Shown piece by piece: positions 1-64,000 of a DNA stretch of 64,000 nt. Source of the stretch: a candidate division Zixibacteria bacterium SM23_73_2 (GTDB lineage Bacteria > Zixibacteria > MSB-5A5 > SM23-73-2). The position numbers and the translations under genes are program-made. Under the pieces are notes generated by a model. The model searched no databases, was not told where the DNA came from, and worked only from the letters and a program-made list of their open reading frames with translations. How positions within the stretch are numbered: the first letter of the stretch is position 1; the number at the start of each line of letters is the position of its first letter. The stretch is taken from contig LJUW01000006.1 in NCBI GenBank assembly GCA_001304315.1, positions 2,135-66,134 of the forward strand, given 5' to 3'.

Positions 1-690
1 CAATGGAAAATCATCGAGAGACTAGAGGAGGTCCTGAAGACCGGAAAAGGTATCGGGGTGCGAGAAAGCATTGGGGAGCCTGAAAACTGGGAAATTCATC
101 AGCAGGCGATGCTGGAGACTGCCCGGCCAGCTGCTCCGTTGGTAGCATCTCTTGTGCCGATCAAGGATGGTGCCAAAAAGATGCTGGACATCGGAGGATC
201 TCACGGTCTTTACGGAGCTATGATCTGCCGTAAACACCCACCCATGCGCTCGGAAGTTCTGGAGCTACCTGAAGCAGTTGAATACGCGCGTAAGTTAGCC
301 CAGGGGGAGGGAATAGATGACGTGGTGAGCCATCGGGCTTGCGATGTGATGAGGGATGATCTGGGTAAAGGTTACGATGCGGTTTTTTTAGGAAGCATCA
401 ATCATCACTTCACCCCTGATCAGAACATGGAGCTTCTTCAACGGATCAAAAAGGCTCTTACCAAAAATGGGACCGTGGCGATCTGGGAGTTTAAAAGACC
501 TGATCCTGACTCAGAACCGGATTTAGTGGGTGATGGGCTGGCACTTTTTTTCCGCATTACCTCTGCTGCTCAGTGTTACACTTCCGCCGATTACATCGGC
601 TGGATCAAGTCAGCTGGCTTTATCGAGGTTAAGGTTCATCCCACTCCCTTTTCGCCTTCGCAGATTTTGGTGAGCGGTCGGGTGCCGTGA
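1..690 (+). CDS. Class I SAM-dependent O-methyltransferase (5'-truncated by window edge)
   Basis: SAM motif MLDIGGSHG, CDVMRDD, and a VFLGSINHHF segment typical of Methyltransf_2. Frame 1 is open from base 1 (QWKIIERLEE...), so the true start lies upstream. Confidence 0.8.
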   Translation, partial: QWKIIERLEEVLKTGKGIGVRESIGEPENWEIHQQAMLETARPAAPLVASLVPIKDGAKKMLDIGGSHGLYGAMICRKHPPMRSEVLELPEAVEYARKLAQGEGIDDVVSHRACDVMRDDLGKGYDAVFLGSINHHFTPDQNMELLQRIKKALTKNGTVAIWEFKRPDPDSEPDLVGDGLALFFRITSAAQCYTSADYIGWIKSAGFIEVKVHPTPFSPSQILVSGRVP

Positions 691-719
691 AGTCTTAATT
701 AACGGATTTCATCCGTACC

Positions 720-743
720 AGCACGAATAGAATTCGTGCCTAC
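720..743 (-). repeat. GTAG-tagged REP-like hairpin
   Basis: gcacgaat-aga-attcgtgc followed by ctac (GTAG on the minus strand). Confidence 0.6.
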
Positions 744-860
744 AAATTCTGTGTTTCGAGTTCATAGGTTGGGTACCTTTGTCCAGCATCATTTTAAATG
801 TGCTTGCTATCTATAGAAAAAATCCATATTATTGCTTTTAAAAATTGCGATGGATAGAAT

Positions 861-2186
861 ATGAATATATTATTATTACTGTTTATTGTCACGGGTACTT
901 CTGTATGTCTCTTTTTGGCATTATTCTGCATTACATCTCTTATTGAGAGAAAACTTCGCGCTGCACTTTTGGGAGGGCTTTTCTTTTTGATCCTGGCTGG
1001 TTTTTGGTTTGGAGGATTTTTGATTTTTCTTCCAGGTGATTATGTTGTGGCAGGAGCGGTGATTTTGGTTTTGATTCCCGGGATTCTGTTTTTTATACCT
1101 GTTGGTAAAAAGAAAGTTCAAAAGATTAGCACGATTACTGAAAGGGTGGATGAGCGGGATACGATGTTCGCGAGAGAAAAATACAGAGCTGGTACTAAAG
1201 AATATGATGCCTACTACAAAATGAGACCGGATAAAAAGGAGACAGATTATAAAATCCGCCGTCTGCCTGAGCTGTTAAATCCAGGTGGAAAGTATTACGA
1301 GCCTCTCAGGTCAAAATATATCGAGTCGCTTTTTAAATTGGAGGAGAGCCTGGTGGGTTATGTTGACGGACCGGTTAATCCAGAAAAAAAGTTGGTTGAT
1401 CCTGAGCAGATGTCAGTCATTCTTAAAAAGGTAACCCTTCACCTCGGTGCGGATGAGGTCGGCATTGCCCGGCTTAATCCCTATTATGTTTATTCCCACG
1501 TGGGCAGAGGACCTGAGATGTGGGGAGCTGAGATCGAAAATAAACATCCATACGCGATTGTATTTACTGTTGAAATGGATTATGCTGGGGTGGAACAAGC
1601 ACCGAGAATTGGGATAACTGAACAGACCGCTATTCAGTATTTAAATGTTCAGAGAATATCAATTGTTCTGGCTGAGTACCTTCGCCAGCTTGGGTATGGT
1701 GCCCGAGCGCATATTTCAGGAAGCAATTATCAAATAATACTGCCACCAGTTGCTTATGATGCAGGTCTGGGTGAGTTAGGGCGGTTGGGTTATCTTATTT
1801 CACCGCGATTTGGCGCAAGAATTCGCTTGGGAACAGTTACCACAGAGATGCCCCTTGTGCCTGATAAGCCCATACAGTTCGGTGTTCAGGATTTCTGCGA
1901 GAAATGCAGTAAGTGTGCTATTAACTGCCCTCCAGGTGCAATCCCCAATGGAGGTAAGACAATGGTGCGTGGTGTGGAAAAATGGCAGCTGGATATCGAA
2001 AAATGTTATATCTATTGGCGTACCACAGGAACCGACTGCGGTCTCTGTATGAAGGTATGCCCCTTCAGTCATCCGGATACTCTTGTTCACAATATCCTCA
2101 GACAGGGGATCAAGCGTTCCTCTTTTGCTCGCTGGATTTCTGTTTTTGGGGATGATCTTTTTTATGGGAAAAAAGTCAAATTCTAA
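861..2186 (+). CDS. Reductive-dehalogenase-family (cobalamin, 2x4Fe-4S) protein with N-terminal transmembrane helices
   Basis: LGADEVGIA, AYDAGLGELGRLG and RIRLGTVTTEMPLVPDKP motifs; Fe-S motifs CEKCSKCAINCP and C-X10-CGLCMKVCP; about three hydrophobic helices in residues 1-80; no RRxFLK signal. Confidence 0.8.
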   Translation: MNILLLLFIVTGTSVCLFLALFCITSLIERKLRAALLGGLFFLILAGFWFGGFLIFLPGDYVVAGAVILVLIPGILFFIPVGKKKVQKISTITERVDERDTMFAREKYRAGTKEYDAYYKMRPDKKETDYKIRRLPELLNPGGKYYEPLRSKYIESLFKLEESLVGYVDGPVNPEKKLVDPEQMSVILKKVTLHLGADEVGIARLNPYYVYSHVGRGPEMWGAEIENKHPYAIVFTVEMDYAGVEQAPRIGITEQTAIQYLNVQRISIVLAEYLRQLGYGARAHISGSNYQIILPPVAYDAGLGELGRLGYLISPRFGARIRLGTVTTEMPLVPDKPIQFGVQDFCEKCSKCAINCPPGAIPNGGKTMVRGVEKWQLDIEKCYIYWRTTGTDCGLCMKVCPFSHPDTLVHNILRQGIKRSSFARWISVFGDDLFYGKKVKF

Positions 2187-2333
2187 AAGGTTTGGACCTA
2201 AAGAATCATTCAATAAGATGAAAACTTTTAGAATATTGAAAGATAACCTGCATTATATTAAGCAAGGTATGCTTGGAATTTTGTTTACGACGTTTTCAAA
2301 CTTGTAATGATAACATACAAATAAGCTAAAGAC

Positions 2334-3212
2334 ATGAAATTTGGTAGTCAATCTGAGGTCGGGAAAATTGAAAGTATCTTAATAAAGCATCCCAAGAATG
2401 CATTTATTTCCCAAGATAACATCGACTCCCAGTGGAGGGGTCTCAACTATTCGGGCAGCCCGGATTTTAAAAAAGCCGTCGAAGAATATGAGAATTTTGT
2501 TAACCTGCTTAAAAAAGAGGTATCGGAAATCCATTACCTTCCCAGAAGCGAGAAGACCGGGCTTGATTCGATTTATGTGCGAGATGCTCTGATCATAACC
2601 AGAAAGGGAGCAATCCTCTGCAATATGGGTAAACAGGAGCGTCAAAATGAACCAGAAGCTGCCAGTGAGTTTTTACCTGAATTGGGTATCCCGATTCTTG
2701 GTGCTATAACCGGAGAGGGGAGGTTAGAGGGGGGTGATGTGGTCTGGCTGGATCAGAGGACTTTAGCAGTAGGGCAGGGTTACCGAACCAATGGTATCGG
2801 AATCAGTCAATTGAGGGCGCTTTGTTCTGAATTCGTGGATGAATTCGTGGTGTTACGGCTGCCTCACTGGCGGGGACCTGAAGAAGTACTTCATCTAATG
2901 TCCCTTATCAGCCCTATTGAATATGACTTAGCAGTAGTCTACTCCAGACTGTTACCGGTTCCTTTCAGAGAATGGCTTATCGAAAAAGGAATGAAACTTC
3001 TGGAAGTGCCGGATTCAGAATTCGAAACCATGGGTTGCAATATTTTAGCTCTTGCTCCACGAAAATGCATTATGCTTTCTGGAAATCCCCGTACCAAACG
3101 GATGCTTGAGGATGAAGGGGTGGAGGTCTGGGAGTATGAAGGCGAAGAAATTTCAAGAAAAGGTGCTGGCGGTCCAACCTGCCTGACAAGGCCGCTTTTA
3201 CGAATGAGGTGA
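2334..3212 (+). CDS. Amidinotransferase / arginine deiminase / dimethylargininase family protein
   Basis: SIYVRD, LEGGDV, LHLMS and C-terminal GGPTCLTRPL (catalytic Cys) motifs of the pentein fold. Confidence 0.85.
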   Translation: MKFGSQSEVGKIESILIKHPKNAFISQDNIDSQWRGLNYSGSPDFKKAVEEYENFVNLLKKEVSEIHYLPRSEKTGLDSIYVRDALIITRKGAILCNMGKQERQNEPEAASEFLPELGIPILGAITGEGRLEGGDVVWLDQRTLAVGQGYRTNGIGISQLRALCSEFVDEFVVLRLPHWRGPEEVLHLMSLISPIEYDLAVVYSRLLPVPFREWLIEKGMKLLEVPDSEFETMGCNILALAPRKCIMLSGNPRTKRMLEDEGVEVWEYEGEEISRKGAGGPTCLTRPLLRMR

Positions 3213-3310
3213 TTTTAGTCTGCCATCAGATGATTTTTTAAAGCCAATCTTTTATCTTTAAATATTCTTTAACTATTTTGATGCATCGGTAAAAGGATTT
3301 GCCAATATAA

Positions 3311-3342
3311 AAAACTCCGGCAATTTTATTACCGGAGCTTTT
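3311..3342 (-). terminator. Intrinsic terminator between convergent genes
   Basis: ctccggcaat-ttt-attaccggag stem flanked by A and T runs. Pairing is better on the minus strand (G-U), downstream of tldE. Confidence 0.6.
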
Positions 3343-3395
3343 CAAAGCATTGACTATTCAGTTTATATCATTCAGTCAGCAATTCAAATGATAAG

Positions 3396-4721
3396 CTAAA
3401 TCCCGCTGAACTGCACATCCTTGAAATACATACAGGGCAGACGCAGGGATGAATAAAGGTAAGGGTCATTACCCACTTCAACCAGCTTATTCAGAAAGTC
3501 TGCCAGGTTACCGGAGATGTTCATCTCGCCGACCGGTTTTATGATCTCACCGTCCTCTATGTACAACCCACCGATTCCAAAAGAGAAATCACCGGTGGTG
3601 GAGTTGGAATTTCCCCCTATGAAGCTATTCACTAAAATACCCTTTTTAATCCCTTTGACCATCTCATCCAGAGATCTTTTGCCATAATCCAGTACCACAT
3701 TGGTTGCATCACCGGTAGTGGGCTCCATTTCCAGCTTTTTACCATAATAGGTGTCTATGTAATAGGATCTCAGAATACCCTTATCCATCATTACCCGGCG
3801 CTTGGCTGCCATGCCTTCACCGTCGTATAACCTTGAACCTATTCCCGATTTAACCAGAGGATCATCGATCACCGTGAGTTTATCCGAGCCTATCTTCTGT
3901 CCCAGTTTTCCCTCCAGAAAAGAGCTTTTCTGCTGAAGGGCGCTGGCTTTCATAGGTGTATACAGGGAATAAAAGATTCTCCAACCTGACCTGTTTTCGA
4001 TGATCATGTCATATAAACCTGACTCCAGCTTGGTCTGACCGATTCTCTGAAGGGCACGCTTCACTGCATTTTTAGCCAGGGTCTCCTCAGAGGGAAGGTC
4101 TTTGTAGAAACGCACGGTCCGCCAATCCCAGCCATCAGGACGCCCTCCGGTAATCTCGTCTTTGACGCTCACGTCAGCGCCAGCAGAGAAATAGGTACCC
4201 TGTCTATCGCCTTCGAATCCGTTGCTGTTTACCTTGGTCGCTTCAAAATAAGTGTCCCCGTAACCGGAGGTGCTGGATATGATCTTGTCGCTTTGGGCTG
4301 AAGCTATCTTTTCAAGCTCCTTTGCTATTTTCACTCTTTTTTCCGAGGTAACCTTTTCATAATAGGGGTCGTTGACCTGCAGGTCGATTTCTTTCTGACC
4401 CTGGTAATACTTGGGATCGGGAAGGGAGCGGTAAGGATCCTCAGTTAAGTATTTGGTCATTGCCACCGCTTCTCCGATGAACTTTTCCAACGACTCTTTT
4501 CTGATATCGTTGGTGGAATGGCTTGAATAGCGGCTGTTAGCATAAATATCGAGGCCCAGAGAGTTTTGGGTTGATTCTTTAAGCTGCTCCAGTTTACCCT
4601 CTCTGAATTCCACCTCGATCTCCCTTTTGTTAGAGATATCTACCCCCACCTCCCCGGCACCATATTTTTGAGCTTGGGAAACTGCCCAGCGGGCTAACTC
4701 TAATCTTTGTTTTCTATTCAT
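3396..4721 (-). CDS. pmbA: TldE/PmbA family protein (non-catalytic partner)
   Basis: SRLYDGEG, IGGNSNSTTGDFSFG and EMNISGNL motifs; no HExxxH; directly downstream of tldD. Confidence 0.9.
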   Translation of the reverse strand: MNRKQRLELARWAVSQAQKYGAGEVGVDISNKREIEVEFREGKLEQLKESTQNSLGLDIYANSRYSSHSTNDIRKESLEKFIGEAVAMTKYLTEDPYRSLPDPKYYQGQKEIDLQVNDPYYEKVTSEKRVKIAKELEKIASAQSDKIISSTSGYGDTYFEATKVNSNGFEGDRQGTYFSAGADVSVKDEITGGRPDGWDWRTVRFYKDLPSEETLAKNAVKRALQRIGQTKLESGLYDMIIENRSGWRIFYSLYTPMKASALQQKSSFLEGKLGQKIGSDKLTVIDDPLVKSGIGSRLYDGEGMAAKRRVMMDKGILRSYYIDTYYGKKLEMEPTTGDATNVVLDYGKRSLDEMVKGIKKGILVNSFIGGNSNSTTGDFSFGIGGLYIEDGEIIKPVGEMNISGNLADFLNKLVEVGNDPYLYSSLRLPCMYFKDVQFSGI

Positions 4722-4781
4722 GATTCAAATCCTGATTTTTAAGTTTACATATTTTTCATTCTGTTTTTCAAGTGTTCAAAT

Positions 4782-6326
4782 CTATGATGACACTCCTGAG
4801 ACAGTTATCGCTGAGACTTTGGTGGTAGGCAAACCATCTGATACCGGAACTCCCTGCCCGTATTTTCCGCAGGTGCCTCCGCCTTCTTCCAGGCCGAAAT
4901 CGTTGGCTACCATGACTATTTTTTTCAGCACCTCAGGACCGTTTCCGATTATGTTTATATCCTTAACCGGCTGGGTAAGTTTTCCGTTCTCGATCATGTA
5001 GCCGGACTTAACGTAGAAACTGAAATCTCCCACGCCGATATCCACCTGTCCGTTGGTGAAGGCTTCGGTATAAAGGCCCTTCTTAACGCTTTTGATTATC
5101 TCCTCCTTGGTGTGAGGACCGTTGATCATGTAGGTGTTTCTCATCCGGGGGATGGGATTGTAGCGGAAGGATTCTCTTCTGCCATTACCGGTGGGCTTGA
5201 CCTTGTAGTGCTTGGCACTGATGTAATCATGAAGGTAGCTTCTCAAAATCCCGTTCTCAACCAGAACCGTTTTCTCGGTATCGTTGCCTTCATCATCCAC
5301 GTTTATGGCCCCGCGGGCATTGGGGAATGTGCCGTCATCAACTATGGTGACGAACTCTTCCGCCACCTTCTGGTTCATCTTATCCGAGAAGATGGATAAT
5401 TCCTTGCGGTTGAAATCCGCCTCCATTCCATGACCGATGGCCTCGTGCAAAAGTATCCCCGAGCTTCCAGCTGCCAGGACAACCTCCATCTCACCTGCCT
5501 CAGGCTGTACCGCATCAAACAGGACCACGGTGCGGTGAACAGCCTCATCAGCCAATCGATCCACATTCTTGGGGGAAAAGTATTCTATGCCCTGGCGTCC
5601 GCCCAAAGAGAAATAATTCTCTTCCCGTTTCCCATTCTGCTCCGCATTACAGGATGTAACAAGATAGGTCATCGGCTGGTAATCGTAAACCAACCTTCCC
5701 TGGGAGTTTGCCACCAGGATATAGGTGCTCTGATCGGAAAACCAGATCTTGCATTTAATGATCCGGCTGTCGTTTTTGAAGACCTTATCGTTGATTTTTT
5801 CCAGGTAAGGGATTTTCTGGTCGATTCTGACATCCTCCCACATGGTCTGGATGGGGTAATAATTAGGCGTATTGTGGAGTTTCAGCTCCTCAGGTGGTGC
5901 GGTTTTGCTCTGGTTGGCGATATTGGCTGCTGTTTTGGCTGCAAGCTTCATCGCTTTGGGGGTGATCTCCTCGGTAAAGGAGTAGCCGGTCTGCTCCTCC
6001 TCGACAACCCTTATTCCCACCCCGAAGTCGACGTCGCTGTAAGCTCTGTTAACCGCCTTGTCCTCGAGTCCAATCCAGTTCGAGATCCGGTGCTGGAAGA
6101 AGACGTCGCAATAATCTCCGCCCTTCTCCAGTGCAGCAGCCATCACATCTCTTATAACCTTCTCATCCACCCCGAAATGCTTGTAATAATCGGAAAGCTG
6201 GGCGTCTTCCTGGGGAGGAGTAAGGAAAGCTGCAACGGGATTGGCTTTGAAGACAATGGGAATGGTAGCAAAGGCGACTCCTTTGGCGCTCAGCTTCAGG
6301 AATTCTCTTCTTTTGATTTTGTTCAT
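4782..6326 (-). CDS. tldD: TldD family metalloprotease with Tat signal peptide
   Basis: GILLHEAIGHGMEADFNRK, PIPRMRNTY and GTCGKYGQGVPVSDG motifs; N-terminus KRREFLK followed by a hydrophobic stretch ending PVAA. Confidence 0.92.
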   Translation of the reverse strand: MNKIKRREFLKLSAKGVAFATIPIVFKANPVAAFLTPPQEDAQLSDYYKHFGVDEKVIRDVMAAALEKGGDYCDVFFQHRISNWIGLEDKAVNRAYSDVDFGVGIRVVEEEQTGYSFTEEITPKAMKLAAKTAANIANQSKTAPPEELKLHNTPNYYPIQTMWEDVRIDQKIPYLEKINDKVFKNDSRIIKCKIWFSDQSTYILVANSQGRLVYDYQPMTYLVTSCNAEQNGKREENYFSLGGRQGIEYFSPKNVDRLADEAVHRTVVLFDAVQPEAGEMEVVLAAGSSGILLHEAIGHGMEADFNRKELSIFSDKMNQKVAEEFVTIVDDGTFPNARGAINVDDEGNDTEKTVLVENGILRSYLHDYISAKHYKVKPTGNGRRESFRYNPIPRMRNTYMINGPHTKEEIIKSVKKGLYTEAFTNGQVDIGVGDFSFYVKSGYMIENGKLTQPVKDINIIGNGPEVLKKIVMVANDFGLEEGGGTCGKYGQGVPVSDGLPTTKVSAITVSGVSS

Positions 6327-6707
6327 ATGTTTATCCTCCGTTAATTTATATTTAGGTTGATTTGAATTTGGTTTTTGTTTTTTGGTTATGGATTTCTGAA
6401 TTCATGAGATTGTTACAATATATATAAAATTTATATTTATTACTTAAAGATTTTACGAAAGTTTCAAAATTTATGGAGTTTAAAATGAAACACTTTTTGC
6501 ATTTCCAGCTAAGTCTATGTGAAAAATTTAAGAAATTGTCTATACTATAGAAGACTTAAAAAATTAGCACCTCGCATTTTCAGTATTAACTAAAATTTTT
6601 AAATAGATTTGTCAAGTCGTTTTTGAGAATAATAAAGGTTTTTTTGTTTGGATAATTCAAAAACAGATCTGGATTCTTTTTGGTCTTTTGACTTTTGGCT
6701 GATTTAA

Positions 6708-6753
6708 CTGAGATCATACCATATCGTATTAAATCTGATGTGATCTCAGCTAC
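6708..6753 (-). repeat. GTAG-tagged palindrome with long loop
   Basis: ctgagatca ... tgatctcag followed by ctac. Confidence 0.45.
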
Positions 6754-6774
6754 CCCCACTCTCCTAAAATGTGC

Positions 6775-6802
6775 TTGACAAGGTCAGATGAGCAATTATA
6801 AT
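6775..6802 (+). promoter_or_regulatory. Sigma-70-type promoter
   Basis: TTGACA-N16-TATAAT, about 155 bp upstream of the 6959 ORF. Confidence 0.7.
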
Positions 6803-6958
6803 TACCTAATGACTGAAAGGATTTACCCTGAAGTTAGGTTGCAGCCAATAAGTCCAGGGAGTTTCTTTGGTTGAGGTTAAGACAGATAGAGGCTCTTATT
6901 TAGAAATCATATAATCAATAATTGTCTTTCTAAACTTAATCAAGATCAGAGGGATATT

Positions 6959-9661
6959 ATGAAACAGCTAAAATTGTTAATTATATGTGGAATTGTTTTG
7001 ATTGTTGGTGCAGTAATAGTCATTTATCTTTTAAAATCAGTCCCTTCTACATCTAAAAGAACGCACATAATCCAGTCTGAGGCAAAAGAGGGAACAGAAG
7101 AAGATCCGCAAGCCCGTGCACGGTATAAATGGCTCCGCCTCCGGGATCCCAAAACTAACCAGATTCCCAGAAATATCGGTGCGGGGGAATTGGCTTTCGT
7201 CAAAAACCTCGCCGGTAAAACCAGGGGGCAAGATCTGGCTGTGACCACAGAATGGATTGCCAGAGGTCCCCAGAATATTGGCGGCAGGACAAAGGCGTTA
7301 GCCCTGGACGTAACGGATGAAAACACCATACTTGCCGGCTGTGTTTCAAGCGGCATGTGGAGATCGACCGATGGTGGCGCTTCGTGGACAAAAACCACGG
7401 CACCGGACCAGCTCCACAGCGTATCATGCATTGCGCAAAACAAGGCTACGGGCAAGGATAGTATCTGGTATTACGGAACTGGCGAATGGTCTTCCGGCAT
7501 GGGAGGCAGTGCTTCCGGTCCTTTGGGAACTGGTGCTGTCTATCGAGGGGACGGAATATTCAAATCAACTGACAATGGCATAAGCTGGTTTCTTCTGCCT
7601 TCGACGGTCTCAGGAACACCAACTATCACGGATTCCTTTGACTTTGTCTGGAGGATCGTAACTTTCGGTACAGACGGAGTCTACGCAGCCACATCAACCG
7701 GATTATTCAAAAGCACAGATGGTGGGGACTTATGGCAACATGTTCTGGATTTTGGGCCGGATTATCCAAACACCGACATAGCTCTCACCAGTCAGGATAC
7801 ATGCTATGCTTCAATTAGCGGAGCAGGACCAGCTAACGGCATATACAAATCAGCTGATGGGGAGACCTGGGATAATATCACTCCCCTGGATTGGCCTGAT
7901 ACAACCAAGCGTACGGTTATCGCCATTGCACCCTCCAACGAGAACGTCATCTATTTTCTTGTTGAAGTTGCCTATTTAAGACAACAATTAAGAAGATACG
8001 AGGTAGGGGTTGGCTGGACCGACCTCTCGGCCAATATGCCCTGGGGGGGTGAGATGATCACCTACGGCGGGAACATGCTCATTTTCTTTGTAAAGCCTGA
8101 TGACGATAGCACGCTTTTTCTCGGAACCGTTGGTCTTTATCGAAGCACCGATGGAGGGCAGTCCTTTGAGGTGATTGGAGCATACAGCGATTTTCACGTT
8201 GACCAGCACTCCATTGTATTCTTCCCATCGAACCCCAATACCATGATCGTAGGGAATGACGGTGGACTGTTCAGGACCAGCAACAACATGGCAGAGCCGG
8301 AGTACGATCCATCATCCGGAGAATATCATATCGCCTGGGAATCGTTGAACAATGGTTACATAACAACACAATTCTATGCCATAGCCACAGATCATGGAAC
8401 CCCGGGAAGCGAGACCATCCTGGGTGGAACCCAGGACAACTCCTGGCTTTTTACAACCACGTCCGATCCTCTTGTTCCCTGGACCTCGATATGGAAGGGA
8501 TCGACAGATGGCGGATTCTCAGCGGTCAGCGACGGAGGAGAATACTACTATACCAGCCAGGCTGCGACGTTTCACATATGGCGGCATTCATATCCAGGTG
8601 GAGTGCATCACTTTACCGAGGTTACCCCCAGTGATACGGCAGGCGGCAGTTTATGGCTTCCTCCCTTCATCCTCGATCCCCACGATACCCGGATCATGTA
8701 TCTGCCGTGGCGAACCCTGATGTGGCGCAACTCCGATCTAACCGAAATCCCCGAGGTGTTTCCCCCGGAACCGACGGATGTAAACTGGACTCAACTGGAC
8801 AGCGTAAAAGACTATTATATTTCAGCATTGGGTATGTCCGAAGCGGAGCCCAGAAGATTGTATTATGCTTCCAAGGATGGCGACGTTTTCAAGATGGATA
8901 ATCCTCATCAGGGGCAGCCGGTTCCGGTCAAGCTCTCCACCGACGGTCTCCCCCCGTATGCCTACGTTCATTGCATTGCCGTGGATCCAACGGATATTGA
9001 TAAAGTGATAGTTTCATTCCCCAATTATGGCGTTGTTAGCATATGTTATTCCGAAGATGGTGGAAACAGCTGGACTTCGGTCAGCGGCAATCTGGAGGAA
9101 AATCCCGATGGCAGTGGCAGTGGTCCCTCGGTGCGATGGGTCTCGATCCTCTATGTTGAAGAAAAACCTATCTATTTCGCGGGGACCAGCGTGGGGCTTT
9201 TCTCCACTACCAGATTGGATGGAATGAATACCGTATGGGTCCAGGAGGGTGCTTCGGTGATTGGCAATGTTGTTATCGATATGATCGATGTGCGTCAATC
9301 AGATGGTTTTGTCGTGGTGGGCACGCACGGGAATGGCGTTTACAGTACCTACGTAACCGAAGTAGGTATCGACGAGGAGGAAATAACCAGCCACCCAAAA
9401 ACCTTTGAGCTCTTTCATCCTTATCCCAATCCGTTCAATATGGCAACTAATATCCGCTTCACTTTGAAAAATAGCGGTTTTGTGAAATTGAAAGTGTACA
9501 ATTTGCTCGGACAAGAAGTATCCACGCTGATTGATGGACCTCTTCGGGCAGGAGAACATCGGATTCAATGGAAAGCCGAAAGGGTGGCTAGCGGAGTTTA
9601 CTTTATTCGGCTGCGTTTTGAGGATCTCTCTGAAACGAAAAAGGTGCTTTTGCTGAAGTAA
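6959..9661 (+). CDS. Secreted BNR/Asp-box beta-propeller protein (VPS10/GH74-like) with T9SS-type C-terminal domain
   Basis: At least six Asp-boxes (e.g. WRSTDGGASW, FKSTDNGISW, YSEDGGNSW); C-terminal YPNPFN...LKVYNLLGQEV...SGVYFIRL...KKVLLLK; N-terminal hydrophobic helix. Confidence 0.85.
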   Translation: MKQLKLLIICGIVLIVGAVIVIYLLKSVPSTSKRTHIIQSEAKEGTEEDPQARARYKWLRLRDPKTNQIPRNIGAGELAFVKNLAGKTRGQDLAVTTEWIARGPQNIGGRTKALALDVTDENTILAGCVSSGMWRSTDGGASWTKTTAPDQLHSVSCIAQNKATGKDSIWYYGTGEWSSGMGGSASGPLGTGAVYRGDGIFKSTDNGISWFLLPSTVSGTPTITDSFDFVWRIVTFGTDGVYAATSTGLFKSTDGGDLWQHVLDFGPDYPNTDIALTSQDTCYASISGAGPANGIYKSADGETWDNITPLDWPDTTKRTVIAIAPSNENVIYFLVEVAYLRQQLRRYEVGVGWTDLSANMPWGGEMITYGGNMLIFFVKPDDDSTLFLGTVGLYRSTDGGQSFEVIGAYSDFHVDQHSIVFFPSNPNTMIVGNDGGLFRTSNNMAEPEYDPSSGEYHIAWESLNNGYITTQFYAIATDHGTPGSETILGGTQDNSWLFTTTSDPLVPWTSIWKGSTDGGFSAVSDGGEYYYTSQAATFHIWRHSYPGGVHHFTEVTPSDTAGGSLWLPPFILDPHDTRIMYLPWRTLMWRNSDLTEIPEVFPPEPTDVNWTQLDSVKDYYISALGMSEAEPRRLYYASKDGDVFKMDNPHQGQPVPVKLSTDGLPPYAYVHCIAVDPTDIDKVIVSFPNYGVVSICYSEDGGNSWTSVSGNLEENPDGSGSGPSVRWVSILYVEEKPIYFAGTSVGLFSTTRLDGMNTVWVQEGASVIGNVVIDMIDVRQSDGFVVVGTHGNGVYSTYVTEVGIDEEEITSHPKTFELFHPYPNPFNMATNIRFTLKNSGFVKLKVYNLLGQEVSTLIDGPLRAGEHRIQWKAERVASGVYFIRLRFEDLSETKKVLLLK

Positions 9662-9869
9662 AAAGACCTGACATCTTTATCATTGTAAAACTTTTATATT
9701 TATAGCGGTTTATCAATTCTTAGAGAGTAAAATAGTTTGAGATAACCATCTCTGATCTCCTCTCCTTTGCTGTGCTAAAATTGTACTAAGTTGAGTTGGT
9801 TTTTTATGGGTTATGACGGGTTGTGTGTGAATGTCATGCAAGTAGTTATCTTTCTGGGTAAAGCGTAAC

Positions 9870-9890
9870 CCCACCTTGCCTCAAGGTGGG
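9870..9890. repeat. Dispersed palindrome cccaccttg-cct-caaggtggg (copy 1 of 3)
   Basis: Related copies at 36329-36358 and 56364-56396. Confidence 0.7.
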
Positions 9891-10094
9891 TACTGCTTTC
9901 CTCAATAGCTTAGGGAATTCCTATGCGGAGCTCAAGAAGTTCTTTGAACATCCTTCGGATTCACGAAACATCAAGAGATTATACATTATCTTTCTTAAGT
10001 ATAGACTATACCTTAACAAATATATGAATTATATAATGAATGTAGTTTCATATAAGTTTTTTAAATCATTTTTAAATTTTAATTAATATTGATC

Positions 10095-10119
10095 GGGAGC
10101 CCACAAGGGGCTCCCCTAC
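10095..10119 (-). repeat. GTAG-tagged REP-like hairpin
   Basis: gggagccc-acaag-gggctccc then ctac. A half copy of the ttgcgag...gaagcaatc repeat follows at about 10133-10156. Confidence 0.6.
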
Positions 10120-10388
10120 CCTTTAAAATATAATTGCGAGCGGAGAGAAGCAATCTTTTCTTCCAAGGAGTTGGAGAGAAAATCCCAAATTTGTTTCAAT
10201 TCGGGTTGTGTAATAATATAATGTGAGTAGTTATCCTTCCGGGCAAAAGTAAAGATTCCACCAATTAGAGTCCCCTTAAATTGTGATTGTTGTTCATAAA
10301 TTCAGCTTGCTTTTCTGAGAAAAATTATTATATTGAATACAGAGGGAAAGCGATTGACTGGGTATTAATTTTTTGAAAGGATTATAAA

Positions 10389-10787
10389 ATGAGATTAAAA
10401 AAATCGATGGTATTCAGGATTTTGTTTGTTCTTTTAATTTTATGGATTGGCTCAGCCTATGCTGGGAACGTAACCCAACAGACAGTTACTCTTAAAATTG
10501 ATCCGATAAACCTGATTCAGGTAAGGGATGATCTTTCTTCTTGGTCAATTACTACCAATGAGGTTAATAAAAGGGTTATGGGAAGGATCAAAACATCAGG
10601 GATTGTTTTAAGTTTAAAATTTGAGGCTCCTTCGAATGGCATATCAGAGGGCTTTGTAACTTTAACCAGCGAAATGCAATGTTTGGTGAAAAATATCAGT
10701 AAGGTCGCTGAAAGTGATTTAAAAATATCTTGCGAGGATTTATCTGACATAGAAGGAGCTGAGCTGGAGTTCATGCTTACAGATTAG
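10389..10787 (+). CDS. Small secreted hypothetical protein, beta-rich
   Basis: Signal peptide ending AYA-G; RBS-like gaaagga upstream; promoter TTGCTT-N16-TATATT at 10307-10334. Confidence 0.65.
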   Translation: MRLKKSMVFRILFVLLILWIGSAYAGNVTQQTVTLKIDPINLIQVRDDLSSWSITTNEVNKRVMGRIKTSGIVLSLKFEAPSNGISEGFVTLTSEMQCLVKNISKVAESDLKISCEDLSDIEGAELEFMLTD

Positions 10788-10963
10788 ATAATTGGGGGGG
10801 AACGACTTTCCCTATCTCTATCCAACTACCTGTATAGAAAAGTATTCTTTTTTTTAGAGATTTCTCAATGGGGGAGAGGGGGTTTATTTCATCTGTTTCA
10901 ATTTTGTTTAAATTGGGATTGTTTTTTTCCTGGGTTTTTATGCGATAACCAAGCAGATTTCCC

Positions 10964-10991
10964 TTGACATTTTATGTTTTTTATTTATAAT
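10964..10991 (+). promoter_or_regulatory. Sigma-70-type promoter
   Basis: TTGACA-N16-TATAAT upstream of the 11120 ORF. Confidence 0.7.
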
Positions 10992-11119
10992 GCTATTAAG
11001 TTTAAGTAAACTGTATTCAGCGAATTTGGTCAGCCTCAATGAAGGCATAAAGACGACCAAATAACTTTTTACTTGGCAATTTGATTTTGGTTAACTGAAC
11101 AAAAAGGAAGGAGGTTTTA

Positions 11120-12001
11120 ATGCGCACTTTTTTAATGATCTTCACCGCAGTTGCTCTGGTCGTTGGTTACATATCTGCACCTGCTGTGGCTGACTGGTTT
11201 CCCGAGGACGGTCATAAGATGCATTTCCCACAGCTACCGGATCCGGTGGGATGGGACGTGAATGCGAGCTGGCCCGTAGTCCTGGCAGATGACTGGGAGT
11301 GCAGTCAAAGCGGCTGGGTCCAAGACATCCACTTCTGGGGCTCACACCGGTTCGATTTAGCCCTCCCCATCACAGCCTTTGACCTGGTGATCTACAGCAA
11401 TATCCCGGGTCCGCCCAGCAAGCCGGGCGAACCACTGTGGGTGTATCGGGCATATCAATTCCTGACGATTGAGTGGGGTTATTCACCTCAAGGGTGGTAT
11501 AATCCCGCGACCGGCGAAGTCTACCCGGAAGACCATTTTGGCATTTACCAGTACAACATCTTTCTCGATTCATTGGATTGGTTCTGGCAGGAAAAAGGAA
11601 ACATATACTGGTTGAGCATTGCCGCCACTCCCATGATCCCCGAGTTCCCCTGGGGTTGGAAATCGTCGGTGGAACATTTTATGGATAATGCGACCTTCTC
11701 CGTAGACCCCAACTACTTCTGGGAACCCCTGTTCGAGCCGCTGCCACCATATGAGCCGCTCGACCTGGCCTTTGTGATCAACGGCAGAGGGATTTGTGGC
11801 GATGTGAATGGAGATGGACAAATCAACCTGTCCGATCCCATCTGCCTTGCGGATCATTACTTCGGTGGATCTTGCGAGATTGATCCCTGGGCATCGGATG
11901 TTAACTGTGACGCTGGTGTTAATCTTGGGGATGCGATAATAATAGCTAAGGTATACTTCGGAAAGCCGGGATTTTCGTTGAACTGCTGCCCTTCACGTTA
12001 A
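11120..12001 (+). CDS. Secreted protein: uncharacterised Trp/Pro-rich domain plus C-terminal type-I dockerin
   Basis: Strong RBS ggaaggagg; signal peptide ending AVA-D; duplicated loops CGDVNGDGQINLSD and DVNCDAGVNLGD. Confidence 0.8.
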   Translation: MRTFLMIFTAVALVVGYISAPAVADWFPEDGHKMHFPQLPDPVGWDVNASWPVVLADDWECSQSGWVQDIHFWGSHRFDLALPITAFDLVIYSNIPGPPSKPGEPLWVYRAYQFLTIEWGYSPQGWYNPATGEVYPEDHFGIYQYNIFLDSLDWFWQEKGNIYWLSIAATPMIPEFPWGWKSSVEHFMDNATFSVDPNYFWEPLFEPLPPYEPLDLAFVINGRGICGDVNGDGQINLSDPICLADHYFGGSCEIDPWASDVNCDAGVNLGDAIIIAKVYFGKPGFSLNCCPSR

Positions 12002-12020
12002 ATCCCAAAGATAACTACTT

Positions 12021-12059
12021 AAAATCCCAGTCCCTTTTCAGAGGCTGGGGTTTTCTTTT
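12021..12059 (+). terminator. Intrinsic terminator
   Basis: aaaatcccag ... ctggggtttt stem followed by a T-rich run, just after the 12001 stop. Confidence 0.55.
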
Positions 12060-12296
12060 GTGAATATCTTGGCAAGTTTTAAACAATCATTACCATAATC
12101 GCTTTGGAATTCCCAGCAGTTTCACGCGCATAAGGGATCCCTTATTGAGAACTAATCTCTTGGTAGATCCTCAGCAAAAATTGTTTCAATTTTGTTTCAA
12201 TTGGAGTTATGTTTTCTTGTGTTTTTACAGATTACCACAAAAATACTTATAAACTGCTAAATCTTTGCAGGAGTTTGGGAAAGCCCATAAAATAAA

Positions 12297-12382
12297 TGCC
12301 GGAGGTCGGAGTCGAACCGACACGAGGTTTGAGCCTCACCGGATTTTGAGTCCGGCGCGTCTACCAATTCCACCACTCCGGC
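12297..12382 (-). tRNA. tRNA-Leu(CAA), CCA not encoded
   Basis: Reverse complement gccggagtggtggaattggtagacgcgccggactcaaaatccggtgaggctcaaacctcgtgtcggttcgactccgacctccggca: D-arm TGGTAGAC, anticodon stem ccgga/tccgg around CAA, long variable arm, TTCGA T-loop. Confidence 0.96.
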
Positions 12383-12586
12383 TTTTATCAACTCGCTTAT
12401 GAATATTAAATCAGTGCTTTGAAAAAGTCAAGTGTTTTTACAAAATTCAATTAAATGCTTTTTTGATCTTAAATTCGTCTTGAAAGAGAGTTTTGATGAG
12501 TTGTTTTTAAGTTTTATAAAACTGATTTCAGATGAGGGAGATGTCCTCGGGACTGGGGAAATACGAGTGATTTGATAGCTATTTTT

Positions 12587-12609
12587 CGCAGGCTGAAGCC
12601 TGCGGCTAC
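12587..12609 (-). repeat. GTAG-tagged REP-like hairpin cgcaggct-ga-agcctgcg
   Basis: Identical 18-bp palindrome at 35516-35533; both are followed by NCTAC. Confidence 0.75.
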
Positions 12610-12653
12610 CCTATCTTTTAAGCTTTAACGTTGAATTAACTCTTTTTTATTAA

Positions 12654-12689
12654 CCTCACCCCTTGCCCTCTCCATAAATGGAGAGGGTG
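12654..12689. repeat. Palindromic element cctcacc...ccctctccat-aa-atggagaggg
   Basis: 10-bp perfect stem; could also serve as terminator for the minus-strand MBL gene. Confidence 0.5.
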
Positions 12690-12721
12690 AAAGATATAAA
12701 TTCTACTGATGAGTTTTTTGT

Positions 12722-13504
12722 TTAATTTAGTTCCTTTTCCAGTTCGAGGTTTAATCCATCCCTTGCGGATATGACTTTTAGTCCAATCTCAGATGATAGT
12801 CTTTCCGCAAGGTCCCAGGGTTTGGCTTTTACCATGGTCATACCGAAGTGGGTTAAAATAGCTAATTTGGGCCTGATCTTTTGAATAAGCTCTTTGGCAT
12901 CTTCCAAGTTAAGATGATCAAGTTTTAAGCTTGTCTTATCCCTTATATGTCTTACCACGTTTAGTATGATAATGTCACTGTCAGAATATGCTTTAATCAA
13001 TTCCGGAAAAAACTTTGTATCCACGATCAGTGATATTTTGTATTTGGATGATTCAAACCTTATTCCGTATGTTTCAACTCCATGAACGTGCTTCAATGGA
13101 GTATAAAAATTTACATTTCCCAAGGAGTAATTACCGCCCTGCTTGAGAATGTGAATTCTCTCAACGAAATCCCTTAAGTATTTTAAAACAACCGGGTCAT
13201 CCTCCAATGCATCCTGGGGAGCAAAGATCTCTCCTCTTTTTTTAAACCCTCCCTCGGTCATAGCCTCGATCATAACGTTTATGTCTGAGGAGTGGTCTAA
13301 ATGTTTATGGGTCAGAATTATCCCATCCAGAGTTAGGGGATCGAGTTTGGGTTTTGAGGATGCGCATTTGACCAGAGTTCCCGGACCCGGATCGACTAAA
13401 ACGTTAGTATCATTCAGGGTGATCCAGATACCTCCGGAGGAGCGAATCTGTTTGGTTACAACGAACCTTGCCCCAGCGGTTCCTAAAAATTTTATCCGAT
13501 CCAA
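12722..13504 (-). CDS. MBL-fold metallo-hydrolase
   Basis: IKFLGTAG, LVDPGPG, THKHLDHSSD (HxHxDH) and LTHFG motifs. Confidence 0.88.
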   Translation of the reverse strand: MDRIKFLGTAGARFVVTKQIRSSGGIWITLNDTNVLVDPGPGTLVKCASSKPKLDPLTLDGIILTHKHLDHSSDINVMIEAMTEGGFKKRGEIFAPQDALEDDPVVLKYLRDFVERIHILKQGGNYSLGNVNFYTPLKHVHGVETYGIRFESSKYKISLIVDTKFFPELIKAYSDSDIIILNVVRHIRDKTSLKLDHLNLEDAKELIQKIRPKLAILTHFGMTMVKAKPWDLAERLSSEIGLKVISARDGLNLELEKELN

Positions 13505-13516
13505 AGCTTTATTTAG

Positions 13517-14863
13517 TTATTCCTTATCTATCCCGTATTCCTTCATCTTCAGCCTGAGGGTGTTCCGATGAATGCCTAAAACATCTGCTGTTTTGCCTAA
13601 ATTCCATTCGGTCTTTTTAAGTATTTCTATTATGTGATTTTTCTCCATCTCCTTCAAAGAGAGGTCATCTTTTTTTTCAACCTTGCTTTTTCCAAAGGTG
13701 AGGGAAGAAAGGTCAGCTTCATCCAGAGCTTCTCCCCTTGAGAGAACAACTCCCCTCTCAATGATATTCTCCAGTTCCCTTATGTTTCCGGGCCAGTCAT
13801 AGGTCAGAAGAATATCCTTTGCCTTATGGGTGATGCCTTTCACATTTTTTCCACATTTTCTGTTGGATTTCTCCAAGAAGTATGTGACCAAAGAGATTAC
13901 ATCTTCTTTTCTATCTCTTAAGGGAGGGATGAAAACAGAGATGACATTAAGCCTGAAAAAGAGGTCTTCCCTGAAGGTTTTCTCACCTATCTTTTTCTCC
14001 AGTTCCTGATTGGTTGCTGATATTATCCTGACGTCAACATCTATTGTGTCCTCCCCTCCCAATCTTTCGAATTTTTTTGACTCCAGAACTCTTAAAAGCT
14101 TAACCTGGATTTGCAGGGGGAGGTCACCGATCTCATCCAAAAATAAAGTTCCCTTGTCAGCCAATTCAAACCTTCCCTCTTTTTTCTTTACCGCACCGGT
14201 GAAGGCGCCCTTCTCGTAGCCGAAAAGCTCTGATTCCAGAAGGGTCTCCGGTAAGGCTGCGCAGGATATGGGGACGAATCTATTCCCTTTCCTTTTGCTT
14301 AAATAATGAATTGCCCGGGCAACCAGCTCCTTTCCGGTCCCTGACTCCCCTCTGATCAGAATAGTTGAATCTGTGGTAGCTACCCTTGCTACTGTGCTTA
14401 AGACCTCCTTTATGGCTTTGCTTTCGCCGATTATCTTTAAATTCTTGTATCTTTCCTCCAGCTCCTCTTTTAAATACTTATTCTCAGCTATTATCTTCTG
14501 TTCTTCAGAAGCTTTTTTGATATTAAGGCTCAACTCCTCCAGATCCACGGGTTTGTTAACGTAATGAAAAGCTCCCTTTTTCATCGCCTCCACTGCGGAC
14601 TCAACCGTTCCATAAGCGGTCATCATTATCACCTGAATCTCAGGATTTGTTCTTTTTAACCTATCCAGAAGTTCCAATCCATCCATCCCCGGCATCTTGA
14701 TGTCAACCAGAGCCAGCTCGAAGCTTTTACCTTCACATATTTTTAAAGCGGCTTCCCCTGAATCGGCGGTCGTTACCAAATGTCCCTCTTTTATAAGAAA
14801 TCCGGAGAGCATGTCCAGCTGGGACTTTTCGTCATCTACTATGAGTATTCTGAAAAGTGGCAT
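13517..14863 (-). CDS. Sigma-54-dependent response regulator (NtrC/AtoC/ZraR family)
   Basis: Receiver domain (VDDE, DIKMPGMDG), Walker A GESGTGKE, intact GAFTGA loop, Fis-type HTH at the C-terminus. Confidence 0.93.
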   Translation of the reverse strand: MPLFRILIVDDEKSQLDMLSGFLIKEGHLVTTADSGEAALKICEGKSFELALVDIKMPGMDGLELLDRLKRTNPEIQVIMMTAYGTVESAVEAMKKGAFHYVNKPVDLEELSLNIKKASEEQKIIAENKYLKEELEERYKNLKIIGESKAIKEVLSTVARVATTDSTILIRGESGTGKELVARAIHYLSKRKGNRFVPISCAALPETLLESELFGYEKGAFTGAVKKKEGRFELADKGTLFLDEIGDLPLQIQVKLLRVLESKKFERLGGEDTIDVDVRIISATNQELEKKIGEKTFREDLFFRLNVISVFIPPLRDRKEDVISLVTYFLEKSNRKCGKNVKGITHKAKDILLTYDWPGNIRELENIIERGVVLSRGEALDEADLSSLTFGKSKVEKKDDLSLKEMEKNHIIEILKKTEWNLGKTADVLGIHRNTLRLKMKEYGIDKE

Positions 14864-15078
14864 AAATTTACCTTTTTATGAATATACAAACAAGTTTTTC
14901 AATGGCAAGTGATTTAAAAGATTAAGGATAGAAATTTTATTTAGAAAATCCATTAAAAGACTAAAAAATCACTTGATTTTTAATATTTAAAAGATAAATT
15001 ATAAAGATTTTCGTAAATTTAAAATTAGGTTAAATGCCCAAAGTTCAGGCATAAAAATTCTTAACGGAGGTAAACAAA

Positions 15079-16209
15079 ATGGCAGATAAAAAGGCTGATC
15101 TGGCTGGACCAGGGATAGGGGACTATAAAGAACTGGAGAAGATTTTGCCCAATGATTACAGCCCGATATTGAATCACCGGGAGACGATGAAAGCTCTCTT
15201 TGGGGTGAAAAGCTATATCGAGGAGAATCTGTGCAAGGAGCTTAACCTTTTGATGGTTCAGGTTCCTTTGATCGTTGACATTAAAAGCGGGGTCAACGAT
15301 ATGCTGGATAGGGATGGTTCGCGAACTCCGATCCAATTTCACATCTCCAATGATTATAACAAAAATCCCATCGATGCCCAGGTGGTGCAAGCAGCGACCA
15401 AATGGAAAAGGGTTGCGCTGAAGCAGTATGGGATGAGGGTGGGGGAGGGTATATGTACCGATATGAAGGCGGTGCGGAAGGACTACTTTTTGGATCACGA
15501 TCACAGCGCCTATGTGGACCAGTGGGATTGGGAGCTGGTGATAACCGAGAAACAGCGCAGCTTGGATTTCTTAAAAGAGGTGGTGAAAAAAATCTGGAAG
15601 GTTTTGAAAGGTGCTGAAAATTTTGCACAGGAGATGTACCCCCAGCTTAAAACCGATAAATATCCAGACCTTCCGGATGAGCTTACGTTCCTGCATGCTG
15701 AAGATATCCTGGACAAATTCCCGGATATGCCCCGTAAGCAGAGGGAGACTGCTATCGTTCAGGAGTATCCCGCAGTGTTTATCATTGGGGTAGGATGGGT
15801 GCTCAAGGATGGTTACCCTCATGAGATGAGGGCGGCAGACTACGATGACTGGGTAACAGAAACCGTATCCGAGGAAGGCAGGCCTATGCACGGTTTGAAC
15901 GGCGATATTCTGGTATGGAATCCGGTGACCAAAAGAAGGCACGAGCTGACCTCTATGGGCATCCGGGTCAATGCCGAAACTCTCAAAAAACAGCTTGAGA
16001 TTACAGGCCAGCTTAATTTCCTTGATTTGCCTTACCACCAGGGAATCTTGAACAAACAACTTCCTCTCACCATCGGTGGCGGCATCGGGCAGTCCCGCAC
16101 CTATATGCAGCTTCTCAAGAAGGCTCATCTGGGTGAGGTGAGCGTTACCGTATGGCCCCAGATCTTAAAGGATATGAGCGCTAAAAGGAACATTCACGTG
16201 CTGGAGTAA
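15079..16209 (+). CDS. asnA: Aspartate--ammonia ligase
   Basis: VVQAATKWKR, HSAYVDQWDWE, RAADYDDW, GLNGDILVWNP, ELTSMGIRV and TIGGGIGQSR motifs. Confidence 0.93.
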   Translation: MADKKADLAGPGIGDYKELEKILPNDYSPILNHRETMKALFGVKSYIEENLCKELNLLMVQVPLIVDIKSGVNDMLDRDGSRTPIQFHISNDYNKNPIDAQVVQAATKWKRVALKQYGMRVGEGICTDMKAVRKDYFLDHDHSAYVDQWDWELVITEKQRSLDFLKEVVKKIWKVLKGAENFAQEMYPQLKTDKYPDLPDELTFLHAEDILDKFPDMPRKQRETAIVQEYPAVFIIGVGWVLKDGYPHEMRAADYDDWVTETVSEEGRPMHGLNGDILVWNPVTKRRHELTSMGIRVNAETLKKQLEITGQLNFLDLPYHQGILNKQLPLTIGGGIGQSRTYMQLLKKAHLGEVSVTVWPQILKDMSAKRNIHVLE

Positions 16210-16252
16210 AAAGAATTTACACCAGTTATATTTTCCACATTGTATGGAAAAG

Positions 16253-16287
16253 CGAGTTGCCAGAAAGGTGGCAACTCGTTTTTTTTT
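16253..16287 (+). terminator. Intrinsic terminator of asnA
   Basis: cgagttgcca-gaaagg-tggcaactcg followed by T9. Confidence 0.85.
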
Positions 16288-16651
16288 ATCACTTTATCCA
16301 CTTTCTCATAAAAAAACATTGATTTTCGTTAAGGGAGAGGATAGATTGTTGATGCATCGGTATTGGGAAATGCCGATGCAATTAGCTTCGGGAATTCCTA
16401 TTCTCGAAGCATCAAAAGACTTCGGAAACAACCCCAATATTTACATTACTTTTTTTGTAATTTCGGAAATTTTTCATTGACAAGATACAAAAATCGTTTA
16501 TATTTATTATAAGAAGGATTTTAATATTCTACTCTTTATTAATTCTTGTACTTCTTACTCTATTTGGGAAAGAAATCGATAAAAAAATTCGACGGGTGAT
16601 TGAAGATATAGAAAGATGATTTGTAATTAATTTTAAACACGGGAGGTTGAG

Positions 16652-17377
16652 ATGTTTATTAAAAATTTTTCCCGGTGGGCAAAAGCACTGTTTTTTCTTT
16701 CGATCTTTTTTGTTTTCTCATTGACTGCGTTTTATGGTCTTTCCACTTCGGGCGATTTTCTATGCGGAGATGTGGATGCAGATGAAGAAGTGACTTTGGG
16801 AGACGTTCTCTACATAGCCAATTATTTCCTGAAGGGTGGACCCGAGCCTGTTCCTCTGGATTGTGCGGATGTCAACTGCGATCAGCAGGTAAATATCGGG
16901 GACGTCATTTATCTGGCAAACTTTCTTTTGAAAGGTGGTTTTTCACCCTGTTGGGCCGAGAGAACAGTTGATTTCGAGGGCTGCAAAACATTCGAAAGAG
17001 GCGAGGCAGACACCATTCCACTTGATCAGGATTGCATCGAATACGGGTATGATGGTGAGAGTGTTTTATCGATCAAGCGTATAAATGCGGGATTTAACTG
17101 CTGTCCTGGAGTGATTAAAGCTTTTGTGGACATTGAGGGCGACGTTATAACGATAGAGGAAAAGGAATTTTATGATGATACCGGACCATGTTATTGCCTG
17201 TGCCTTTTCGATCTGGATTTCGATATAACCGAGATCAACCCTGGCGTATATACCATAAAGGTGATCGAACTTTACCTGTCTGCTGGTGACGAGCCTTTAG
17301 AATTTTCCGTTGATCTTACTAATTCTAATTCTGGTATCTTTTGCGTTAAGAGGTCCGTTTATCCCTGGATGCCTTGA
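16652..17377 (+). CDS. Secreted protein: N-terminal dockerin plus Cys-rich uncharacterised domain (paralogue A)
   Basis: RBS ggaggt; signal peptide; CGDVDADEEVTLGD / DVNCDQQVNIGD loops; NAGFNCCP and CYCLCLFDLDF motifs. Confidence 0.8.
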   Translation: MFIKNFSRWAKALFFLSIFFVFSLTAFYGLSTSGDFLCGDVDADEEVTLGDVLYIANYFLKGGPEPVPLDCADVNCDQQVNIGDVIYLANFLLKGGFSPCWAERTVDFEGCKTFERGEADTIPLDQDCIEYGYDGESVLSIKRINAGFNCCPGVIKAFVDIEGDVITIEEKEFYDDTGPCYCLCLFDLDFDITEINPGVYTIKVIELYLSAGDEPLEFSVDLTNSNSGIFCVKRSVYPWMP

Positions 17378-17472
17378 GAATTGGTGAACAAAACTCTTGT
17401 GGAATCGATAATGGAATAAGTGTCCGGAAGAATGTGAAGTTACTGTTTTCGAGAATCTAAAAGGAGGAGAGA

Positions 17473-18189
17473 ATGAGGCTGAACCGCTCGGTTTTATTGC
17501 CCGAGCTTGGGATTACTTTGATTTTTCTTTTAGTTTTATCATTCACAGTATATGATAATCTTTATTCTGAAGGTTTTTTGTGCGGGGATGCTGATACTAA
17601 TGGTGAAGTGAACCTCAGCGACGTTTTATACATTGCCAACTATTGTCTGAAAGGTGGACTCCAGCCTGTTCCTTTACAATCCGCTGACGTGAACTGTGAC
17701 GGTGAGGTTAACCTGTCTGACGTGATTTATCTGGCGAATTACTTACTGAAAAGCGGATCTCCACCCTGCTGGTTTGAGGTATCTAACACTTCCCAGGGCT
17801 GCAAGACTTTCCAGAAAATTGAGGGGGATATAGTGCCTCCAGATCAGGACTGCATAGAGTATACATACGACGAGGAAAGTGTTTTATCGATCAAGCATTT
17901 AAATGCCGGATTCAACTGCTGTCCCGAGAAGATTAAGATTTTTGTAAACATCCAGAACAGTATAATCACCATTGAGGAGAAGGAGTATAACGGACTTTGC
18001 GATTGCAATTGCCTTTTCGATCTGGATTTTGATATAGAAAACGTTGTCCCTGGAGAGTTTACCATAAAGGTAATCGAGCCCTATCTTCCGTCTGGTGATC
18101 AGCTTTTGGAATTTTATGTTGATCTTTCCTATTCAACCTCAGGCATTTTTTGTGTGGAAAGAACCTGTTATCCCTGGGGGGATTGGTAG
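17473..18189 (+). CDS. Secreted protein: N-terminal dockerin plus Cys-rich uncharacterised domain (paralogue B)
   Basis: RBS aaggagg; CGDADTNGEVNLSD / DVNCDGEVNLSD loops; collinear with paralogue A over the whole mature chain. Confidence 0.8.
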   Translation: MRLNRSVLLPELGITLIFLLVLSFTVYDNLYSEGFLCGDADTNGEVNLSDVLYIANYCLKGGLQPVPLQSADVNCDGEVNLSDVIYLANYLLKSGSPPCWFEVSNTSQGCKTFQKIEGDIVPPDQDCIEYTYDEESVLSIKHLNAGFNCCPEKIKIFVNIQNSIITIEEKEYNGLCDCNCLFDLDFDIENVVPGEFTIKVIEPYLPSGDQLLEFYVDLSYSTSGIFCVERTCYPWGDW

Positions 18190-18246
18190 GGATGTTATTT
18201 ATTGGTAAATAGATTTGTTCGTGTTGTAAAATTTTAAACGGTTTAA

Positions 18247-18300
18247 GGACAGACAGGAATGTCTGTCCTGTTTTTTTAAGATTTAAAAATCTGTCCCTAC
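18247..18300. repeat. REP-like palindrome ggacagaca-ggaa-tgtctgtcc plus partial ctgtccctac
   Basis: 9-bp perfect stem followed by a T run; also a plausible terminator. Confidence 0.55.
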
Positions 18301-18506
18301 GTTTTTTTGAGACTTTCACTCTAACCTTACTTATCCATAAAATTTGAATATTATTTTAATTGAAAATTTTAAGTTTAAAACTATATTTATAACACGCTGA
18401 TTCTGTTCTAAGTAAATTAGCTTTTATTAGGTAAAAAATGCTAACATAATTATATGATAATTAATGACGAATGATTGATGATTAATGCATTCAGTAAGGA
18501 GGATTA

Positions 18507-19259
18507 ATGATAAACTTGAAAAGTAAAGTAGCTTTGATCACCGGCGCATCCAGAGGGATTGGAAAAGAAACGGCTTTGCTTTTTGCAAGTGTCGGTTGCG
18601 ATCTTGTTATCAACTATAATAAAAGCAAAAGTTCTGCTGAAGAAACTTCGAATCAGGTGAGAAAATACGGGATTAAAGCAGAAATCTTTAAAGCGGATAT
18701 TGGAAGTTATTCTGAGGTTTTGAGGTTAGTGGATTTCGGCATGGATAAATTTAAAAAGATTGATATCCTGGTTAACAATGCTGGAATCTGGGAATATTCC
18801 AGAATAGATGAGCTGACCCCGGATAAGCTTGAAAAGACCATGAGGATTAATTTAAGTGGTGTGTTTTACCTGACACAAAAAGTATCCAGGGTTATGATAA
18901 AGCAAAAGTATGGTAACATAATAAACGTCTCTTCCACCGCAGGGCAGAGAGGCGAGCCCTTTCATTCCCATTATGCTGCATCCAAGGGCGCAGTGATAAG
19001 TTTAACCAAATCTCTAGCAGTCGAGCTGGCTCCTTATAATATCAGGGTAAACTGCGTGGCTCCCGGATGGGTGGATACTGACATGAGCCACCAGGCTCTT
19101 TTGGATGAGAAAGAAGAGATTTTAGGCAAAATACCACTGGGAAGAGCTGCCAAGCCGGAGGAGATCGCTGGACCGATTCTTTTTTTAGCATCAGATCTTT
19201 CATCCTTTGTAAACGGCGAGATTTTAAACGTGAACGGAGGAGCGGTTTTGTGTGGATGA
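18507..19259 (+). CDS. SDR family oxidoreductase (FabG-like)
   Basis: TGASRGIG, NNAG, YAASK and VNCVAPG motifs. Confidence 0.9.
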   Translation: MINLKSKVALITGASRGIGKETALLFASVGCDLVINYNKSKSSAEETSNQVRKYGIKAEIFKADIGSYSEVLRLVDFGMDKFKKIDILVNNAGIWEYSRIDELTPDKLEKTMRINLSGVFYLTQKVSRVMIKQKYGNIINVSSTAGQRGEPFHSHYAASKGAVISLTKSLAVELAPYNIRVNCVAPGWVDTDMSHQALLDEKEEILGKIPLGRAAKPEEIAGPILFLASDLSSFVNGEILNVNGGAVLCG

Positions 19260-19367
19260 TTTTCGTCGGATCTGGATATTAAACTATATTTTTAAATGAA
19301 TTTCAAGATTACCAGCAAGACCTGTGAATTTTCGTTTGATTAGAAATTAATAAATTTTGGAGGAAAA

Positions 19368-20255
19368 CTGGAAAGCAAAGAGCCAAAAAGTTACGCAATT
19401 TTAATCGTCGCTGTTGTTTCGGTTAGCTGGGCATCGATATTCATCCGTCTTACCAATGCCCCTCCTCTGGCAACTGCTTTTTATCGGATGGGGCTGGCAA
19501 GTCTGTTTTTAATCCCCATATCGTTTTACCGATACTTTCCGGAGATAAAAAAGATAAAAGGAAAACTTTTGTTTTTCTCTTTTTTATCCGGGATATTTTT
19601 GGCGCTCCATTTCGTTTTTTGGATAACCTCCCTTTATTATACCACCATATCCAACTCGGTGGTTCTGGTCACCACCCAGCCCATATTCGTGGCTATTCTT
19701 TCTCATTTCATTCTCAAGGAGAAGGTGCGGGCTTTAGGTTTTTCCGGCATAATCCTGGCTTTGATTGGCGCTTTCATCATAAGTAGAGGGGATATGAGCG
19801 TCGGAAAGGAGAACTTCATCGGCGACATCTTAGCTCTTCTGGGCGCGGTTATGGCAGCTCTGTATCTTTTCTTTGGAAGGGTGGTCAGGCAGAAGCTCAA
19901 CTTGGTTCCATACATCTTCACCGTTTACACCATTGCTGCTTTAGCCATAGGAATCATAGCTTTGTTTTACAGAACTCCTTTTTATCCCTATCCCAGGATC
20001 ACTTTTCTCTGGTTTTTGCTTTTAGCTTTGATCCCCCAGCTTACCGGGCACACCCTTTATAACTGGGCATTGAAGCATCTGAAAGCTTATCTGGTGGGGA
20101 CCAGTATTCTGGGAGAGCCGATAGGGGCTACTATTTTAGCGTATATTATCTTCAAAGAGATTCCATTTGTCTCCACCTATGTTGGTGGGGGAATGATTCT
20201 TTTGGGGATATATCTTGTTTTTTATAGCGAGAAGGGCAGAAAAACGATTAAATAA
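19368..20255 (+). CDS. DMT/EamA family transporter (start probably CTG at 19368, not the ATG at 19488)
   Basis: About ten TM helices. The upstream in-frame sequence AVVSVSWASIFIRLTNAPPLATAFYRM is the typical first EamA helix pair. GGAGG lies at 19359-19363. Confidence 0.8.
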   Translation: MESKEPKSYAILIVAVVSVSWASIFIRLTNAPPLATAFYRMGLASLFLIPISFYRYFPEIKKIKGKLLFFSFLSGIFLALHFVFWITSLYYTTISNSVVLVTTQPIFVAILSHFILKEKVRALGFSGIILALIGAFIISRGDMSVGKENFIGDILALLGAVMAALYLFFGRVVRQKLNLVPYIFTVYTIAALAIGIIALFYRTPFYPYPRITFLWFLLLALIPQLTGHTLYNWALKHLKAYLVGTSILGEPIGATILAYIIFKEIPFVSTYVGGGMILLGIYLVFYSEKGRKTIK

Positions 20256-20358
20256 ACCAGCTATTTTCTCAGCTGATTTTTATGACTGAGAAAACACTTT
20301 TATACATTTATATCTCAATTTAAAAGGGTGCCCATTAACTTCAGGTGAAAATTCGCAT

Positions 20359-20391
20359 AAAAAATGCAGACGCCCAATCGTTGGGCGCCTG
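20359..20391 (-). terminator. Intrinsic terminator of the csp gene
   Basis: Minus strand caggcgcccaa-cga-ttgggcgtctg followed by T6. Confidence 0.75.
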
Positions 20392-20443
20392 AATCTCCTT
20401 CTTAAAGCTAAAGAACCTCCAAAACCTTCTCTATCTAGAAAAA

Positions 20444-20644
20444 CTACAATTTGGCAACGTTTATCGCCTGGGGACCTTTCTGACCCTGAGTTATCTCGAA
20501 GGTGACCTCGTCACCCTCTTTCAGGGTCTTAAAACCATCACCGGTTATAGCTGAGAAATGAACGAATACTTCCTTGCTCCCGTCATCGGGAATGATGAAT
20601 CCGTATCCTTTAGCCTCGTCGAACCATTTAATCTTACCTTGCAA
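20444..20644 (-). CDS. cspA: Cold-shock domain protein
   Basis: [15 protein letters not shown] (RNP1) and VFVHFSAI (RNP2); TTG start with aaggtggtga RBS. Confidence 0.92.
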
Positions 20645-21213
20645 AAACTTTCACCACCTTTCTTTGAAAAAATTTAAAAGCCACGAAAGATGGAACTTAA
20701 GCTTTCATGGCTGAAAAACTCAAGTATATTGTATCCTTCTCACTACGAAAACTTGATGCAACTCTCTTTACTTCTCTTTATAATTTATCAATTTTATGGT
20801 TTTTGTCAAGCAAAATCGTTATAATATCGCTTCTGTATTTTATATCGGAATGAGGTGAAAAACTTCAACAAAAAAAAGAGACCATACGGCAAAAACGAGG
20901 ATAAGTCCACAGTTGAGAAAAGTAATCTATTAATTTTGGTATGGATTTGAAGGCAACTCTTTCAAAAATAACCAAGCCTGGTACAAATACATTTGCTTTT
21001 GTTTCGTAAAAACTCTTAAATCTTGTTTTCTCCCTTGAAGATAGGATTGCGTAGAAAAGGATTTAAACTATTGGGGAGTAGTTAAAAAAATGAGAATCTT
21101 ACCGAAGTGTAGAACTGAGGTATTATGAGGTATCATATGGAGAACAGGTAAGATAATGAAGCCTTTTAGGAATGAGGTTGACCTGGGAAAGTAAAAGATA
21201 GATGAATTTAGAC

Positions 21214-21241
21214 TTGACAAAAAGTTAAATTGAATTATATT
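21214..21241 (+). promoter_or_regulatory. Sigma-70-type promoter of the rplM operon
   Basis: TTGACA-N16-TATATT, about 30 bp before rplM. Confidence 0.7.
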
Positions 21242-21269
21242 CTTGTTTTAAATAAGTGGAAATAAGTTT

Positions 21270-21701
21270 ATGAAAACATATGTTCCCAAGATGTCCGAGG
21301 TAAAAAGGCAGTGGTATTTGGTCGATGCCCAGGATAAGATATTGGGTAGATTGGCAACCGAGATTGCAAAGATTTTACGGGGAAAAACAAAACCCGAATT
21401 CACTCCTCATCTTGATCTGGGTGATTACGTGGTGGTGATTAATGCGGGTAAGGTGATTTTGTTCTCTGACAAAAAGGAGAAACAAAAGACTTATTATCAT
21501 CATAGCGGATATCCCGGTGGTTTGAAAAAAATTGCTTTTGCCAAAATGAAAAAGGAGAAACCCGAACAGATTATCAGGGATGCTGTTTCCGGGATGTTGC
21601 CTCATAACAGACTGGGACGTAAGATCATCTCTAAGCTTTTCGTCTATATGGGAGGAGATCATCCTCATCAGGCACAAAAACCACAACCCTTGAATCTATA
21701 A
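21270..21701 (+). CDS. rplM: 50S ribosomal protein L13
   Basis: WYLVDAQDKILGRLAT, KPEFTPHLDLGD and HSGYPGGLK motifs. Confidence 0.98.
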   Translation: MKTYVPKMSEVKRQWYLVDAQDKILGRLATEIAKILRGKTKPEFTPHLDLGDYVVVINAGKVILFSDKKEKQKTYYHHSGYPGGLKKIAFAKMKKEKPEQIIRDAVSGMLPHNRLGRKIISKLFVYMGGDHPHQAQKPQPLNL

Positions 21702-21707
21702 AAGGAG

Positions 21708-22106
21708 TTGAACTTGGCAACCAAAGTATTCGAAGCAACCGGTAGAAGAAAAACTTCTGTGGCACGGGTGAGGATCCGGGTGGGAGCTGGCAAGAAAATA
21801 ATAAATGGTCGACCACTTGCCCAGTACCTGTGCCGCGATTCTCTGGTTAAGCTGGTGGAGAAACCACTTGAGATCACAGGATCACAGGGAAAGATAGATG
21901 TAATCTGCAAAGCCGAGGGAGGAGGACTTTCCAGTCAGGCTGATGCTGTAAGGTTAGGACTTTCCCGTGCCCTGGTTAAGATGGATGAGACTTACAAAAA
22001 GTCCTTGAAAAAAGAAGGACTTTTGACCAGGGATCCCAGGATGGTGGAAAGGAAAAAATATGGGCTGGTGAAAGCCCGGAAGAGATTTCAATATTCCAAG
22101 AGATGA
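21708..22106 (+). CDS. rpsI: 30S ribosomal protein S9
   Basis: TGRRKTSVARV ... LTRDPRMVERKKYG ... QYSKR. Confidence 0.98.
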   Translation: MNLATKVFEATGRRKTSVARVRIRVGAGKKIINGRPLAQYLCRDSLVKLVEKPLEITGSQGKIDVICKAEGGGLSSQADAVRLGLSRALVKMDETYKKSLKKEGLLTRDPRMVERKKYGLVKARKRFQYSKR

Positions 22107-22148
22107 TCTGTTTTTTTTAATTAAAAGAAAGGCTTGTGTAGAAATTCA

Positions 22149-22862
22149 ATGAACGTTAACATTAAAGACCTTTTGGAAGCCGGGGTTCACTTCGGACATC
22201 AGACTAAAAGATGGAACCCCAAGATGAAAAAATTCATCTTCACCGCGCGCAACGGAATATATATTATCGATCTCCAGAAGACATTGAGCTGCCTCCAAAG
22301 AGCCTGCGATAAGGCAAGAGAAGTGGTGGGCAATCAGAAAAAAGAGGTGATCTTCGTTGGAACTAAAAAGCAGGCTAAGGAGGCTGTTCTGGAGGAGGCT
22401 AAAAGGTGCGAGATGCCTTACGTGACCGAGAGATGGCTGGGTGGAATGTTAACCAACTTCTCAACTATCCGACAGAATATCAAAAGACTTAAGGAGCTGG
22501 AGGAGAAAAAGGAGGATGGCACCTACGAGAAATTAACCAAAAAAGAGGTGTTAAGGCTGGAACGGGAAAGGGGAAAGCTGGAGAAAATCCTGGGAGGGAT
22601 TAAGGATTTAAACCGCCTTCCAGGACTTCTGTTCGTGGTGGATTCCAAAAAGGAAAAGATTGCTGTGGCCGAGGCGAACAAGCTTCAGATACCGGTTGTG
22701 GCTGTAATAGACACAAATTCGGATCCCGACCCGATCGATTTTCCCATAGCTGCCAACGATGACGCCATTAAGTCAATCAAGATCATAACCAGGGAGATAG
22801 CCAATGCGGTTATGGAAGCGAAGAAAAAGATTGGTGAGGAGGTGGAAACCCAGGCTCTTTAA
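22149..22862 (+). CDS. rpsB: 30S ribosomal protein S2
   Basis: [19 protein letters not shown] and NDDAIKSI motifs; ATG at 22149 preferred to TTG at 22134. Confidence 0.97.
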
Positions 22863-22867
22863 ATGAT

Positions 22868-23464
22868 ATGACTGAAATCGACGCTAAATTGGTCAAGGAG
22901 TTAAGGGAGAAAACCGGGGCAGGGATTATGGATTGCAAGAAGGCGCTGGAGAAATCGGAGGGAGAAATAGATAAAGCTGTGGATCATCTACGCGAGCAAG
23001 GGATGGCCAGAGCTGCAAAAAAAGCCACCCGGGTAACCAAAGAGGGAACGATCTATTCCTATATTCACCCCGGGGATAAATTGGGAGTTCTGGTAGAGAT
23101 CAACTGCGAGACGGACTTCGTTGCTAAAACTGAGGATTTCAAGAATCTGGTCAAGGATATTGCCATGCAAATAGCTGCCACCAATCCTCTGGTGGTAAAT
23201 CGGGATGAGCTCAGGGAAGAGATTGTCCAAAAGGAGAAGGACATATACAAAGCTCAGGCGAAATCTGAAAACAAACCGGATAAGATCATCGATAGAATAA
23301 TTCAAGGAAAGCTGGAGAAGTATTTTCAGGAAGTGTGCCTTTTGGAGCAGCCGTTCATCAAGGATGAGGATTGCACGGTACAGGAAAGAATCAGCGAGGT
23401 TATCGCCAAATTAGGTGAAAACATCGCGGTCAAAAGATTTGCGCGATTCAGATTAGGCGAATAA
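22868..23464 (+). CDS. tsf: Elongation factor Ts (short form)
   Basis: VKELREKTGAGIMDCKKAL and EINCETDFVAK motifs. Confidence 0.97.
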   Translation: MTEIDAKLVKELREKTGAGIMDCKKALEKSEGEIDKAVDHLREQGMARAAKKATRVTKEGTIYSYIHPGDKLGVLVEINCETDFVAKTEDFKNLVKDIAMQIAATNPLVVNRDELREEIVQKEKDIYKAQAKSENKPDKIIDRIIQGKLEKYFQEVCLLEQPFIKDEDCTVQERISEVIAKLGENIAVKRFARFRLGE

Positions 23465-23529
23465 AGATCTCCTGTTTCGAATGCCTTTTACTCTGACCCC
23501 TTAATTCTGTTTCAGTTAATCTGAATTAG

Positions 23530-24243
23530 ATGAAAAGACCCAAATATAAACGTGTTCTTCTGAAGGTATCGGGGGAGACTTTTGTGGGTGATGAAAAGTT
23601 CTGTTTTGATTTTGAAGCCCTTAGGAGATTTGCCACCCAGATAAAAGAGGTAAAGGATCTGGGGGTGGATATTGGGGTCATGATGGGGGGGGGCAATATA
23701 TTCAGGGGTAAAGCAGCTGAAGCTTTCGGAATGGAGAGGGTCTGTGCAGATTATATCGGAATGCTGGCCACGGTAATAAACGCTTTGATCCTGCAGGAGG
23801 TTTTAGAAAAAATGAATGTACCCACTTCGGTTTTAACTGCAATTCGGATAGAGAACATGGCTGAGCTGTATGTAAAGAGAAAAGCGATCGATCATCTTAA
23901 AAAAGGCAGGATACTTTTACTTGCCGGGGGCACGGGAAACCCTTATTTTACCACCGATACCGCTGCATGCCTTCGGGCTCTGGAGATAGGGGCGGAGGTC
24001 GTAATCAAGGGTACCAAGGTGGACGGGATTTTTTCCGCTGATCCCGTTGCCTATCCGCAGGCCGAAAAGTTCGATTCTTTAAGCTATCTGGAGGTGCTGG
24101 ATAAAAAGCTTGGGGTTATGGACGCTACCGCGGTTACTTTATGTATGGATAACAAGCTGCCCATCGTGGTTTTCAACCTTCAGCAGGAGGGCAATCTTAA
24201 AAGAATAATCTTAGGAGAAGCTCTGGGGACGATCGTAGAATGA
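23530..24243 (+). CDS. pyrH: UMP kinase
   Basis: RVLLKVSGE, GGGNIFRG and GTGNPYFTTDTAA motifs. Confidence 0.97.
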   Translation: MKRPKYKRVLLKVSGETFVGDEKFCFDFEALRRFATQIKEVKDLGVDIGVMMGGGNIFRGKAAEAFGMERVCADYIGMLATVINALILQEVLEKMNVPTSVLTAIRIENMAELYVKRKAIDHLKKGRILLLAGGTGNPYFTTDTAACLRALEIGAEVVIKGTKVDGIFSADPVAYPQAEKFDSLSYLEVLDKKLGVMDATAVTLCMDNKLPIVVFNLQQEGNLKRIILGEALGTIVE

Positions 24244-24449
24244 ACGAATTCCTTTGTTTTAATTTTAAAAGATATTCTAAATATATGTGTTTTTTAAGTA
24301 TTACCAGATATCAGAGATGAGTTTTCTCATACCAAGATAAAGTGATTTTTACAGGTTGAGAGGATGATGATGGCAATTCAGCTTTGAGTTTTTAATCATA
24401 GAGAACTCAGTCGAGACAGTTACTCGGCTGTATGGAGAAAGGGGAAATT

Positions 24450-25010
24450 ATGGAGGTAAAAAAAGTTCATTCTGACACTGAGGAAAGAATGAAAAAGGCG
24501 ATCGATGCTATTTCGCGTGAACTATCCACGATAAGGACGGGAAGAGCAACCACTGCCCTACTCGAGGGAATAAAGGTGGATTATTACGGGACCATAACTC
24601 CGATCAATCAGGTAGCCAGCGTAACCATTCCCGATCCCAGACTTCTGGTGATTCAGCCCTGGGAGAAAAAAATGATTACCGAGGTTGCCAAGGCAATTCA
24701 GAGGGCGGATTTGGGTCTGAATCCTATAACCGACGCAAACGTGGTCAGGCTTCCCATACCACCCTTAACCGAGGAACGGCGTAAGGAATTGGTAAAGATA
24801 GTTAAAAAAATAACCGAGGAGGGGAAAATTGCAGTGAGGAATATAAGGAGAGATGCTAACGACAGACTTAAACAGGCGGAGAAGGACAAGGAGATCTCCG
24901 AGGACGATTCCCGAAAAGCTCAGGAGAAGGTCCAGGAACTTACCGATAAATTCATCGAGCAGGTCGAGGAGCTTTTCAATAAAAAGGAACAGGAGGTAAT
25001 GGAGGTCTAA
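24450..25010 (+). CDS. frr: Ribosome recycling factor
   Basis: IRTGRAT, LLVIQPWE, IPPLTEERRKELVK and VRNIRRDAND motifs; ATG at 24450 follows an aagggg RBS. Confidence 0.97.
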   Translation: MEVKKVHSDTEERMKKAIDAISRELSTIRTGRATTALLEGIKVDYYGTITPINQVASVTIPDPRLLVIQPWEKKMITEVAKAIQRADLGLNPITDANVVRLPIPPLTEERRKELVKIVKKITEEGKIAVRNIRRDANDRLKQAEKDKEISEDDSRKAQEKVQELTDKFIEQVEELFNKKEQEVMEV

Positions 25011-25089
25011 TCGAAAATACAAGCTTAATTTCGGAGAAAAATAACAAATAAACCTAACCTATTTTTATTTAAAAACAAGGAGGAAGGTT

Positions 25090-25941
25090 GTGAAAAAAGC
25101 TAAATTCACTCTTTTTTTTCTCTCTTTGGGATTGATGTTTGCTTTTTATGGAAATGTTTACCCTCAATCAGAATCTATCCCGACTACCCAAAAGGGCTTT
25201 CTGGAGCAATCGAAATTGGATGTGGCTTTTGGAATAGGAAGTTTTTCCAATAAGGTTTTTCAGGGACAGACAAACAACGTTCCCCAGATGGATATGCAGA
25301 GCGTTTTCAGGTATGAGCCAAAGATTTTTGAAGCTTACCTCAAATTAAAATTCGGTCTTTATAAATTGGGTCCTGCCAAAACCGATGGGCAATACTGGGA
25401 TGAACACTCGAATTTCTTGAAGCTGGGTCCGGGAATCAGCAAAAAAATCCATTTTTCAAAGGATATGATTTTCAGGCCTTTTGTCGAGGGCAATTACTCT
25501 CTTCTGGCCGGGGCAAAAAAGGACCGGGATGAAAGCAATGTCATCTCGGACGTCTTCGACACAAGTTACAGCGATTTTGCACCGGAGTTTGGATTCACCC
25601 TATTTCTTTCCAGAGCTGTCGATCTGAGCTATTCTTACCGGGCAGGAGATGAACCTTTTCATTACGTGAGTTTTCGCCATTCCCCTCTTTTCAGAGATGG
25701 TCTCACTCCCAAGGTCTACTATGAGTTTTACACCGGGGACAAGCACAAAGCCTTTTATGCTGGAGTTTGGTGGCCGGTGCCTCTCAAAGGAGGTGCCAGA
25801 GATTACAATTTAAAAAAAGACAGATTGGTTAAACAGAATTTCTGGAGCAAATCATCTTTTCATTTATACATGGGAGAGATCGTAGTTTTCACGGTTGGCT
25901 CTTTCGTTTTTCTGGCTCTGATGGGAGCAAGCTGGGCTTAA
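25090..25941 (+). CDS. Hypothetical exported protein, possible beta-barrel, with C-terminal hydrophobic helix
   Basis: Strong RBS aaggaggaagg plus GTG; signal peptide; alternating hydrophobic/aromatic strands. Confidence 0.6.
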   Translation: MKKAKFTLFFLSLGLMFAFYGNVYPQSESIPTTQKGFLEQSKLDVAFGIGSFSNKVFQGQTNNVPQMDMQSVFRYEPKIFEAYLKLKFGLYKLGPAKTDGQYWDEHSNFLKLGPGISKKIHFSKDMIFRPFVEGNYSLLAGAKKDRDESNVISDVFDTSYSDFAPEFGFTLFLSRAVDLSYSYRAGDEPFHYVSFRHSPLFRDGLTPKVYYEFYTGDKHKAFYAGVWWPVPLKGGARDYNLKKDRLVKQNFWSKSSFHLYMGEIVVFTVGSFVFLALMGASWA

Positions 25942-25959
25942 GATCTAAAGGTACCAAAA

Positions 25960-26706
25960 TTGGAAAAGGAAGTTGAAAGATTAAAGAAAAGGATTAAAAA
26001 AAATAAAAATCTACCCCAGCACATTGCCATTATAATGGATGGCAATGGAAGATGGGCGAAAAAAAGGGGCTTGCCCAGGATCTCAGGACACCGAGCCGGA
26101 GTGAAAACGGTCAAAAGGATCGTTCGAGTAGCCGGTGAGCTGGACATTAAATTTTTAACCCTATTCACCTTTTCCACCGAGAACTGGAGAAGACCCAAAA
26201 AGGAAGTTTCTGCGATAATGGAACTTCTGTATGAAACCACCAAAAAGGAGATCGATGAACTCTGCCGGAACAATGTGAAGCTCATTACCACCGGAAGAAT
26301 AGATGAACTCTCCCCCAGGAGAAGACAAATCCTCCAACTGGCAAAAGACAAAACTAAGGATAATACCGGATTAATCCTGAACCTGGCACTGAACTACAGC
26401 GGGAGAATAGAGATATTGGATGCGGTGAAGAAGATGATTGAGGATGTCGATGCTGGCCAGATCGATCCTGAAAAGATCGACCAGAAGCTTTTCTCCAGAT
26501 ACCTCTATACCAAAGACCTTCCTGATCCAGATCTTCTTATAAGAACTTCCGGGGAGCTCAGGCTTTCCAATTTCCTCTTATGGCAGACCTCCTATACTGA
26601 ATTGTATATCACTGAGGTTCTGTGGCCCGATTTCTCCACTTTCGACTTTTACCAGGCGATTCTGGATTACCAGAAAAGGGATAGAAGATTCGGGAGAATA
26701 AGATAA
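25960..26706 (+). CDS. uppS: Undecaprenyl diphosphate synthase (cis-prenyltransferase)
   Basis: HIAIIMDGNGRWAK, FSTENWRRP and DLLIRTSGELRLSNFLLWQ motifs. Confidence 0.97.
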   Translation: MEKEVERLKKRIKKNKNLPQHIAIIMDGNGRWAKKRGLPRISGHRAGVKTVKRIVRVAGELDIKFLTLFTFSTENWRRPKKEVSAIMELLYETTKKEIDELCRNNVKLITTGRIDELSPRRRQILQLAKDKTKDNTGLILNLALNYSGRIEILDAVKKMIEDVDAGQIDPEKIDQKLFSRYLYTKDLPDPDLLIRTSGELRLSNFLLWQTSYTELYITEVLWPDFSTFDFYQAILDYQKRDRRFGRIR

Positions 26707-26716
26707 GTTTTTCTAA

Positions 26717-27544
26717 ATGACTAATCTTTTAACCAGAGTATTGGTTGCTGTTATTTTCGTTCCCTTACTTTTGGGACTCTCCTTTTTAGGAGAGTTTTAC
26801 TTTTTCATATTCATTCAGGTTTTAATTGCCCTGGGGCTTTTAGAATTTTCGAATATGGCCAAAAAAATGGGAGCTGAAATCCCTGATGTCCTTTTTCTTG
26901 GAACGGGGCTTATAATTGGAGTGGTTTGTTTTTTTTGGGGTGATAAATACGTTCTTGGTCTTTTGTTCTTGTCATTCCTTATGGTATGTATCTACCAGTT
27001 TTTCAAGGAGGGGGTGGAGAAGGTCGGGAAAAACGTTGCTTTTTTTATCTGCGGTACAGTTTACGTTCCAATTTTTTTCTCCTTTTTACTTTTGATCCGC
27101 CAGCTTCCCTTATCTTTGGGCATAGATTATAAAATCGGAGGATTCTGGGTTATATTCATTTTGATCTGCGTATGGCTTTGCGATACCCTGGCTTATTTTG
27201 TAGGACTCTCTTTTGGTAAGCACAAGCTTTTGCCCAGGGTCAGCCCCAAGAAATCCCTGGAAGGGGCATTTGGAGGTATGTTGGGGGCTGTTTTGGGCGG
27301 GGTTTTATCCTTTTATTTGATTTTGAATTTCGTTCCTTTTTTTCATCTTCTTATAATGTCTTTGATAATCGCGGTTTTCGGTCAGATAGGCGATCTGGTT
27401 GAATCGAGCTTCAAAAGGGGAGCGAAAATCAAGGAATCCTCTTTTATCCTCCCCGGACACGGAGGTATCCTGGACAGATTCGATAGTCTACTTTTCGTTT
27501 CACCCTTGGTTTATTATTACCTTAAGTTAATAGTCTACAATTGA
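26717..27544 (+). CDS. cdsA: Phosphatidate cytidylyltransferase
   Basis: CDTLAYFVG, SPKKSLEG, GDLVESSFKR and PGHGGILDRFDS motifs. Confidence 0.95.
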   Translation: MTNLLTRVLVAVIFVPLLLGLSFLGEFYFFIFIQVLIALGLLEFSNMAKKMGAEIPDVLFLGTGLIIGVVCFFWGDKYVLGLLFLSFLMVCIYQFFKEGVEKVGKNVAFFICGTVYVPIFFSFLLLIRQLPLSLGIDYKIGGFWVIFILICVWLCDTLAYFVGLSFGKHKLLPRVSPKKSLEGAFGGMLGAVLGGVLSFYLILNFVPFFHLLIMSLIIAVFGQIGDLVESSFKRGAKIKESSFILPGHGGILDRFDSLLFVSPLVYYYLKLIVYN

Positions 27545-28452
27545 TGTCAGGATTGAGATATCTGGATTATTTTTTCATCACTCGACCGGTTCTCATGCCT
27601 CCGGTGTGGACTATTTTGCTTTTGGGATATCAAAGGTCATTTTTTTATTCGGGACAAAAAGAAAATGTAGTTTGGATTTTCGTTTTGATCTTTTTTTTGG
27701 TGGGGAGTATATACATACTAAACCAGATTTTTGATAAAAAATCGGACCTTTTAAATAAAAAGCTTTTCTTCCTTTCGCAGGGATTGGTTAAAGACACGCA
27801 TGCCTGGCTTGAAGCGATCTTGCTTTTCGCTTTATCTTTTATTGGGGCTTTTATTATTTCAATTAACTTAGGATTTTTATTTGTTTTGGGATTTATTTTA
27901 GGCTATCTTTATTCCTGTCCACCTTTTTTCTTCAAGAACAGACCCCTTTGGGGATTTTTGTCAAATACGTTAGGGCACGGGTCATTGGTGTTTCTTATAG
28001 GATGGCAGGTGAATTCAAACGTAGGGCTTGACCCTTTACTTTTTTCAATACCATATTTTTTAGCGGTGGGCGCAGTTTACTTAAATACTACCCTGCCTGA
28101 CATCCAGGGCGATAGGGAAGCGAAAAAGATCACTCTGGGAGTGAAATTGGGAGTGGGAAGGGCAGCTTTTGTCTCAGCTTTTTTTGTCTTTTTCTCTTTA
28201 TTATTGGCTTTATGGTTAAAGGATTATCACTTCTTTTTTCCCGCGCTTCTGTCATTCCCTTTTTTCGTTAGAGCAGCCTTGACAAAAAGAAAAAAAGATA
28301 TTATCCTTTCGGTTAAACTGGCGGTTTTGTTTTTGTCCATTGTAGCTGGGAGTTATCATCTGTGGTATTTTTTGGTTTTGATAATTGGATTTTTGGGAAC
28401 AAGGTTTTATTACAGAAAAAGATTTGGCATGACATATCCGAGTTTAACTTAG
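27544..28452 (+). CDS. UbiA-superfamily prenyltransferase
   Basis: Multiple TM helices; Asp-rich motifs LNQIFDKKSD and LPDIQGD; overlaps the cdsA stop. Confidence 0.85.
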   Translation: MSGLRYLDYFFITRPVLMPPVWTILLLGYQRSFFYSGQKENVVWIFVLIFFLVGSIYILNQIFDKKSDLLNKKLFFLSQGLVKDTHAWLEAILLFALSFIGAFIISINLGFLFVLGFILGYLYSCPPFFFKNRPLWGFLSNTLGHGSLVFLIGWQVNSNVGLDPLLFSIPYFLAVGAVYLNTTLPDIQGDREAKKITLGVKLGVGRAAFVSAFFVFFSLLLALWLKDYHFFFPALLSFPFFVRAALTKRKKDIILSVKLAVLFLSIVAGSYHLWYFLVLIIGFLGTRFYYRKRFGMTYPSLT

Positions 28453-28465
28453 AGAGGGGAGTTAA

Positions 28466-28948
28466 ATGAAAAGAATTATATGCGTTTTTATCTTTTTGAC
28501 AATTTTTTTAGGGTGCGCTGCTCATCCCCGGTACACTATCAAAACCGAAAGCGATTATCCCACTAACCCGAGTAAGATCGACAGGGACAAGATGGGAAGG
28601 GTAATAAAATCCTATCTCGGAGTTCCTTACAAGCCAAACGGGATGTCTCATCTGGGGGTTGATTGTTCCGGATTGGTGGTTGAGATCTACAGGAGATATA
28701 ATGGGACCAAACTTCCTCACGACACTGAGAAGCTATTTAAACTGGCAAAGAAGATAAAAAGACCCCATATAGCTTATGGGGATTTAATCTTTTTTACCAT
28801 AGATTTTAAAAAGATATCTCACGTGGGGATATATCTGGATAACGGGGATTTCGTCCATTCCTCCGAATCTCAAGGGGTGGTTATATCCTCTCTGAAGGAG
28901 CCTTATTATAATAGAAGGTATATGGGGGGAAGGAGGGTGATTCCGTAA
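28466..28948 (+). CDS. NlpC/P60 (C40) peptidase lipoprotein
   Basis: Lipobox FLGC; catalytic DCSG, HVGIY and FVHSS motifs. Confidence 0.9.
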   Translation: MKRIICVFIFLTIFLGCAAHPRYTIKTESDYPTNPSKIDRDKMGRVIKSYLGVPYKPNGMSHLGVDCSGLVVEIYRRYNGTKLPHDTEKLFKLAKKIKRPHIAYGDLIFFTIDFKKISHVGIYLDNGDFVHSSESQGVVISSLKEPYYNRRYMGGRRVIP

Positions 28949-29154
28949 ATTGACTTTGGAGTGTTCCTGGTATAATTTCTTTTTAACTGCTTGAACAGAT
29001 TTAAAAATCTTTTCCTGTATATTTTTTTAATATCGTTTGAGTTCGCCCCTGATGTTTAAATATTTGAATTTGTACTTGACGCTCAGGAATAATTATATAT
29101 ATTTTAGGTAGAGGCTAAAAATAGTTCGTTGTTTTCTGATTTTCAACTTAGGAT

Positions 29155-31804
29155 ATGGAGATGATTATAAGATTTAAACATGTTTTTGTTTTACTCCTAC
29201 TAACTCAATTCTGTCGCGATCAGTAAACCTCTATTCAATACAAGAATGGACATATGGGTAGGAGATAGTGCCTGGTCTGTGATCTGTGCAGACCTTGATG
29301 CAGATGGAGATTCAGATTTAATTATAGCCAACCGAGGAAGTATTGATGTCTCAATATTAACTAATAGGGGAGATGGTTCTTTTAATGATTTAGTCAATTA
29401 CGAGGTTGGTAATGGTCCGATTTCTGTTTTTTGTGCGGATTTAGATAGTGATTTTGACATGGATTTAGCTGTTGCTAATTATTATAGCAATAATCTATCT
29501 ATATTAAAAAATAATGGTGATGGAACTTTCCAAAAAGCTGTTAACTATATTACAGGACAAAGCCCCCGTTCAATTTTTTGTGGAGATGTGGATGGCGATG
29601 ATTATTTGGACTTAGTTGTAGCAAATGCTGGTGATAATAACCTATCTTTATTAATAAATAATGGAGATGGAACATTTAAAAATCCTATTAACTTTGTAGT
29701 TGGTTTCACTCCCAATTCTTTATTCTGTGTCGACTTAGATGGAGATATGGATTTAGACATAGCTGTCACAAATCTTGGAAGTAATAATATCTCTATCTTG
29801 AAGAATAATGGCTATGGATCATTTTATCATACAGAAAACTACGAAGCAGGGCATTTCCCAAATTCAATCTATTGTTCAGATTTGGATAGAGATAGGGATA
29901 AAGATTTGGTTGTTGGTCATTTGTATAGCGATAGTATTTCTATCTTTAAAAACAACGGTGATGGAACTTTTCAAAACAGAGTAGATTATGGATCAGGGGA
30001 TAATTCCTGTTTTGTTTTTTGTGCAGATTTGGATGCAGATTTAGATTTCGACATAATAGTTGCAAATGGACACAATTCGTGTGTTTCGATTCTGAAAAAC
30101 AGAGGGGATGGGATTTTCAAAAATGCCTCTAATTATCGTGTTGGTTTAGGTCCTCGATCGATCTGCTGTGCAGATATTGATGGTGATATTGATTTAGATT
30201 TAATAGTGGCTAATTGTATAAGTAATGATGTGTCAATTTTAACTAATCAGGGGGATGGGGTATTTTTGACTCCAGTTCAATATGAGTGTGGAATTTCTCC
30301 CCGATCACTATTTTGTAAAGATCTGGATAAAGATGTTGATTTAGATTTAGTGGTAGCCAATTGGAGGAGTAGCGATATATCTATACTAAAAAACAATGGT
30401 GATGGAACTTTCACATCCGCGGCAAATCATCAGATAAGTGAAGGTGATGATCTTAATTCGGTTTTTTGTGCAGATCTGGATGGCGATTCAGATAATGATA
30501 TAGTCTTAGTTACTAATGAGGTCTGCATCCTATTCAACAAAGGTGATGGTTCATTCCAAGATACGTTTGTTTATCAGGTTGGTTCAGCGCCATCGTCCGT
30601 CTTTTGTTCGGATTTCGATGGAGATGACAATTTAGATTTAGCAGTGGCAAATGAACGGAGTAATGACGTTTCCATCTTAAGGAATGATGGATATGGTGTT
30701 TTTGAAGGTGCGGTTAACTACGAGACAGGAGATAATCCTCATTCTATATTTTGTGCGGATCTTGATAAAGATAATGATATAGACCTGGTAACCACATCAT
30801 TTTATAACGATAGCATCTCTATCTTAAAGAACAATGGAGATGGGACTTTTGAAATTCCGATTAAGTACGGGATTGAATCTGGATATTTTTCTGTCTTCTG
30901 TGCGGATCTGAATGGAGATGATAATCTGGATATTGTAGCGACTAATTATGAAAACAATTCTGTCTCTGTGCTAAAGAATAACGGTGATGGGACATTCAAT
31001 AGTACCATGTTCTATAAGGTTGGTTTTTTCCCGACTGCTGTATTTTGTTCTGATTTGGATGGAGACGGAGATCAAGACTTGACAGTTACGAATCTAGAAA
31101 ATTATAATATTTCTATTTTAGAAAATGAGGGAGATGGTACTTTTTATGGTGCTGTTAATTACGGGATTGGGAATATGCCTTGGTCTATTTTTTGTGCTGA
31201 TTTTGATGGCGATTTCGATTTAGCAACAGTAGATTTTGATCACACTGTTTCTATTTTGACAAATCTTTCCGAAACTCCTGCTAATCAACCCCCGTATTCT
31301 TTCTCATTACTTTCGCCTCCTAATACAGATTCTGTCTTTACTCCAGTTACTTTGGATTGGCAGACTCCTTATGACCCTAACTTCGGAGATCAAATTATTT
31401 ATGACCTTTGGTTGAGCAAAGGATTGTCTTTTCATCCTGATTCTATTATTATTTTTGATAGTCTGTATAAGAGCAGATTTACAGGCAATCTTGATATTGG
31501 TATTTACTATTGGAAAGTAAGAGCATACGACAGTTATGGAGAAGAGAAATGGTCTGATCAGATTCGAAGTTTCCAGGTAGCATTTTTATGTGGAGATGTT
31601 AATGATGATATGCTTATTGATTTATCCGATGTGATATATTTAGCAAATTATTATCTTCAGGGCGGAGAATGCCCTTCAGATCCTGTTTGTCGAGCTAATA
31701 CCAACGGGGATGATAAAATTGATCTTGCAGATGTAATATTTTTAGCCAAATATTATTTGAAGGGTGGTCCTGCGCCCCAGGGCTGCGAAAACTATCGACC
31801 ATAG
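29155..31804 (+). CDS. FG-GAP/VCBS repeat protein with FN3-like domain and C-terminal dockerin; signal peptide separated by an apparent +1 frameshift near 29202
   Basis: About 12 repeats of SVFCADLDGDxDLDLxVAN...SILKNNGDGTF; dockerin CGDVNDDMLIDLSD / NTNGDDKIDLAD. Long ORF 29246-31804 lacks a signal peptide, which is encoded in the adjacent frame from 29155/29161. Confidence 0.8.
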
Positions 31805-32073
31805 AGGAGAGGCTGGTATCGCAACACAAACGGTCTGTGCTTGTGTTGTAACAAGTTGGGGAAACTAATGATAAATTTTTCCATCCTGGATCAGATTAAA
31901 TATCTGTTCCTACGTATCTTTTCATATCATCCGAGTTTGTCCCTTATTTATCCCTTTTCAGATTTAGTTTGACAAATAATTTTTGCCTTGGTATTTTCTC
32001 TTTTGCAAACCTGATTGCTCAGCCCTGCGTTTTCTTTGGAGATAGAGCTTTGATCTTACATTAGGATTATTAA

Positions 32074-33885
32074 ATGGATATAAAGACTAAATTGGAATCG
32101 CTGCCCAAAAAGCCCGGGGTCTATTTGATGAAAGACACCAAGGGAAAGGTCATCTACGTGGGTAAAGCTAAATCCTTGAGAAGCAGGGTCAGATCCTACT
32201 TTTTGAATGGAACTTATGTTGATCCCAAAGCTATGGCTTTGATTAAAAAGATAAGGGATTTCGACGTTCTGGTAACCGATTCGGAGATGGAAGCTTTGAT
32301 TTTAGAGTCGAATCTGGTAAAAGAGTACAATCCTAGATACAACGTTAATTTAAAAGACGATAAAAGATACCCCTATCTTAAAGTTACCGTGGACGAAAAA
32401 TTCCCCAGGATATTAGTTGTAAGAAGAGTTCAGAAGGATAAAGCCAAGTACTTCGGCCCTTATACTAACGTGAAGGGGATGAGACAGACCCTGAGGCTTT
32501 TGAGGAAGATTTTCCCGGTCAGGTCCTGCAATGTCGCTCTTCCATCAAACAGGAGACTGAAGCTCTGCCTTGATTTTTACATAAAAAGGTGCCAGGGTCC
32601 CTGCGTTGGTCTGGTCTCCCGGAGAGATTATTCTGGGATGATAATGGATGTACTTTTGTTTTTGTCTGGAAAAAACAGCTTATTGCTGGGTGAGCTGAAG
32701 AAAAAGATGAATGAGCTTGCCCAAAAGGAGAAATTCGAGGAGGCTGCCCGGGTAAGGGATCAGGTTAAAGCCCTGGAGAGTGTGATGCAGAGGCAGAAGG
32801 TGGTGGAGACCAAGGAGACCAACCGGGATATAATCGGTTTTGCCAGGGATAAAAAGGACATATCCTGCGTTACTCTGCAGGTGAGGGAGGGTGTTTTAAT
32901 CGGAAGACAGCAGTTTTATCTCACAGCCACAAAGGACAGCACCAATGAGGAGATTCTTTCGAACTTTTTAAGACGCTACTATATGCATTCCCCGCTTGTT
33001 CCCCAGGAGGTGATCATTCCTTTTGAGCCAGGCGATAAAGATATTCTGCAGAAGTGGCTTTCCAAAAAAAGTGAACGTAAGGTAAGTCTTTTTGTCCCGC
33101 AAAAAGGTAAGAAATCGGAGCTTCAAAAGATGGCTGAGAAAAATGCAGAGCTTCTGTTGGAGGAGCTTTTGTTGCAAAAAGAACAAAGAAAGAAAAAGGT
33201 CCCTGAGATGGTGACGAGCTTGAAAAAGGATTTGTATCTGGATACTTTTCCCAGAAGCATCTGTGCCTTCGATATCTCGAATTTAGGCACCTCCGATGCG
33301 GTAGGAAGCCTGGTCTTTTTCTCGGATGGAAGACCCAAAAAATCGGAGTACAAAAGGTTCAAGATAAAGACGGTTGAGGGGCAGAACGATTTTGCTATGA
33401 TGAGTGAGGTTGTAAAAAGATATTTCAAGCGATTGATCGAGGAGAAAAAGGAGTTTCCTGATCTGGTTCTGGTGGATGGAGGCAAAGGTCAGCTCTCCTC
33501 TGCTTTATCTTCACTTTTAGCCCTGGGTATCGAAGATCAGGAAATAGTGGGATTAGCAAAAAGGTTAGATGAGGTTTTTTTACCGGGTAATAAAGATTCC
33601 TTGATGATAAAAAAAGGCTCACCATCTTTAAGGCTTTTACAGAGGATAAGGGATGAGGCTCACCGTTTCGCCGTGTCCTATCACCGGGTTGTGAGAAGGA
33701 AAAGGACTTTAAAATCGGAGCTGGATTCTGTAAAAGGAATTGGCGAGAAAAGGAAAAAGGCTTTGCTTTCCCATTTTGGCTCGGTGAAGAATATCAAAGA
33801 GGCATCGCTGGATGATCTTATGAATGTTGAAGGTTTAAATAAAAATGTAGCGGAAACCATCCACAATTATTTTCATCAAAAATAA
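32074..33885 (+). CDS. uvrC: Excinuclease ABC subunit C
   Basis: GIY-YIG PGVYLMK..IYVGKAKSLRSRVRSYF, FDISN, DGGKGQL, RIRDEAHRFA and C-terminal HhH motifs. Confidence 0.97.
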   Translation: MDIKTKLESLPKKPGVYLMKDTKGKVIYVGKAKSLRSRVRSYFLNGTYVDPKAMALIKKIRDFDVLVTDSEMEALILESNLVKEYNPRYNVNLKDDKRYPYLKVTVDEKFPRILVVRRVQKDKAKYFGPYTNVKGMRQTLRLLRKIFPVRSCNVALPSNRRLKLCLDFYIKRCQGPCVGLVSRRDYSGMIMDVLLFLSGKNSLLLGELKKKMNELAQKEKFEEAARVRDQVKALESVMQRQKVVETKETNRDIIGFARDKKDISCVTLQVREGVLIGRQQFYLTATKDSTNEEILSNFLRRYYMHSPLVPQEVIIPFEPGDKDILQKWLSKKSERKVSLFVPQKGKKSELQKMAEKNAELLLEELLLQKEQRKKKVPEMVTSLKKDLYLDTFPRSICAFDISNLGTSDAVGSLVFFSDGRPKKSEYKRFKIKTVEGQNDFAMMSEVVKRYFKRLIEEKKEFPDLVLVDGGKGQLSSALSSLLALGIEDQEIVGLAKRLDEVFLPGNKDSLMIKKGSPSLRLLQRIRDEAHRFAVSYHRVVRRKRTLKSELDSVKGIGEKRKKALLSHFGSVKNIKEASLDDLMNVEGLNKNVAETIHNYFHQK

Positions 33886-33900
33886 TAGAAAGGAAACTCG

Positions 33901-34398
33901 ATGGTCTTTTATCACACGATAATAAACTCCCCGGTTGGCAAACTCTATGCTCTAAAAACTAACAGCGGTCTGAGGCTTTTAACATTTTCAAAAAAAGAAT
34001 TTGATAGCCAACTGAAAAAATTAGAAATTAAAAATGAAAAATTCAAAAAGGATAAAAAGCATTTTTCCAAACTCAAAAAAGAGCTCAAGACTTATTTCTC
34101 TGGTAAAGAAGTTAAATTCTCCGAAAGGCTTGATTTAAGTTATGGCACAGAGTTTCAGAAAAAAGTCTGGAAGCAAATGAAAAAAATTCCTTATGGACAA
34201 AAGAGGACTTACAGATGGCTGGCACAAAGGCTTGGTGATTCCAAAGGGGCAAGGGCAGTGGGGAATGCCTGCGGAGCAAATCCTTTTTCTATTATTATTC
34301 CATGTCACAGAGTAATAAGAGAGGATGGGAATTTGGGAGGTTATGCAGGAGGTGTGTGGATTAAAAAGAAATTGTTAAAATTGGAAGCACAGGTTTAA
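33901..34398 (+). CDS. ogt: Methylated-DNA--protein-cysteine methyltransferase
   Basis: GTEFQKKVW, ARAVGNA, NP..IIIPCHRVI and GGYAGG motifs. Confidence 0.93.
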   Translation: MVFYHTIINSPVGKLYALKTNSGLRLLTFSKKEFDSQLKKLEIKNEKFKKDKKHFSKLKKELKTYFSGKEVKFSERLDLSYGTEFQKKVWKQMKKIPYGQKRTYRWLAQRLGDSKGARAVGNACGANPFSIIIPCHRVIREDGNLGGYAGGVWIKKKLLKLEAQV

Positions 34399-34413
34399 AT
34401 TTTAATAAATATG

Positions 34414-34490
34414 GCAGAGCCGAAAAGGCTCCCTGGCCAGGCAGGCTGCTACGCGCATGATGATACTGTAGCTCAAACCTTCAGGTTTGA
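34414..34490. repeat. Divergent pair of GTAG-tagged hairpins
   Basis: gcagagcc...ggct...gctgctac (34414-34452) and gtagc-tcaaacct-tc-aggtttga (34468-34490). Confidence 0.55.
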
Positions 34491-34491
34491 T

Positions 34492-35484
34492 ATGCAAAAA
34501 GAGTGCCTTTATTACCAGAAAAGGGAAGATGGGAAGATGAAGTGTAATCTTTGTCCGGTGGGCTGTGTTATCGCTGAGGGTAAAATCGGGGTATGTATGG
34601 GAAGACAGAATCGGGGTGGGATTTTATATGCAATAAATTACGGAGAGGTCGTTTCCGTTGCCATAGATCCTATTGAGAAAAAGCCCTTGTACCATTTCTA
34701 TCCCGGAACCCAGATCCTGTCAACTGGACCTAATGGATGCAACTTAAAATGCAATTGCTGCCAGAACTGGTCTATCTCCCAAGAGAAATCTTATACTGAG
34801 TTTGTATCTCCGGAGAGATTGGTTGACCTTGCCCAAAAATATAACTCCGTGGGAATAGCCTACACCTATACTGAGCCTTTGATCTGGTATGAATACATAA
34901 TGGACACTGCGAAGATCGCACAAGAAAAAAATCTGAAAAATGTCCTTGTAACCAATGGGTATGTTAATGAAAAGCCTCTTTTTGAGCTTTTACCCCTTAT
35001 TGATGCTATGAACGTGGACGTTAAATCGATGGAGGATGATTTCTATCAGAAAATATGCAAAGGAAAGGTCGAGCCGGTTTTGAAAACTGTAGAGCTTTCG
35101 GTTAAGAATGATATCTGGGTAGAGATTACCAACTTAGTAATGCCTGGTTTAAATGATTCGGATGAGAAGATAAAAAAATTGGTTGACTGGGTGGCGAGCT
35201 TAAGCGACGCTATTCCTGTTCATTTCTCCCGCTATTTCCCCCAATACAAAAGCACCCTCCCCCCAACCCCGATTTCCACTTTAAAGAGAGCTTTCGATAT
35301 AGCAAAGGAGAAATTGAAATACGTCTATGTTGGAAACGCATATATCGAAGGGACCTCGGATACCATTTGCCCAAAATGCTCTAATTTGCTAGTCGAAAGA
35401 AGCGGGTATTTCACTAGGGTTTCCGGGATAAAAGAAGGGAAATGCTCCTCCTGTGAAAGGAAAGTGGATCTGGTTACAGATTAG
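34492..35484 (+). CDS. amrS: AmmeMemoRadiSam system radical SAM enzyme
   Basis: CNLCPVGC, DPIEKKPLYHFYPG, CNLKCNCCQNW (CxxxCxxC) and C-terminal CPKC...CSSC motifs; ATG 34492 matches the family N-terminus. Confidence 0.88.
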   Translation: MQKECLYYQKREDGKMKCNLCPVGCVIAEGKIGVCMGRQNRGGILYAINYGEVVSVAIDPIEKKPLYHFYPGTQILSTGPNGCNLKCNCCQNWSISQEKSYTEFVSPERLVDLAQKYNSVGIAYTYTEPLIWYEYIMDTAKIAQEKNLKNVLVTNGYVNEKPLFELLPLIDAMNVDVKSMEDDFYQKICKGKVEPVLKTVELSVKNDIWVEITNLVMPGLNDSDEKIKKLVDWVASLSDAIPVHFSRYFPQYKSTLPPTPISTLKRAFDIAKEKLKYVYVGNAYIEGTSDTICPKCSNLLVERSGYFTRVSGIKEGKCSSCERKVDLVTD

Positions 35485-35515
35485 TTATTGTGTTGTCAAT
35501 CCCCAAGTTAGAAAA

Positions 35516-35538
35516 CGCAGGCTGAAGCCTGCGCCTAC
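35516..35538 (-). repeat. GTAG-tagged REP-like hairpin (second copy of cgcaggctgaagcctgcg)
   Basis: Identical core to 12587-12604. Confidence 0.75.
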
Positions 35539-35633
35539 CAACACCCACAAAATTGTCCTACAATAACAAAAAAATAAATATTTTTCTTGACATTTATTGT
35601 GCGGTGCACGATTTTAGTTAATGGAGGAGATTT

Positions 35634-36218
35634 ATGGTTGATGATAATAAAACAAGAATAATCAAAAGATACAAAAACAGAAGATTGTATGATACCAAAG
35701 AAAAGAAGACCATCAAGATCGAGGATGTGGTCAAGTTAGTCAAAGATGATATTGATTTTAATGTTATCGACAATCAATCCCAAAAAGATATTACCATAAA
35801 AATATTATCCCAGGCTTTTTCAGACGAGCTGAAAAAATCCAAAAGATTGAAACAGACAGGAAAGATTTTACGTCAACTAATTTTAAGAGGAGGTGAGTCC
35901 ACTGTGGATTTCTTTGAAAAAACACTTTTGGCAGGTTTAGGCCTTTTTGACCTTACCAGGGAGAAGGCGGAGAAGATCGTGGATGATCTTATAAAAAGGG
36001 GAGAGGTCTCCAAGTCGGATAAGGCTAAGGCGGTAAAAGAGATCATAAAAGGGCACGAGGAGAGGATGAAAAAGCTCAAGGATAAAATCGACGAGAGGGT
36101 GGAGAAGATATCCACCAAGATCAGGATGGCTAAAAAAGATGATCTGGATGAGCTGGGTAAAAAGGTCGACCAGTTAGCCAAGGTGGTTGAGAGGTTGGAG
36201 AAAAAGCTGGGGAAGTGA
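35634..36218 (+). CDS. Fusion of a PhaR-type (PHB/PHA accumulation regulator) DNA-binding domain and a phasin-like coiled-coil domain
   Basis: N-terminal IIKRYKNRRLYDT...DITIKILSQ; C-terminal FEKTLLAGLGLFDLTREKAEKIVDDLIKRGE...KKDDLDELGKKVDQL. Confidence 0.8.
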   Translation: MVDDNKTRIIKRYKNRRLYDTKEKKTIKIEDVVKLVKDDIDFNVIDNQSQKDITIKILSQAFSDELKKSKRLKQTGKILRQLILRGGESTVDFFEKTLLAGLGLFDLTREKAEKIVDDLIKRGEVSKSDKAKAVKEIIKGHEERMKKLKDKIDERVEKISTKIRMAKKDDLDELGKKVDQLAKVVERLEKKLGK

Positions 36219-36258
36219 AGCTATTACATCTTTCTAATCTTTCGATTTTCTGAATCTG

Positions 36259-36288
36259 AAAGGCAATCCTTTTAGGATTGCCTTTTTT
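36259..36288 (+). terminator. Intrinsic terminator
   Basis: aaaggcaatcct-ttt-aggattgccttt followed by a T run. Confidence 0.85.
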
Positions 36289-36328
36289 GTCGATTCAACG
36301 GAGAGATAAACACTGTGCACTCTTGTTG

Positions 36329-36654
36329 AAAACCCACCTTGACCTCAAGGTGGGTTTTGCTTTCGCCCAGGTTGAGGGCAACCTGGGCTACTCATGAAAT
36401 ATTGCTGGGATGTTATGGCGGGATACCCATACCCCGCCAGCATCTCGGTCAAGGGTGGGGGCACCCTTGACCAACTTTCAGGGTGGACTCCCGAAGGACA
36501 GGAGGGGACCTTGTTTTTACCCCATAGAGATTGCTTCTCCCGCCAAAGGCGGGATCACAATGACATTCTGGGTTCTGTCTTTGCGAGGAATGAAGTGACG
36601 AAGCAATCTCGTTACTTGCCATATGAAGATTGCTTTGCTTCGCTCGCAACGACA
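36329..36654. repeat. Composite palindromic repeat, copy 1
   Basis: 36394-36653 aligns with 56095-56341; the flank carries cccaccttg/caaggtggg and a GTAG hairpin at 36365-36391. Confidence 0.8.
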
Positions 36655-36788
36655 TCTGATTGGACCTCCATTTTTTGGAAGGCTTTTGCCTTCCACTACA
36701 TTTTTAAGTTGCATTGACACGCTATATTTTTTTATTGACTCAAATCCAATTATTTGATAAGTTTAGCTGACCTTTAAAAAGATCTACT

Positions 36789-38471
36789 ATGAGACTTTCG
36801 CGAATAGACAGAAGATACAGGCATCTTAAAAGATACCGGGGAATTGCAAGGGTTCTGATAAAATATGGTTTCGGGCATATCCTTTCCAGAATGAGGGTTT
36901 TTGCAATCCTGAGGATGGGGAGAAAGATTGTCTACAGAGAAAGACCCAAGCTTGAGGAATTAAACTATGCCCAGAGGATAAGATTTGCATTGGAGGAGCT
37001 GGGTCCGACATTTGTGAAGTTGGGTCAGGTCCTTTCAACCCGCCCGTTTTTGATACCTCTGGAATTGGTTATCGAATTAACCAAGCTTCAGGATGAGGTC
37101 GCTCCCTTCCCTTTTGAAAAGGTAAAATATATAGTTGAACATGAGCTCAAAGCTTCGCTGGACAGGCTTTTCTACGAATTCGGCGAAAACCCCATAGCCT
37201 CAGCATCTTTATCACAAGTGCATAAGGCAAAAACCATAAAGGGGGATGAGGTGGTGGTTAAGATTCAACGTCCGGGAATCAAAAGGATCATCGATACGGA
37301 TATGGAGATTTTAAAAGATTTGGTTAACCTTCTGCTAAGATACATTCCGGAGAGCAGACAGTATGATCCTAAAGGAATGGTGGAGGAATTAGCCAAGACC
37401 TTCAGAAGGGAGATCGATTTTAAAAACGAGGGGAGAAACATCGAGATCTTTGCCTCCAATTTCAGGGATGACCAAACTGTTTTTGTTCCCAGGGTTTTCT
37501 GGGATCTGACCACCTCCAAAGTTCTCACCATGGAGTATATTCATGGGATTAAGGTCTCGAATATAGCTGAGATCGAAAGAAGAGGTCTTGACAGAAAGAT
37601 AATCGCCAAAAATGCTGGCAGGGCGGTTTTCAAGCAGATATTCATAGACGGTTTTTTCCACGCTGATCCCCATCCGGGTAATTTATTCATTATGGAAAAT
37701 AACGTGGTCGCTCCTCTGGATTTCGGGATGATGGGAAGATTGTCCGAGAGTTTAATGGATGAGCTTTCCGAGCTTATGATAAACGTGGTTACCTGGAATC
37801 CCAGGGGTATCATTAAAGTCTATCAGAAAGCAGGAGTGGTAACTGAAAAGACCAATTTAAAAGCATTGGAATCGGATCTCACCGAGTTCTTGTATCGCTA
37901 TCACAAGATACCCTTAGCCAGGATCGATATGAAATCGATCATAGACGATGCTTTTGAGCTGATCCATAAACATGATATTCAGGTTCAGTCCGAGCTTATG
38001 CTTTTCGGGAAGGCTATCGTTACCTATGAGGAGGTGGGGAAGATCCTGGATCCGGATTATGATCTGGTAACCGAGCTAATTCCTTTTGTGAAAAAGCTTT
38101 CAGGGCGAAAATACCAGCCAAAGATCATTTTGAGGGATATAGTCACCGTACTTCAGGATTTCAGAGACTTTTTGGTTCCTCTTCCATTTGACCTCCAGAG
38201 GATAATCCAGAAACTAACCCGGGGGGAGTTTAAGTTTTCCTTAGAACATATGAGGCTGGAGGAGTTCATGCTTCAGATGGAGCGTTCCTCCAACCGAATA
38301 TCTTTTTCCTTAATCATCGCAGCACTTATTGTGGGCTCATCCCTTATCATGAGGCTTGAGATAGGACCTTTTATTTTAGGTTACCCATTTTTGGGAATTA
38401 TGGGATACCTTTTTGCGGGGATTTTAGGGGTGTGGCTGGTTATCGCCATTTTGAAGTCAGGAAGAATTTAA
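36789..38471 (+). CDS. AarF/ABC1/UbiB family atypical kinase
   Basis: LGPTFVKLGQ (KxGQ), ASASLSQVH, VKIQRPG, FFHADPHPGN and LDFGMMG motifs; two C-terminal TM helices. Confidence 0.93.
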   Translation: MRLSRIDRRYRHLKRYRGIARVLIKYGFGHILSRMRVFAILRMGRKIVYRERPKLEELNYAQRIRFALEELGPTFVKLGQVLSTRPFLIPLELVIELTKLQDEVAPFPFEKVKYIVEHELKASLDRLFYEFGENPIASASLSQVHKAKTIKGDEVVVKIQRPGIKRIIDTDMEILKDLVNLLLRYIPESRQYDPKGMVEELAKTFRREIDFKNEGRNIEIFASNFRDDQTVFVPRVFWDLTTSKVLTMEYIHGIKVSNIAEIERRGLDRKIIAKNAGRAVFKQIFIDGFFHADPHPGNLFIMENNVVAPLDFGMMGRLSESLMDELSELMINVVTWNPRGIIKVYQKAGVVTEKTNLKALESDLTEFLYRYHKIPLARIDMKSIIDDAFELIHKHDIQVQSELMLFGKAIVTYEEVGKILDPDYDLVTELIPFVKKLSGRKYQPKIILRDIVTVLQDFRDFLVPLPFDLQRIIQKLTRGEFKFSLEHMRLEEFMLQMERSSNRISFSLIIAALIVGSSLIMRLEIGPFILGYPFLGIMGYLFAGILGVWLVIAILKSGRI

Positions 38472-38511
38472 AACAAAATTAAAATTAAAAAAGAAAAATG
38501 AAAAATTAGAA

Positions 38512-39237
38512 ATGAATAAAGCTGAGGTAGAAAAAAGATTGAAAGATTTTGTTAAGATAATGAGAAGAAATTATGGTCCCAATCTCACCTTTATTATTCA
38601 TCACGGGAGCTGGGCAACTGGTGAGGCAAAGCCTGATTCTGATTTAGATATTTTATCTGGATTGAAAAAGGTTGGAAATACGGAACTTTTGAAATTGAAA
38701 AAGATCTTGAGGGAAAAGGAGTTTTTAAATTTTAACGTTTTGCTATTCTCAAAAATTGATATGGAAAACTATATTCCCTATGGTTGGCATCAATTTTATT
38801 ACGGGGCAAAGCTTCTATATGGAAAAAGACCTTTGCCCAAGCCAACTAAAAAGCAGGAGCTTTTGGAAATCCAAAAGCATGCTGACGAGATAGGATTCTG
38901 GGGAAGGTATCTTTTCACTCACAGGCACCCCCGCAAAAGGGTGGTTAGAAGCATCTACTGGAGATTGAAAGAGGTTATAATATGTTTGAAAGTATGGGTG
39001 AATTTGAAAGAGAATAAATATCCACTCACAAAAAAGGAGCTTAAAAAATACCTGAGCCCAAAAGACAAAAAGCTGGTGGAGATATCAGAGAACTGGGGAG
39101 TTCACAAGCCAAAGTTTTTAAAAAATCCAGATCCTGTTCTTCTGGAGCTGGCTTTGTTTTCGCAGAGAATCTTAAGAAGAGTCAAGATGCAGGACGCAAG
39201 AGTCAAGAATAAAATAAAAATATTTAAGAAGAGGTAG
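38512..39237 (+). CDS. Nucleotidyltransferase (Pol-beta superfamily) with C-terminal helical domain
   Basis: HGSWATGEAKPDSDLDIL (GS...DxD) motif. Confidence 0.75.
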   Translation: MNKAEVEKRLKDFVKIMRRNYGPNLTFIIHHGSWATGEAKPDSDLDILSGLKKVGNTELLKLKKILREKEFLNFNVLLFSKIDMENYIPYGWHQFYYGAKLLYGKRPLPKPTKKQELLEIQKHADEIGFWGRYLFTHRHPRKRVVRSIYWRLKEVIICLKVWVNLKENKYPLTKKELKKYLSPKDKKLVEISENWGVHKPKFLKNPDPVLLELALFSQRILRRVKMQDARVKNKIKIFKKR

Positions 39238-39239
39238 TT

Positions 39240-39539
39240 ATGGCAAAGAAAAAAGTCGGTTCTAAAAAGATTCCGGATATCAAGGTTGAGGTTAAATCTG
39301 TAAAGGGGAAGTGCGCCTTGGGACATAAACCTGGTGAGGTTTTCTATTTTCAGGGTGGAACCACTCCTGAGAATTTGTGCGTGGAAGCCATGCTTACCGT
39401 TATTCCTACTGCCAGAACCCTGATGTTCAAAGGGACCCATTTCTGGGTTTCTGATCCGGATGCGATTGAGGTTTGCTGTCCTGATCCGGTGAATCTGGTG
39501 GTCTTTGAGGTTAGAAGACTTAAGAAGAAGTTGGGTTAA
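39240..39539 (+). CDS. TIGR04076-like small Cys-containing protein
   Basis: VEVKSVKGKCALGHKPGEVF...LC...CCPDPVNLVVFEVRR pattern. Confidence 0.75.
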   Translation: MAKKKVGSKKIPDIKVEVKSVKGKCALGHKPGEVFYFQGGTTPENLCVEAMLTVIPTARTLMFKGTHFWVSDPDAIEVCCPDPVNLVVFEVRRLKKKLG

Positions 39540-39631
39540 AAGCTATAGCAGCTTTCATCCAATAAGGTAGTTATTAGTTGTTAGTCTTTAGTTGTTAGAT
39601 ATTATTGGTCATATCTGAAAGGAGAAAGTAA

Positions 39632-42040
39632 ATGAGAAAAGTTTTACTCCCTTTATTAATATTGTTTATACTGAGCAGTTTTTCATATTCGTCCAGTGAA
39701 AAAAAAGTTTTGACGGTTAAGGATATGCTGGGTTTTAAAAGGATTAGCCAGCTTTCTTTTTCCCCTTCGGATACAAGGGTTGCTTTCGTGGTCAGAGAAT
39801 CGGATTTCGAGAAAAGCAAATACAGTCGGGACATCTGGATGGCGGACATGGATAAGAAAGAGGCTTTTAAATATGCTTTTTCCTCAGAGAACGAAAGTTT
39901 TCCTTTGTGGTCACCTGATGGAAAAAACTTAGCTTTTCTTTCCAACCGGGGTAAAGCGGAGGATGAGGAGAAGGAAGCAAAAAATCAGGTATGGATAATT
40001 CCTGCCAATGGAGGAGAAGCGGAGAAACTCACCTTGGCTGAGGAGGGAGTCCTGACCTACAAATGGATGCCTGACGGAGAGGAGATTGTCTGTTTAACTT
40101 TGGAGTCCCTTTCTCCTTCTCAGAAAAAGAAAAAGAAGATGGATGAGGAGAAGAAGTCCGACATAACCATCGTTGATCAAAAGGAAAAGAGAAAAGAGTT
40201 CTGGGGAATAAATTTAAAGGAAAAGAAATCCCAAAAGATCTTTGTGGGTGATTACGGAATATCCGAATTCGATATCTCTCCTACTGGTCAAAAGATAGTT
40301 TACTCCACCAATTATACAGGGGAGGAAAACGATTACACCAAATTCGATCTGTGGGTTCTTGATTTAAATAAAAAGAAAGCTTCCCAGCTCACTTTCAGAG
40401 ATGGATCAGAGGAGAATCCCTTATGGTCGCCAGATGGAGAAAAAATCGCTTTTATTGCCCCGTTTGATTCCACCCTTTCTTTTTCCCAGACTGATTTATG
40501 GATAGTTGATTCAGATGGGAAAGGACTTTCCAATCTGACTTTAGATTTTGACCGCTGCGTGGATGAGATTGAATGGAGCAAAGATGGAAAAAACATATAT
40601 TTTGTCGCTGAGGAGGGGACTAACAATCTGATTTATAGCATATCGTTAAGGGATAAAAAAATCAAACCTGTAATCTCGGGTAAAAGATGTTGCTATGATC
40701 TGAAAGTTGGGAAGAAGAAAATGGTATTTGCGAGTGCAGATTCTGTCTCGACTTTCGATATTTATAGTTCGAATTTAAGAGGTAAAAATATCACAAAACT
40801 CACCGATTTAAATCCTCAGTTAAAGGATTTTTATATCAATCCCCAGGAGGTTATATCCTGGAAGAGCCAAGATGACTGGGATATAGAAGGGATTTTATTT
40901 AAACCCTATAATTTATCTAAAGGAGTGAAATATCCTATGATAGTATTTGCTCATGGAGGACCATTCGGAAGGGTGGAAAATTACTTCTTATCCAGACACC
41001 TCCAGGTTTTAGCTTCGGCAGGATATGTTGCCTTTGCTCCCAATTTCAGAGGAAGCTCCGGTTATGGAAACGAATTCGGAGTTATGCTCAAAGGGGATCT
41101 GGGTGGCGTGGATTTCAAGGATGTGATGAGCGGAATCGATTATGTTATAAGCTTGGGTTTTGTTGATCCGGAAAGAATCGGCATCGTAGGGGGCTCATAT
41201 GGTGGGTACGTGGTGAACTGGGCGATCACCCAGACCGATAGATTCGGTGCTGCTGTTTCGGAGTTTGGTGTTTTCGATCTGAGAAGCGATTATGGGAATA
41301 CCTACATACCGAGATGGGATATCGAGTATCTTGGTTCCCACTACTGGGAAGATCCCGAACCTTACAAGAAATTTTCTCCCTCAAGTTATGTTCAGAACGT
41401 AAAAACACCGGTATTGATTTTGCACGGAGATGAGGATCCTAACTGCTTTATCAGCTCGTCCCAGGAGCTTTACCGCGCTCTCAAGGATTTGAATCAGACA
41501 GTTCAGTTCGTCAGATACCCCAGGGAGGAGCACGGTTTTTCTGAGCCCAATCATATCGTGGATGAGGAGGAAAGGGTCATCTTCTGGTTCGATAGATATC
41601 TTAAAGACGAAGAAGGAAAATTTTCAGGTAAAGAGGTTTTTAAAATCGGAGAGGATATTAAATGGGAGGGGAAAGTTCTAAGAGTTGAGAACATAAAGAT
41701 CGTTGATTCCTACAGCGGCGTTAAACCAAAGGGGAAATTCCTCGAGGTTGAGTTTAGAATCAGTGGAAAAAGGGATAAGGATTTCAGCTTGAACTTTTAT
41801 GAGGAGATCTATCTTTTAACAGAAAATTATGAGAGGATGCTGATATCCGGAATACCTCAGGGTGCCTCTGAGGTAAAGGAGGTTCTTCTGACCGGCGATG
41901 CTCTGACCGTGAGCATTAAAAAATCACAGGATCAAGGGTATTTCCAAAATACCCATAAGGTAACTTTTGATGTTGACAAAGAGCTTCATTCAGCAGAGTT
42001 ATTCATAGCTGGATTTCCAGAGATCAGACTGGAATTTTGA
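39632..42040 (+). CDS. S9 family peptidase (beta-propeller plus alpha/beta hydrolase) with extra C-terminal domain
   Basis: Signal peptide; PD40-like WSPDG repeats; HGGP, GGSYGG, HGDED and EEHGF catalytic motifs; about 140 extra C-terminal residues. Confidence 0.9.
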   Translation: MRKVLLPLLILFILSSFSYSSSEKKVLTVKDMLGFKRISQLSFSPSDTRVAFVVRESDFEKSKYSRDIWMADMDKKEAFKYAFSSENESFPLWSPDGKNLAFLSNRGKAEDEEKEAKNQVWIIPANGGEAEKLTLAEEGVLTYKWMPDGEEIVCLTLESLSPSQKKKKKMDEEKKSDITIVDQKEKRKEFWGINLKEKKSQKIFVGDYGISEFDISPTGQKIVYSTNYTGEENDYTKFDLWVLDLNKKKASQLTFRDGSEENPLWSPDGEKIAFIAPFDSTLSFSQTDLWIVDSDGKGLSNLTLDFDRCVDEIEWSKDGKNIYFVAEEGTNNLIYSISLRDKKIKPVISGKRCCYDLKVGKKKMVFASADSVSTFDIYSSNLRGKNITKLTDLNPQLKDFYINPQEVISWKSQDDWDIEGILFKPYNLSKGVKYPMIVFAHGGPFGRVENYFLSRHLQVLASAGYVAFAPNFRGSSGYGNEFGVMLKGDLGGVDFKDVMSGIDYVISLGFVDPERIGIVGGSYGGYVVNWAITQTDRFGAAVSEFGVFDLRSDYGNTYIPRWDIEYLGSHYWEDPEPYKKFSPSSYVQNVKTPVLILHGDEDPNCFISSSQELYRALKDLNQTVQFVRYPREEHGFSEPNHIVDEEERVIFWFDRYLKDEEGKFSGKEVFKIGEDIKWEGKVLRVENIKIVDSYSGVKPKGKFLEVEFRISGKRDKDFSLNFYEEIYLLTENYERMLISGIPQGASEVKEVLLTGDALTVSIKKSQDQGYFQNTHKVTFDVDKELHSAELFIAGFPEIRLEF

Positions 42041-42204
42041 TTTTCAAATCAGAGTGATAATGTCATATTCTAAGGATATGGATAAAACAGACGAAAATTA
42101 CCTAAACAAAACTTTTGAGCATTCGTTTAATATAGTAATATTGAAAACGTATTGTTTGGTGGTGCACTTTAAGTTGTCGTATAATCTAAAACTTGTTGAG
42201 GGTT

Positions 42205-43236
42205 ATGGTTTTTGAGGATTTATCTCCCCGGGAAAAAAGCGTATTGGGAGCAGTAATCGAGCATTACGTTGCCACAGCTCAGCCAGTGGGTTCTAAGATA
42301 ATCGTGCATAAATACGATCTAGGAATCTCCTCAGCAACCATTAGAAACACCATGCAGAAACTTGAGGATTTGGGTTTGATCGATCAACCTCACACCTCAG
42401 CCGGAAGGATTCCCACAGATAAGGGATACCGGGTCTACGTGGATTACATTTTAAAGCCGGAGATGCTTTCAGCACCGGAGAGGAAGAAGATAAAAGAAAA
42501 GATAATGGTGGATTATAAGGCAATCGAGGAGCTTTTTGAGCAGACCTCCAAGGTTTTGGGGGACATATCCAAACAATTGGGAGTCAGCCTGGCCCCCAGC
42601 TTCGACAAGGGAATCTTAACTAACATAGATCTGATACCGGTTGCTGAGAAAAAGCTTTTAGTGATTTTAGCGGTAAAGTCGGGTCTGGTTAAAACCATTC
42701 TCTTAGAGGCGGAATCAAGCCTTAAAAGCTTAGCTTTGGAGAAAACCAAAAACATCTTGAACGAAAGGTTATGCGGTTTAACCTTAAAACAGATCGTGGA
42801 TTCCATGGACCAGAGGTTGAAGGATACCTCTTCTGCTGATCCGAAACTTATCAGACTTTTTTTGAACTCAAAGGAGGTCTTGGTTTCATTTCAAAAAGAG
42901 GAGAACATCCATCTGGGCGGAACTCTGAACATAGTAAATCAACCCGAATTTCAAAATCAGGACAAGTTGAGCTCTTTGATCGAGCTACTTGAGGAAAAAA
43001 AGACCTTAGCCGAGCTTTTCTCCCGTAAGGGGATAAGTGAGGGGATTACCATAACCATTGGAAAGGAGCATAAGCACAGTGATTTTAGCTCCCTGAGCCT
43101 GGTAACCTCCGCTTATCAGGCGAAGGACCTCAAGGGTACCATCGGGATAGTGGGACCCAAGAGGATGAAATATGCCAAGCTGGTTTCATTGGTTGATTAC
43201 ACTTCAAAACTGCTCTCAGAGATACTTTCGAGATGA
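42205..43236 (+). CDS. hrcA: Heat-inducible transcription repressor
   Basis: PVGSK, SSATIRNTMQKLEDLG, PHTSAGRIPTDKGYRVYVD and IGIVGPKRMKY motifs. Confidence 0.96.
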   Translation: MVFEDLSPREKSVLGAVIEHYVATAQPVGSKIIVHKYDLGISSATIRNTMQKLEDLGLIDQPHTSAGRIPTDKGYRVYVDYILKPEMLSAPERKKIKEKIMVDYKAIEELFEQTSKVLGDISKQLGVSLAPSFDKGILTNIDLIPVAEKKLLVILAVKSGLVKTILLEAESSLKSLALEKTKNILNERLCGLTLKQIVDSMDQRLKDTSSADPKLIRLFLNSKEVLVSFQKEENIHLGGTLNIVNQPEFQNQDKLSSLIELLEEKKTLAELFSRKGISEGITITIGKEHKHSDFSSLSLVTSAYQAKDLKGTIGIVGPKRMKYAKLVSLVDYTSKLLSEILSR

Positions 43237-43249
43237 AAAGGAGGTGGAG

Positions 43250-43912
43250 GTGAAAAAAGAGGAAAAAAAGAAAAAAGAAATAAAGATCGAATCCTCGGAT
43301 TCAGAGGTTGAAAAAGCTGAAAGTAAAGAAGAAAATGAAGAGGATTCCTCAAAAGAGCTTACCCTGACAGAAGAAACCGAAGAAAAGGAAAAACCAACCA
43401 AGGTTGAGATTCTAAAAGAGAGGCTTCAGAAAAGCGAGAAGGAGTGTAAGGACCTTGAAGATAAACTCTTGCGGTTGGCTGCAGAATTTGATAATTTCAA
43501 AAAAAGAACGACCAAAGAGTTTGATAATCTGATAAAATTCGCTAATCAGGATTTGACACTAAAACTGACTGACGCTCTGGATAATTTCGAAAGAGCTTTG
43601 GATTCTGCAAAAAATTCAACTGATTTCGATAGTTTCCATAGGGGGGTGGAGCTAATCTATACTCATCTAAAAGAAATATTAACCAAAGAAGGATTGGAAG
43701 AAATAAAAACAGTTGGCCAGAAATTCGATCCCAATCTCCACGAGGCGATTTCTCAAGTCGAATCGGATGAATATCCTGAAGGGGTGATCGTACAGGAGAT
43801 TTCCAAAGGATATGTTCTTAAAGATAGAGTGATAAAAGCTCCCAAGGTGATTGTTTCGAGTGGGAAGAAGAGAGAAGAGAAAGAGGAAAGAGAAGAAGAA
43901 AAGGATAAATAG
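43250..43912 (+). CDS. grpE: Nucleotide exchange factor GrpE
   Basis: LRLAAEFDNFKKRT, DNFERAL, FDPNLHEA and KGYVLKDRVIK motifs; GTG at 43250 after aggaggtgg. Confidence 0.95.
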   Translation: MKKEEKKKKEIKIESSDSEVEKAESKEENEEDSSKELTLTEETEEKEKPTKVEILKERLQKSEKECKDLEDKLLRLAAEFDNFKKRTTKEFDNLIKFANQDLTLKLTDALDNFERALDSAKNSTDFDSFHRGVELIYTHLKEILTKEGLEEIKTVGQKFDPNLHEAISQVESDEYPEGVIVQEISKGYVLKDRVIKAPKVIVSSGKKREEKEEREEEKDK

Positions 43913-43927
43913 TAAAATAGATATAGC

Positions 43928-45073
43928 ATGAAATTTAAAAAGGTATCATTTAGTTTTTTATTTTTACTAATCATCTTTGTTCCTGTTAATGATAATCAAG
44001 CAGAAGAAAAAAAGATAGTGTTAAAGGATGATTACTATTATGTAGCTTATCATGATGGAAAGAAAATAAGCATTACCTCATCCCGAACTGGTGGTGCACC
44101 TAATTTGGAGGTGGTTTTTTCTCCAGATAGTGAATATGTAGCTTATATAGCGGTAAACTGTTTGGGTTTTGAGGGGTCGGGGAGGGAGATCTGCTTTATG
44201 AAGGTGGATGGATCTGAGAGAAGGGTCATTTACAGTTCACAATACCCTATCCATGATTTGAACTGGCTAGCCTTTAATCATCATCAATATTTAGTGTTTA
44301 TTCTTGATTTCTATCCTATGGATGTAAAGGGAAAAGTTTGGATTTATGATTTTGAAGCTAAAAAAATGGTTTTTGATACTCTTGGGTTAAGATTGAATAA
44401 TCTTAACGATAAAACATTTTTAGTATGCTTAGATTACATGTGTAGAGAACAAGGTGAATACATACTTGATTTGAGCAAAATCTCTACGCGTTCATATGAA
44501 CTGGATGAATCCAGGGATATATCAATTAGTGAGGATTCGACAAGAATATTTTTGGGGGGAGAAAAAGATACCATTCTATCAGGCGGACTAGGTCATTTAT
44601 TACCTGAATGTTGGCCCGGAGGAACATACAGTGATATGGTTGATGTAGGAACTGATATCTATTGGCATTTCAAGAATGCCTCTTTGTCTCCAAATTGCGA
44701 GTTCATTGCTTTTTCTATGAAAGGAAGATGGTCAAGTTTTAATGGACTATTTGAGATAAGGACGAACAAGGTTTATCCCTTGAGATTTTTTGTCAGCAAA
44801 TTAACCGGAAATCACTACTGGTCTCCTAATAGTAAATATGTTGCTTATGTTGATTATCCAAGTGATACTCAAAAATTGATAGATGTTTTCTCAGTTGATT
44901 CTACTTTGAATTTAAAAGACCCTTTAGTCACTAGGACATTTCGTGTTGAAAGAAGCGACATTCTTGATATTTTGTATTCTCAAAACTCAGATACATTGTA
45001 TTATACAACTCGATTTTTTCAGTTAGGGAGAGAATATACAAATAATTGGAGTATTTATTTGGGAGATAAGTAG
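43928..45073 (+). CDS. Hypothetical secreted protein with TolB/PD40-like repeats
   Basis: Signal peptide; FSPDSEYVAY, LSPNCEFIAF and WSPNSKYVAY repeats; AT-rich. Confidence 0.65.
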   Translation: MKFKKVSFSFLFLLIIFVPVNDNQAEEKKIVLKDDYYYVAYHDGKKISITSSRTGGAPNLEVVFSPDSEYVAYIAVNCLGFEGSGREICFMKVDGSERRVIYSSQYPIHDLNWLAFNHHQYLVFILDFYPMDVKGKVWIYDFEAKKMVFDTLGLRLNNLNDKTFLVCLDYMCREQGEYILDLSKISTRSYELDESRDISISEDSTRIFLGGEKDTILSGGLGHLLPECWPGGTYSDMVDVGTDIYWHFKNASLSPNCEFIAFSMKGRWSSFNGLFEIRTNKVYPLRFFVSKLTGNHYWSPNSKYVAYVDYPSDTQKLIDVFSVDSTLNLKDPLVTRTFRVERSDILDILYSQNSDTLYYTTRFFQLGREYTNNWSIYLGDK

Positions 45074-45229
45074 ATTAAGAGTTGAAAAAAGTTTGATTCA
45101 TGCTAGTAAATTATTATTTGAATTTTTCATAGAAAAAATGTTGTTTTTGTTGGTGCTGGATTTTTAATCCAGCACAATGTCCTATAAAAAGAGTGTTGAA
45201 AAAAAATGAGCTAAAGGAGGATGAGATAA

Positions 45230-47167
45230 ATGGCAAAAGTTATAGGTATCGATTTGGGGACTACTAATTCATGCGTGGCGGTGATGGAGGGTGGGGAAGC
45301 AAAAGTAATTCCTAATGCCGAGGGTTCCAGGACAACTCCCTCGGTGGTGGCTTTCACCAAGACTGGCGAAAGATTGGTGGGTCTGGTTGCCAAGCGTCAA
45401 GCGATAACCAACTCGGAGAATACTGTTTTCTCGATAAAAAGATTTATGGGGAGGCGGCATAACGAAGTACTGGAGGAGGAAAAGCTGGTTCCATTCAAGA
45501 TAGTGGAGGCTCCTAACGGTGATGTCAGGGTAAAGATTCAGGATAAGGATTATTCGCCCCCTGAGATCTCCGCCATGATCTTACAGAATATGAGAAAGAC
45601 AGCAGAGGATTATCTGGGGGAGAAGGTAACCCAGGCGGTGGTTACTGTTCCCGCATATTTCAACGATTCCCAGCGTCAGGCAACCAAGGATGCTGGAAGA
45701 GTCGCTGGTCTTGAGGTTTTAAGAATCATCAACGAACCAACAGCAGCCAGCCTGGCTTATGGATTGGATAAAAAAATAAACGAGAAGATAGCGGTTTTCG
45801 ATCTGGGAGGGGGAACTTTCGACATATCCATTCTGGAACTGGGCGAGGGCGTTTTCGAGGTGAGATCGACCAACGGGGACACCCATCTGGGCGGGGATGA
45901 TCTTGACCAGAGGGTAATCGATTGGATGGCAGAGGAGTTTTTAAAACAGCAGGGTATCGATCTGAGAAAAGATAAGATGGCACTTCAGAGATTGAAAGAG
46001 GCAGCTGAGAAAGCAAAATGCGAGCTTTCAACCACCATGCAGACCAACATTAACCTCCCCTTTGTCACTGCTGATTCCTCCGGTCCCAAGCACCTGGATC
46101 TGGTCTTGACCCGGGCTAAACTGGAGCAGCTGGTTGATGATCTGATCCAGAGAACAGTTGAGCCATGCAAAAGGGCATTGGCAGATGCAAAGCTTTCACC
46201 CTCGGATATAAACGAGGTCATCTTGGTTGGGGGGCAGACCAGGATGCCCAAGGTTCAAGAGGTTGTTGGTGAGCTTTTCGGAAAGGAGCCCCATAGGGGA
46301 GTCAATCCGGACGAGGTGGTTGCCATAGGTGCGGCAATCCAGGCAGGAGTTCTGGCAGGGGAGGTTAAGGACGTTCTTTTATTGGACGTTACCCCACTAT
46401 CTCTGGGAATCGAGACCCTGGGAGGGGTGATGACCAGGCTGATCGAGAGAAACACAACCATTCCCACCAGAAAATCACAGATATTCTCCACCGCTTCTGA
46501 TAATCAACCAGCAGTTTCAATTAATGTTCTGCAGGGTGAAAGGGAGATGGCCATAGATAACAGGACTCTGGGAAGGTTCGATCTGGTGGGTATACCTCCA
46601 GCACCCAGAGGAATTCCTCAGATCGAGGTTGCCTTTGACATCGATGCTAACGGAATCGTTCATGTTTCAGCCAAAGATTTAGGTACGGGAAAAGAACAGA
46701 AGATAAAGATAGAGTCCTCAAGCGGTTTATCCGAGCAGGAGATTGAGAAGATGGTAAAGGATGCCGAGTCTCACTCAGAGGAGGATAAAAAGAAAAAAGC
46801 TTTGATCGAGTCCAGAAACAAAGCTGACCAGATGGTTTATACAACCGAGAAGACCTTGAGAGAATACGGGGATAAGATCTCAGCGGATGAGAAGAAAAAG
46901 GTTGAGGAGGCGATTGAAAAAGTCAAAAATTCGATCAAGGGTGATAATAAGGAGGAGATAGACAGAGCAGTTGAACAGATGCTCTCTGCCTCTCATAAGA
47001 TAGCTGAGGAGATGTACAAGAAGACCACAGCTCAGCAGCAGGAATCCTCTCCACCCCCGGAAGGTGAGAAAGAGAAAGCGAAAGAGGAAAAGAAGGAGGA
47101 GAAGGAGAAGGGTGCGGTGGATGCGGATTATGAGGTGGTGGATGATGAGGAGAAGAAAAAGGAGTAA
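45230..47167 (+). CDS. dnaK: Molecular chaperone DnaK (copy 1)
   Basis: [39 protein letters not shown], linker DVLLLD and C-terminal DADYEVVD motifs. Confidence 0.98.
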
Positions 47168-47180
47168 AATTATTGTTGTT

Positions 47181-47236
47181 TCGGGGTACCTTTACCCCGA
47201 ATCGTACATAGTCAGGGGTAAGGGTACCCTTGACCA
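47181..47236. repeat. Two hairpins after dnaK; the second resembles gtcaagggtgggggcacccttgacc of the composite repeat
   Basis: tcggggta-cctt-taccccga and gtcaggggtaagggtacccttgacc. Confidence 0.55.
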
Positions 47237-47392
47237 ACAGAGGATTTTTCGATATGGATAGTAAAGAGGAAAAAGAAATAAAATAAAAAGTTGGCTTTTT
47301 GTTTTTTATTCTATTCCGTTTTGATTTTAAGATTAATAAAAAAGTTAAAAATCTTTTGTTTCTTCACATATTAGTATATCGATGAAAAGCTG

Positions 47393-47441
47393 TTGACAAA
47401 GGGTATTGTTAATCCATATTATTATTATACCATTGGTATAA
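47393..47441 (+). promoter_or_regulatory. Promoter with overlapping perfect palindrome (candidate metal-repressor operator)
   Basis: TTGACA at 47393; -10 CATATT/TATTAT; TTATACCA-T-TGGTATAA at 47425-47441. Confidence 0.55.
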
Positions 47442-47470
47442 AACATGGGCCTGTTGCCGAAGTCTACAAA

Positions 47471-47568
47471 TGTCACCCTGGCGGTCAGGCCGGGAAACGA
47501 AGTGAAGGGTCTTTTATGTCAGGGGAAACTGAGATTCTTCCTCCACCAAAGGTGGGGTCAGAATGACA
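47471..47568. repeat. tgtca...tgaca-bounded palindromic repeat (same family as parts of the composite repeat)
   Basis: gagattcttcctccaccaaaggtggggtcagaatgaca resembles gagattgcttctcccgccaaaggcgggatcacaatgaca near 36527. Confidence 0.6.
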
Positions 47569-47596
47569 CAATAGAGTTGAGCAACAGCCTCACATT

Positions 47597-48466
47597 GTGG
47601 GTAAACAGGTGATAAAAAGTAGATTAATACTGATTCAAATTCTGTTAGCTATATTTCTTATGAGTACGTTCGTATGTACCAACCAACAAACAGAAAAGAC
47701 CAGTGACTCAAAAATCGGAGTGATTGTCAGCATACTTCCTCAGGCTGAATTTGTGGAGAGAGTTGGGGGAGACAAAGTTAAAGTAACGGTTATGGTTCCT
47801 CCGGGAGCGAGTCCCCATACTTACGAACCAAAGCCAGGTCAGCTCAAAGAGGTTAGCAGAGCAAAAGTGTATTTTGCAGTTGGATCAGGTATTGAATTCG
47901 AATTAGCCTGGATGAAAAAAATAGTTGATTTGAGCACGGAAATTTTGGTTCTGGATTGTTCTGAAGGGATTGAGATAAAAGAAGGGGATCCTCATATCTG
48001 GCTTTCCCCTTTTAATGCTATGATAATGGTTGAAAATATCTACCAGGGATTGGTTCAGGTAGATTCTGTCAATAAAAAATATTACTCTGAAAACAAAAAC
48101 AAGTATATTGAGGAACTGAACAAACTGGATGAGGAGTTAACTTTGGCACTTTCAGAAAAGAAAAACAGAAAGATAATGGTTTATCATCCATCCTGGGGAT
48201 ATTTTACCAGAGAATATGACCTCGAGCAGATACCCATAGAGAGGGAAGGTAAAGAGCCGACTCCTAAGGGTATTTTAAATTCGATCAAACAAGCCAGGGA
48301 AGAAGAGATCACAACCATCTTTGCCTCACCGCAATTTGATGCAAAAAAGGCAGAGGTTATTGCCAAAGAGATCGGTGGTGATGTTGTTCTTTTAGATCCG
48401 TTATCAAAAGATTATATTGAGAATATGCGAAAGGTTGCTTTAGCATTTTCAAGGGATTTAAGATGA
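47597..48466 (+). CDS. Metal ABC transporter substrate-binding protein (ZnuA/TroA family)
   Basis: GASPHTYEP, DPHIWLSP, YHPSWGYF and LDPL motifs; no His-rich loop. Confidence 0.92.
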   Translation: MGKQVIKSRLILIQILLAIFLMSTFVCTNQQTEKTSDSKIGVIVSILPQAEFVERVGGDKVKVTVMVPPGASPHTYEPKPGQLKEVSRAKVYFAVGSGIEFELAWMKKIVDLSTEILVLDCSEGIEIKEGDPHIWLSPFNAMIMVENIYQGLVQVDSVNKKYYSENKNKYIEELNKLDEELTLALSEKKNRKIMVYHPSWGYFTREYDLEQIPIEREGKEPTPKGILNSIKQAREEEITTIFASPQFDAKKAEVIAKEIGGDVVLLDPLSKDYIENMRKVALAFSRDLR

Positions 48467-49215
48467 AAGAGGAAATCGTCAGCTTAAAAAACACCTGGGT
48501 GTATTTCAACGATATACTTGTGCTTGAGGATGTTACCTTCTCGTTAAAGAAAAACGATTTTGTATCTCTGATAGGTCCCAACGGCGGGGGTAAGACCACC
48601 ATTCTAAAAATTATACTTGGATTGATAAAACCTGATAAGGGAGAGGTTTTTGTTTTCGGAAAAGCCCCAGAAAAAGGTAGAAAATCAATCGGATACCTAC
48701 CACAATACAGCTTTGTGGATTTGAATTTCCCCATAAATGTCTTTGAGGTGGTTCTTATGGGAAGGTATGATACCGTGGGTAAAGGGTATTCAAAGGAAGA
48801 TAAAGACAGAGCGTTGAATGCTCTGAAAACGGTTGGAATGCTTGAATACAAAGACAGACAGATAGGAAGGCTGTCCAGCGGGCAGCTTCAGAGGATTTAT
48901 ATAGCCAGGGCAATTTGCAGAGAACCTGAATTGCTTTTACTCGACGAGCCCACCGCAAGCGTCGATCCGGAGATGCAGAAATCCTTCTACGAGTTGCTTT
49001 CAGAACTTAAAAAGAAAATGGCAGTGATATTGGTAACTCACGACATCAGTGTGGTCTCGGTTTACGTTGACAGCGTTGCCTGCCTTAACCGCAGGTTATT
49101 CTATCATGGCTCAAGCGAAGCTGCCTTAAAGAAGCTTGAGCAGGTTTACGAGTGCCCGATAGAGCTTTTAGCTCACGGGATTCCTCACCGGGTCTTAAAA
49201 AAGCACGGGAAATGA
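48463..49215 (+). CDS. Metal ABC transporter ATP-binding protein (ZnuC-like)
   Basis: [17 protein letters not shown] and LLLLDEP motifs. Confidence 0.93.
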
Positions 49216-50012
49216 TAGAGCTTCTCCAATACGAGTTTACCCGAAATGCGATTCTTGCTGCTTTGTTGGTCAGTGTTGCCTGTGGAATCGTAGGTACATT
49301 CGTTGTTATTAAAAAAATGGTTTTCATAAGTGGTGGGATCTCCCATGCCGCATTCGGGGGGATCGGTTTGGGATATCTTTTGGGAATAAATCCCATCCTT
49401 GCTGCGATTCCATTCAGCCTTTTGACCGCGCTGGGTATCGGAACCATCAGCAAAACCATAAAGGTAGCCGAGGACACTGCCATTGGTATATTATGGACCC
49501 TGGGTATGGCTCTGGGCATAGTATTCGTTAATCTGGCTCCTGGATATGCCCCGGACCTTTTCAGCTATCTTTTCGGGAGCATTCTCACTGTTCCCTCAAC
49601 TGATTTGATACTGATGCTGGTTTTGGATTTCGTGATTGTAACTGTTGTAATCTTTTTTTTCAGAGAATTCAAAGCGATTTCCTTTGATGAGGAGTTCTCG
49701 ACGGTTATTGGAGTGCCGGCCAGAGGCTTGTATCTTTTGCTTCTCTGCCTGGTGGCTTTAAGCGTGGTGGTGATGATCCGGGTGGTTGGGGTTATATTGG
49801 TGATTGCCCTTCTCACCCTTCCAGCAGCGATAAGCAGACAGTATACCTACAATATCAAAAAATTAATGCTTCTTTCGAGTATTGTAGGTGCTGTTCTGAC
49901 CATAGTGGGACTTTTACTTTCCTATCTTTTTGATTTGGCTTCCGGGGCAACCATCGTTTTAGTTTTAGTATTATGTTTTCTTTTTTCCTGGATTTTAAAG
50001 CGCTCTAAATAG
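49212..50012 (+). CDS. Metal ABC transporter permease (ZnuB-like)
   Basis: [21 protein letters not shown] and [14 protein letters not shown] motifs; ATG 49212 overlaps the upstream stop. Confidence 0.93.
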
Positions 50013-50271
50013 ATTCGAGTTGATAAAGGTTTGAGAGTATTCATACCAGATTTTTTGGTAAAAGAAGTTCAAAAATGCTTAGGAGATCAAGTAAGGTTAA
50101 AAGGCTGGGAGTGTATTGCAAAGAACGTAAAGACTTAAAGCTTTTATTTTATTTGACTTTTGAATTTTATTCATTAATTTTAGATTGAGTTCTGTTTAAA
50201 AAAGGATTTAATTTGTTTTGTCTGAGCATTGTATCCCTGAGCATTTTTAGGACTTTAAAAAAGGTGTAAGA

Positions 50272-51837
50272 GTGGAAAGAAAAATCGTTTTTTTGTTGAT
50301 AATTCTTTTGATTTTATCATCAGGATGCAGTAAAAAAACTTTCAATTATTATAATCAGCCGGAAAAAGGAAGTTTGGTGGGGATGGTCTATCCTCAGGAT
50401 TCAGGTGCCCGGGTATCTGCCTGGCAGGGGGGTGAGGTTGCCTGGAGTTATATTGACTCGGAGGGACTTTTCAAAATCGAAGAGCTTCCGGTTGGAACTT
50501 ACACGATTAAGGTTGAAGCTGAGGGCTATTACACCTACGAAGGCCAGGAGGTTTTCACAATCTATGGAGGAGGGACAACCACTGCAGGAAGAATTGTTCT
50601 TTACAAGATACCGGGAATTATCACTTCCACCTATCCCTCAGATGGTGCAACCGACATCCCCTTGGATGTTCAGATCAGAATAAATTTTGCCAAGGAGATG
50701 GACACTGCCAGCGTGGAGAACGCTTTTGGCATAGACCCGGAAGTTGAAGGGGTTTTTATTTGGAATGAGACAAAAGATGATCCCTATGTTTTGGGAAAGT
50801 ATCTGCGATTTATTCCCTCCTATAATTTAAAAGGTGAAACTATATATACTGTTACCTTGAATACAACAGCTTCTGACCTTTCCGGCGTTGGTCTTTCCGA
50901 GACTTTTAGTTTCACTTTTACCACCAGAGGAGTTGATGTGGTCAGTCACTATCCCTTAGATGGTGATGTGGATGTTAGCACTCAGGCATCTATTAATATA
51001 AGTTTCAGATCAGTAATGGATCAACAGAGTGTGATCGACGCTTTGAGCATCGAACCGGAGATCGAAGGAACAATAAACTGGTACAAGCCAAATAAAACTT
51101 TTTCCTTTTACCCTCTAAGATACTGGGCTACCAATACTCTGTATACAGTTAAAATCGATACCACAGCTAAAGATACCTCCGGAGTTAATCTTTCTGATTC
51201 GCTCGTGTTTTCATTTACCATAGAAGGGATAAAAATCAGATACAGTTATCCATACGATAAGAGCATGAACGTGCGTACCGATACATACATTCATATAGAA
51301 TTCAATACCTTAATGGAGCAAAGCTCGGTAATTGAGGCTTATTCCCTTTCCCCATCAACCGATGGGGAATTCCATTGGGCGAACCTATCCGAGTTCTGGT
51401 TTTACCCTTACAATGATTTGGCAGCAGATTCCAATTACTCCGTAAAAATCGATACAGCTGCTTATGATCTTCATGGCTCAAAGCTGGATAAGGAATTTTT
51501 ATTCGATTTTAGGACCGAACCGATACGGATAGTAACCAACAGACCAGAAAAGGGCGAAACCTATGTTGACCCCAATTCCTATATATACATTGGTTTCAAC
51601 ACCGATATGGATCAGGTTTCTGTGGTGGATGCTTTCAGGATGGTGGATTTCGACTCAGTTGAGATCGAGGGAGGTTTTAACTGGAACGGACTTAGAGGGA
51701 TGACCTTCTATCCAGGCACGACTCTGGAGTATGATAAGGAATATCTGGTTACCATAAACACTCAGGCTAAGGATCTGCACGGGGTTTTGCTCCCCAGGGT
51801 TTTTTCTCTGTGGTTCAGAACAAAGCCATCCGATTAG
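50272..51837 (+). CDS. Lipoprotein with carboxypeptidase-regulatory-like domain and four bacterial Ig-like (Big_5/SbsA-type) repeats
   Basis: Lipobox SSGC; four repeats of the form xYPxDGxxDV...IxIxFxxxMDxxSVxxAF...YTVxIDTxAxDxxG..L...FxFxFxT. Confidence 0.8.
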   Translation: MERKIVFLLIILLILSSGCSKKTFNYYNQPEKGSLVGMVYPQDSGARVSAWQGGEVAWSYIDSEGLFKIEELPVGTYTIKVEAEGYYTYEGQEVFTIYGGGTTTAGRIVLYKIPGIITSTYPSDGATDIPLDVQIRINFAKEMDTASVENAFGIDPEVEGVFIWNETKDDPYVLGKYLRFIPSYNLKGETIYTVTLNTTASDLSGVGLSETFSFTFTTRGVDVVSHYPLDGDVDVSTQASINISFRSVMDQQSVIDALSIEPEIEGTINWYKPNKTFSFYPLRYWATNTLYTVKIDTTAKDTSGVNLSDSLVFSFTIEGIKIRYSYPYDKSMNVRTDTYIHIEFNTLMEQSSVIEAYSLSPSTDGEFHWANLSEFWFYPYNDLAADSNYSVKIDTAAYDLHGSKLDKEFLFDFRTEPIRIVTNRPEKGETYVDPNSYIYIGFNTDMDQVSVVDAFRMVDFDSVEIEGGFNWNGLRGMTFYPGTTLEYDKEYLVTINTQAKDLHGVLLPRVFSLWFRTKPSD

Positions 51838-52010
51838 ACCACCTGAGATTTATTGAACAAAATTCGAAAAGCTTGAGCCCTGAGGTTTGTGTGGGTAAGA
51901 TTTGAGCTTTTGCCGATATTTTAAACAGAAGAGGGTAGATTTCCATCCGATTAGAAAACAGTAGGGTAGAGTCGTATTAATTATGGTAAAACAAAAACCT
52001 TTTTCGAAAA

Positions 52011-54794
52011 ATGAATCTTAAAAAAATAGGCTGGGTGGTTTTTCTTATTGTCCTTTTAGCATCTGCAACAGCTAATTCCCAATACTATTTTGGGAAAAAC
52101 AAGGTTCAGTATATCACCTTTGACTGGCAGGTCCTTTCCACCCCTCATTTTGATATCTACTTCTATCCCCAGGAGAAAGAGATCGCCGAGATTGCCGGAG
52201 GGGTGGCTGAGGAAAGCTACCGCTTTTTGGAGAGCAAGTTCAATCACCACATAGAGAAAAAGATACCCCTTATCGTATACAGCACCCCCTATTATTTTCA
52301 GCAGACAAACGTTATCCCCAACATCCTTCCAGAGAACGTGGGGGGATTTACCGAGTTTTTAAAAGGAAGGGTGGTCGTTCCCTTCAATAATTCCTACTCG
52401 GGATTTGCCCGGACTTTAAGACATGAGCTGGTGCACGTCTTCTCCTTTGAGAAGCTCTCCAGGGTAATGAAAGCTCACAAGAAACACAATTTCGACCCTC
52501 CCCCTCTGTGGTTTGAGGAGGGATTGGCTGAGTACTGGTCAGGAGCGCAGGATTCAGATGCGGAGATGATTCTAAAGGATCTGGTTCTCTCCGGTAATCT
52601 GGTGAGCATAAAAGATATGGGGCGGATTTATGGAACTTACCTGATGTACAAGGAGGGGGAATCCTTCTGTAATTTTATATCGGAGGAATACGGGGACTAT
52701 AGGCTGGCTTTAATCTACGACAATTACTTTAAGGAGGGAGACTTCTCCAAGACGGTGGAGATAACTTTTGGCAAACCGCTTGAGAAGTTGGGTGAGGAAT
52801 GGGAGTATCATCTCAAGAAAAAATACTTCCCTCATATAGAGGACTCTGACTTTCCGGATAAGGTTGCGAGGAAATTGACCTACGACGGCATCAACCTTAA
52901 GCCGGTAATAGTCAGGAGGGATTCGGAGAACTGGATCGCATTCAAATCCAATAAGCTGGGCTATTCCTCCATTTACCTGATGTCTCCCCGGGGCGAAAAA
53001 GAAAAACTTATAACCTTGATCAAAGGGGAAAGGTCGTACGAGTTTGAGTCTTTGCATCTTCTGGAAAGCAGGATCGATGCCTCGGAGGATGGAAGGATAT
53101 TGTTTGTTTCCAAAAGAAACGAAAAGGACGTCCTGTACGTCTACGATACCAAGGAGATGAAAATCTCAAGGGACATTGATTTCGATTCGCTGGTGGTTCT
53201 ATCCTCGCCATCCTGGTCAAAAGACGCAGGGAAAATAACATTTGCCGGAAGCACAGACAGGGGGTTCTGCGATCTGTATTATTACGATCTGGAATGCGAT
53301 TCCCTTTTCAGGTTGACTTTTGACCTTTATCAGGAGAAAGATCCGTGTTTCTCTCCGGACGGGGAGAAGATAGTTTTCAGCTCCGACAGGGGAAGATTCG
53401 GGGAAAAGGGATATCTAAATCTCTTTTGTTATGATCTTAACTCAAATGAGATACAGGTGCTCACCTCTGGAGAACATAACGACATAAATCCCACCTGGAA
53501 AGAGAAAGGGATAGTCTTCTCCTCGGATCGCCAGGGGGGATTTGACCTTTTTCTTCTGGACGATGCTTCCAAAACCTACAGGATTACCAATCTGCTCACC
53601 GGGGCTTTTGATCCTCGAATTTCTGATGAGGAGAGCAGTCTGGTTTTCACCGGATTTCAGGATTACTCCTTTCAGATATACAAGATGCCATTTGGTGATT
53701 CTTTGCTTTTCCCTTTGCCTGATGATGAAGGTAAGGCAAGTTTAGTTAGTTGTGAGGAAGGGTGGTGTCCGGATATGCTGTCCGGGGAACACAGGAAGGG
53801 AACAGTTAAATACAAAAATAAGTTCTCCTTTGATATTGCCCAGTCCGCAATCTCATATGATGCTATCTACGGTCCCATAGGTGGATTTCAGGGAGCCCTA
53901 ACTGACGTTTTGGGGAACAACCAGATTTATTTCCTTTTAGCTAATACCGCACAATCCAAATCGGATTTTTTCAAAAGCTTTAATTTGGGTGTGACCTATC
54001 TGAATAAATCCAGAAGGTTGAATTATGGTCTGGGCGCCTATCACCTTTATGACGAATATAGCTATTCGATTAAAGATTTTTATAATTATTATACCGAGCG
54101 CCAGTATGGCGGTATATTATTCGGAAGCTATCCCTTATCCAAATTCCGCAGGGTGGAGGCAAAAATCTTTTTAAGGCAGTCGGAAAGGGATTATTACATA
54201 GAGAGAAGAAAAAGGAAGGCTTTTCTTGCTACCAATTACGTTTCCTTTATCAAGGATACCAGCATCTGGGATTGGGTAGGTCCGATAGATGGGACCAGGC
54301 TGAATTTGACTCTGGGGCTGACCCTGGGGTTAGACGATCGGAAGATATACAACCGCTTGGTTCTTTTCGATTTCAGGAAATACTTAAGATTGGGCAAATA
54401 CAGCTGTTATGCTTTCAGGTTCACCGGTTTTTCCTCTGAAGGGGAGGAACCCCAGAGGTTATTTCTGGGGGGGAGCTGGAGCTTGAGGGGTTATTCCAGA
54501 AGGGCTTTTTACGGAAGGAATATGGTCTTGATCAACAACGAGTTGAGATTTCCCTTAATCGATGATCTGTACATTGGATTTCCCATCGGGAAAATCGGTT
54601 TTCAGGCAATAAGGGGTGCACTGTTTTTCGATCTGGGAAATGCCTGGGACAAATATGATGATGAACTTCATGCAAGCTATGGATTGGGGGCACGTCTGGG
54701 TCTCGGGTATCTGGTGGTTTTGAGGTTTGATTTTGCTCGAAACTTAGATACCAAAGATTGGGTGTTCGATTTCTTTTTTGGCTGGAACTTTTAA
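52011..54794 (+). CDS. Omp85/BamA-family protein with N-terminal zinc-metallopeptidase (MA-like) and PD40/TolB propeller domains
   Basis: HELVH...WFEEGLAEY; FSPDG repeats; Omp85 lid motif GGSWSLRGY; terminal DFFFGWNF. Confidence 0.85.
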   Translation: MNLKKIGWVVFLIVLLASATANSQYYFGKNKVQYITFDWQVLSTPHFDIYFYPQEKEIAEIAGGVAEESYRFLESKFNHHIEKKIPLIVYSTPYYFQQTNVIPNILPENVGGFTEFLKGRVVVPFNNSYSGFARTLRHELVHVFSFEKLSRVMKAHKKHNFDPPPLWFEEGLAEYWSGAQDSDAEMILKDLVLSGNLVSIKDMGRIYGTYLMYKEGESFCNFISEEYGDYRLALIYDNYFKEGDFSKTVEITFGKPLEKLGEEWEYHLKKKYFPHIEDSDFPDKVARKLTYDGINLKPVIVRRDSENWIAFKSNKLGYSSIYLMSPRGEKEKLITLIKGERSYEFESLHLLESRIDASEDGRILFVSKRNEKDVLYVYDTKEMKISRDIDFDSLVVLSSPSWSKDAGKITFAGSTDRGFCDLYYYDLECDSLFRLTFDLYQEKDPCFSPDGEKIVFSSDRGRFGEKGYLNLFCYDLNSNEIQVLTSGEHNDINPTWKEKGIVFSSDRQGGFDLFLLDDASKTYRITNLLTGAFDPRISDEESSLVFTGFQDYSFQIYKMPFGDSLLFPLPDDEGKASLVSCEEGWCPDMLSGEHRKGTVKYKNKFSFDIAQSAISYDAIYGPIGGFQGALTDVLGNNQIYFLLANTAQSKSDFFKSFNLGVTYLNKSRRLNYGLGAYHLYDEYSYSIKDFYNYYTERQYGGILFGSYPLSKFRRVEAKIFLRQSERDYYIERRKRKAFLATNYVSFIKDTSIWDWVGPIDGTRLNLTLGLTLGLDDRKIYNRLVLFDFRKYLRLGKYSCYAFRFTGFSSEGEEPQRLFLGGSWSLRGYSRRAFYGRNMVLINNELRFPLIDDLYIGFPIGKIGFQAIRGALFFDLGNAWDKYDDELHASYGLGARLGLGYLVVLRFDFARNLDTKDWVFDFFFGWNF

Positions 54795-54797
54795 TCC

Positions 54798-55925
54798 ATG
54801 AAAAATTCCTTTAGATTTTTATTACTCTTTTTTTGTTTTCTTTTTTTATTTTGCAGTTCAAAGTTGAAATTTAAAAATTTTGATGCAAGTGAGCCCACCT
54901 CCTGGAGAAAGTTTCGCAGTGATTTGAAAAACTCCTCTTTTGTTCCTCAAAAAACCAGCCTGCCACAAAAGCTTATGTGGAGAGAAAAGCCAAGAGGTGC
55001 TTTAGCCAGCTCCCCTCTGGCCACAAACGGTTTTTTGATTTTGGGAGGCCTGGATAATAAGCTTTATTTTTTGGATGCGAAAACCGGTGAAAAGAAAAAG
55101 AATTTGAAGACCAAATCTCACATCTCCTCCTCCCCTTTTCTTGAGGATTCGATTTTGTATTTTTCATCAGAGCAAGATGATGGAAACCTTTATGCTCTTA
55201 ACCTTCTTAACGGTGAGATCCTGTGGCAGAAGGATTTCAAGGATCCCTCCAACTCGCCTCTGGCAATAGATGAAAAGATTTACCTGGGCACTTACGATGG
55301 GAGATTTTTCTGTCTGGATGGAGCCTCAGGTAAAGTTCTCTGGTTTTTCAAAGCTGGTGATATAATAAAATCGATCCCTGCTTATGATGATGGTTTTCTG
55401 TTCTTTGGCTCAGGAGATAGAAACTTTTATTCTCTGGACAAAGAATCAGGTAAAGAGATCTGGAGATACAAAGCAGGCTCAGCTATTTACTCCTCCCCGG
55501 CAATAAAGGAGGGGATGGTCTTTTTCGGCTGCCTGGATGGAACCTTCTATGCTCTTGATAAAACCAATGGAGATTCGCTCTGGAAATTTGACACCCAGGG
55601 TAAGATATTTTCGTCTCCAGCAGTGGATGATTTGAAGGTTTATTTTGGCTCAAACGATGGATATTTATATGCGGTTAATTCCACCTCAGGAAAATTAGAG
55701 TGGAGATTCGATGCAGAATCGGCCATTAATTCCTCGCCTATTGTTGTGGGGGATAAATTATTTTTTGGCTCTCTGGATGGCAACTTCTTTGTTCTAAACA
55801 AGGCTAATGGAGAGCTTTTATGGAGTTACAGAACAGAGGGGATGATTTTATCCGAGCCGGTTTTCTATGATGGGAGGATATACATAACTACTTTCGATGG
55901 GTGGGTTTACTGTTTTGGGGAGTAA
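54798..55925 (+). CDS. PQQ-type beta-propeller repeat protein (BamB-like), probable lipoprotein
   Basis: Repeats of the form SSPAxxDGxVFFGSxDGxxYALDxxxGxxxWxF; N-terminal hydrophobic run ending FLFC-S. Confidence 0.85.
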   Translation: MKNSFRFLLLFFCFLFLFCSSKLKFKNFDASEPTSWRKFRSDLKNSSFVPQKTSLPQKLMWREKPRGALASSPLATNGFLILGGLDNKLYFLDAKTGEKKKNLKTKSHISSSPFLEDSILYFSSEQDDGNLYALNLLNGEILWQKDFKDPSNSPLAIDEKIYLGTYDGRFFCLDGASGKVLWFFKAGDIIKSIPAYDDGFLFFGSGDRNFYSLDKESGKEIWRYKAGSAIYSSPAIKEGMVFFGCLDGTFYALDKTNGDSLWKFDTQGKIFSSPAVDDLKVYFGSNDGYLYAVNSTSGKLEWRFDAESAINSSPIVVGDKLFFGSLDGNFFVLNKANGELLWSYRTEGMILSEPVFYDGRIYITTFDGWVYCFGE

Positions 55926-56094
55926 TTCAGTCAGCGGATTGAGTGGATTTAACGGATTTTGTGTTGTCAACGGATTGAACGGATTTAGCAGATAGGATTT
56001 GCAGGCACGGATTCTATACGTGCCTTTGAATTTCTGACATCAGAATTTTTTCTCGAAGTTTTTATAATACATGCTGAGAGCAACTGGATTATCA

Positions 56095-56396
56095 ATGAAA
56101 TATTGCTGGGATGTTTTGGCGGGGTACCCATACCCCGTTAGCTTTTTTGTCAAGGGTGGGGGCACCCTTGACCAACTTCCAGGATGACTCCCGAAGGACG
56201 TTAGGGAATCCTGTTTTTGCCACATGTGGATTGCTTTACTACGCTCTCAATGACATTCTGGGCAAGTCATTGCGGGGAACGAAGTGACGAAGCAATCCCC
56301 TAGAAGAAAGGAACTGCTTCGCCCTTCGGGCTCGCAGTGACATTTAGTGACATTTAATGTATCGTTAATCCCATCTTTGCCTCAAGGTGGGTTAAC
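56095..56396. repeat. Composite palindromic repeat, copy 2
   Basis: Shares atgaaatattgctgggatgtt...gtcaagggtgggggcacccttgaccaactt...gactcccgaaggac...aatgacattctggg...gaagtgacgaagcaatc with 36394-36653. Confidence 0.8.
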
Positions 56397-56612
56397 GCTC
56401 AAAATCCACATACAATCTGTAAAAAGAGAAGAACATAGAGAAAACACTATTGACATTTGGGGATATTTTATTAAATTAGTAAAAGAAGCGTGTGATAGGT
56501 TCATATTAGACTTATTCCACGTAAATTTGATTTTTTATGCTGAATCGCAAAATTAACTGTTGTGATTTTGTATTCTTTACCGACAGATAAATAAAAAACC
56601 CAGGAGTAAAAG

Positions 56613-59426
56613 ATGAGTAAATCGAGAGTGATTATTGCACTGCTTTTCGGGACATTGGTTATCTTCTCTTTCAAGCCTGTTTTATCGGCTGAGTATGAAG
56701 TAAGTTATATGGCTGAGTTCTACCTGGATGAGTTTGTGTTTGACAAAAACATGGGATATGATGTGGTGTTTTTAAAAAATGGAGATTGCGTGAACGAAGT
56801 TGGAGAGCCGATGCTGCCATCAAAGGGATTGAGAATAGCTTTGCCCGCTGGAATGGAAGTGAAATCGGTGAGGGTGACAGACACAGAGGTGATGGAGCTC
56901 TCAGGCGAGTTCGACATCTTTCCTTCTCAGCCACCAAGAAAAATCGGACCAAATGACAAGAATATTGATTTCGTCGAGCCGAACAAAAGGGCATATGCTT
57001 CCAATCAACCTTATCCGGAAAAAATAGTTGAATTGGTTCATCAGAGCGATTTGGCAGGGCAGGGTATCGCTCATATCGTGATTCATCCTATGCAATATGT
57101 GCCGGCTGAAAAGAAACTTAAATTTTACACCTCCATAGCTCTGGTTCTGGAAGGTGTGGGTGGTTATGAGTGTAAAGATTATCTTTCTCCGGGAATATCG
57201 GATAAAGGAAGAGAAACCTACCTCAGAATGATCAAGGGTATGGTTCAAAATCCTGAGGAGGTAAAGTTAGAGTCAGCCTTTAAAATAAGAAGCTCGACAA
57301 CCCAGCTTCCGGAGGGACCGTTTGATCATGTGGTTATCACCTCATCGACTTACGCCTCCTATTTTGAGCCGCTGGTATATTGGCATACCAAAAAGGGAAT
57401 AAAGGATACGGTTATAGATAAGGACTGGATATATGCCAACTACAGTGGAGCAAGCAATCAGGAGAAGATTCGCAACTTTGTGATCGATGCCAATTCAAGC
57501 TGGGGAACGACATATTTTCTTTTAGGAGGGGAGAATGAGACTATCCCTTTCGAGTACAGAAACTATGATGAGGGGAATACCCCCAGCGATCAATACTATT
57601 CGGACTTCGATGATGACTGGACTCACGAGGTCTTCGTTGGCAGAGCCAGCGTGGGTAGTACATCCGAGGTTAATACCTTTGTTAACAAAGTCTTAAAATA
57701 TGAGAAGGACCCTCTCAGAACGGATTACCCCTTAGATGTTTTGCTGGTGGGTATGGATCTGGATGCCTCTACCCATTGTGAAGAGCTTAAAAACACCATA
57801 GACAGTTACATTCCCTCCCAGTTCAACGTGACCACGGTTTACGATAGTGATGGTGGGAGTCACCGAACCGCCGTTATCAGTGCTCTGAATTCTGGTCAGA
57901 ATCTGGTAAATCATGCTGACCATTCCTATATTAACTATATGGGAACCGGTGATTATAACCACGGCCTGGGTATTTACAACCAGGATGTGGACAATCTGAA
58001 CAATAACGATCAAACCTCGGTTGTGGTTTCCACCGGCTGCGATCCCAATTACATGGACAACAACGATTGCATTGCCGAGCATTTCGTGATCTATAATCCC
58101 AATCAGGCGGGAGTGGCTTTCACCGGTAATACCCGAAGTGGATTGTACTATGGTGGTGACCCTTACAGCTTATCCAATATGCTGGACCGGGAATGGTGGA
58201 GAGGGCTTTTTACCCGAGACGCATACAAATTGGGAGATGTTCTGGTGGACAGCAAACATAACTTTCCCACCGGTACTAATAATGTCAGGAGGCATTGCGA
58301 ATGGACCTTTAACCTTCTGGGCGAGCCGGAGATGCCGATCTGGACAGATTCCCCCGACAGTCTGGCAGTGAGTTTCCCAGATAAAATTCCCATAGGGAGC
58401 TCACAATTTATCATTTACGTTGAGGATTCAACCACCCACTCTCCCGTATCTCAGGCGTACATCTGTTTGTGGAAAGAAAATGAGGTATATCTTACCGGAT
58501 TTACAAATTTCAACGGATATATGACCTTCTTCCCCTCTCCAGCCACCCATGGGACCATGTATGTGACCGTGACCAAACAGAATTACCTCCCCTATGAGAG
58601 TGAGGCAACCGTTGCCAGTCCACTGGTCTTTACCCAGCCGGCTACTGAGGTGGAGGAGACCAGCGCGACCATTCATGGTTTTCTGGAAGACGATTTTGGA
58701 TTGGAAACCACCTGCTGGCTTGCCTGGGATACGGATTCGGGTGAGCCTTATGCTGACATCGAATCTTTGGGAGTTAAAGGAAGCGGACAGGAATTCGAAA
58801 TTGAACTTACCAGCCTGACCCAGGGAGAGCTTTACTACTTCGTGGCCAAGGCGCAAAACGATGCAGGATGGAGCAGTGGGGAGGAACTTAAATTATTGAC
58901 CAAACCTCTTCCGCCAGCGGAACTGACCGCGGAGGCGACCAGCTGCAGTACCGTATATCTCAGCTGGACCAAACCTCCTCTGGTTGAGAAGACGATGATA
59001 GAAAGAAACCATACCCCGGCCTGGACCAGAGGAGAGGGAACCGAGATCTACAATGACACCAGTTCCCATTTCCAGGACTCGGGACTGGAGCCGGAGAGCC
59101 TTTTCTATTATCAGGCATGGTCGCTCTGCGAAAAAGAGGAGCTTTTCCAATACAGCGACGACTATGATCAGGCTGATGCGGTTACCCTTTTTATGTGCGG
59201 GGATGTCAATGGGGATAAGAGGATTGATCTATCGGACGTGATTCATCTGGCGAATTATTATCTGAAAGGTGGAGATCCGCCCCAGGAGCCAATCTGTCGC
59301 GGAAACGGTAACGGAGATGAAGCTATAAATCTTTCGGATGTGATTTTCATAGCCAACTATTATCTGTCAGGCGGTGATCCTCCCCATGATTGCGAGAACT
59401 ATGTACCGGCAGTTAGTAAGCAGTAG
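56613..59426 (+). CDS. C25 family (gingipain-like) cysteine peptidase with propeptide, Ig/FN3 domains and C-terminal dockerin
   Basis: Propeptide VGEPMLP; KIRNFV, FLLGGE, SDQYYSD, VFVGR; catalytic-region NHADHS and TGCDPN; NLLGEPEMPIWT; dockerin CGDVNGDKRIDLSD / NGNGDEAINLSD. Confidence 0.88.
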   Translation: MSKSRVIIALLFGTLVIFSFKPVLSAEYEVSYMAEFYLDEFVFDKNMGYDVVFLKNGDCVNEVGEPMLPSKGLRIALPAGMEVKSVRVTDTEVMELSGEFDIFPSQPPRKIGPNDKNIDFVEPNKRAYASNQPYPEKIVELVHQSDLAGQGIAHIVIHPMQYVPAEKKLKFYTSIALVLEGVGGYECKDYLSPGISDKGRETYLRMIKGMVQNPEEVKLESAFKIRSSTTQLPEGPFDHVVITSSTYASYFEPLVYWHTKKGIKDTVIDKDWIYANYSGASNQEKIRNFVIDANSSWGTTYFLLGGENETIPFEYRNYDEGNTPSDQYYSDFDDDWTHEVFVGRASVGSTSEVNTFVNKVLKYEKDPLRTDYPLDVLLVGMDLDASTHCEELKNTIDSYIPSQFNVTTVYDSDGGSHRTAVISALNSGQNLVNHADHSYINYMGTGDYNHGLGIYNQDVDNLNNNDQTSVVVSTGCDPNYMDNNDCIAEHFVIYNPNQAGVAFTGNTRSGLYYGGDPYSLSNMLDREWWRGLFTRDAYKLGDVLVDSKHNFPTGTNNVRRHCEWTFNLLGEPEMPIWTDSPDSLAVSFPDKIPIGSSQFIIYVEDSTTHSPVSQAYICLWKENEVYLTGFTNFNGYMTFFPSPATHGTMYVTVTKQNYLPYESEATVASPLVFTQPATEVEETSATIHGFLEDDFGLETTCWLAWDTDSGEPYADIESLGVKGSGQEFEIELTSLTQGELYYFVAKAQNDAGWSSGEELKLLTKPLPPAELTAEATSCSTVYLSWTKPPLVEKTMIERNHTPAWTRGEGTEIYNDTSSHFQDSGLEPESLFYYQAWSLCEKEELFQYSDDYDQADAVTLFMCGDVNGDKRIDLSDVIHLANYYLKGGDPPQEPICRGNGNGDEAINLSDVIFIANYYLSGGDPPHDCENYVPAVSKQ

Positions 59427-59545
59427 GCAGTAAGCAGTAAACAGTAAACAAATAAGAAGATATTTGAAAGAAGCGTCTGGAATTTTCTCCCCGACGTTTT
59501 TTTCTATTTCAAAGCAACAGGGTTAACTAAATGATATTCAATGGT

Positions 59546-60601
59546 TCAGATTTGGCTTTCTTGTAGGAATTGAGCTATGTTGATGACTTTCACTTCCTTT
59601 TCCTGCTTGAGATGATAAAAGTACAGAGATACGCCTTGCATTCCAACGGCAACGGGATTGTCGATGTACATAAGGATATGTTTTTTTATGTCAATGATGC
59701 GATATATCTGACCAGCAACGGGAAGAACTTTCAGCACTTTTTTTGAATGGGGATCAAGTACGGCTATTGCATAGCTACCCTCGGTTGTCTGGCATGGCAG
59801 GTAAGCACGATCTCCCCGAAAGGTTATCTTGCTGAGTATCCTTCCTATCCCTGGTAGACTGGATGAGGTAATGGTTCTATGGATTATTTTCTTCGAAAGA
59901 TCCATTACTTCGATCCTTGGAACAGAAGGCCTGTTTGGCTTGGTTACCTGGCAAAGGTAAAGGGAATCAGCGTATACGGAGACCCTCCAGTAATAATTTG
60001 TTATTGGCACCCCATATAAAAATTTTATTTTGTCAGTACTGATATCTATTTGATATAGAAAAAGGCTATCCGGCCTGTCCACGCCCGTGGTGGCCAGATA
60101 TACGAATCCATCCCCATAGGTTAAATCAGTTCTTAACCCGTAGATGTTTTTGATTTGGCCCAATAATTCTTTTTTGTAAGTATCGACAATCGAGATTGAG
60201 AATTCCTCCTCGATCATGGGATGGGTAACATAGGCTTTACCATTTGGGGCAATTATGTGGTTATAGGGGCGGAGGGGAAGTTCAACTGTATCTTTGACCT
60301 CTCCACTTTGTGGATCGAATGCTGCCAGACCTTTCTCTCCCACCCGTGCCCAGATGTGACCTTGAGGTGATCGGGCTATTGAAGGTGCCTCGGGATGAAA
60401 AGTATACAAAAGATTTATTCTTCTCTTCTTAGGATCGATCTTGAAGAGCCGTCCGTAGGCAGTGAAAAAATAAGATTCAGCTTCTAAATTTGTCTTCTCC
60501 GAACAGCTGGTTAATAAACAGCTAAAAGCGAAAAGGAGAATTAACTTGATAGCTATTAGATTACGGATTTTTGTTTGTGATTTTCTTTTTTTCGCTGACA
60601 T
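59546..60601 (-). CDS. YncE-like beta-propeller lipoprotein
   Basis: Lipobox LTSC; IAPNGKAYVT and ISIVDT motifs; repeated short beta-strand units. Confidence 0.65.
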   Translation of the reverse strand: MSAKKRKSQTKIRNLIAIKLILLFAFSCLLTSCSEKTNLEAESYFFTAYGRLFKIDPKKRRINLLYTFHPEAPSIARSPQGHIWARVGEKGLAAFDPQSGEVKDTVELPLRPYNHIIAPNGKAYVTHPMIEEEFSISIVDTYKKELLGQIKNIYGLRTDLTYGDGFVYLATTGVDRPDSLFLYQIDISTDKIKFLYGVPITNYYWRVSVYADSLYLCQVTKPNRPSVPRIEVMDLSKKIIHRTITSSSLPGIGRILSKITFRGDRAYLPCQTTEGSYAIAVLDPHSKKVLKVLPVAGQIYRIIDIKKHILMYIDNPVAVGMQGVSLYFYHLKQEKEVKVINIAQFLQESQI

Positions 60602-60866
60602 ATTGGTTGTTTGTACTCTTTATCAAATTACCAAATTACCAATGAAGTTTCATTTTCTATATTTAATTAATTATTCAGATATGTCAAGTCCTTAATGTTT
60701 CGACAAGAAGTCTGATGTGTTTCGAGATTTTTCAGAAACGTTTTTATTTATGTTTTTTTGAATAATGAGGTTTATTTTTAACAGAATTGATTATAAGGAA
60801 TATAATTACTTTATTTGTAGAATGGTGGATTTCATCTAAATTGTATCCAGGATAAAATAATTTTTC

Positions 60867-61056
60867 AATATGCCATTTTGTCTTTGAATATGTCATTATA
60901 ACTTGATAAAATGTCATATAGATATTTAATATGCCATATTGGCAGTATTGATAAATTTTTAAGAATGTCAAATTTTTTAATCACCTTTTTAATTTATTGA
61001 TATAAAAGAGCTTAAAGAGATAAATTCAAAATTAAGGTTTTGGCACATAGTTTGCA
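60867..61056 (+). promoter_or_regulatory. Sigma-54 promoter with IHF site and upstream repeat array
   Basis: TGGCAC-ATAGT-TTGCA at 61041-61056 (GG and GC 12 bp apart); TATCAA-TAAA-TTA on the minus strand at 60990-61002; AAWATGYCAT x4 at 20/21/20 bp spacing. Confidence 0.75.
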
Positions 61057-61091
61057 ATATAATAGGTAAAAATTTAAAAGAGGAGAGTAAA

Positions 61092-61460
61092 ATGAAGTTA
61101 ATAAGATTTTTACCAATGTTTGATTTTGGGAATTCAGAGGATGGGAATGGATACAGTCCTGATATGGATATCTTAGAGACTGATAAGGAGTTTGTGATCG
61201 AGGCTGAGATTCCCGGGGCTTCAAAAGAGGATTTTAAACTGAATGTGGAGGATGATGTTTTGACTCTAGAAGGTGAAAAGAAAAAGGAGAAACAAAGATT
61301 CATATTTAAAGAAAGCAAAGAAGGAAGGTTCAAAAAAAGATTTTCTCTTCCCACTGACGTTGATCAGGATAAGATTAGAGCCCAATTTGAAAATGGGGTT
61401 TTGAGAATCACCATTCCCAAAGCTAAAGTTTTAATACCAAAAGAGATAAACGTTAATTAA
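61092..61460 (+). CDS. Small heat-shock protein (Hsp20), short divergent copy
   Basis: DILETDKEFVIEAEIPG, FSLPTDVDQDKIRAQFENGVLRITIPK and terminal IxV motif. Confidence 0.9.
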   Translation: MKLIRFLPMFDFGNSEDGNGYSPDMDILETDKEFVIEAEIPGASKEDFKLNVEDDVLTLEGEKKKEKQRFIFKESKEGRFKKRFSLPTDVDQDKIRAQFENGVLRITIPKAKVLIPKEINVN

Positions 61461-61484
61461 ACAAAAAAGAAAGGAGGGATCGTT

Positions 61485-61931
61485 ATGGCGATCAGAAGAT
61501 GGAGACCTTTCAGGGACATCATGTCCGTTCAGGACGAGATGAACAGGCTGTTTGACGAGTTCTTCGGCAGGACTCCGGCAAGAGGAGAGGAATATGAGAG
61601 GATGTGGAGTCCCCATGTGGACGTTTCCGAGACCGAAGATAACATCGTAGTTACTGCTGAGGTTCCGGGAATGACCAAGGATGATATCAAGCTTACGGTC
61701 AGGGATAACATACTCACCGTGAGCGGGGAGAAAAAGCACGAGAAAGAGGAGAAGGATGCTAACTATCACCGGATCGAACGCTCCTATGGTTCGTTCTGCC
61801 GTTCCTTTGAGCTTCCCGCCACGGTTCAGTTCGACAAGGTTAAAGCCAGCTATAAAGATGGTATATTAAAGATCAGTCTGCCGAAATCAGAGGAGGTAAA
61901 GCCCAAGGAGATCCCGATCAATATCAGCTGA
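61485..61931 (+). CDS. Small heat-shock protein (Hsp20)
   Basis: WRPFRD, WSPHVDVSETED, YHRIERSYGSFCRSFELP and YKDGILKISLPK motifs. Confidence 0.93.
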   Translation: MAIRRWRPFRDIMSVQDEMNRLFDEFFGRTPARGEEYERMWSPHVDVSETEDNIVVTAEVPGMTKDDIKLTVRDNILTVSGEKKHEKEEKDANYHRIERSYGSFCRSFELPATVQFDKVKASYKDGILKISLPKSEEVKPKEIPINIS

Positions 61932-62057
61932 TTTCAAGCTGAGACAATGACCAGCCCTCCCGCCAGTGGCGGGAGGGTGCTGATTTGTCAAGGATTAAAA
62001 GGAAGATTATGATTTTATTTTTATATATATCAACTATAAAAGAAGGAGGTGGAAATA

Positions 62058-63962
62058 ATGGGTAAAATAATAGGAATAGATTTGGGAACCACTAACTCCT
62101 GCGTTGCGGTTGTTGAAGGGAAAGATCCGGTGGTGATTCCCAATGCCGAGGGTACCAGAACTACACCATCTGTGGTTGCCTTTACCAAAACAGGGGAAAG
62201 GCTTTTAGGACAGGTGGCTAAACGCCAGGCTATCACCAATCCAGATAATACTATCTTCTCCATAAAGAGATTCATGGGCAGGAAATACGATGAGGTTGGT
62301 GAGGAGATGGAGACGGTTCCATTTAAGGTTGTCAGGGGTTCGGGTGGAGATGCCTGGGTTAAGATAAGAGATAAAGAATACTCTCCGCCTGAGATATCGG
62401 CAATGGTTCTGCAGAAGATGAAAAAGACCGCAGAGGATTATCTTGGCCAGAAGGTTACCCAGGCGGTGATCACGGTTCCAGCCTATTTCAACGATTCCCA
62501 GCGTCAGGCAACCAAGGATGCTGGAAGGATTGCGGGCTTGGAGGTTAAGAGGATCATAAACGAACCCACTGCAGCTTCTTTAGCTTATGGATTGGACAAG
62601 AAGAAGGACGAGAAAATAGCTGTTTTTGATCTGGGTGGTGGAACTTTCGACATATCCATTCTTCAATTGGGTGAGGGAGTTTTCGAGGTTATCTCCACCA
62701 ATGGCGATACTCATCTGGGAGGAGATGATTTCGACAAAAGGGTAATCGACTGGATCGTTTCCGAGTTCAAAAAACAGGAGGGTATCGATCTATCAAAGGA
62801 CCCCATGGCTTTGCAGAGATTAAAAGAAGCTGCGGAGAAAGCAAAATGTGAACTCTCGACCACTTTGGAAACTACTATCAACTTGCCTTTCATAACTGCT
62901 GATTCCTCCGGCCCCAAACATCTGAACCTGACCCTGACCAGGGCTAAATTCGAACAGCTGGTGGATGATTTAATCCAGAGAACTGTTGATCCGGTGAAAA
63001 ATGCCTTATCCGATGCTAAATTAGAACCGGATCAGATCGATGAGGTCATTCTGGTTGGTGGAATGACCAGAATGCCCAGGGTTCAGCAGGTGGTAAAGGA
63101 GCTTTTCGGCAAAGAGCCTCATAAAGGGGTCAATCCAGACGAGGTAGTTGCAGTTGGTGCTGCTATTCAGGGTGCGGTTTTATCAGGTGAGGTTAAGGAT
63201 GTACTGCTTCTGGACGTAACTCCGCTTTCCTTAGGTATTGAAACCCTGGGAGGTGTTTTTACCAAGCTGATAGAAAAAAATACAACCATTCCCACCCGGA
63301 AATCGGAGATATTCACCACTGCAGAGGATAGCCAGACCACAGTAGAGATTCACGTTCTTCAGGGTGAGCGCCCCATGGCAATTGATAACAGAACCATCGG
63401 AAGGTTTCACCTGGATGGAATTCCACCCGCGCCCCGGGGTATGCCCCAGATCGAAGTTGCATTCGACATCGATGCCAACGGAATTTTGAATGTTTCGGCC
63501 AAGGACAAAGCCACCGGAAAACAGCAGTCGATCAGAATTGAGGCTTCTTCCGGATTATCCGAGGCTGAGATTCAAAAGATGGTTAATGATGCTGAATCTC
63601 ATTCTGCTGAGGACAAAAGGCGCAGGGAAGAGGTGGATGTAAAAAACCGAGCTGACCAGATGGTTTATGAGACTGAGAAGAACCTGAAGCAATTCGGGGA
63701 TAAGATGGATACAGATTCTAAAGCCAAGGTTGAGGCTGCTGTTTCGAGGGTGAAGGAAGCTTTGAAAAAATCGGATATACAGGAGATCAAATCTTCTACC
63801 GAAGCCTTAACCCAGGTATGGCATCAGGCAGCAGGAAAGATGTATCAGAAGACCACTGGATCTGGACCAACAGGTTCTGCTCAGCCGGGTCCGGAACCTC
63901 AGAAGGAGGATAAAAAGGATAAAGACCAGCCGGTGGATGCAGATTATGAGGTGGTAGATTAA
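62058..63962 (+). CDS. dnaK: Molecular chaperone DnaK (copy 2)
   Basis: Same canonical motifs as copy 1; ATG 62058 after aaggaggtgg. Confidence 0.97.
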
Positions 63963-63968
63963 AAACAT

Positions 63969-63995
63969 CAGGGCAGGTTCTTATGACCTGCCCTG
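63969..63995 (+). terminator. Hairpin after dnaK2 (probable terminator)
   Basis: cagggcaggt-tcttatg-acctgccctg. Confidence 0.6.
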
Positions 63996-64000
63996 AAAAG

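Follow-up and report, generated by a model that had tools for sequence, protein, structure and literature searches.

The PhaR/AniA repressors of PHA-producing Proteobacteria, which combine a PHB_acc_N with a PHB_acc domain, share with the Zixibacteria gene described here both the PF07879 DNA-binding domain and an operator of the type TGC-N3-GCA (YGCRNYGCR) in the gene's own promoter; for the PhaR of S. meliloti, the site YGCRNYGCR has been shown by EMSA (PMC12542648). Among working systems, PhaF and PhaI of Pseudomonas putida come closest: one long protein unites a phasin with a DNA-binding part, a second, short protein is phasin-only, and both are of the PF05597 type. The phasin half of PhaF shares 38% identity with PhaI; PhaF itself tetramerises by way of a leucine zipper, and the two have been proposed to form mixed oligomers (PMC3574117). 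The PhaR/PhaP titration loop offers a further parallel to the pair of long and short products that we propose below. In-frame internal starts that yield N-terminally truncated proteoforms are known from the Tn5 transposase and its inhibitor, the alpha and beta subunits of B. subtilis aspartokinase II, ClpB, IF2 and CheA. Such starts have been mapped genome-wide (bioRxiv 10.1101/520783), they account for a two-component endolysin encoded by a single gene (PMC7098653), and they have been reviewed (PMC13515050, PMC11005335). Our literature search returned no paper on PhaR of Zixibacteria. Nor did it return a nested second start in PhaR, and to our knowledge none has been described.

The locus examined here lies in a window (the whole stretch of DNA that was analysed) of 64,000 nucleotides from a Zixibacteria genome of 2.26 Mb in 123 contigs, with a completeness of 86% and a GC content of 42.5%. 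Its coding features and terminator are as follows.

35634..36218, + strand: long ORF of 194 aa, a PhaR-like regulator made of a DNA-binding domain and a phasin-like coiled coil
35658..35834, + strand: PHB_acc_N DNA-binding domain (PF07879), residues 9-67, Pfam E-value 3.8e-19
35888..35896, + strand: internal Shine-Dalgarno (SD) sequence AGGAGGTGA, core GGAGG at 35889-35893, within codons 85-88 (R-G-G-E)
35904..36218, + strand: nested short ORF of 104 aa opening at an in-frame GTG, codon 91, and comprising the phasin-like coiled coil without the DNA-binding domain
35928..36200, + strand: phasin-like domain PF05597, residues 99-189, by Pfam
36260..36288, + strand: intrinsic terminator, stem AAGGCAATCC / GGATTGCCTT followed by a T-run

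An initial annotation had read this ORF as a PhaR-type domain fused in frame to a phasin-like domain and closed by a strong terminator. Both points hold, as PHB_acc_N and PF05597 match within one 194-aa frame, and a hairpin at 36260-36283 runs into the T-run. In Pfam, PF07879 reaches 69 bits against a cut-off of 25, and PF05597 scores 34.8 bits with the long form and 40.9 with the short form against a cut-off of 28.8; PF05233 (PHB_acc) is absent among the Pfam matches of the long ORF, the C-terminal half being matched by PF05597 instead. Among NCBIfam profiles, the PhaR equivalog TIGR01848 stays below its cut-off (63.4 bits versus 109.45), as does the phasin profile TIGR01837 (39.8 for the long and 47.8 for the short form, cut-off 94.7), and the 'phasin-related domain' NF047773 exceeds its cut-off of 35 with both (40.8 and 45). 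The 104-aa product covers positions 6-117 of the 118 in TIGR01837 and thus constitutes a complete phasin-type module. An Rfam scan of 34000-39000 returned no family. The fusion itself is nothing new: the architecture of about 190 aa is widespread, also beyond Zixibacteria, and is already named in databases. Hundreds of near-full-length relatives (185-194 aa) with both domains come from Zixibacteria MAGs, some of them under the names 'polyhydroxyalkanoate synthesis repressor PhaR' or 'PHA synthesis regulator DNA-binding domain-containing protein'.

What sets the gene apart is the signal at the junction of its two domains. An SD at 35888-35896 and an in-frame GTG at 35904, from which a 104-aa product would be read, had been pointed out beforehand, and all of these positions check out. 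Taken as a single sequence, the combination could be a product of chance: an in-frame ATG or GTG stands 4-10 nt after a GGAGG in 208 of the 1574 long ORFs (13%) of the window's genome, corresponding to an expected count of 0.08 per 194 codons, and its significance must therefore come from conservation only. SD usage is evident in this genome, with a spacing mode of 5 nt before first ATGs and 10 nt in 4 of 203 cases, and the 10-nt gap between the internal GGAGG and GTG falls at the long edge of this distribution. Most orthologues also have the 10-nt spacing, which the free-standing derivatives described below have for the most part cut to 4-8 nt; internal initiation may therefore be inefficient. 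Because the 16S gene was not found in the window's MAG, the anti-SD was examined in relatives, where 39 of 61 Zixibacteria genomes carry the tail GGATCACCTCC (the canonical anti-SD), complementary to AGGAGGTGA. The chance frequency of such motifs in single genes and the suboptimal 10-nt spacing would both suit a reading in which only the full-length protein is made, with GGAGG and ATG/GTG arising from a Gly-Gly hinge, ribosome-slowing codons, and a hydrophobic Met or Val at the start of a helix. We consider this reading unlikely, and the comparisons that follow bear on it directly.

A scan with one genome per species yielded 121 loci, of which 80 were retained, nearly all from Zixibacteria and some filed under other bin labels; 78 full-length orthologues, with identities down to about 34-35%, were aligned codon by codon. 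The initial annotation had suggested looking for its signal in orthologues, and at nucleotide level an SD followed by an in-frame ATG or GTG at codons 89-91 is conserved in 75 of these 78 (54 lineages at <80% identity). The alignment also bears on the notion of an assembly or sequencing artefact, in which adjacent phaR and phasin genes were merged by a missed stop codon: it has the SD and start at the junction in its favour and nothing further, and the fused frame is uninterrupted in 78 independent assemblies and in 131 of the 150 listed representative clusters of the wider family, leaving this explanation a negligible probability. Two ordinary genes with a missed stop before 35904 are ruled out by the fused frames of the orthologues. 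As a separate observation, one fused gene (L041, CP070796) has an in-frame stop ahead of its last helix, reflecting either real decay or an assembly error.

The constraint at the junction acts on nucleotides. Codon 86 is GGA in all 72 orthologues that have Gly here, compared with 14/78, 17/78 and 14/54 (18-26%) at control columns of conserved Gly; across the 54 lineages at <80% identity it differs in 0% of lineage pairs, and the control Gly codons differ in 66-75%. At codon 87, of which GGAGG needs the first two bases only, usage is GGT 41, GGA 28, GGC 4 and GGG 3, and a third-base T or A lengthens the pairing. Codon 85 ends in A in 64 of the 78 orthologues despite a variable residue (L, K, R, S, I, T and others). 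At codon 91, 60 of the 78 have ATG and 13 have GTG; every valine at this position is encoded by GTG (13/13), as against 321 of the 1091 other valines (29%) in the same genes. Unlike ordinary hydrophobic columns, codon 91 never encodes I, L or F in these 78 sequences, and the two orthologues with Lys there have an ATG two codons earlier. When all 194 columns were scanned for synonymous bias, codon 86 came out strongest (G of 163) and codon 85 second (G of 99), with a median of 17. A hinge in a full-length protein leaves the invariant GGA, the A-ending codon 85 and the exclusive use of GTG for valine unexplained. The third-strongest synonymous bias falls on codon 93, the second codon past the internal start (ATT in 36, with Ile in 45 orthologues), and would fit a preference for A/T-rich sequence right after a start codon. 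The internal signal is missing from three orthologues (L070, L078 and L081), and a separate short gene was not found in their genomes, so that the prediction of such compensation failed. From these nucleotide-level patterns, we judge it highly probable that the nested start with a second ribosome-binding site is real.

Predicted mRNA structure runs in the same region through a mean trough of -4.1 to -5.4 kcal/mol at codons 77-95, compared with -9 to -10 in the flanks, with less structure at the true 5' end only; the trough is a weak point, because GC content dips at the same codons. The short protein could also be real and stem from a separate, shorter transcript, produced by an internal promoter or by RNA processing, and the free-standing versions described below, by which the module can be expressed alone, agree with this. 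A promoter-like site on the + strand was, however, not found inside the ORF, and upstream of codon 85 there is, SD codons aside, no cluster of synonymous constraint that would point to a conserved internal promoter; we regard a separate transcript as very improbable. Since it would need the SD and start at the same place, it is in any case a variant of the explanation we prefer, initiation at the nested start within the mRNA of the long form.

The AlphaFold2 (AF2) model of the long form, built with 71 sequences (mean pLDDT 72), is confident for the N-terminal domain (residues 8-68, pLDDT 85-89). It places helices at 73-86 and, after a break at the Gly-Gly, at 88-101, 109-121, 127-165 and 168-191, the last of them strongly amphipathic (muH 0.62-0.71) with Leu/Val at a spacing of 3-4. 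A Foldseek search of the model against the PDB returned nothing at E <= 0.001, and a PDB sequence search with the family profile gave coiled-coil noise only. The position of the Gly-Gly at a helix break speaks for a structural hinge, as assumed if the full-length protein is the only product, and the same can be said of its conservation in distant homologues that have no start codon.

These homologues were recovered from 288 clusters at E <= 1e-10 among 1.84 billion representative proteins; among the 150 clusters listed, 131 are fused and 11 short. The distant fused members pair PHB_acc_N with a weak PF05597 match, and at least one of them comes from a Deltaproteobacteria MAG (MBI4209343.1). 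We took DNA for 74 distant fused homologues from metagenomes. They retain the Gly-Gly at the junction, as in I-Q-S-G-G-E-S-I, and encode its first Gly as GGC in 43, GGT in 9, GGG in 7 and GGA in 3, the GC-richness of this outgroup being a confounder. Position 91 is A, Q, T or S and never a start codon. As the distant homologues keep the Gly-Gly with neither GGA nor a start, the protein requires neither GGA nor Met/Val, and the outgroup has I, F, L or A near position 91, leaving the missing I, L and F at this codon in Zixibacteria without explanation if only the full-length protein is made. At the same time, since the Gly-Gly is conserved as protein in the wider family, the motif partly pre-exists for protein reasons. 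The fused architecture and the Gly-Gly hinge are thus old, and the SD and start appear to be an addition made in Zixibacteria.

Genomes in which the C-terminal module stands alone provide an independent view of the nested start. The module is present in 121 of 151 Zixibacteria genomes, and one PHB_acc_N gene in 105 of 151; the short gene alone (about 105 aa; 96-155 codons from stop to stop) occurs in about 16 of the 151, spread over four GTDB families, and PHB_acc_N is absent genome-wide in the three short-gene-only genomes that were searched. The intact short genes that we read begin with ATG (GTG in one) at a position aligned to codon 91, or to codon 90 in one family (f2), a close relative of the window's gene with 65% identity and the same upstream radical-SAM neighbour. 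Each of them has its own SD, 4-8 nt upstream with one exception at 10 nt, and the short representative clusters start at the same place as the short genes. The initial annotation's expectation that free phasin-only proteins begin at the nested start is thereby borne out, with starts at that codon or at the one preceding it. A tree built from the C-terminal module has the short forms branching from within the fused ones and requires at least 5 changes (8 by parsimony). The N-terminal half was therefore lost repeatedly and the remaining gene always starts here, as expected if this start was already in use; with the full-length protein as sole product, it is unexplained why independently truncated genes should all start at codon 91 or 90. 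In one single-contig genome (G098), the short gene (L110) carries a frameshift right after its ATG, through decay or an assembly error.

The promoter of the long form carries a second set of conserved signals, given here for the window.

35587..35592, + strand: -35 hexamer TTGACA, with TTGAC conserved at this place in 77 orthologue promoters
35599..35609, + strand: PhaR-type operator GTGCGGTGCAC, palindrome GTGC-GGT-GCAC with the core TGCGGTGCA at 35600-35608, in the 17-nt spacer
35610..35615, + strand: degenerate -10-like GATTTT, placed by its position relative to the conserved promoter consensus and weaker than in relatives
35623..35627, + strand: GGAGG, the SD that serves the long form, at a distance of 6 nt from the ATG, as is typical for the genome

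In 77 of the 78 orthologues, TGC-R-N-Y-GCA lies between the -35 and -10 elements, within the consensus tTTTtt..TtGAC.ttTaTTGTGCrnyGCACTATAtT, and this operator matches the S. meliloti PhaR motif YGCRNYGCR. The conservation of the operator and the known behaviour of PhaR make it very likely that the long form represses its own gene. The autoregulatory long isoform suggested initially thus fits by inference, with a PhaR operator conserved in the gene's own promoter. When we searched the window's genome for the operator, the gene's own promoter held the only promoter-embedded copy, and the regulon may therefore be the gene itself. The UbiB gene downstream has no operator ahead of it. A wider regulon was considered and rejected, the other matches lying in coding frames at about the number expected by chance. 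As for the -10 element, TATATT or TATAAT takes the place of the window's GATTTT in more than 70 orthologues, L003 with its 81% identity among them. The GATTTT hexamer, together with a longer, SD-bearing leader, makes the window's promoter and translation signals differ from the family norm.

Across the family, the main start is frequently leaderless (5-12 nt after the -10; 23 of 77 orthologues), and an SD-like 4-mer of any kind precedes it in only 16 of 77. Much of the family accordingly has no good SD on the mRNA other than the internal one, as would suit an abundant short form. The three orthologues without an internal SD (L070, L078 and L081) do have one at the main start. The proposal of an abundant short and a minor long isoform is thus plausible for the family and does not carry over to the window's own gene, whose main start has a good SD. 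In a sister clade (L006, L010, L011, L012, L019 and L005), the leaders between operator promoter and start codon, 50-115 nt ahead of the start, contain tandem heptamer repeats whose unit varies by species, such as ACAGTAA about 10x, CCTTGAA about 7x and AGTCAAT about 6x.

According to the initial annotation, the short form would be abundant and coat inclusions of PHA or neutral lipid, and the long form would tether such inclusions to DNA or sense them. In support of this, PF05597/TIGR01837 is the family of Pseudomonas PhaF and PhaI, the last helix is strongly amphipathic, and the window, like three distant loci, has an ABC1/UbiB kinase gene downstream. The genomic setting argues otherwise. The PHA synthase PhaC (TIGR01836, E <= 1e-5) was found in 0 of 151 Zixibacteria genomes, with a positive result in the Caulobacter control, and PhaC_N (PF07167) is absent from the window's own genome. 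A WS/DGAT search likewise gave 0 of 151, in this case without a positive control, the control genomes having also given no match, so that absence is not established. The neighbourhoods of the orthologue loci contain no PHA or lipid storage genes; the genes found there are housekeeping (smpB, a nitrilase-family gene, rlmN, ligA) or CheY-like receivers. The coat role was therefore not upheld, and we rate it as improbable. The UbiB/ABC1 gene (36789-38471), which in the window follows the PhaR-like gene directly, was also dismissed as a functional link, being adjacent in just 4 of 79 loci; the other three (L068, L056 and L064) belong to a distant clade at 48-50% identity, by chance or through a recurrent association.

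Two further observations concern the surroundings. The most conserved neighbour in Zixibacteria is a receiver-only CheY-like gene of about 130 aa, present in 53 of 79 loci about 490 nt upstream, in the same orientation, and ending about 86 nt before the PhaR-like gene; the window does not have it. Between the terminator and the UbiB gene, an ORF-free stretch of about 500 nt (36290-36790) carries hairpin modules, among them ACCCACCTTGA..TCAAGGTGGGT and GCCCAGGTTG-AGGG-CAACCTGGGC, with copies of 73-97% identity spread over dozens of this genome's contigs; they resemble dispersed repeats of the REP/MITE type, and Rfam gave no match in this interval.

Taking these lines together, we propose that the gene encodes the form that a widespread PhaR-like regulator takes in Zixibacteria, with PHB_acc_N at its N-terminus and a phasin-like amphipathic coiled coil at its C-terminus. 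The 194-aa long form would bind TGC-N3-GCA between its own -35 and -10 elements and thereby repress its own transcription. On the same mRNA, ribosomes would also initiate at the GTG at 35904, guided by the SD at 35888-35896, and produce the 104-aa coiled-coil module. The C-terminal module being common to both, the short form would either enter mixed oligomers with the long form or compete with it for the module's ligand, which is presumably not PHA since the phylum lacks a PHA synthase. Either way, the short form would tune the amount of long form on the operator, and a pair of regulator and phasin, as in PhaR/PhaP or PhaF/PhaI, would be collapsed into one ORF. From the sequence comparisons, this model as a whole, an autorepressing long form with a nested short form that tunes operator occupancy, seems to us probable. 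We are more tentative about its extension to a phylum-wide one-gene circuit, possible at best, in which a leaderless or weakly led repressor and an SD-led partner or antagonist share a coiled-coil sensor module, and shifts between leaderless and SD-led translation, or a non-PHA ligand, reset the promoter.

If both products are made, a deeply conserved bacterial transcription factor and its truncated partner would be encoded in one ORF. Modules of the PhaR and phasin types are retained in about 80% (121/151) of the sampled genomes of a phylum free of PHA synthase; the annotation 'PHA synthesis repressor' is therefore misleading here, and what the modules sense or bind must be something different. 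That the DNA-binding half was lost repeatedly at the internal start, or one codon before it, suggests that a gene can be pre-adapted to fission by a nested start. The one-gene circuit, if true, would point to a general role of the PhaR/phasin module outside PHA storage.

Compared with known systems, in-frame internal starts, PhaR autoregulation and the fused architecture are already known. The PHB_acc_N plus phasin-like proteins of about 190 aa from other phyla (e.g., MBI4209343.1) have the same length, architecture and Gly-Gly junction as the Zixibacteria gene; unlike it, they have no GGAGG and no ATG or GTG at this junction. With respect to PhaR/AniA, the C-terminal half in Zixibacteria is PF05597 rather than PHB_acc, the TIGR01848 score is sub-cut-off, and the phylum lacks a PHA synthase. 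PhaF and PhaI are encoded by two genes, and PhaF binds DNA through a histone-H1-like C-terminal tail, in the opposite domain order and with an unrelated fold, whereas in Zixibacteria one ORF is predicted to supply both proteins and a sequence-specific PhaR domain would bind DNA. The likeness to known internal-start genes lies in an SD and in-frame start at a domain boundary and in a short product that keeps the oligomerisation or binding module without the N-terminal functional domain; the Zixibacteria case differs in being drawn from comparison alone, in its phylum-wide extent, and in its autoregulatory operator and often leaderless main start. What would be new against this background is a phylum-wide nested start in a gene of the PhaR family, backed by synonymous sites and an outgroup, the combination of this start with a promoter that bears an operator and is often leaderless, the repeated fission of the gene at this start, and a PHA-free phylum as the setting.

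Follow-up and report, generated by a model that had tools for sequence, protein, structure and literature searches.

We found that the real unit in this region of the candidate division Zixibacteria bacterium SM23_73_2 genome is a putative two-gene operon, in which the gene of an Omp85 fusion protein (P0002), combining a zinc-peptidase domain, a TolB-type propeller and an outer-membrane barrel, is followed by that of a propeller lipoprotein (P0003). All positions refer to the window, that is, the whole 64,000-nt stretch of DNA that was analysed. We hold with high confidence that P0002 is a WD40-like Omp85 protein that has a conserved lipoprotein partner and is unrelated to dockerins. For the mechanism of the pair we tentatively favor, at somewhat less than even confidence, that of a quality-control protease.

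The four genes on which the original prediction was built were all found as ORFs (Table 1). P0001, located 174 bp upstream of P0002, has a signal peptide with an LSSGC lipobox (Cys19) and the four Ig-like stretches expected of it. The propeller lipoprotein gene starts 3 nt past the P0002 stop codon as described; its lipobox, however, is degenerate here (LFLFC), while canonical in most orthologs. The dockerin-tagged gingipain-like protease P0004 was confirmed as well, but it lies 687 bp downstream of P0003, behind a terminator-like hairpin and a promoter-like site, and probably belongs to a transcription unit separate from P0002-P0003. An Rfam search over 49-62 kb gave no match.

Table 1. Features of the P0001-P0004 region, in window coordinates.
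Feature	Position	Strand	Basis
P0001: CarboxypepD_reg and four Big_5 Ig-like domains, lipoprotein; 521 aa	50272..51837	+	Pfam, AF2, Foldseek
P0002: signal peptide, gluzincin peptidase, TolB-like propeller, POTRA-less 16-strand Omp85 barrel; 927 aa	52011..54794	+	
P0002 Peptidase_MA_2 domain, residues about 37-285	52119..52865	+	PF13485; helical in AF2 model
P0002 HELVH, predicted zinc-binding/catalytic motif (H138, E139, H142)	52422..52436	+	invariance across family
P0002 E170 in WFEEGLAEY, putative third zinc ligand	52518..52520	+	invariance; M9 alignment
P0002 TolB/PD40-type beta-propeller, residues about 294-560	52890..53690	+	PD40, PDB TolB, Foldseek, AF2
P0002 Omp85 barrel, 16 strands; RGY (826-828), FxDxG (872-876), C-terminal FFFGWNF	53826..54791	+	PF01103, AF2, Foldseek
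P0003: PQQ/BamB-fold propeller lipoprotein, conserved partner; 375 aa	54798..55925	+	PQQ_2, PDB BamB, adjacency
Terminator-like hairpin and T-run, 3′ of P0003	56116..56141	+	consensus match only
Promoter-like site TTGACA-16-TAAATT, 5′ of C25 gene	56450..56477	+	10/12 consensus positions; consensus match only
P0004: C25 (gingipain-like) protease, C-terminal dockerin; 937 aa	56613..59426	+	Propeptide_C25, Peptidase_C25, Dockerin_1

Domain matches and the AF2 model agreed that in P0002 a zinc peptidase and a PD40 propeller stand in place of POTRA domains, as had been proposed. Profile searches matched the protein to Peptidase_MA_2 (PF13485, 34.7 bits vs a cut-off of 32.4), PD40 (PF07676, 6.5e-15), the TolB profile TIGR02800 (9e-29) and Omp85 (PF01103, 36.1 bits vs a cut-off of 24), and its propeller matched TolB chains among PDB sequences at about 6e-10. 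In the AF2 model (pLDDT 81.4, pTM 0.78), a helical domain (residues 40-285) is followed by 22 propeller strands (294-560), a linker of low confidence and 16 barrel strands (606-925), and the most conserved N-terminal motifs are themselves placed with low confidence; Foldseek returned TolB (2ivz) as the top match and also BamA/TamA barrels. POTRA domains were found neither by the domain profile searches of P0002 nor in its AF2 model, where the propeller runs through the linker into the barrel, nor were any listed among the precomputed domains of its homologs, and P0002 is therefore a non-canonical Omp85 member. An assignment to the patatin-like Omp85 proteins (type Vd, PlpD) was rejected, as P0002 gave no patatin match in the Pfam search and no POTRA match.

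To describe conservation, 131 representatives of the P0002 family with 31-50% identity were used. Residues H138, E139, H142, E170 and Y213, and likewise W167, G171 and R120, were invariant in 131/131, and HELVH was also kept in all 69 P0002 orthologs. Two motifs, (V/I)RG(F/Y) in loop 6 and FxDxG in the barrel wall, define Omp85 proteins and are known from BamA, FhaC and TamA. The former appears in P0002 as LRGY (residues 825-828), with R826 retained in 129 and G827 in 127 of the 131 representatives, and in the latter F872, D874 and G876 were retained in 126, 127 and 110, respectively. With its barrel, loop-6 motif and FxDxG, P0002 belongs to the Omp85 superfamily, and the conservation pattern indicates that both the catalytic site and the barrel are under selection. 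The presence of HExxH, a downstream Glu and a conserved Tyr assigns the N-terminal domain to the gluzincins (MA clan), in which the ligand and catalytic roles of the residues named would follow from the motifs and from an alignment with M9 microbial collagenases. When the peptidase-domain profile was compared with the PDB, only marginal M9 matches were obtained (E 0.009), which cover no more than the C-terminal half of the domain and align E170 to the WWSEGIAEY motif; therefore, no MEROPS family is claimed. HExxH and the downstream E in W-x-EG-(L/I)-AEY are common to P0002 and the M9 enzymes, whereas P0002 lacks the collagenase accessory domains.

This architecture was already catalogued in 2014. 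Heinz & Lithgow (2014, Front Microbiol 5:370, PMC4104836) defined a ‘WD40-like’ Omp85 class with a PF01103 barrel and PD40 (PF07676), for which their Table S3 gives Phyre matches to the BamA barrel, TolB and an aminopeptidase-like N-domain. P0002, which has the same three-part layout with PD40 replacing POTRA, is a member of that class, while neither a conserved PQQ lipoprotein partner nor a function is given in the accessible text of PMC4104836. The statement that Omp85 classes with WD40 or metalloprotease N-domains are known thus needs to be divided: the WD40-like class does carry a peptidase and a propeller, but the ‘Metallo’ class, as listed there, corresponds to PF00149 and has no zinc peptidase. 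That the WD40-like class is functionally uncharacterised agrees with our literature search, which found no functional study or experiment on any of its members. At 50% identity, the fusion class falls into more than 1,000 clusters.

The propeller lipoprotein gene adjoins the Omp85 fusion gene in 29/30 short loci and in 20/21 long loci, with one 180-aa ORF intervening in the other, and the two ORFs overlap or nearly abut in most orthologs. Of the dedicated outer-membrane machine originally proposed, the fusion and its propeller lipoprotein stood as a unit, but the trio with the Ig-repeat lipoprotein did not. In a single genus without adjacency, the PQQ gene is located 2.5-4.5 kb downstream of the fusion, and at one locus (L145) the ORF downstream of the fusion was not recognisable as a propeller. 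A PQQ gene also follows the fusion in a contig that is probably from Gemmatimonadota and in a second distant lineage, which adds a PEGA gene. P0001 was considered as a counterpart of this PEGA partner and rejected, as the two have no similarity (E 1.5). In the family tree, which splits into two deep subfamilies, the pairing falls in three subclades within a single one of them, and some members of the pairing subfamily have no adjacent PQQ gene.

P0003 itself matched PQQ_2 at 166.9 bits (7.7e-49) and BamB chains in the PDB at about 1e-20. It is the best PQQ_2 match of the genome and, with N-termini read by eye, its sole PQQ_2 protein with a lipoprotein signal; in addition, a canonical BamA exists in the genome, and quality control at BAM by BepA is an established precedent. 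These observations would fit P0003 being the BamB of the phylum, serving the canonical BAM, with P0002 a BepA-like protease on or beside BAM and the gene adjacency reflecting co-regulation. We consider this improbable, as P0003 scored only 169.1 bits against the BamB equivalog TIGR03300 (cut-off 285.2) and 123.9 bits against PRK11138 (cut-off 423), the PDB sequences nearest to it are PQQ-repeat propellers of a generic kind, and in all genomes checked the PQQ gene accompanied the fusion rather than bamA, mostly with overlapping or abutting ORFs. The resemblance to BamA-BamB lies in an Omp85 barrel paired with a PQQ-fold lipoprotein of the eight-blade type; P0002 differs in having no POTRA, which is the binding site of BamB on BamA, P0003 in falling under the equivalog cut-off, and the genome in having its canonical BamA separate. 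P0002 would resemble BepA as a zinc metalloprotease acting at a barrel in the quality control of outer-membrane proteins, whereas the protease is fused in P0002 and recruited in BepA, and is a Peptidase_MA_2 gluzincin here and an M48 enzyme with TPR repeats there.

In a phylum sample of 151 genomes from 87 genera, the Omp85 fusion was found in 151/151 genomes and 87/87 genera, and a scan of genome contigs with the family alignment gave only Zixibacteria among the 80 matches listed, some of them labelled Ignavibacteria. This genome also encodes a canonical BamA and a separate TolB, together with two TamAB-like pairs; the pairs were recognised by eye, as were the OmpH-like and LpxD-like ORFs next to BamA. 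The fusion thus replaces none of BamA, TamAB and TolB. In particular, the P0002 propeller is of the TolB type by both sequence and fold, but TolB of the Tol-Pal system is soluble and Pal-binding while the P0002 propeller is fused to a barrel, and its reading as a TolB replacement was rejected since the genome keeps its own TolB gene. A separate 874-aa Omp85 ORF (C48) is patatin-like by its N-terminal motif (by eye). A second deep P0002 paralog adjoins murA, and dap genes occur near some relatives. In most of the phylum, genes for Hsp20, DnaK, DnaJ and ClpB lie downstream of the pair and envelope genes (UppP, heptosyltransferase) or TatC upstream; the proximity of the chaperone genes may reflect an inherited order rather than common regulation. 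Across most of the phylum, the pair is also adjoined by a HEAT-repeat protein of roughly 740 aa with no evident signal peptide (by eye); this genome gave just one weak and partial match to it, and it was not counted as part of an outer-membrane module.

The widest reading of the locus was a three-part machine, in which the Ig-repeat lipoprotein acts as a scaffold and the Omp85-protease and propeller export or mature dockerin-tagged cargo. In its favor, all four genes point the same way both here and in the congener, and a Big_5 lipoprotein again lies upstream of the cluster in one JGI relative, with a dockerin gene beside it. Gene order, which had been named beforehand as one of the refuting tests, nevertheless was not conserved: the trio is missing from 19/20 other long loci, and a Big_5 lipoprotein is found near the pair only in the three genomes just mentioned, being located away from it in two other relatives, in a P0001 family of only 41 members. 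The proposed dockerin link fared no better, as only 3/20 other loci have a dockerin ORF less than about 8 kb away from the pair, the C25-dockerin gene is near the pair only within the same genus, and genome G090 has the pair with no dockerin match. Given the 72 dockerin ORF segments and five C25 paralogs in this genome, and dockerins in 149/151 genomes of the phylum, adjacency to a dockerin gene is therefore weak evidence. The terminator-like and promoter-like signals preceding the C25 gene further argue against a common unit.

Nor did P0001 display features of a dockerin scaffold. It matched Big_5 at E 2e-55, and Big_5, Big_10 and CarboxypepD_reg were its only Pfam matches; its AF2 model (pLDDT 90.3) is a string of Ig-like domains, and its best 50 Foldseek matches were generic Ig arrays, L,D-transpeptidase Ig-like domains and the Sap S-layer protein. 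No cohesin (PF00963) was found by Pfam or among those 50, which speaks against a cohesin-type scaffold, while cohesin-domain matches are present at other sites in the genome. The gene-order data thus largely refute the three-part dockerin machine, to which we assign very little probability. The Big_5 lipoprotein P0001 and the C25-dockerin protease P0004 neighbour the pair in particular lineages only and are not parts of the machine.

For the P0002-P0003 pair, the N-terminal part of P0002, made up of a gluzincin zinc endopeptidase predicted to be active and the TolB-type propeller behind it, would face the periplasm because of Omp85 topology. By analogy, a topology precedent may be seen in PlpD, the patatin-like Omp85 of Pseudomonas aeruginosa, whose N-terminal enzyme domain was shown to be periplasmic (PMC11116518). 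Both proteins carry an enzyme N-terminal to an Omp85 barrel, a scaffold reused for a new function; the PlpD described there has a lipase domain and POTRA and is a homodimer, whereas P0002 has a peptidase and a propeller, no POTRA and a lipoprotein partner. The peptidase and propeller could instead be displayed at the surface, digesting external proteins or peptides for uptake beside the gingipain-like proteases. The C25 paralogs and dockerin segments do suggest a proteolytic surface, and propellers of the PD40 type act as gates to the peptidase in the DPP-IV and tricorn families. This nutritional role seems quite improbable to us, however, as Omp85 N-termini, the PlpD passenger included, are periplasmic; the universality of the fusion, the murA-adjoining paralog and the dap genes near relatives resemble housekeeping; and the residues after the lipobox Cys of the partner are basic rather than of the acidic Bacteroidetes-type export signal, the last being a weak indication.

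Under the quality-control reading, we infer that P0002 and P0003 would form an outer-membrane-anchored periplasmic protease complex, which may capture outer-membrane proteins or lipoproteins that are unfolded, stalled or in surplus and then cut them, as a form of envelope housekeeping. Both propellers, and possibly the barrel seam, could serve as substrate platforms. The same parts might act as a client-specific insertase or translocase, with the barrel inserting or exporting surface proteins, the peptidase trimming a pro- or targeting peptide and P0003 providing a BamB-like client platform. Consistent with this are the loop-6 RGY and FxDxG motifs, which are retained and not degenerate, the likeness of P0003 to BamB and the PEGA protein joining the pair in another lineage. 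It is nonetheless unlikely, since P0002 has no POTRA to receive clients, while the studied Omp85 insertases and translocases all have at least one according to PMC11116518, and no conserved candidate client gene adjoins the pair across the phylum.

A more speculative extension of the quality-control reading, which we regard as doubtful, is that the POTRA-less Omp85-peptidase and the PQQ lipoprotein might constitute a self-contained, ancient second outer-membrane machine. As an ‘anti-BAM’, its seam would recognise beta-signal-bearing or stalled envelope proteins and pass them to the propeller-gated protease, with an Ig-repeat adaptor maybe recruited in this genus. The proposed machine would be spread over Zixibacteria, Gemmatimonadota-like and other lineages, with the PEGA protein joining in some.

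Omp85 proteins hold a central place in the biogenesis of the outer membrane and, to our knowledge, all those studied so far act in protein insertion or translocation. For this window, the value of the analysis is mostly corrective, as the link to dockerins and to an Ig scaffold is unsupported. Unlike the Omp85 proteins studied so far, the fusion class carries an invariant built-in protease and a propeller. It retains the Omp85 motifs, is accompanied by a dedicated BamB-fold lipoprotein and is universal in the phylum. Should the class turn out to work as a degradative or client-specific machine, the Omp85 superfamily would gain a new functional type, and envelope proteostasis in uncultured FCB-type bacteria could be approached through it.

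An ORF check and Pfam searches recovered P0001 (Ig-repeat lipoprotein), P0002 (peptidase-propeller-Omp85 fusion), P0003 (PQQ propeller lipoprotein) and P0004 (C25-dockerin protease) at the positions and with the domains of the original prediction. In P0002, Peptidase_MA_2 exceeded the Pfam cut-off and PD40/TolB was matched, with weaker matches to ShlB/BamA/Omp85 in the domain searches, and PF01103 scored 36.1 bits against a cut-off of 24 in the genome search. The AF2 model, built from a 69-sequence alignment (pLDDT 81.4, pTM 0.78), comprises a helical domain (residues 40-285), 22 beta-strands that fit a six-bladed TolB-type propeller (294-560), a poorly modelled linker (561-605) and 16 barrel strands (606-925), and no POTRA domain was found in it; Foldseek matched P0002 to TolB and to the BamA and TamA barrels. 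Among 131 representatives of 50%-identity clusters, 31-50% identical to P0002, residues H138, E139 and H142 (HELVH), W167, E170 and G171 (WFEEGLAEY), Y213 and R120 were invariant (131/131), and the Omp85 hallmarks, loop-6 RG(Y) and FxD(x)G, were retained by at least 126. Pfam, the model and these motifs thus bear out an Omp85 protein with an HExxH...E peptidase and a PD40 propeller in the absence of POTRA domains. Against the PDB, the peptidase-domain profile gave marginal matches only, to M9 collagenases, aligned on W-x-EG-(L/I)-AEY after HExxH; this alignment and general gluzincin knowledge make E170 the putative third zinc ligand. Given the intact invariant motifs and the M9 alignment, the domain can be read as a putatively active gluzincin, probably an endopeptidase. 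Two segments, QYYFGKNKVQY and YFQQTN...GGFTEFxKGR, have the highest N-terminal conservation in P0002 yet the lowest AF2 confidence, and may bind a partner or a substrate or contact the barrel.

Coordinates of the genes and motifs discussed (window positions unless a contig, C, or a relative's locus, L, is named)
Feature	Position	Strand	Description
ZnuA-ZnuC-ZnuB zinc ABC importer	47597-50012		immediately upstream of Big_5 lipoprotein and zinc-peptidase gene
P0001	50272-51837	+	GTG start, 521 aa; signal peptide ending LSSGC
P0002	52011-54794	+	927 aa; Peptidase_MA_2, PD40/TolB, Omp85 barrel
QYYFGKNKVQY	about 52062-52118		P0002 residues 18-36, directly after signal peptide
YFQQTN...GGFTEFxKGR	about 52287-52367		P0002 residues 93-119
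P0003	54798-55925	+	PQQ_2 propeller (Pfam); starts 3 nt past P0002 stop
P0004	56613-59426	+	C25 protease: propeptide, Ig-like C-domain, terminal dockerin (Pfam)
Dockerin examples in window	16652-18189 and 56613-59426
Two full-length DnaK (Hsp70) paralogs	45230-47167 and 62049-63962		flanking the locus
Two Hsp20, then DnaK	61.1-64.0 kb		downstream of the pair
Second fusion copy	C31:4880-7996	-	1038 aa, 39% identity, HELTH intact
Region of P0462, Big_5 lipoprotein homolog	L151:3649-8278		distant relative; P0462 just downstream of patatin-POTRA-Omp85 gene, upstream of DnaJ

The fusion was present in 151/151 sampled Zixibacteria genomes, covering 87/87 genera. The close spacing of the propeller gene behind P0002 was confirmed, and a PQQ gene lies directly 3′ of the fusion in 29/30 short and 20/21 long loci, a single 180-aa ORF intervening in the remaining long locus; the sole non-adjacent genus has a diverged PQQ copy 2.5-4.5 kb downstream. 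Most P0003 orthologs carry a canonical lipobox, with an ORF overlapping or abutting the barrel gene. The pair also occurs on a contig whose dapF shares a 90%-identity protein cluster with proteins named Gemmatimonadota, and in another assembly outside Zixibacteria, where a PEGA gene follows; no adjacent PQQ gene was found beside four other distant family members. By FastTree, the family falls into two deep subfamilies (support 100), one containing P0002 and every PQQ-paired member, the other containing a second fusion copy of this genome, which immediately follows murA and lacks a PQQ gene beside it. Family relatives in other lineages are placed after dapF or after dapF-dapA-dapB. The murA/dap neighbourhoods hint at a link of the family to cell-wall genes. 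P0002 and P0003 are a unit, universal in the phylum, in which an Omp85 barrel with intact motifs is fused to a TolB-type propeller and an intact zinc peptidase and is encoded together with a lipoprotein of BamB fold.

The N-terminal domains of Omp85 proteins are generally periplasmic. The enzyme domain of PlpD has been placed in the periplasm by experiment, as reported in PMC11116518, and by the general topology and this analogy the N-terminal domains of P0002 would face the periplasm. We tentatively favour a reading in which P0002 and P0003 would form a periplasmic protease complex, anchored in the outer membrane by the fused barrel, that serves the turnover or quality control of envelope proteins; complex formation and the kind of substrate are what we infer here. 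The function proposed is analogous to that of BepA at BAM; in contrast, the P0002 peptidase is fused to its own barrel. The hallmark-bearing barrel and the peptidase could also make up an insertase for specific clients that carries its own maturation protease, which we consider rather unlikely, and a surface nutritional protease, set beside the predicted periplasmic placement, is quite improbable.

Across most of the phylum, Hsp20, DnaK, DnaJ and ClpB lie downstream of the pair, and upstream of it lies TatC or else UppP with a heptosyltransferase-phosphatase and a small protein that has no annotation. Most of the phylum also encodes, on one side of the pair or the other (loci L040-L057), a HEAT-repeat protein (about 740 aa) that, read by eye, starts without an evident signal peptide; its gene is missing at this locus, and the genome's match, on C104, is only weak and partial. 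In the congener, ZnuABC was not found at the corresponding position. The 13-mer CCATCCGATTAGA occurs at 51826-51838, overlapping the P0001 stop, and at 51943-51955, ending 56 nt before P0002 starts. The window has no further exact copy of this 13-mer, which possibly acts in regulation or as an attenuator. Elsewhere the genome encodes a canonical BamA, next to ORFs that by eye look like skp and lpxD, and two Omp85 proteins that were taken for members of TamAB pairs, since a very large ORF precedes each. It also has an Omp85 whose N-terminal motif is patatin-like and a separate canonical TolB gene (C26:36191-37358), which is split over two frames and carries an in-frame TGA, probably through a frameshift or an error in the assembly. 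The P0002 fusion therefore replaces none of these. It is unlikely that P0003 is a general BamB and P0002 an accessory of BAM.

Pfam assigned P0001 one CarboxypepD_reg domain and, in four stretches, Big_5; its AF2 model (pLDDT 90.3) shows Ig-like sandwiches strung in a row. Among 32 homologs, conservation reaches 90% or more at Cys19 and in the KK-x-x-NYY after it, which supports the long GTG start. Only 41 relatives were detectable, and a P0001-type gene lies near the pair only in this genome, its congener and one JGI contig (order Big_5, HEAT, Omp85, PQQ); in two other relatives homologs lie elsewhere, beside ccm genes or beside a patatin-Omp85 and DnaJ. Since P0462 neighbours a patatin-POTRA-Omp85 gene, members of the P0001 family occur near two different Omp85 types. 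The original prediction had united P0001, P0002 and P0003 in a dedicated export or maturation machine; with the gene order broken in relatives, the trio falls on that prediction's own terms, whereas the P0002-P0003 pair is conserved. Nor did P0001 prove a likely scaffold: no cohesin was found in it by Pfam or by fold, and the genome's cohesin-domain matches lie on contigs C100, C65 and C59.

Dockerin proteins had been suggested as possible cargo. A C25-dockerin gene is near the pair in the same genus only, with two additional ORFs in between in the congener, and a dockerin ORF lies within about 8 kb of the pair in 3/20 other loci. Dockerins are phylum-wide, with matches in 149/151 Zixibacteria genomes (numbers per genome being at-least values for many); this 2.26-Mb genome has 72 dockerin-bearing ORF segments and five C25 paralogs, and in G090, another Zixibacteria genome, the pair is present and no dockerin was matched. 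The 687-bp P0003-P0004 spacer contains a terminator-like hairpin, the region's best promoter-like site, several GC-rich hairpins (56100-56400) and, directly past the P0003 stop (55930-55993), three copies of a 28-nt GGATT-rich repeat (GTCARCGGATTGARYGGATTTA...) 18 nt apart; neither repeat nor hairpins matched Rfam. No paper with both ‘Zixibacteria’ and ‘dockerin’ was found in the literature searched. The original interpretation is partly supported: the pair holds, the trio and the dockerin link fail, and a model combining the two is very improbable.

P0002 had further been compared with known non-canonical Omp85 classes. The ‘WD40-like’ cluster defined by Heinz & Lithgow (2014), with domain profiles PF01103 and PF07676 and, in Table S3 of that paper, Phyre matches to the BamA barrel, TolB and aminopeptidase (PMC4104836), does fit, its layout of barrel, TolB and aminopeptidase-type domain being common to P0002; a 2024 paper summarizes the class as having ‘divergent WD40 and peptidase domains’. 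The separate ‘Metallo’ class, as described there, carries PF00149 (PMC4104836) and is therefore not the class of P0002. Neither a functional study of the WD40-like class nor a paper describing a lipoprotein partner of such a protein was found in the literature searched. P0002 is a further member of a known, functionally uncharacterised class, and the window holds no new architecture; it is the WD40-like Omp85 class itself that merits experiments.

Follow-up and report, generated by a model that had tools for sequence, protein, structure and literature searches.

The hsp20 genes of candidate division Zixibacteria bacterium SM23_73_2 are very probably preceded by a genuine sigma-54 promoter that is widely conserved and belongs to the classical enhancer type. 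Textbook heat-shock control relies on sigma-32 or on repressors (HrcA, HspR, CtsR). Enhancer-dependent promoters that involve IHF, such as those of Klebsiella nifH (NifA sites, IHF) and E. coli pspA (PspF sites, IHF), along with glnAp2 (NtrC), follow a classical layout in which dyad activator sites about 100-160 bp upstream of the start are followed by an IHF-type site and then by the -24/-12 box. The same order of dyads, IHF-type site and box, with several sites in phase on the same helical face, is found in the window, i.e., the whole 64,000-nucleotide stretch of DNA analysed here. Unlike in those systems, the targets are cytoplasmic chaperones, the dyad sequence is a different one, and three to four sites follow a strict 20-bp period.

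The promoter is represented by TGGCACATAGTTTGCA on the plus strand (61041-61056), a perfect match to TGGCAC-N5-TTGCA with a predicted transcription start near 61067. A sigma-54 box was defined by a GG and a GC doublet at a spacing of exactly 10 bp in TGGCAC-N5-TTGCW, at a suitable distance 5' of a gene, and here, as the first-pass annotation had described, the box stands 35 nt before an ATG (61092); it is a perfect match, and the ATG is led by GAGGAG. The 64-kb window has no other zero-mismatch match, and the 2.26-Mb assembly holds nine in all, eight of which visibly lie just 5' of a start codon, most of them with a Shine-Dalgarno sequence; the products of the genes behind the other boxes mostly carry a signal-peptide, lipoprotein or pilin-like sequence at their start. 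Conservation of the box in relatives, which had been proposed as a check, was borne out: of 14 loci with sufficient sequence upstream, 13 have the box, spanning three families and always upstream of the first hsp20. The exception is one locus (L021, genome G029) with no clear module.

Upstream of the box, four direct repeats AAWATGYCAT spaced by 20, 21 and 20 bp had been reported. They are present, all inside 60867-60937 and the only four in the window, for the whole of which about 1.05 chance matches are expected, and 20-nt repeat units were recovered independently by a repeat search. Comparison with relatives identifies them as the left half-sites of 13-bp palindromic dyads, TGYCA-N3-TGRCA, a form usual for enhancer-binding-protein sites, placed 20 bp apart. 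The four dyads lie on the plus strand and start 170, 150, 129 and 109 bp 5' of the box start, respectively. Dyad 1 (TGCCATTTTGTCT, 60871-60883) has an intact left half and two mismatches to TGRCA in its right half, dyads 2 (TGTCATTATAACT, 60891-60903) and 3 (TGTCATATAGATA, 60912-60924) carry two mismatches each, and dyad 4 (TGCCATATTGGCA, 60932-60944) is a perfect palindrome and the counterpart of the conserved promoter-proximal site of relatives. The right halves are decayed in three of the four dyads of this genome.

Most relatives possess three dyads, at -131/-111/-91 from the box. When loci were anchored on the proximal dyad, mismatches averaged 3.6 for offset -20 and 3.9 for -40. Of seven offsets out of register, six gave means of 7.3-8.4 and the remaining one, -41, a mean of 6.3. 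Of 33 distinct loci, drawn from several phyla, 19 have a dyad-to-box distance between -89 and -93. The region thus holds what defines an enhancer, namely more than one dyad-symmetric site, about 80-160 bp 5' of the promoter and in phase with the helix; these elements, their conservation and their fixed spacing are direct observations. Within the assembly, a relaxed scan for the composite of dyad and box returned hsp20 only. Two other perfect dyads of the assembly (C41, C93) were rejected as enhancers, both being inside genes.

Between enhancer and promoter sits the IHF-type site, and the exact consensus WATCAA-N4-TTR claimed for the minus strand at 60990-61002 was recovered as TATCAATAAATTA, whose reverse complement on the plus strand reads TAATTTATTGATA. 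It appears to correspond to an element, TAA-N4-TTGawATAcAA..aTTA, that relatives keep in the same interval as TAA-N4-TTGaw plus ATAcAA..aTTA, at -42 to -17 from the box; many of their copies have TTGAAA or TTGGAA in place of TTGATW. A second IHF-type candidate at 60946-60957 was rejected on reading, as it has no YAA/TTR partner. As for the corresponding proteins, rpoN was not found in the SM23_73_2 assembly, which is 86% complete, even by tblastn with the same-genus protein, and it is present in 30 of 30 relatives, the same genus included. Similarly, no gene of the HU/IHF family (PF00216) was detected in this 86%-complete assembly, again including tblastn with same-genus proteins, and such genes occur in 20 of 20 relatives, with two each in 19. 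Of the two members of this DNA-bending (DNABII) family in the same genus, one is HU-like and the other IHF-like but under the NCBIfam cut-offs (98 vs 111 bits).

A search for the composite of dyad and box in 285 Zixibacteria genomes found it in 26, mostly once each, while the reversed control pattern gave one match. All 28 Zixibacteria matches are accounted for (13 read afresh, 15 corresponding to loci already read), and all precede hsp20 or hsp20-dnaK; in four short loci among them the contig ends at the start of hsp20 or directly after the promoter. The composite also lies directly 5' of dnaK in one KSB1 genome, and the 401 Bacteroidota genomes yielded seven matches, five of them before dnaK or hsp20. 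No sigma-54 box was found before the hsp20 genes of Nitrospira, Desulfobacterota, WOR-3 and others (80 loci), and the module is therefore lineage-restricted.

The first gene after the promoter is hsp20-1 (61092-61460, plus strand, 122 aa, PF00011), with its ribosome-binding site GAGGAG at 61080-61085, followed on the same strand by hsp20-2 (61485-61931, 148 aa, PF00011), the copy that is kept in every relative. Next comes dnaK2 (62058-63962, plus strand, 634 aa, Hsp70 by Pfam), which is 74% identical to dnaK1, and dnaJ (C8:66538-67641) lies about 440 bp beyond dnaK2, outside the window. The second chaperone set of the first-pass annotation is real. Indeed, dnaK1 (45230-47167) belongs to an hrcA-grpE operon in the same window, in which hrcA, grpE, an unknown 381-aa gene and dnaK1 (42193-47167, plus strand) form the classical repressor-type chaperone operon of this genome, and both dnaK paralogs are kept across the order. 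Other modes of heat-shock control were also searched for: a scan of the whole assembly for CIRCE, the HrcA operator, gave no site with three or fewer mismatches, the matches to HAIR, the HspR operator, look like chance, and an Rfam scan of 60550-62100 returned nothing relevant and no ROSE-type RNA thermometer.

The hsp20-hsp20-dnaK2 genes had been read as a single operon. The common strand and a gene order, hsp20(-hsp20)-dnaK, that is conserved in relatives agree with this, but the spacer before dnaK2 contains a GC-rich hairpin (61954-61978, plus strand; 11 pairs, nine of them G-C, with a weak T tail) and a sigma-70-like promoter, TTGTCA-17-TATGAT (61985-62013, plus strand), 44 nt ahead of the dnaK2 start. 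In 13 of 13 relatives with a readable spacer, hsp20-2 is likewise followed by a strong hairpin, which in six relatives, each of them from family f3, begins right at the hsp20-2 stop codon, and the hsp20-to-dnaK spacers with strong hairpins measure 98-709 bp. A perfect TTGACA-16-TATAAT is found at the equivalent place in two relatives of family f2 (L018, L022), and a similar sigma-70-like element in three more (L020, L027, L028). The hairpin of SM23_73_2 may represent a terminator, an attenuator or an mRNA-stabilising 3' end. Since this conserved hairpin and the sigma-70-like promoter separate dnaK2 from hsp20, dnaK2 possibly falls outside the sigma-54 transcript, and its being part of it is uncertain.

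Two other readings of the upstream region were weighed, and both are considered very improbable. According to one, the four or five AAWATGYCAT repeats would be a new head-to-tail enhancer for a signal-sensing activator, driving a single hsp20-hsp20-dnaK2 operon. The conserved parts of the sites in this genome do share one orientation, 20/21/20 bp apart, but the fourth is a perfect palindrome and relatives show two-sided dyads at the same 20-bp spacing, so that the motif is to be regarded as a classical palindromic enhancer and not as a new direct-repeat motif; what relatives conserve is the sites and their fixed spacing, in the form of dyads and not of direct repeats. The weaker fifth repeat (60966) consists of a single TGTCA; its distance of 34 bp to repeat 4 puts it out of register, relatives have no conserved site at its position, and it therefore finds no support. 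The hairpin and the promoter-like site between hsp20 and dnaK2 further speak against the operon that this reading entails. According to the other reading, just as hard to sustain, the dyads would serve as operators, bound by a repressor or some other regulator that acts on a sigma-70 promoter, e.g., TTAACA-17-TATAAT at 60778-60806, with the sigma-54 box unrelated and possibly silent. Repressors often control heat-shock genes, and the AT-rich spacer holds 13 sigma-70-like matches where 6.5 are expected. However, the dyads keep an almost fixed distance to the box in several phyla and co-occur with it once per genome, and an inspection by eye of the upstream sequence from the same genus did not show the sigma-70-like match at 60778. 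Nor would a silent box remain perfect across three families.

As to the activator that would bind a palindromic sigma-54 enhancer, the assembly contains eight genes for enhancer-binding proteins, six of them with receiver domains. The most likely cognate is a PspF-like, sensor-less member of one conserved family, the only enhancer-binding-protein group to give reciprocal best hits in every one of the six other genomes sampled. Its link to the target consists of co-occurrence over eight module-bearing genomes: the six sampled, the reference G001 and SM23_73_2 itself, whose own copy is cut off at a contig end (C64:2-784) and is 77% identical to the same-genus protein. The family is marked by a helix-turn-helix (HTH), ...GNRRKAAxxLGIxERTLYRK, and by a conserved linker, LPV..K..AERELIYRALL; its members have no sensor domain in Bacteroidota and other phyla and a degenerate receiver domain in Zixibacteria. 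The description of the activator as signal-responsive, made in the first-pass annotation, is accordingly uncertain. No enhancer-binding-protein signature was found beside the target in about 50 loci, one Eisenbacteria locus included. The activator might instead be an ordinary two-component NtrC-type regulator, such as the product of C35:1782-3137, receiving its signal from a histidine kinase. We regard this as unlikely, although less so than the two readings above. The HTH of C35:1782-3137 shares 57-64% identity with proteins from two Bacteroidota genomes that bear the module, the C35-type HTH shows strong conservation in G000, G001, G404 and G632, and receiver domains predominate among the enhancer-binding proteins here. 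Against this, G245, G291, G538 and G580, all with the same enhancer, yielded no C35-type ortholog, and in these four genomes the reciprocal best hit is the sensor-less family.

From these elements we infer binding, looping, an inducing signal and the identity of the activator, which would fit together as follows. Dimers of one AAA+ enhancer-binding activator, for which the sensor-less family is the best candidate, would bind the TGYCA-N3-TGRCA array, its dyads two helical turns apart; in SM23_73_2 the array would comprise the four dyads from 60871 to 60944, with a perfect sequence at the promoter-proximal dyad only. An IHF-like protein would bend the DNA at 60990-61002, and an activator hexamer would spend ATP to open the closed complex of the sigma-54 holoenzyme at 61041-61056, with transcription predicted to start near 61067. 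The two hsp20 genes would be the certain targets of this promoter. Always next in line, dnaK2(-dnaJ) would probably use its own sigma-70 promoter and be reached by sigma-54 transcripts only through read-through of the hairpin. The module would then be part of a sigma-54-run chaperone regulon common to bacteria of the FCB group (the Fibrobacterota-Chlorobiota-Bacteroidota superphylum, here Zixibacteria, KSB1 and Bacteroidota), alongside the HrcA-type hrcA-grpE-dnaK1 operon.

Sigma-54 control of chaperone genes has precedents. In E. coli, the small heat-shock gene ibpB has a minor internal sigma-54 promoter beside its sigma-32 control, whereas at the Zixibacteria locus the sigma-54 promoter would be the main conserved one, with a dedicated enhancer. 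A closer parallel is Flavobacterium psychrophilum, likewise of the FCB group, in which mapped transcription start sites place -24/-12 promoters at dnaK, groESL, grpE-dnaJ, htpG, lon and clpB, the protein-quality-control promoters of motif SM4 (Guerin et al. 2021, PMC9723704). The earlier premise that sigma-54 control of dnaK would be unusual is, in the light of that paper, dated; its accessible part names neither an enhancer motif nor an activator. The Flavobacterium regulon, as described there, is broader (groESL, grpE-dnaJ, htpG, lon, clpB) than the hsp20(-dnaK2) seen in the assembled part of SM23_73_2, which also differs in having a separate hrcA-grpE-dnaK1 operon. Boxes at several chaperone or protease operons were not found, box and dyad together occurring only at hsp20 in the assembled genome; the clpC-like gene has a sigma-70-type promoter, and the groESL upstream region is absent from the assembled sequence. 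A computational study likewise predicts sigma-54 promoters for IbpA/Hsp20, DnaK, DnaJ, GrpE and GroEL/ES outside Proteobacteria, in Bacteroidota and Planctomycetota, and cites Sabree 2009 for sigma-54-dependent grpE/groES (PLoS One 2025, PMC12316311). The word Zixibacteria is absent from it, and its accessible part gives no enhancer or activator analysis. A literature search combining Zixibacteria and sigma-54 found no paper. Since sigma-54 chaperone promoters have already been published for Flavobacterium psychrophilum, the Zixibacteria locus is a solid new example of a known layout and not a new kind of system.

The locus nonetheless provides a clear comparative case in which a large and poorly studied bacterial group activates chaperone genes via sigma-54 and an ATP-driven activator, and in which the two control types coexist in one genome, each with a dnaK copy of its own. 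It also offers experimental handles, namely the TGYCA-N3-TGRCA enhancer, its strict 20-bp phasing and promoter distance, and a short list of activator candidates, and a tractable Flavobacterium with the module could answer how a sigma-54 activator senses protein damage. It can be proposed, tentatively and with more doubt than confidence, that the candidate family, acting via TGYCA-N3-TGRCA arrays, is the master positive regulator for chaperone genes of the hsp20/dnaK type in Zixibacteria, KSB1, Bacteroidota and neighbouring phyla. Since it lacks a sensor of its own, its switching would occur in trans, perhaps when unfolded proteins titrate free DnaK/DnaJ or Hsp20, and in Zixibacteria it would work beside the HrcA circuit, a coexistence that the duplication of dnaK would have made possible. 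If this were true, the sigma-32/DnaK and HspR/DnaK feedback loops would have a sigma-54-based equivalent in this family.

In the window, which corresponds to C8:2135-66134 of the assembly, the AT-rich spacer of 490 bp that separates the divergent 351-aa gene (59546-60601, minus strand) from hsp20-1 (61092-61460) contains all the upstream elements described here. In particular, a sigma-54 -24/-12 box, TGGCACATAGTTTGCA, is found at 61041-61056 as a perfect match to TGGCAC-N5-TTGCW, followed by GAGGAG and by an ATG at 61092. The box proposed by the first-pass annotation is retained; it is the sole perfect match in the 64-kb window and one of nine in the assembly, eight of which lie visibly just upstream of a start codon. 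The gene content read downstream of it also holds, with two Hsp20 genes (the second at 61485-61931) and one Hsp70 gene identified by Pfam. The other sigma-54 boxes are located on contigs C6, C12, C17, C47, C55, C65 and C115, and most of the products called downstream of them start in a signal-peptide-, lipoprotein- or pilin-like manner; a 600-aa activator (C115:47961-49763) is encoded just upstream of one of them, at C115:47687. A near-consensus sigma-70 match, TTAACA-17-TATAAT (11/12), is also present on the plus strand at 60778-60806, about 260 bp upstream of the sigma-54 box; none was seen on reading the same-genus upstream sequence, and the match may be due to chance in AT-rich DNA.

The same spacer had been credited with four AAWATGYCAT direct repeats, and all four are indeed present, at 60867, 60887, 60908 and 60928, within 70 bp; no match falls outside this cluster in the 64 kb, where around one would be expected by chance, and an independent repeat search also recovers 20-nt repeat units. 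When the DNA upstream of orthologous dnaK from 19 relatives is compared, the common element upstream of the box is a 13-bp palindrome, TGYCA-N3-TGRCA, which typically occurs three times per relative, the copies beginning exactly 131, 111 and 91 bp upstream of the box. This genome has four such sites, at -170, -150, -129 and -109 from the box: the promoter-proximal one, TGCCATATTGGCA (60932-60944), is the sole perfect dyad, and at the remaining three the left half (TGYCAT) is intact while the right half departs from the dyad at two positions in each. The idea of a direct-repeat motif is given up, since the relatives show two-sided palindromes and the fourth site here is a perfect one; on sequence comparison, the repeats are half-sites of TGYCA-N3-TGRCA dyads. 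When 33 distinct loci are aligned on the proximal dyad, mismatches to the dyad average 3.6 and 3.9 at offsets -20 and -40, respectively; of the seven offsets tested out of register, six give averages of 7.3-8.4 and the remaining one, -41, gives 6.3. The sites do lie on the same helical face, as had been remarked, because the 20-bp period corresponds to about two helical turns. A supposed weaker fifth repeat at 60966 was rejected, being off register and without a conserved counterpart in relatives.

Between dyads and box, the IHF-type site TAATTTATTGATA (60990-61002, minus strand) matches WATCAA-N4-TTR exactly, as annotated, and is the counterpart of a second conserved block, TAA-N4-TTGaw-ATAcAA..aTTA, which extends from 42 to 17 bp upstream of the box in 19 loci. 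With the predicted transcription start near 61067 as reference, the dyads of most relatives are centred near -112, -132 and -152, and their bend site falls at about -45 to -70; in this genome, the dyads are shifted upstream by 18 bp and the bend site by 9 bp. This order and spacing of dyad sites, bend site and promoter is that of textbook enhancer-dependent promoters.

Wherever the loci of relatives have enough upstream DNA, hsp20 or hsp20-hsp20 is found upstream of dnaK, with a box ahead of the first hsp20 gene in 13 of 14 such loci; box and dyads are conserved, the dyads at fixed positions in most relatives. The exception, locus L021 in the GC-rich relative G029 (C1:2117100-2120100), has hsp20-dnaK, but its only box carries one mismatch and lies within the upstream gene; no recognisable dyads or module were found at this locus, which may point to loss or remodelling of the module. 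The composite pattern TGYCA-N3-TGRCA-N(50-100)-TGGCAY-N5-TTGC occurs in 26 of the phylum's 285 genomes, in most of them a single time, against one match for the reversed pattern used as control, and this count is a lower bound since the strict pattern misses genomes with degenerate dyads. All 28 matches are accounted for (13 newly read and 15 coinciding with loci already read), and each is upstream of hsp20 or hsp20-dnaK, including those from four other families, with four short loci in which the contig holds only the hsp20 start or nothing past the promoter. Two of the loci, L120 and L140 on contigs C210 and C266 of genome G011, have an enhancer-promoter match identical over the first 80 bases and are probably an assembly duplicate. 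In the present assembly, a relaxed composite scan has hsp20 as its only match, and the other two perfect dyads are both intragenic.

Outside the phylum, among 80 hsp20-relative loci from all bacteria, the box is present only in Zixibacteria and a few others, including Calditrichota, and upstream of none of the hsp20 genes of Nitrospira, Desulfobacterota or WOR-3. In a KSB1 genome the composite stands immediately upstream of dnaK, and 401 evenly sampled Bacteroidota genomes yield seven matches versus three for the control. Five of these seven are upstream of a chaperone gene (dnaK in three, hsp20 in two), and one Bacteroidota match (L147) again has three dyads 20 bp apart. With one mismatch allowed, in 12 genomes, a further hsp20 and an M50-family protease gene are gained. 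The latter encodes a membrane protease in KSB1 genome G292 (L241, enhancer and box at C4:643286-643381), and a DnaJ-like gene starts about 190 bp past it; a wider proteostasis regulon is hinted at in that genome. Judged from its distribution over chaperone genes of Zixibacteria, KSB1 and Bacteroidota, the module is old, common to phyla of the FCB group and devoted to chaperone genes.

Such a promoter had been expected to be accompanied by rpoN and ihfAB, and here the outcome is divided. Neither rpoN (PF04552, PF04963) nor any HU/IHF-family gene was found in this 86%-complete assembly (2.26 Mb, 123 contigs, 42.5% G+C), tblastn with same-genus proteins included, whereas rpoN is present in 30/30 relatives searched and HU/IHF-family genes in 20/20, with two apiece in 19. 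Of the two same-genus HU/IHF-family proteins, one scores best as IHF alpha/beta but under the NCBIfam cut-offs, and the other scores as HU. The assembly holds eight enhancer-binding-protein genes and nine perfect -24/-12 boxes. The missing genes are read, short of proof, as assembly gaps rather than true absence, and several core regulators seem to be located in the unassembled 14% of the genome.

No enhancer-binding-protein gene adjoins the operon in any locus examined. The 79 such genes of seven module-bearing genomes (one same-genus, one of another Zixibacteria family, one of unknown phylum and four Bacteroidota) were compared with those of this assembly, and a single group only has a reciprocal best match in all six other genomes. 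This genome's copy (C64:2-784) is cut by the contig end and shares 77% identity with the same-genus protein. The family has a strongly conserved Fis-type HTH (...GNRRKAAxxLGIxERTLYRK...) which a conserved linker, LPV..K..AERELIYRALL, joins to the AAA+ domain; the Bacteroidota members and the one of unknown phylum lack an N-terminal domain, and the same-genus Zixibacteria member has only a sub-threshold receiver domain (28 bits versus a cut-off of 30.2). On this co-occurrence, the chances that the C64-type family is the cognate activator are about even. The receiver-type regulator C35:1782-3137 is another candidate for this role. Two Bacteroidota genomes show good conservation of its HTH, but searches of four genomes with the module did not recover it. 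As for the neighbourhoods of the C64-type genes (C64:2-3040 and loci L192, L235, L213, L186 and L171), the candidate gene is directly 3' of a gene with a very basic product tail, presumably RNase R, in three Zixibacteria genomes, and 3' of miaB-like and SPOR-like-looking genes, named from sequence only, in three of the four Bacteroidota (G404, G580, G632).

The label dnaK2 is appropriate, as a second dnaK, 74% identical, is present at 45230-47167, and both paralogs are retained across the order. The proposed hsp20-hsp20-dnaK2 operon stands only in part. Indeed, dnaK2 (62058-63962) and dnaJ, which lies outside the window, are constant neighbours of the hsp20 genes, but a GC-rich hairpin of 11 pairs with a weak T tail (61954-61978) and a sigma-70-like promoter, TTGTCA-17-TATGAT (61985-62013), intervene. 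A strong GC-rich hairpin, often missing the T tract, is found 3' of hsp20-2 in 13/13 relatives with a readable spacer (loci among L016-L032); six of these relatives, which all belong to family f3, have a hairpin that begins directly at the hsp20-2 stop codon and has the form GGGGAGGAGA-loop-TCTCCTCCCC. The hairpin may terminate or attenuate transcription, or form a 3' end that stabilises the mRNA. The spacer between hsp20-2 and dnaK2 measures 98-709 bp in relatives, with a perfect TTGACA-16-TATAAT just upstream of dnaK2 in two loci of family f2 (L018, L022) and a resembling element in L020, L027 and L028. Because hairpin and sigma-70-like promoter are interposed, only the hsp20 genes count as secure targets of the predicted sigma-54 promoter; dnaK2 and the downstream dnaJ probably have their own promoter and would receive sigma-54 transcripts only via read-through. 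In other lineages the module is directly upstream of dnaK. Over 250-480 aligned residues, the similarity of the DnaKs encoded there is 2-7 percentage points higher with DnaK2 than with DnaK1, which hints weakly at DnaK2 as the ancestral sigma-54-linked copy. The gene dnaK1 is found behind hrcA and grpE in an operon at 42193-47167, which has an additional 381-aa gene without Pfam match (43928-45073) between grpE and dnaK1. A scan of the whole assembly found no CIRCE element with up to three mismatches, so the HrcA operator may be divergent in this lineage.

Sigma-54 chaperone promoters are already known, and the Zixibacteria locus adds a further case. In Flavobacterium psychrophilum, mapped starts led to sigma-54 promoters at groESL, lon, dnaK, grpE-dnaJ, htpG and clpB, and three enhancer-binding proteins were noted, none of them assigned (Guerin et al. 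2021, PMC9723704). A 2025 survey predicts sigma-54 promoters at IbpA, DnaK, DnaJ, GrpE and GroEL/ES genes of Bacteroidota and Planctomycetota (PMC12316311). Our literature search found no paper linking Zixibacteria with sigma-54. Beyond the accessible content of those papers, the present analysis adds the sequence and geometry of the enhancer, the confinement of the module in this genome to hsp20(-dnaK2), its presence alongside a dnaK1 operon of the HrcA type, and one putative activator.
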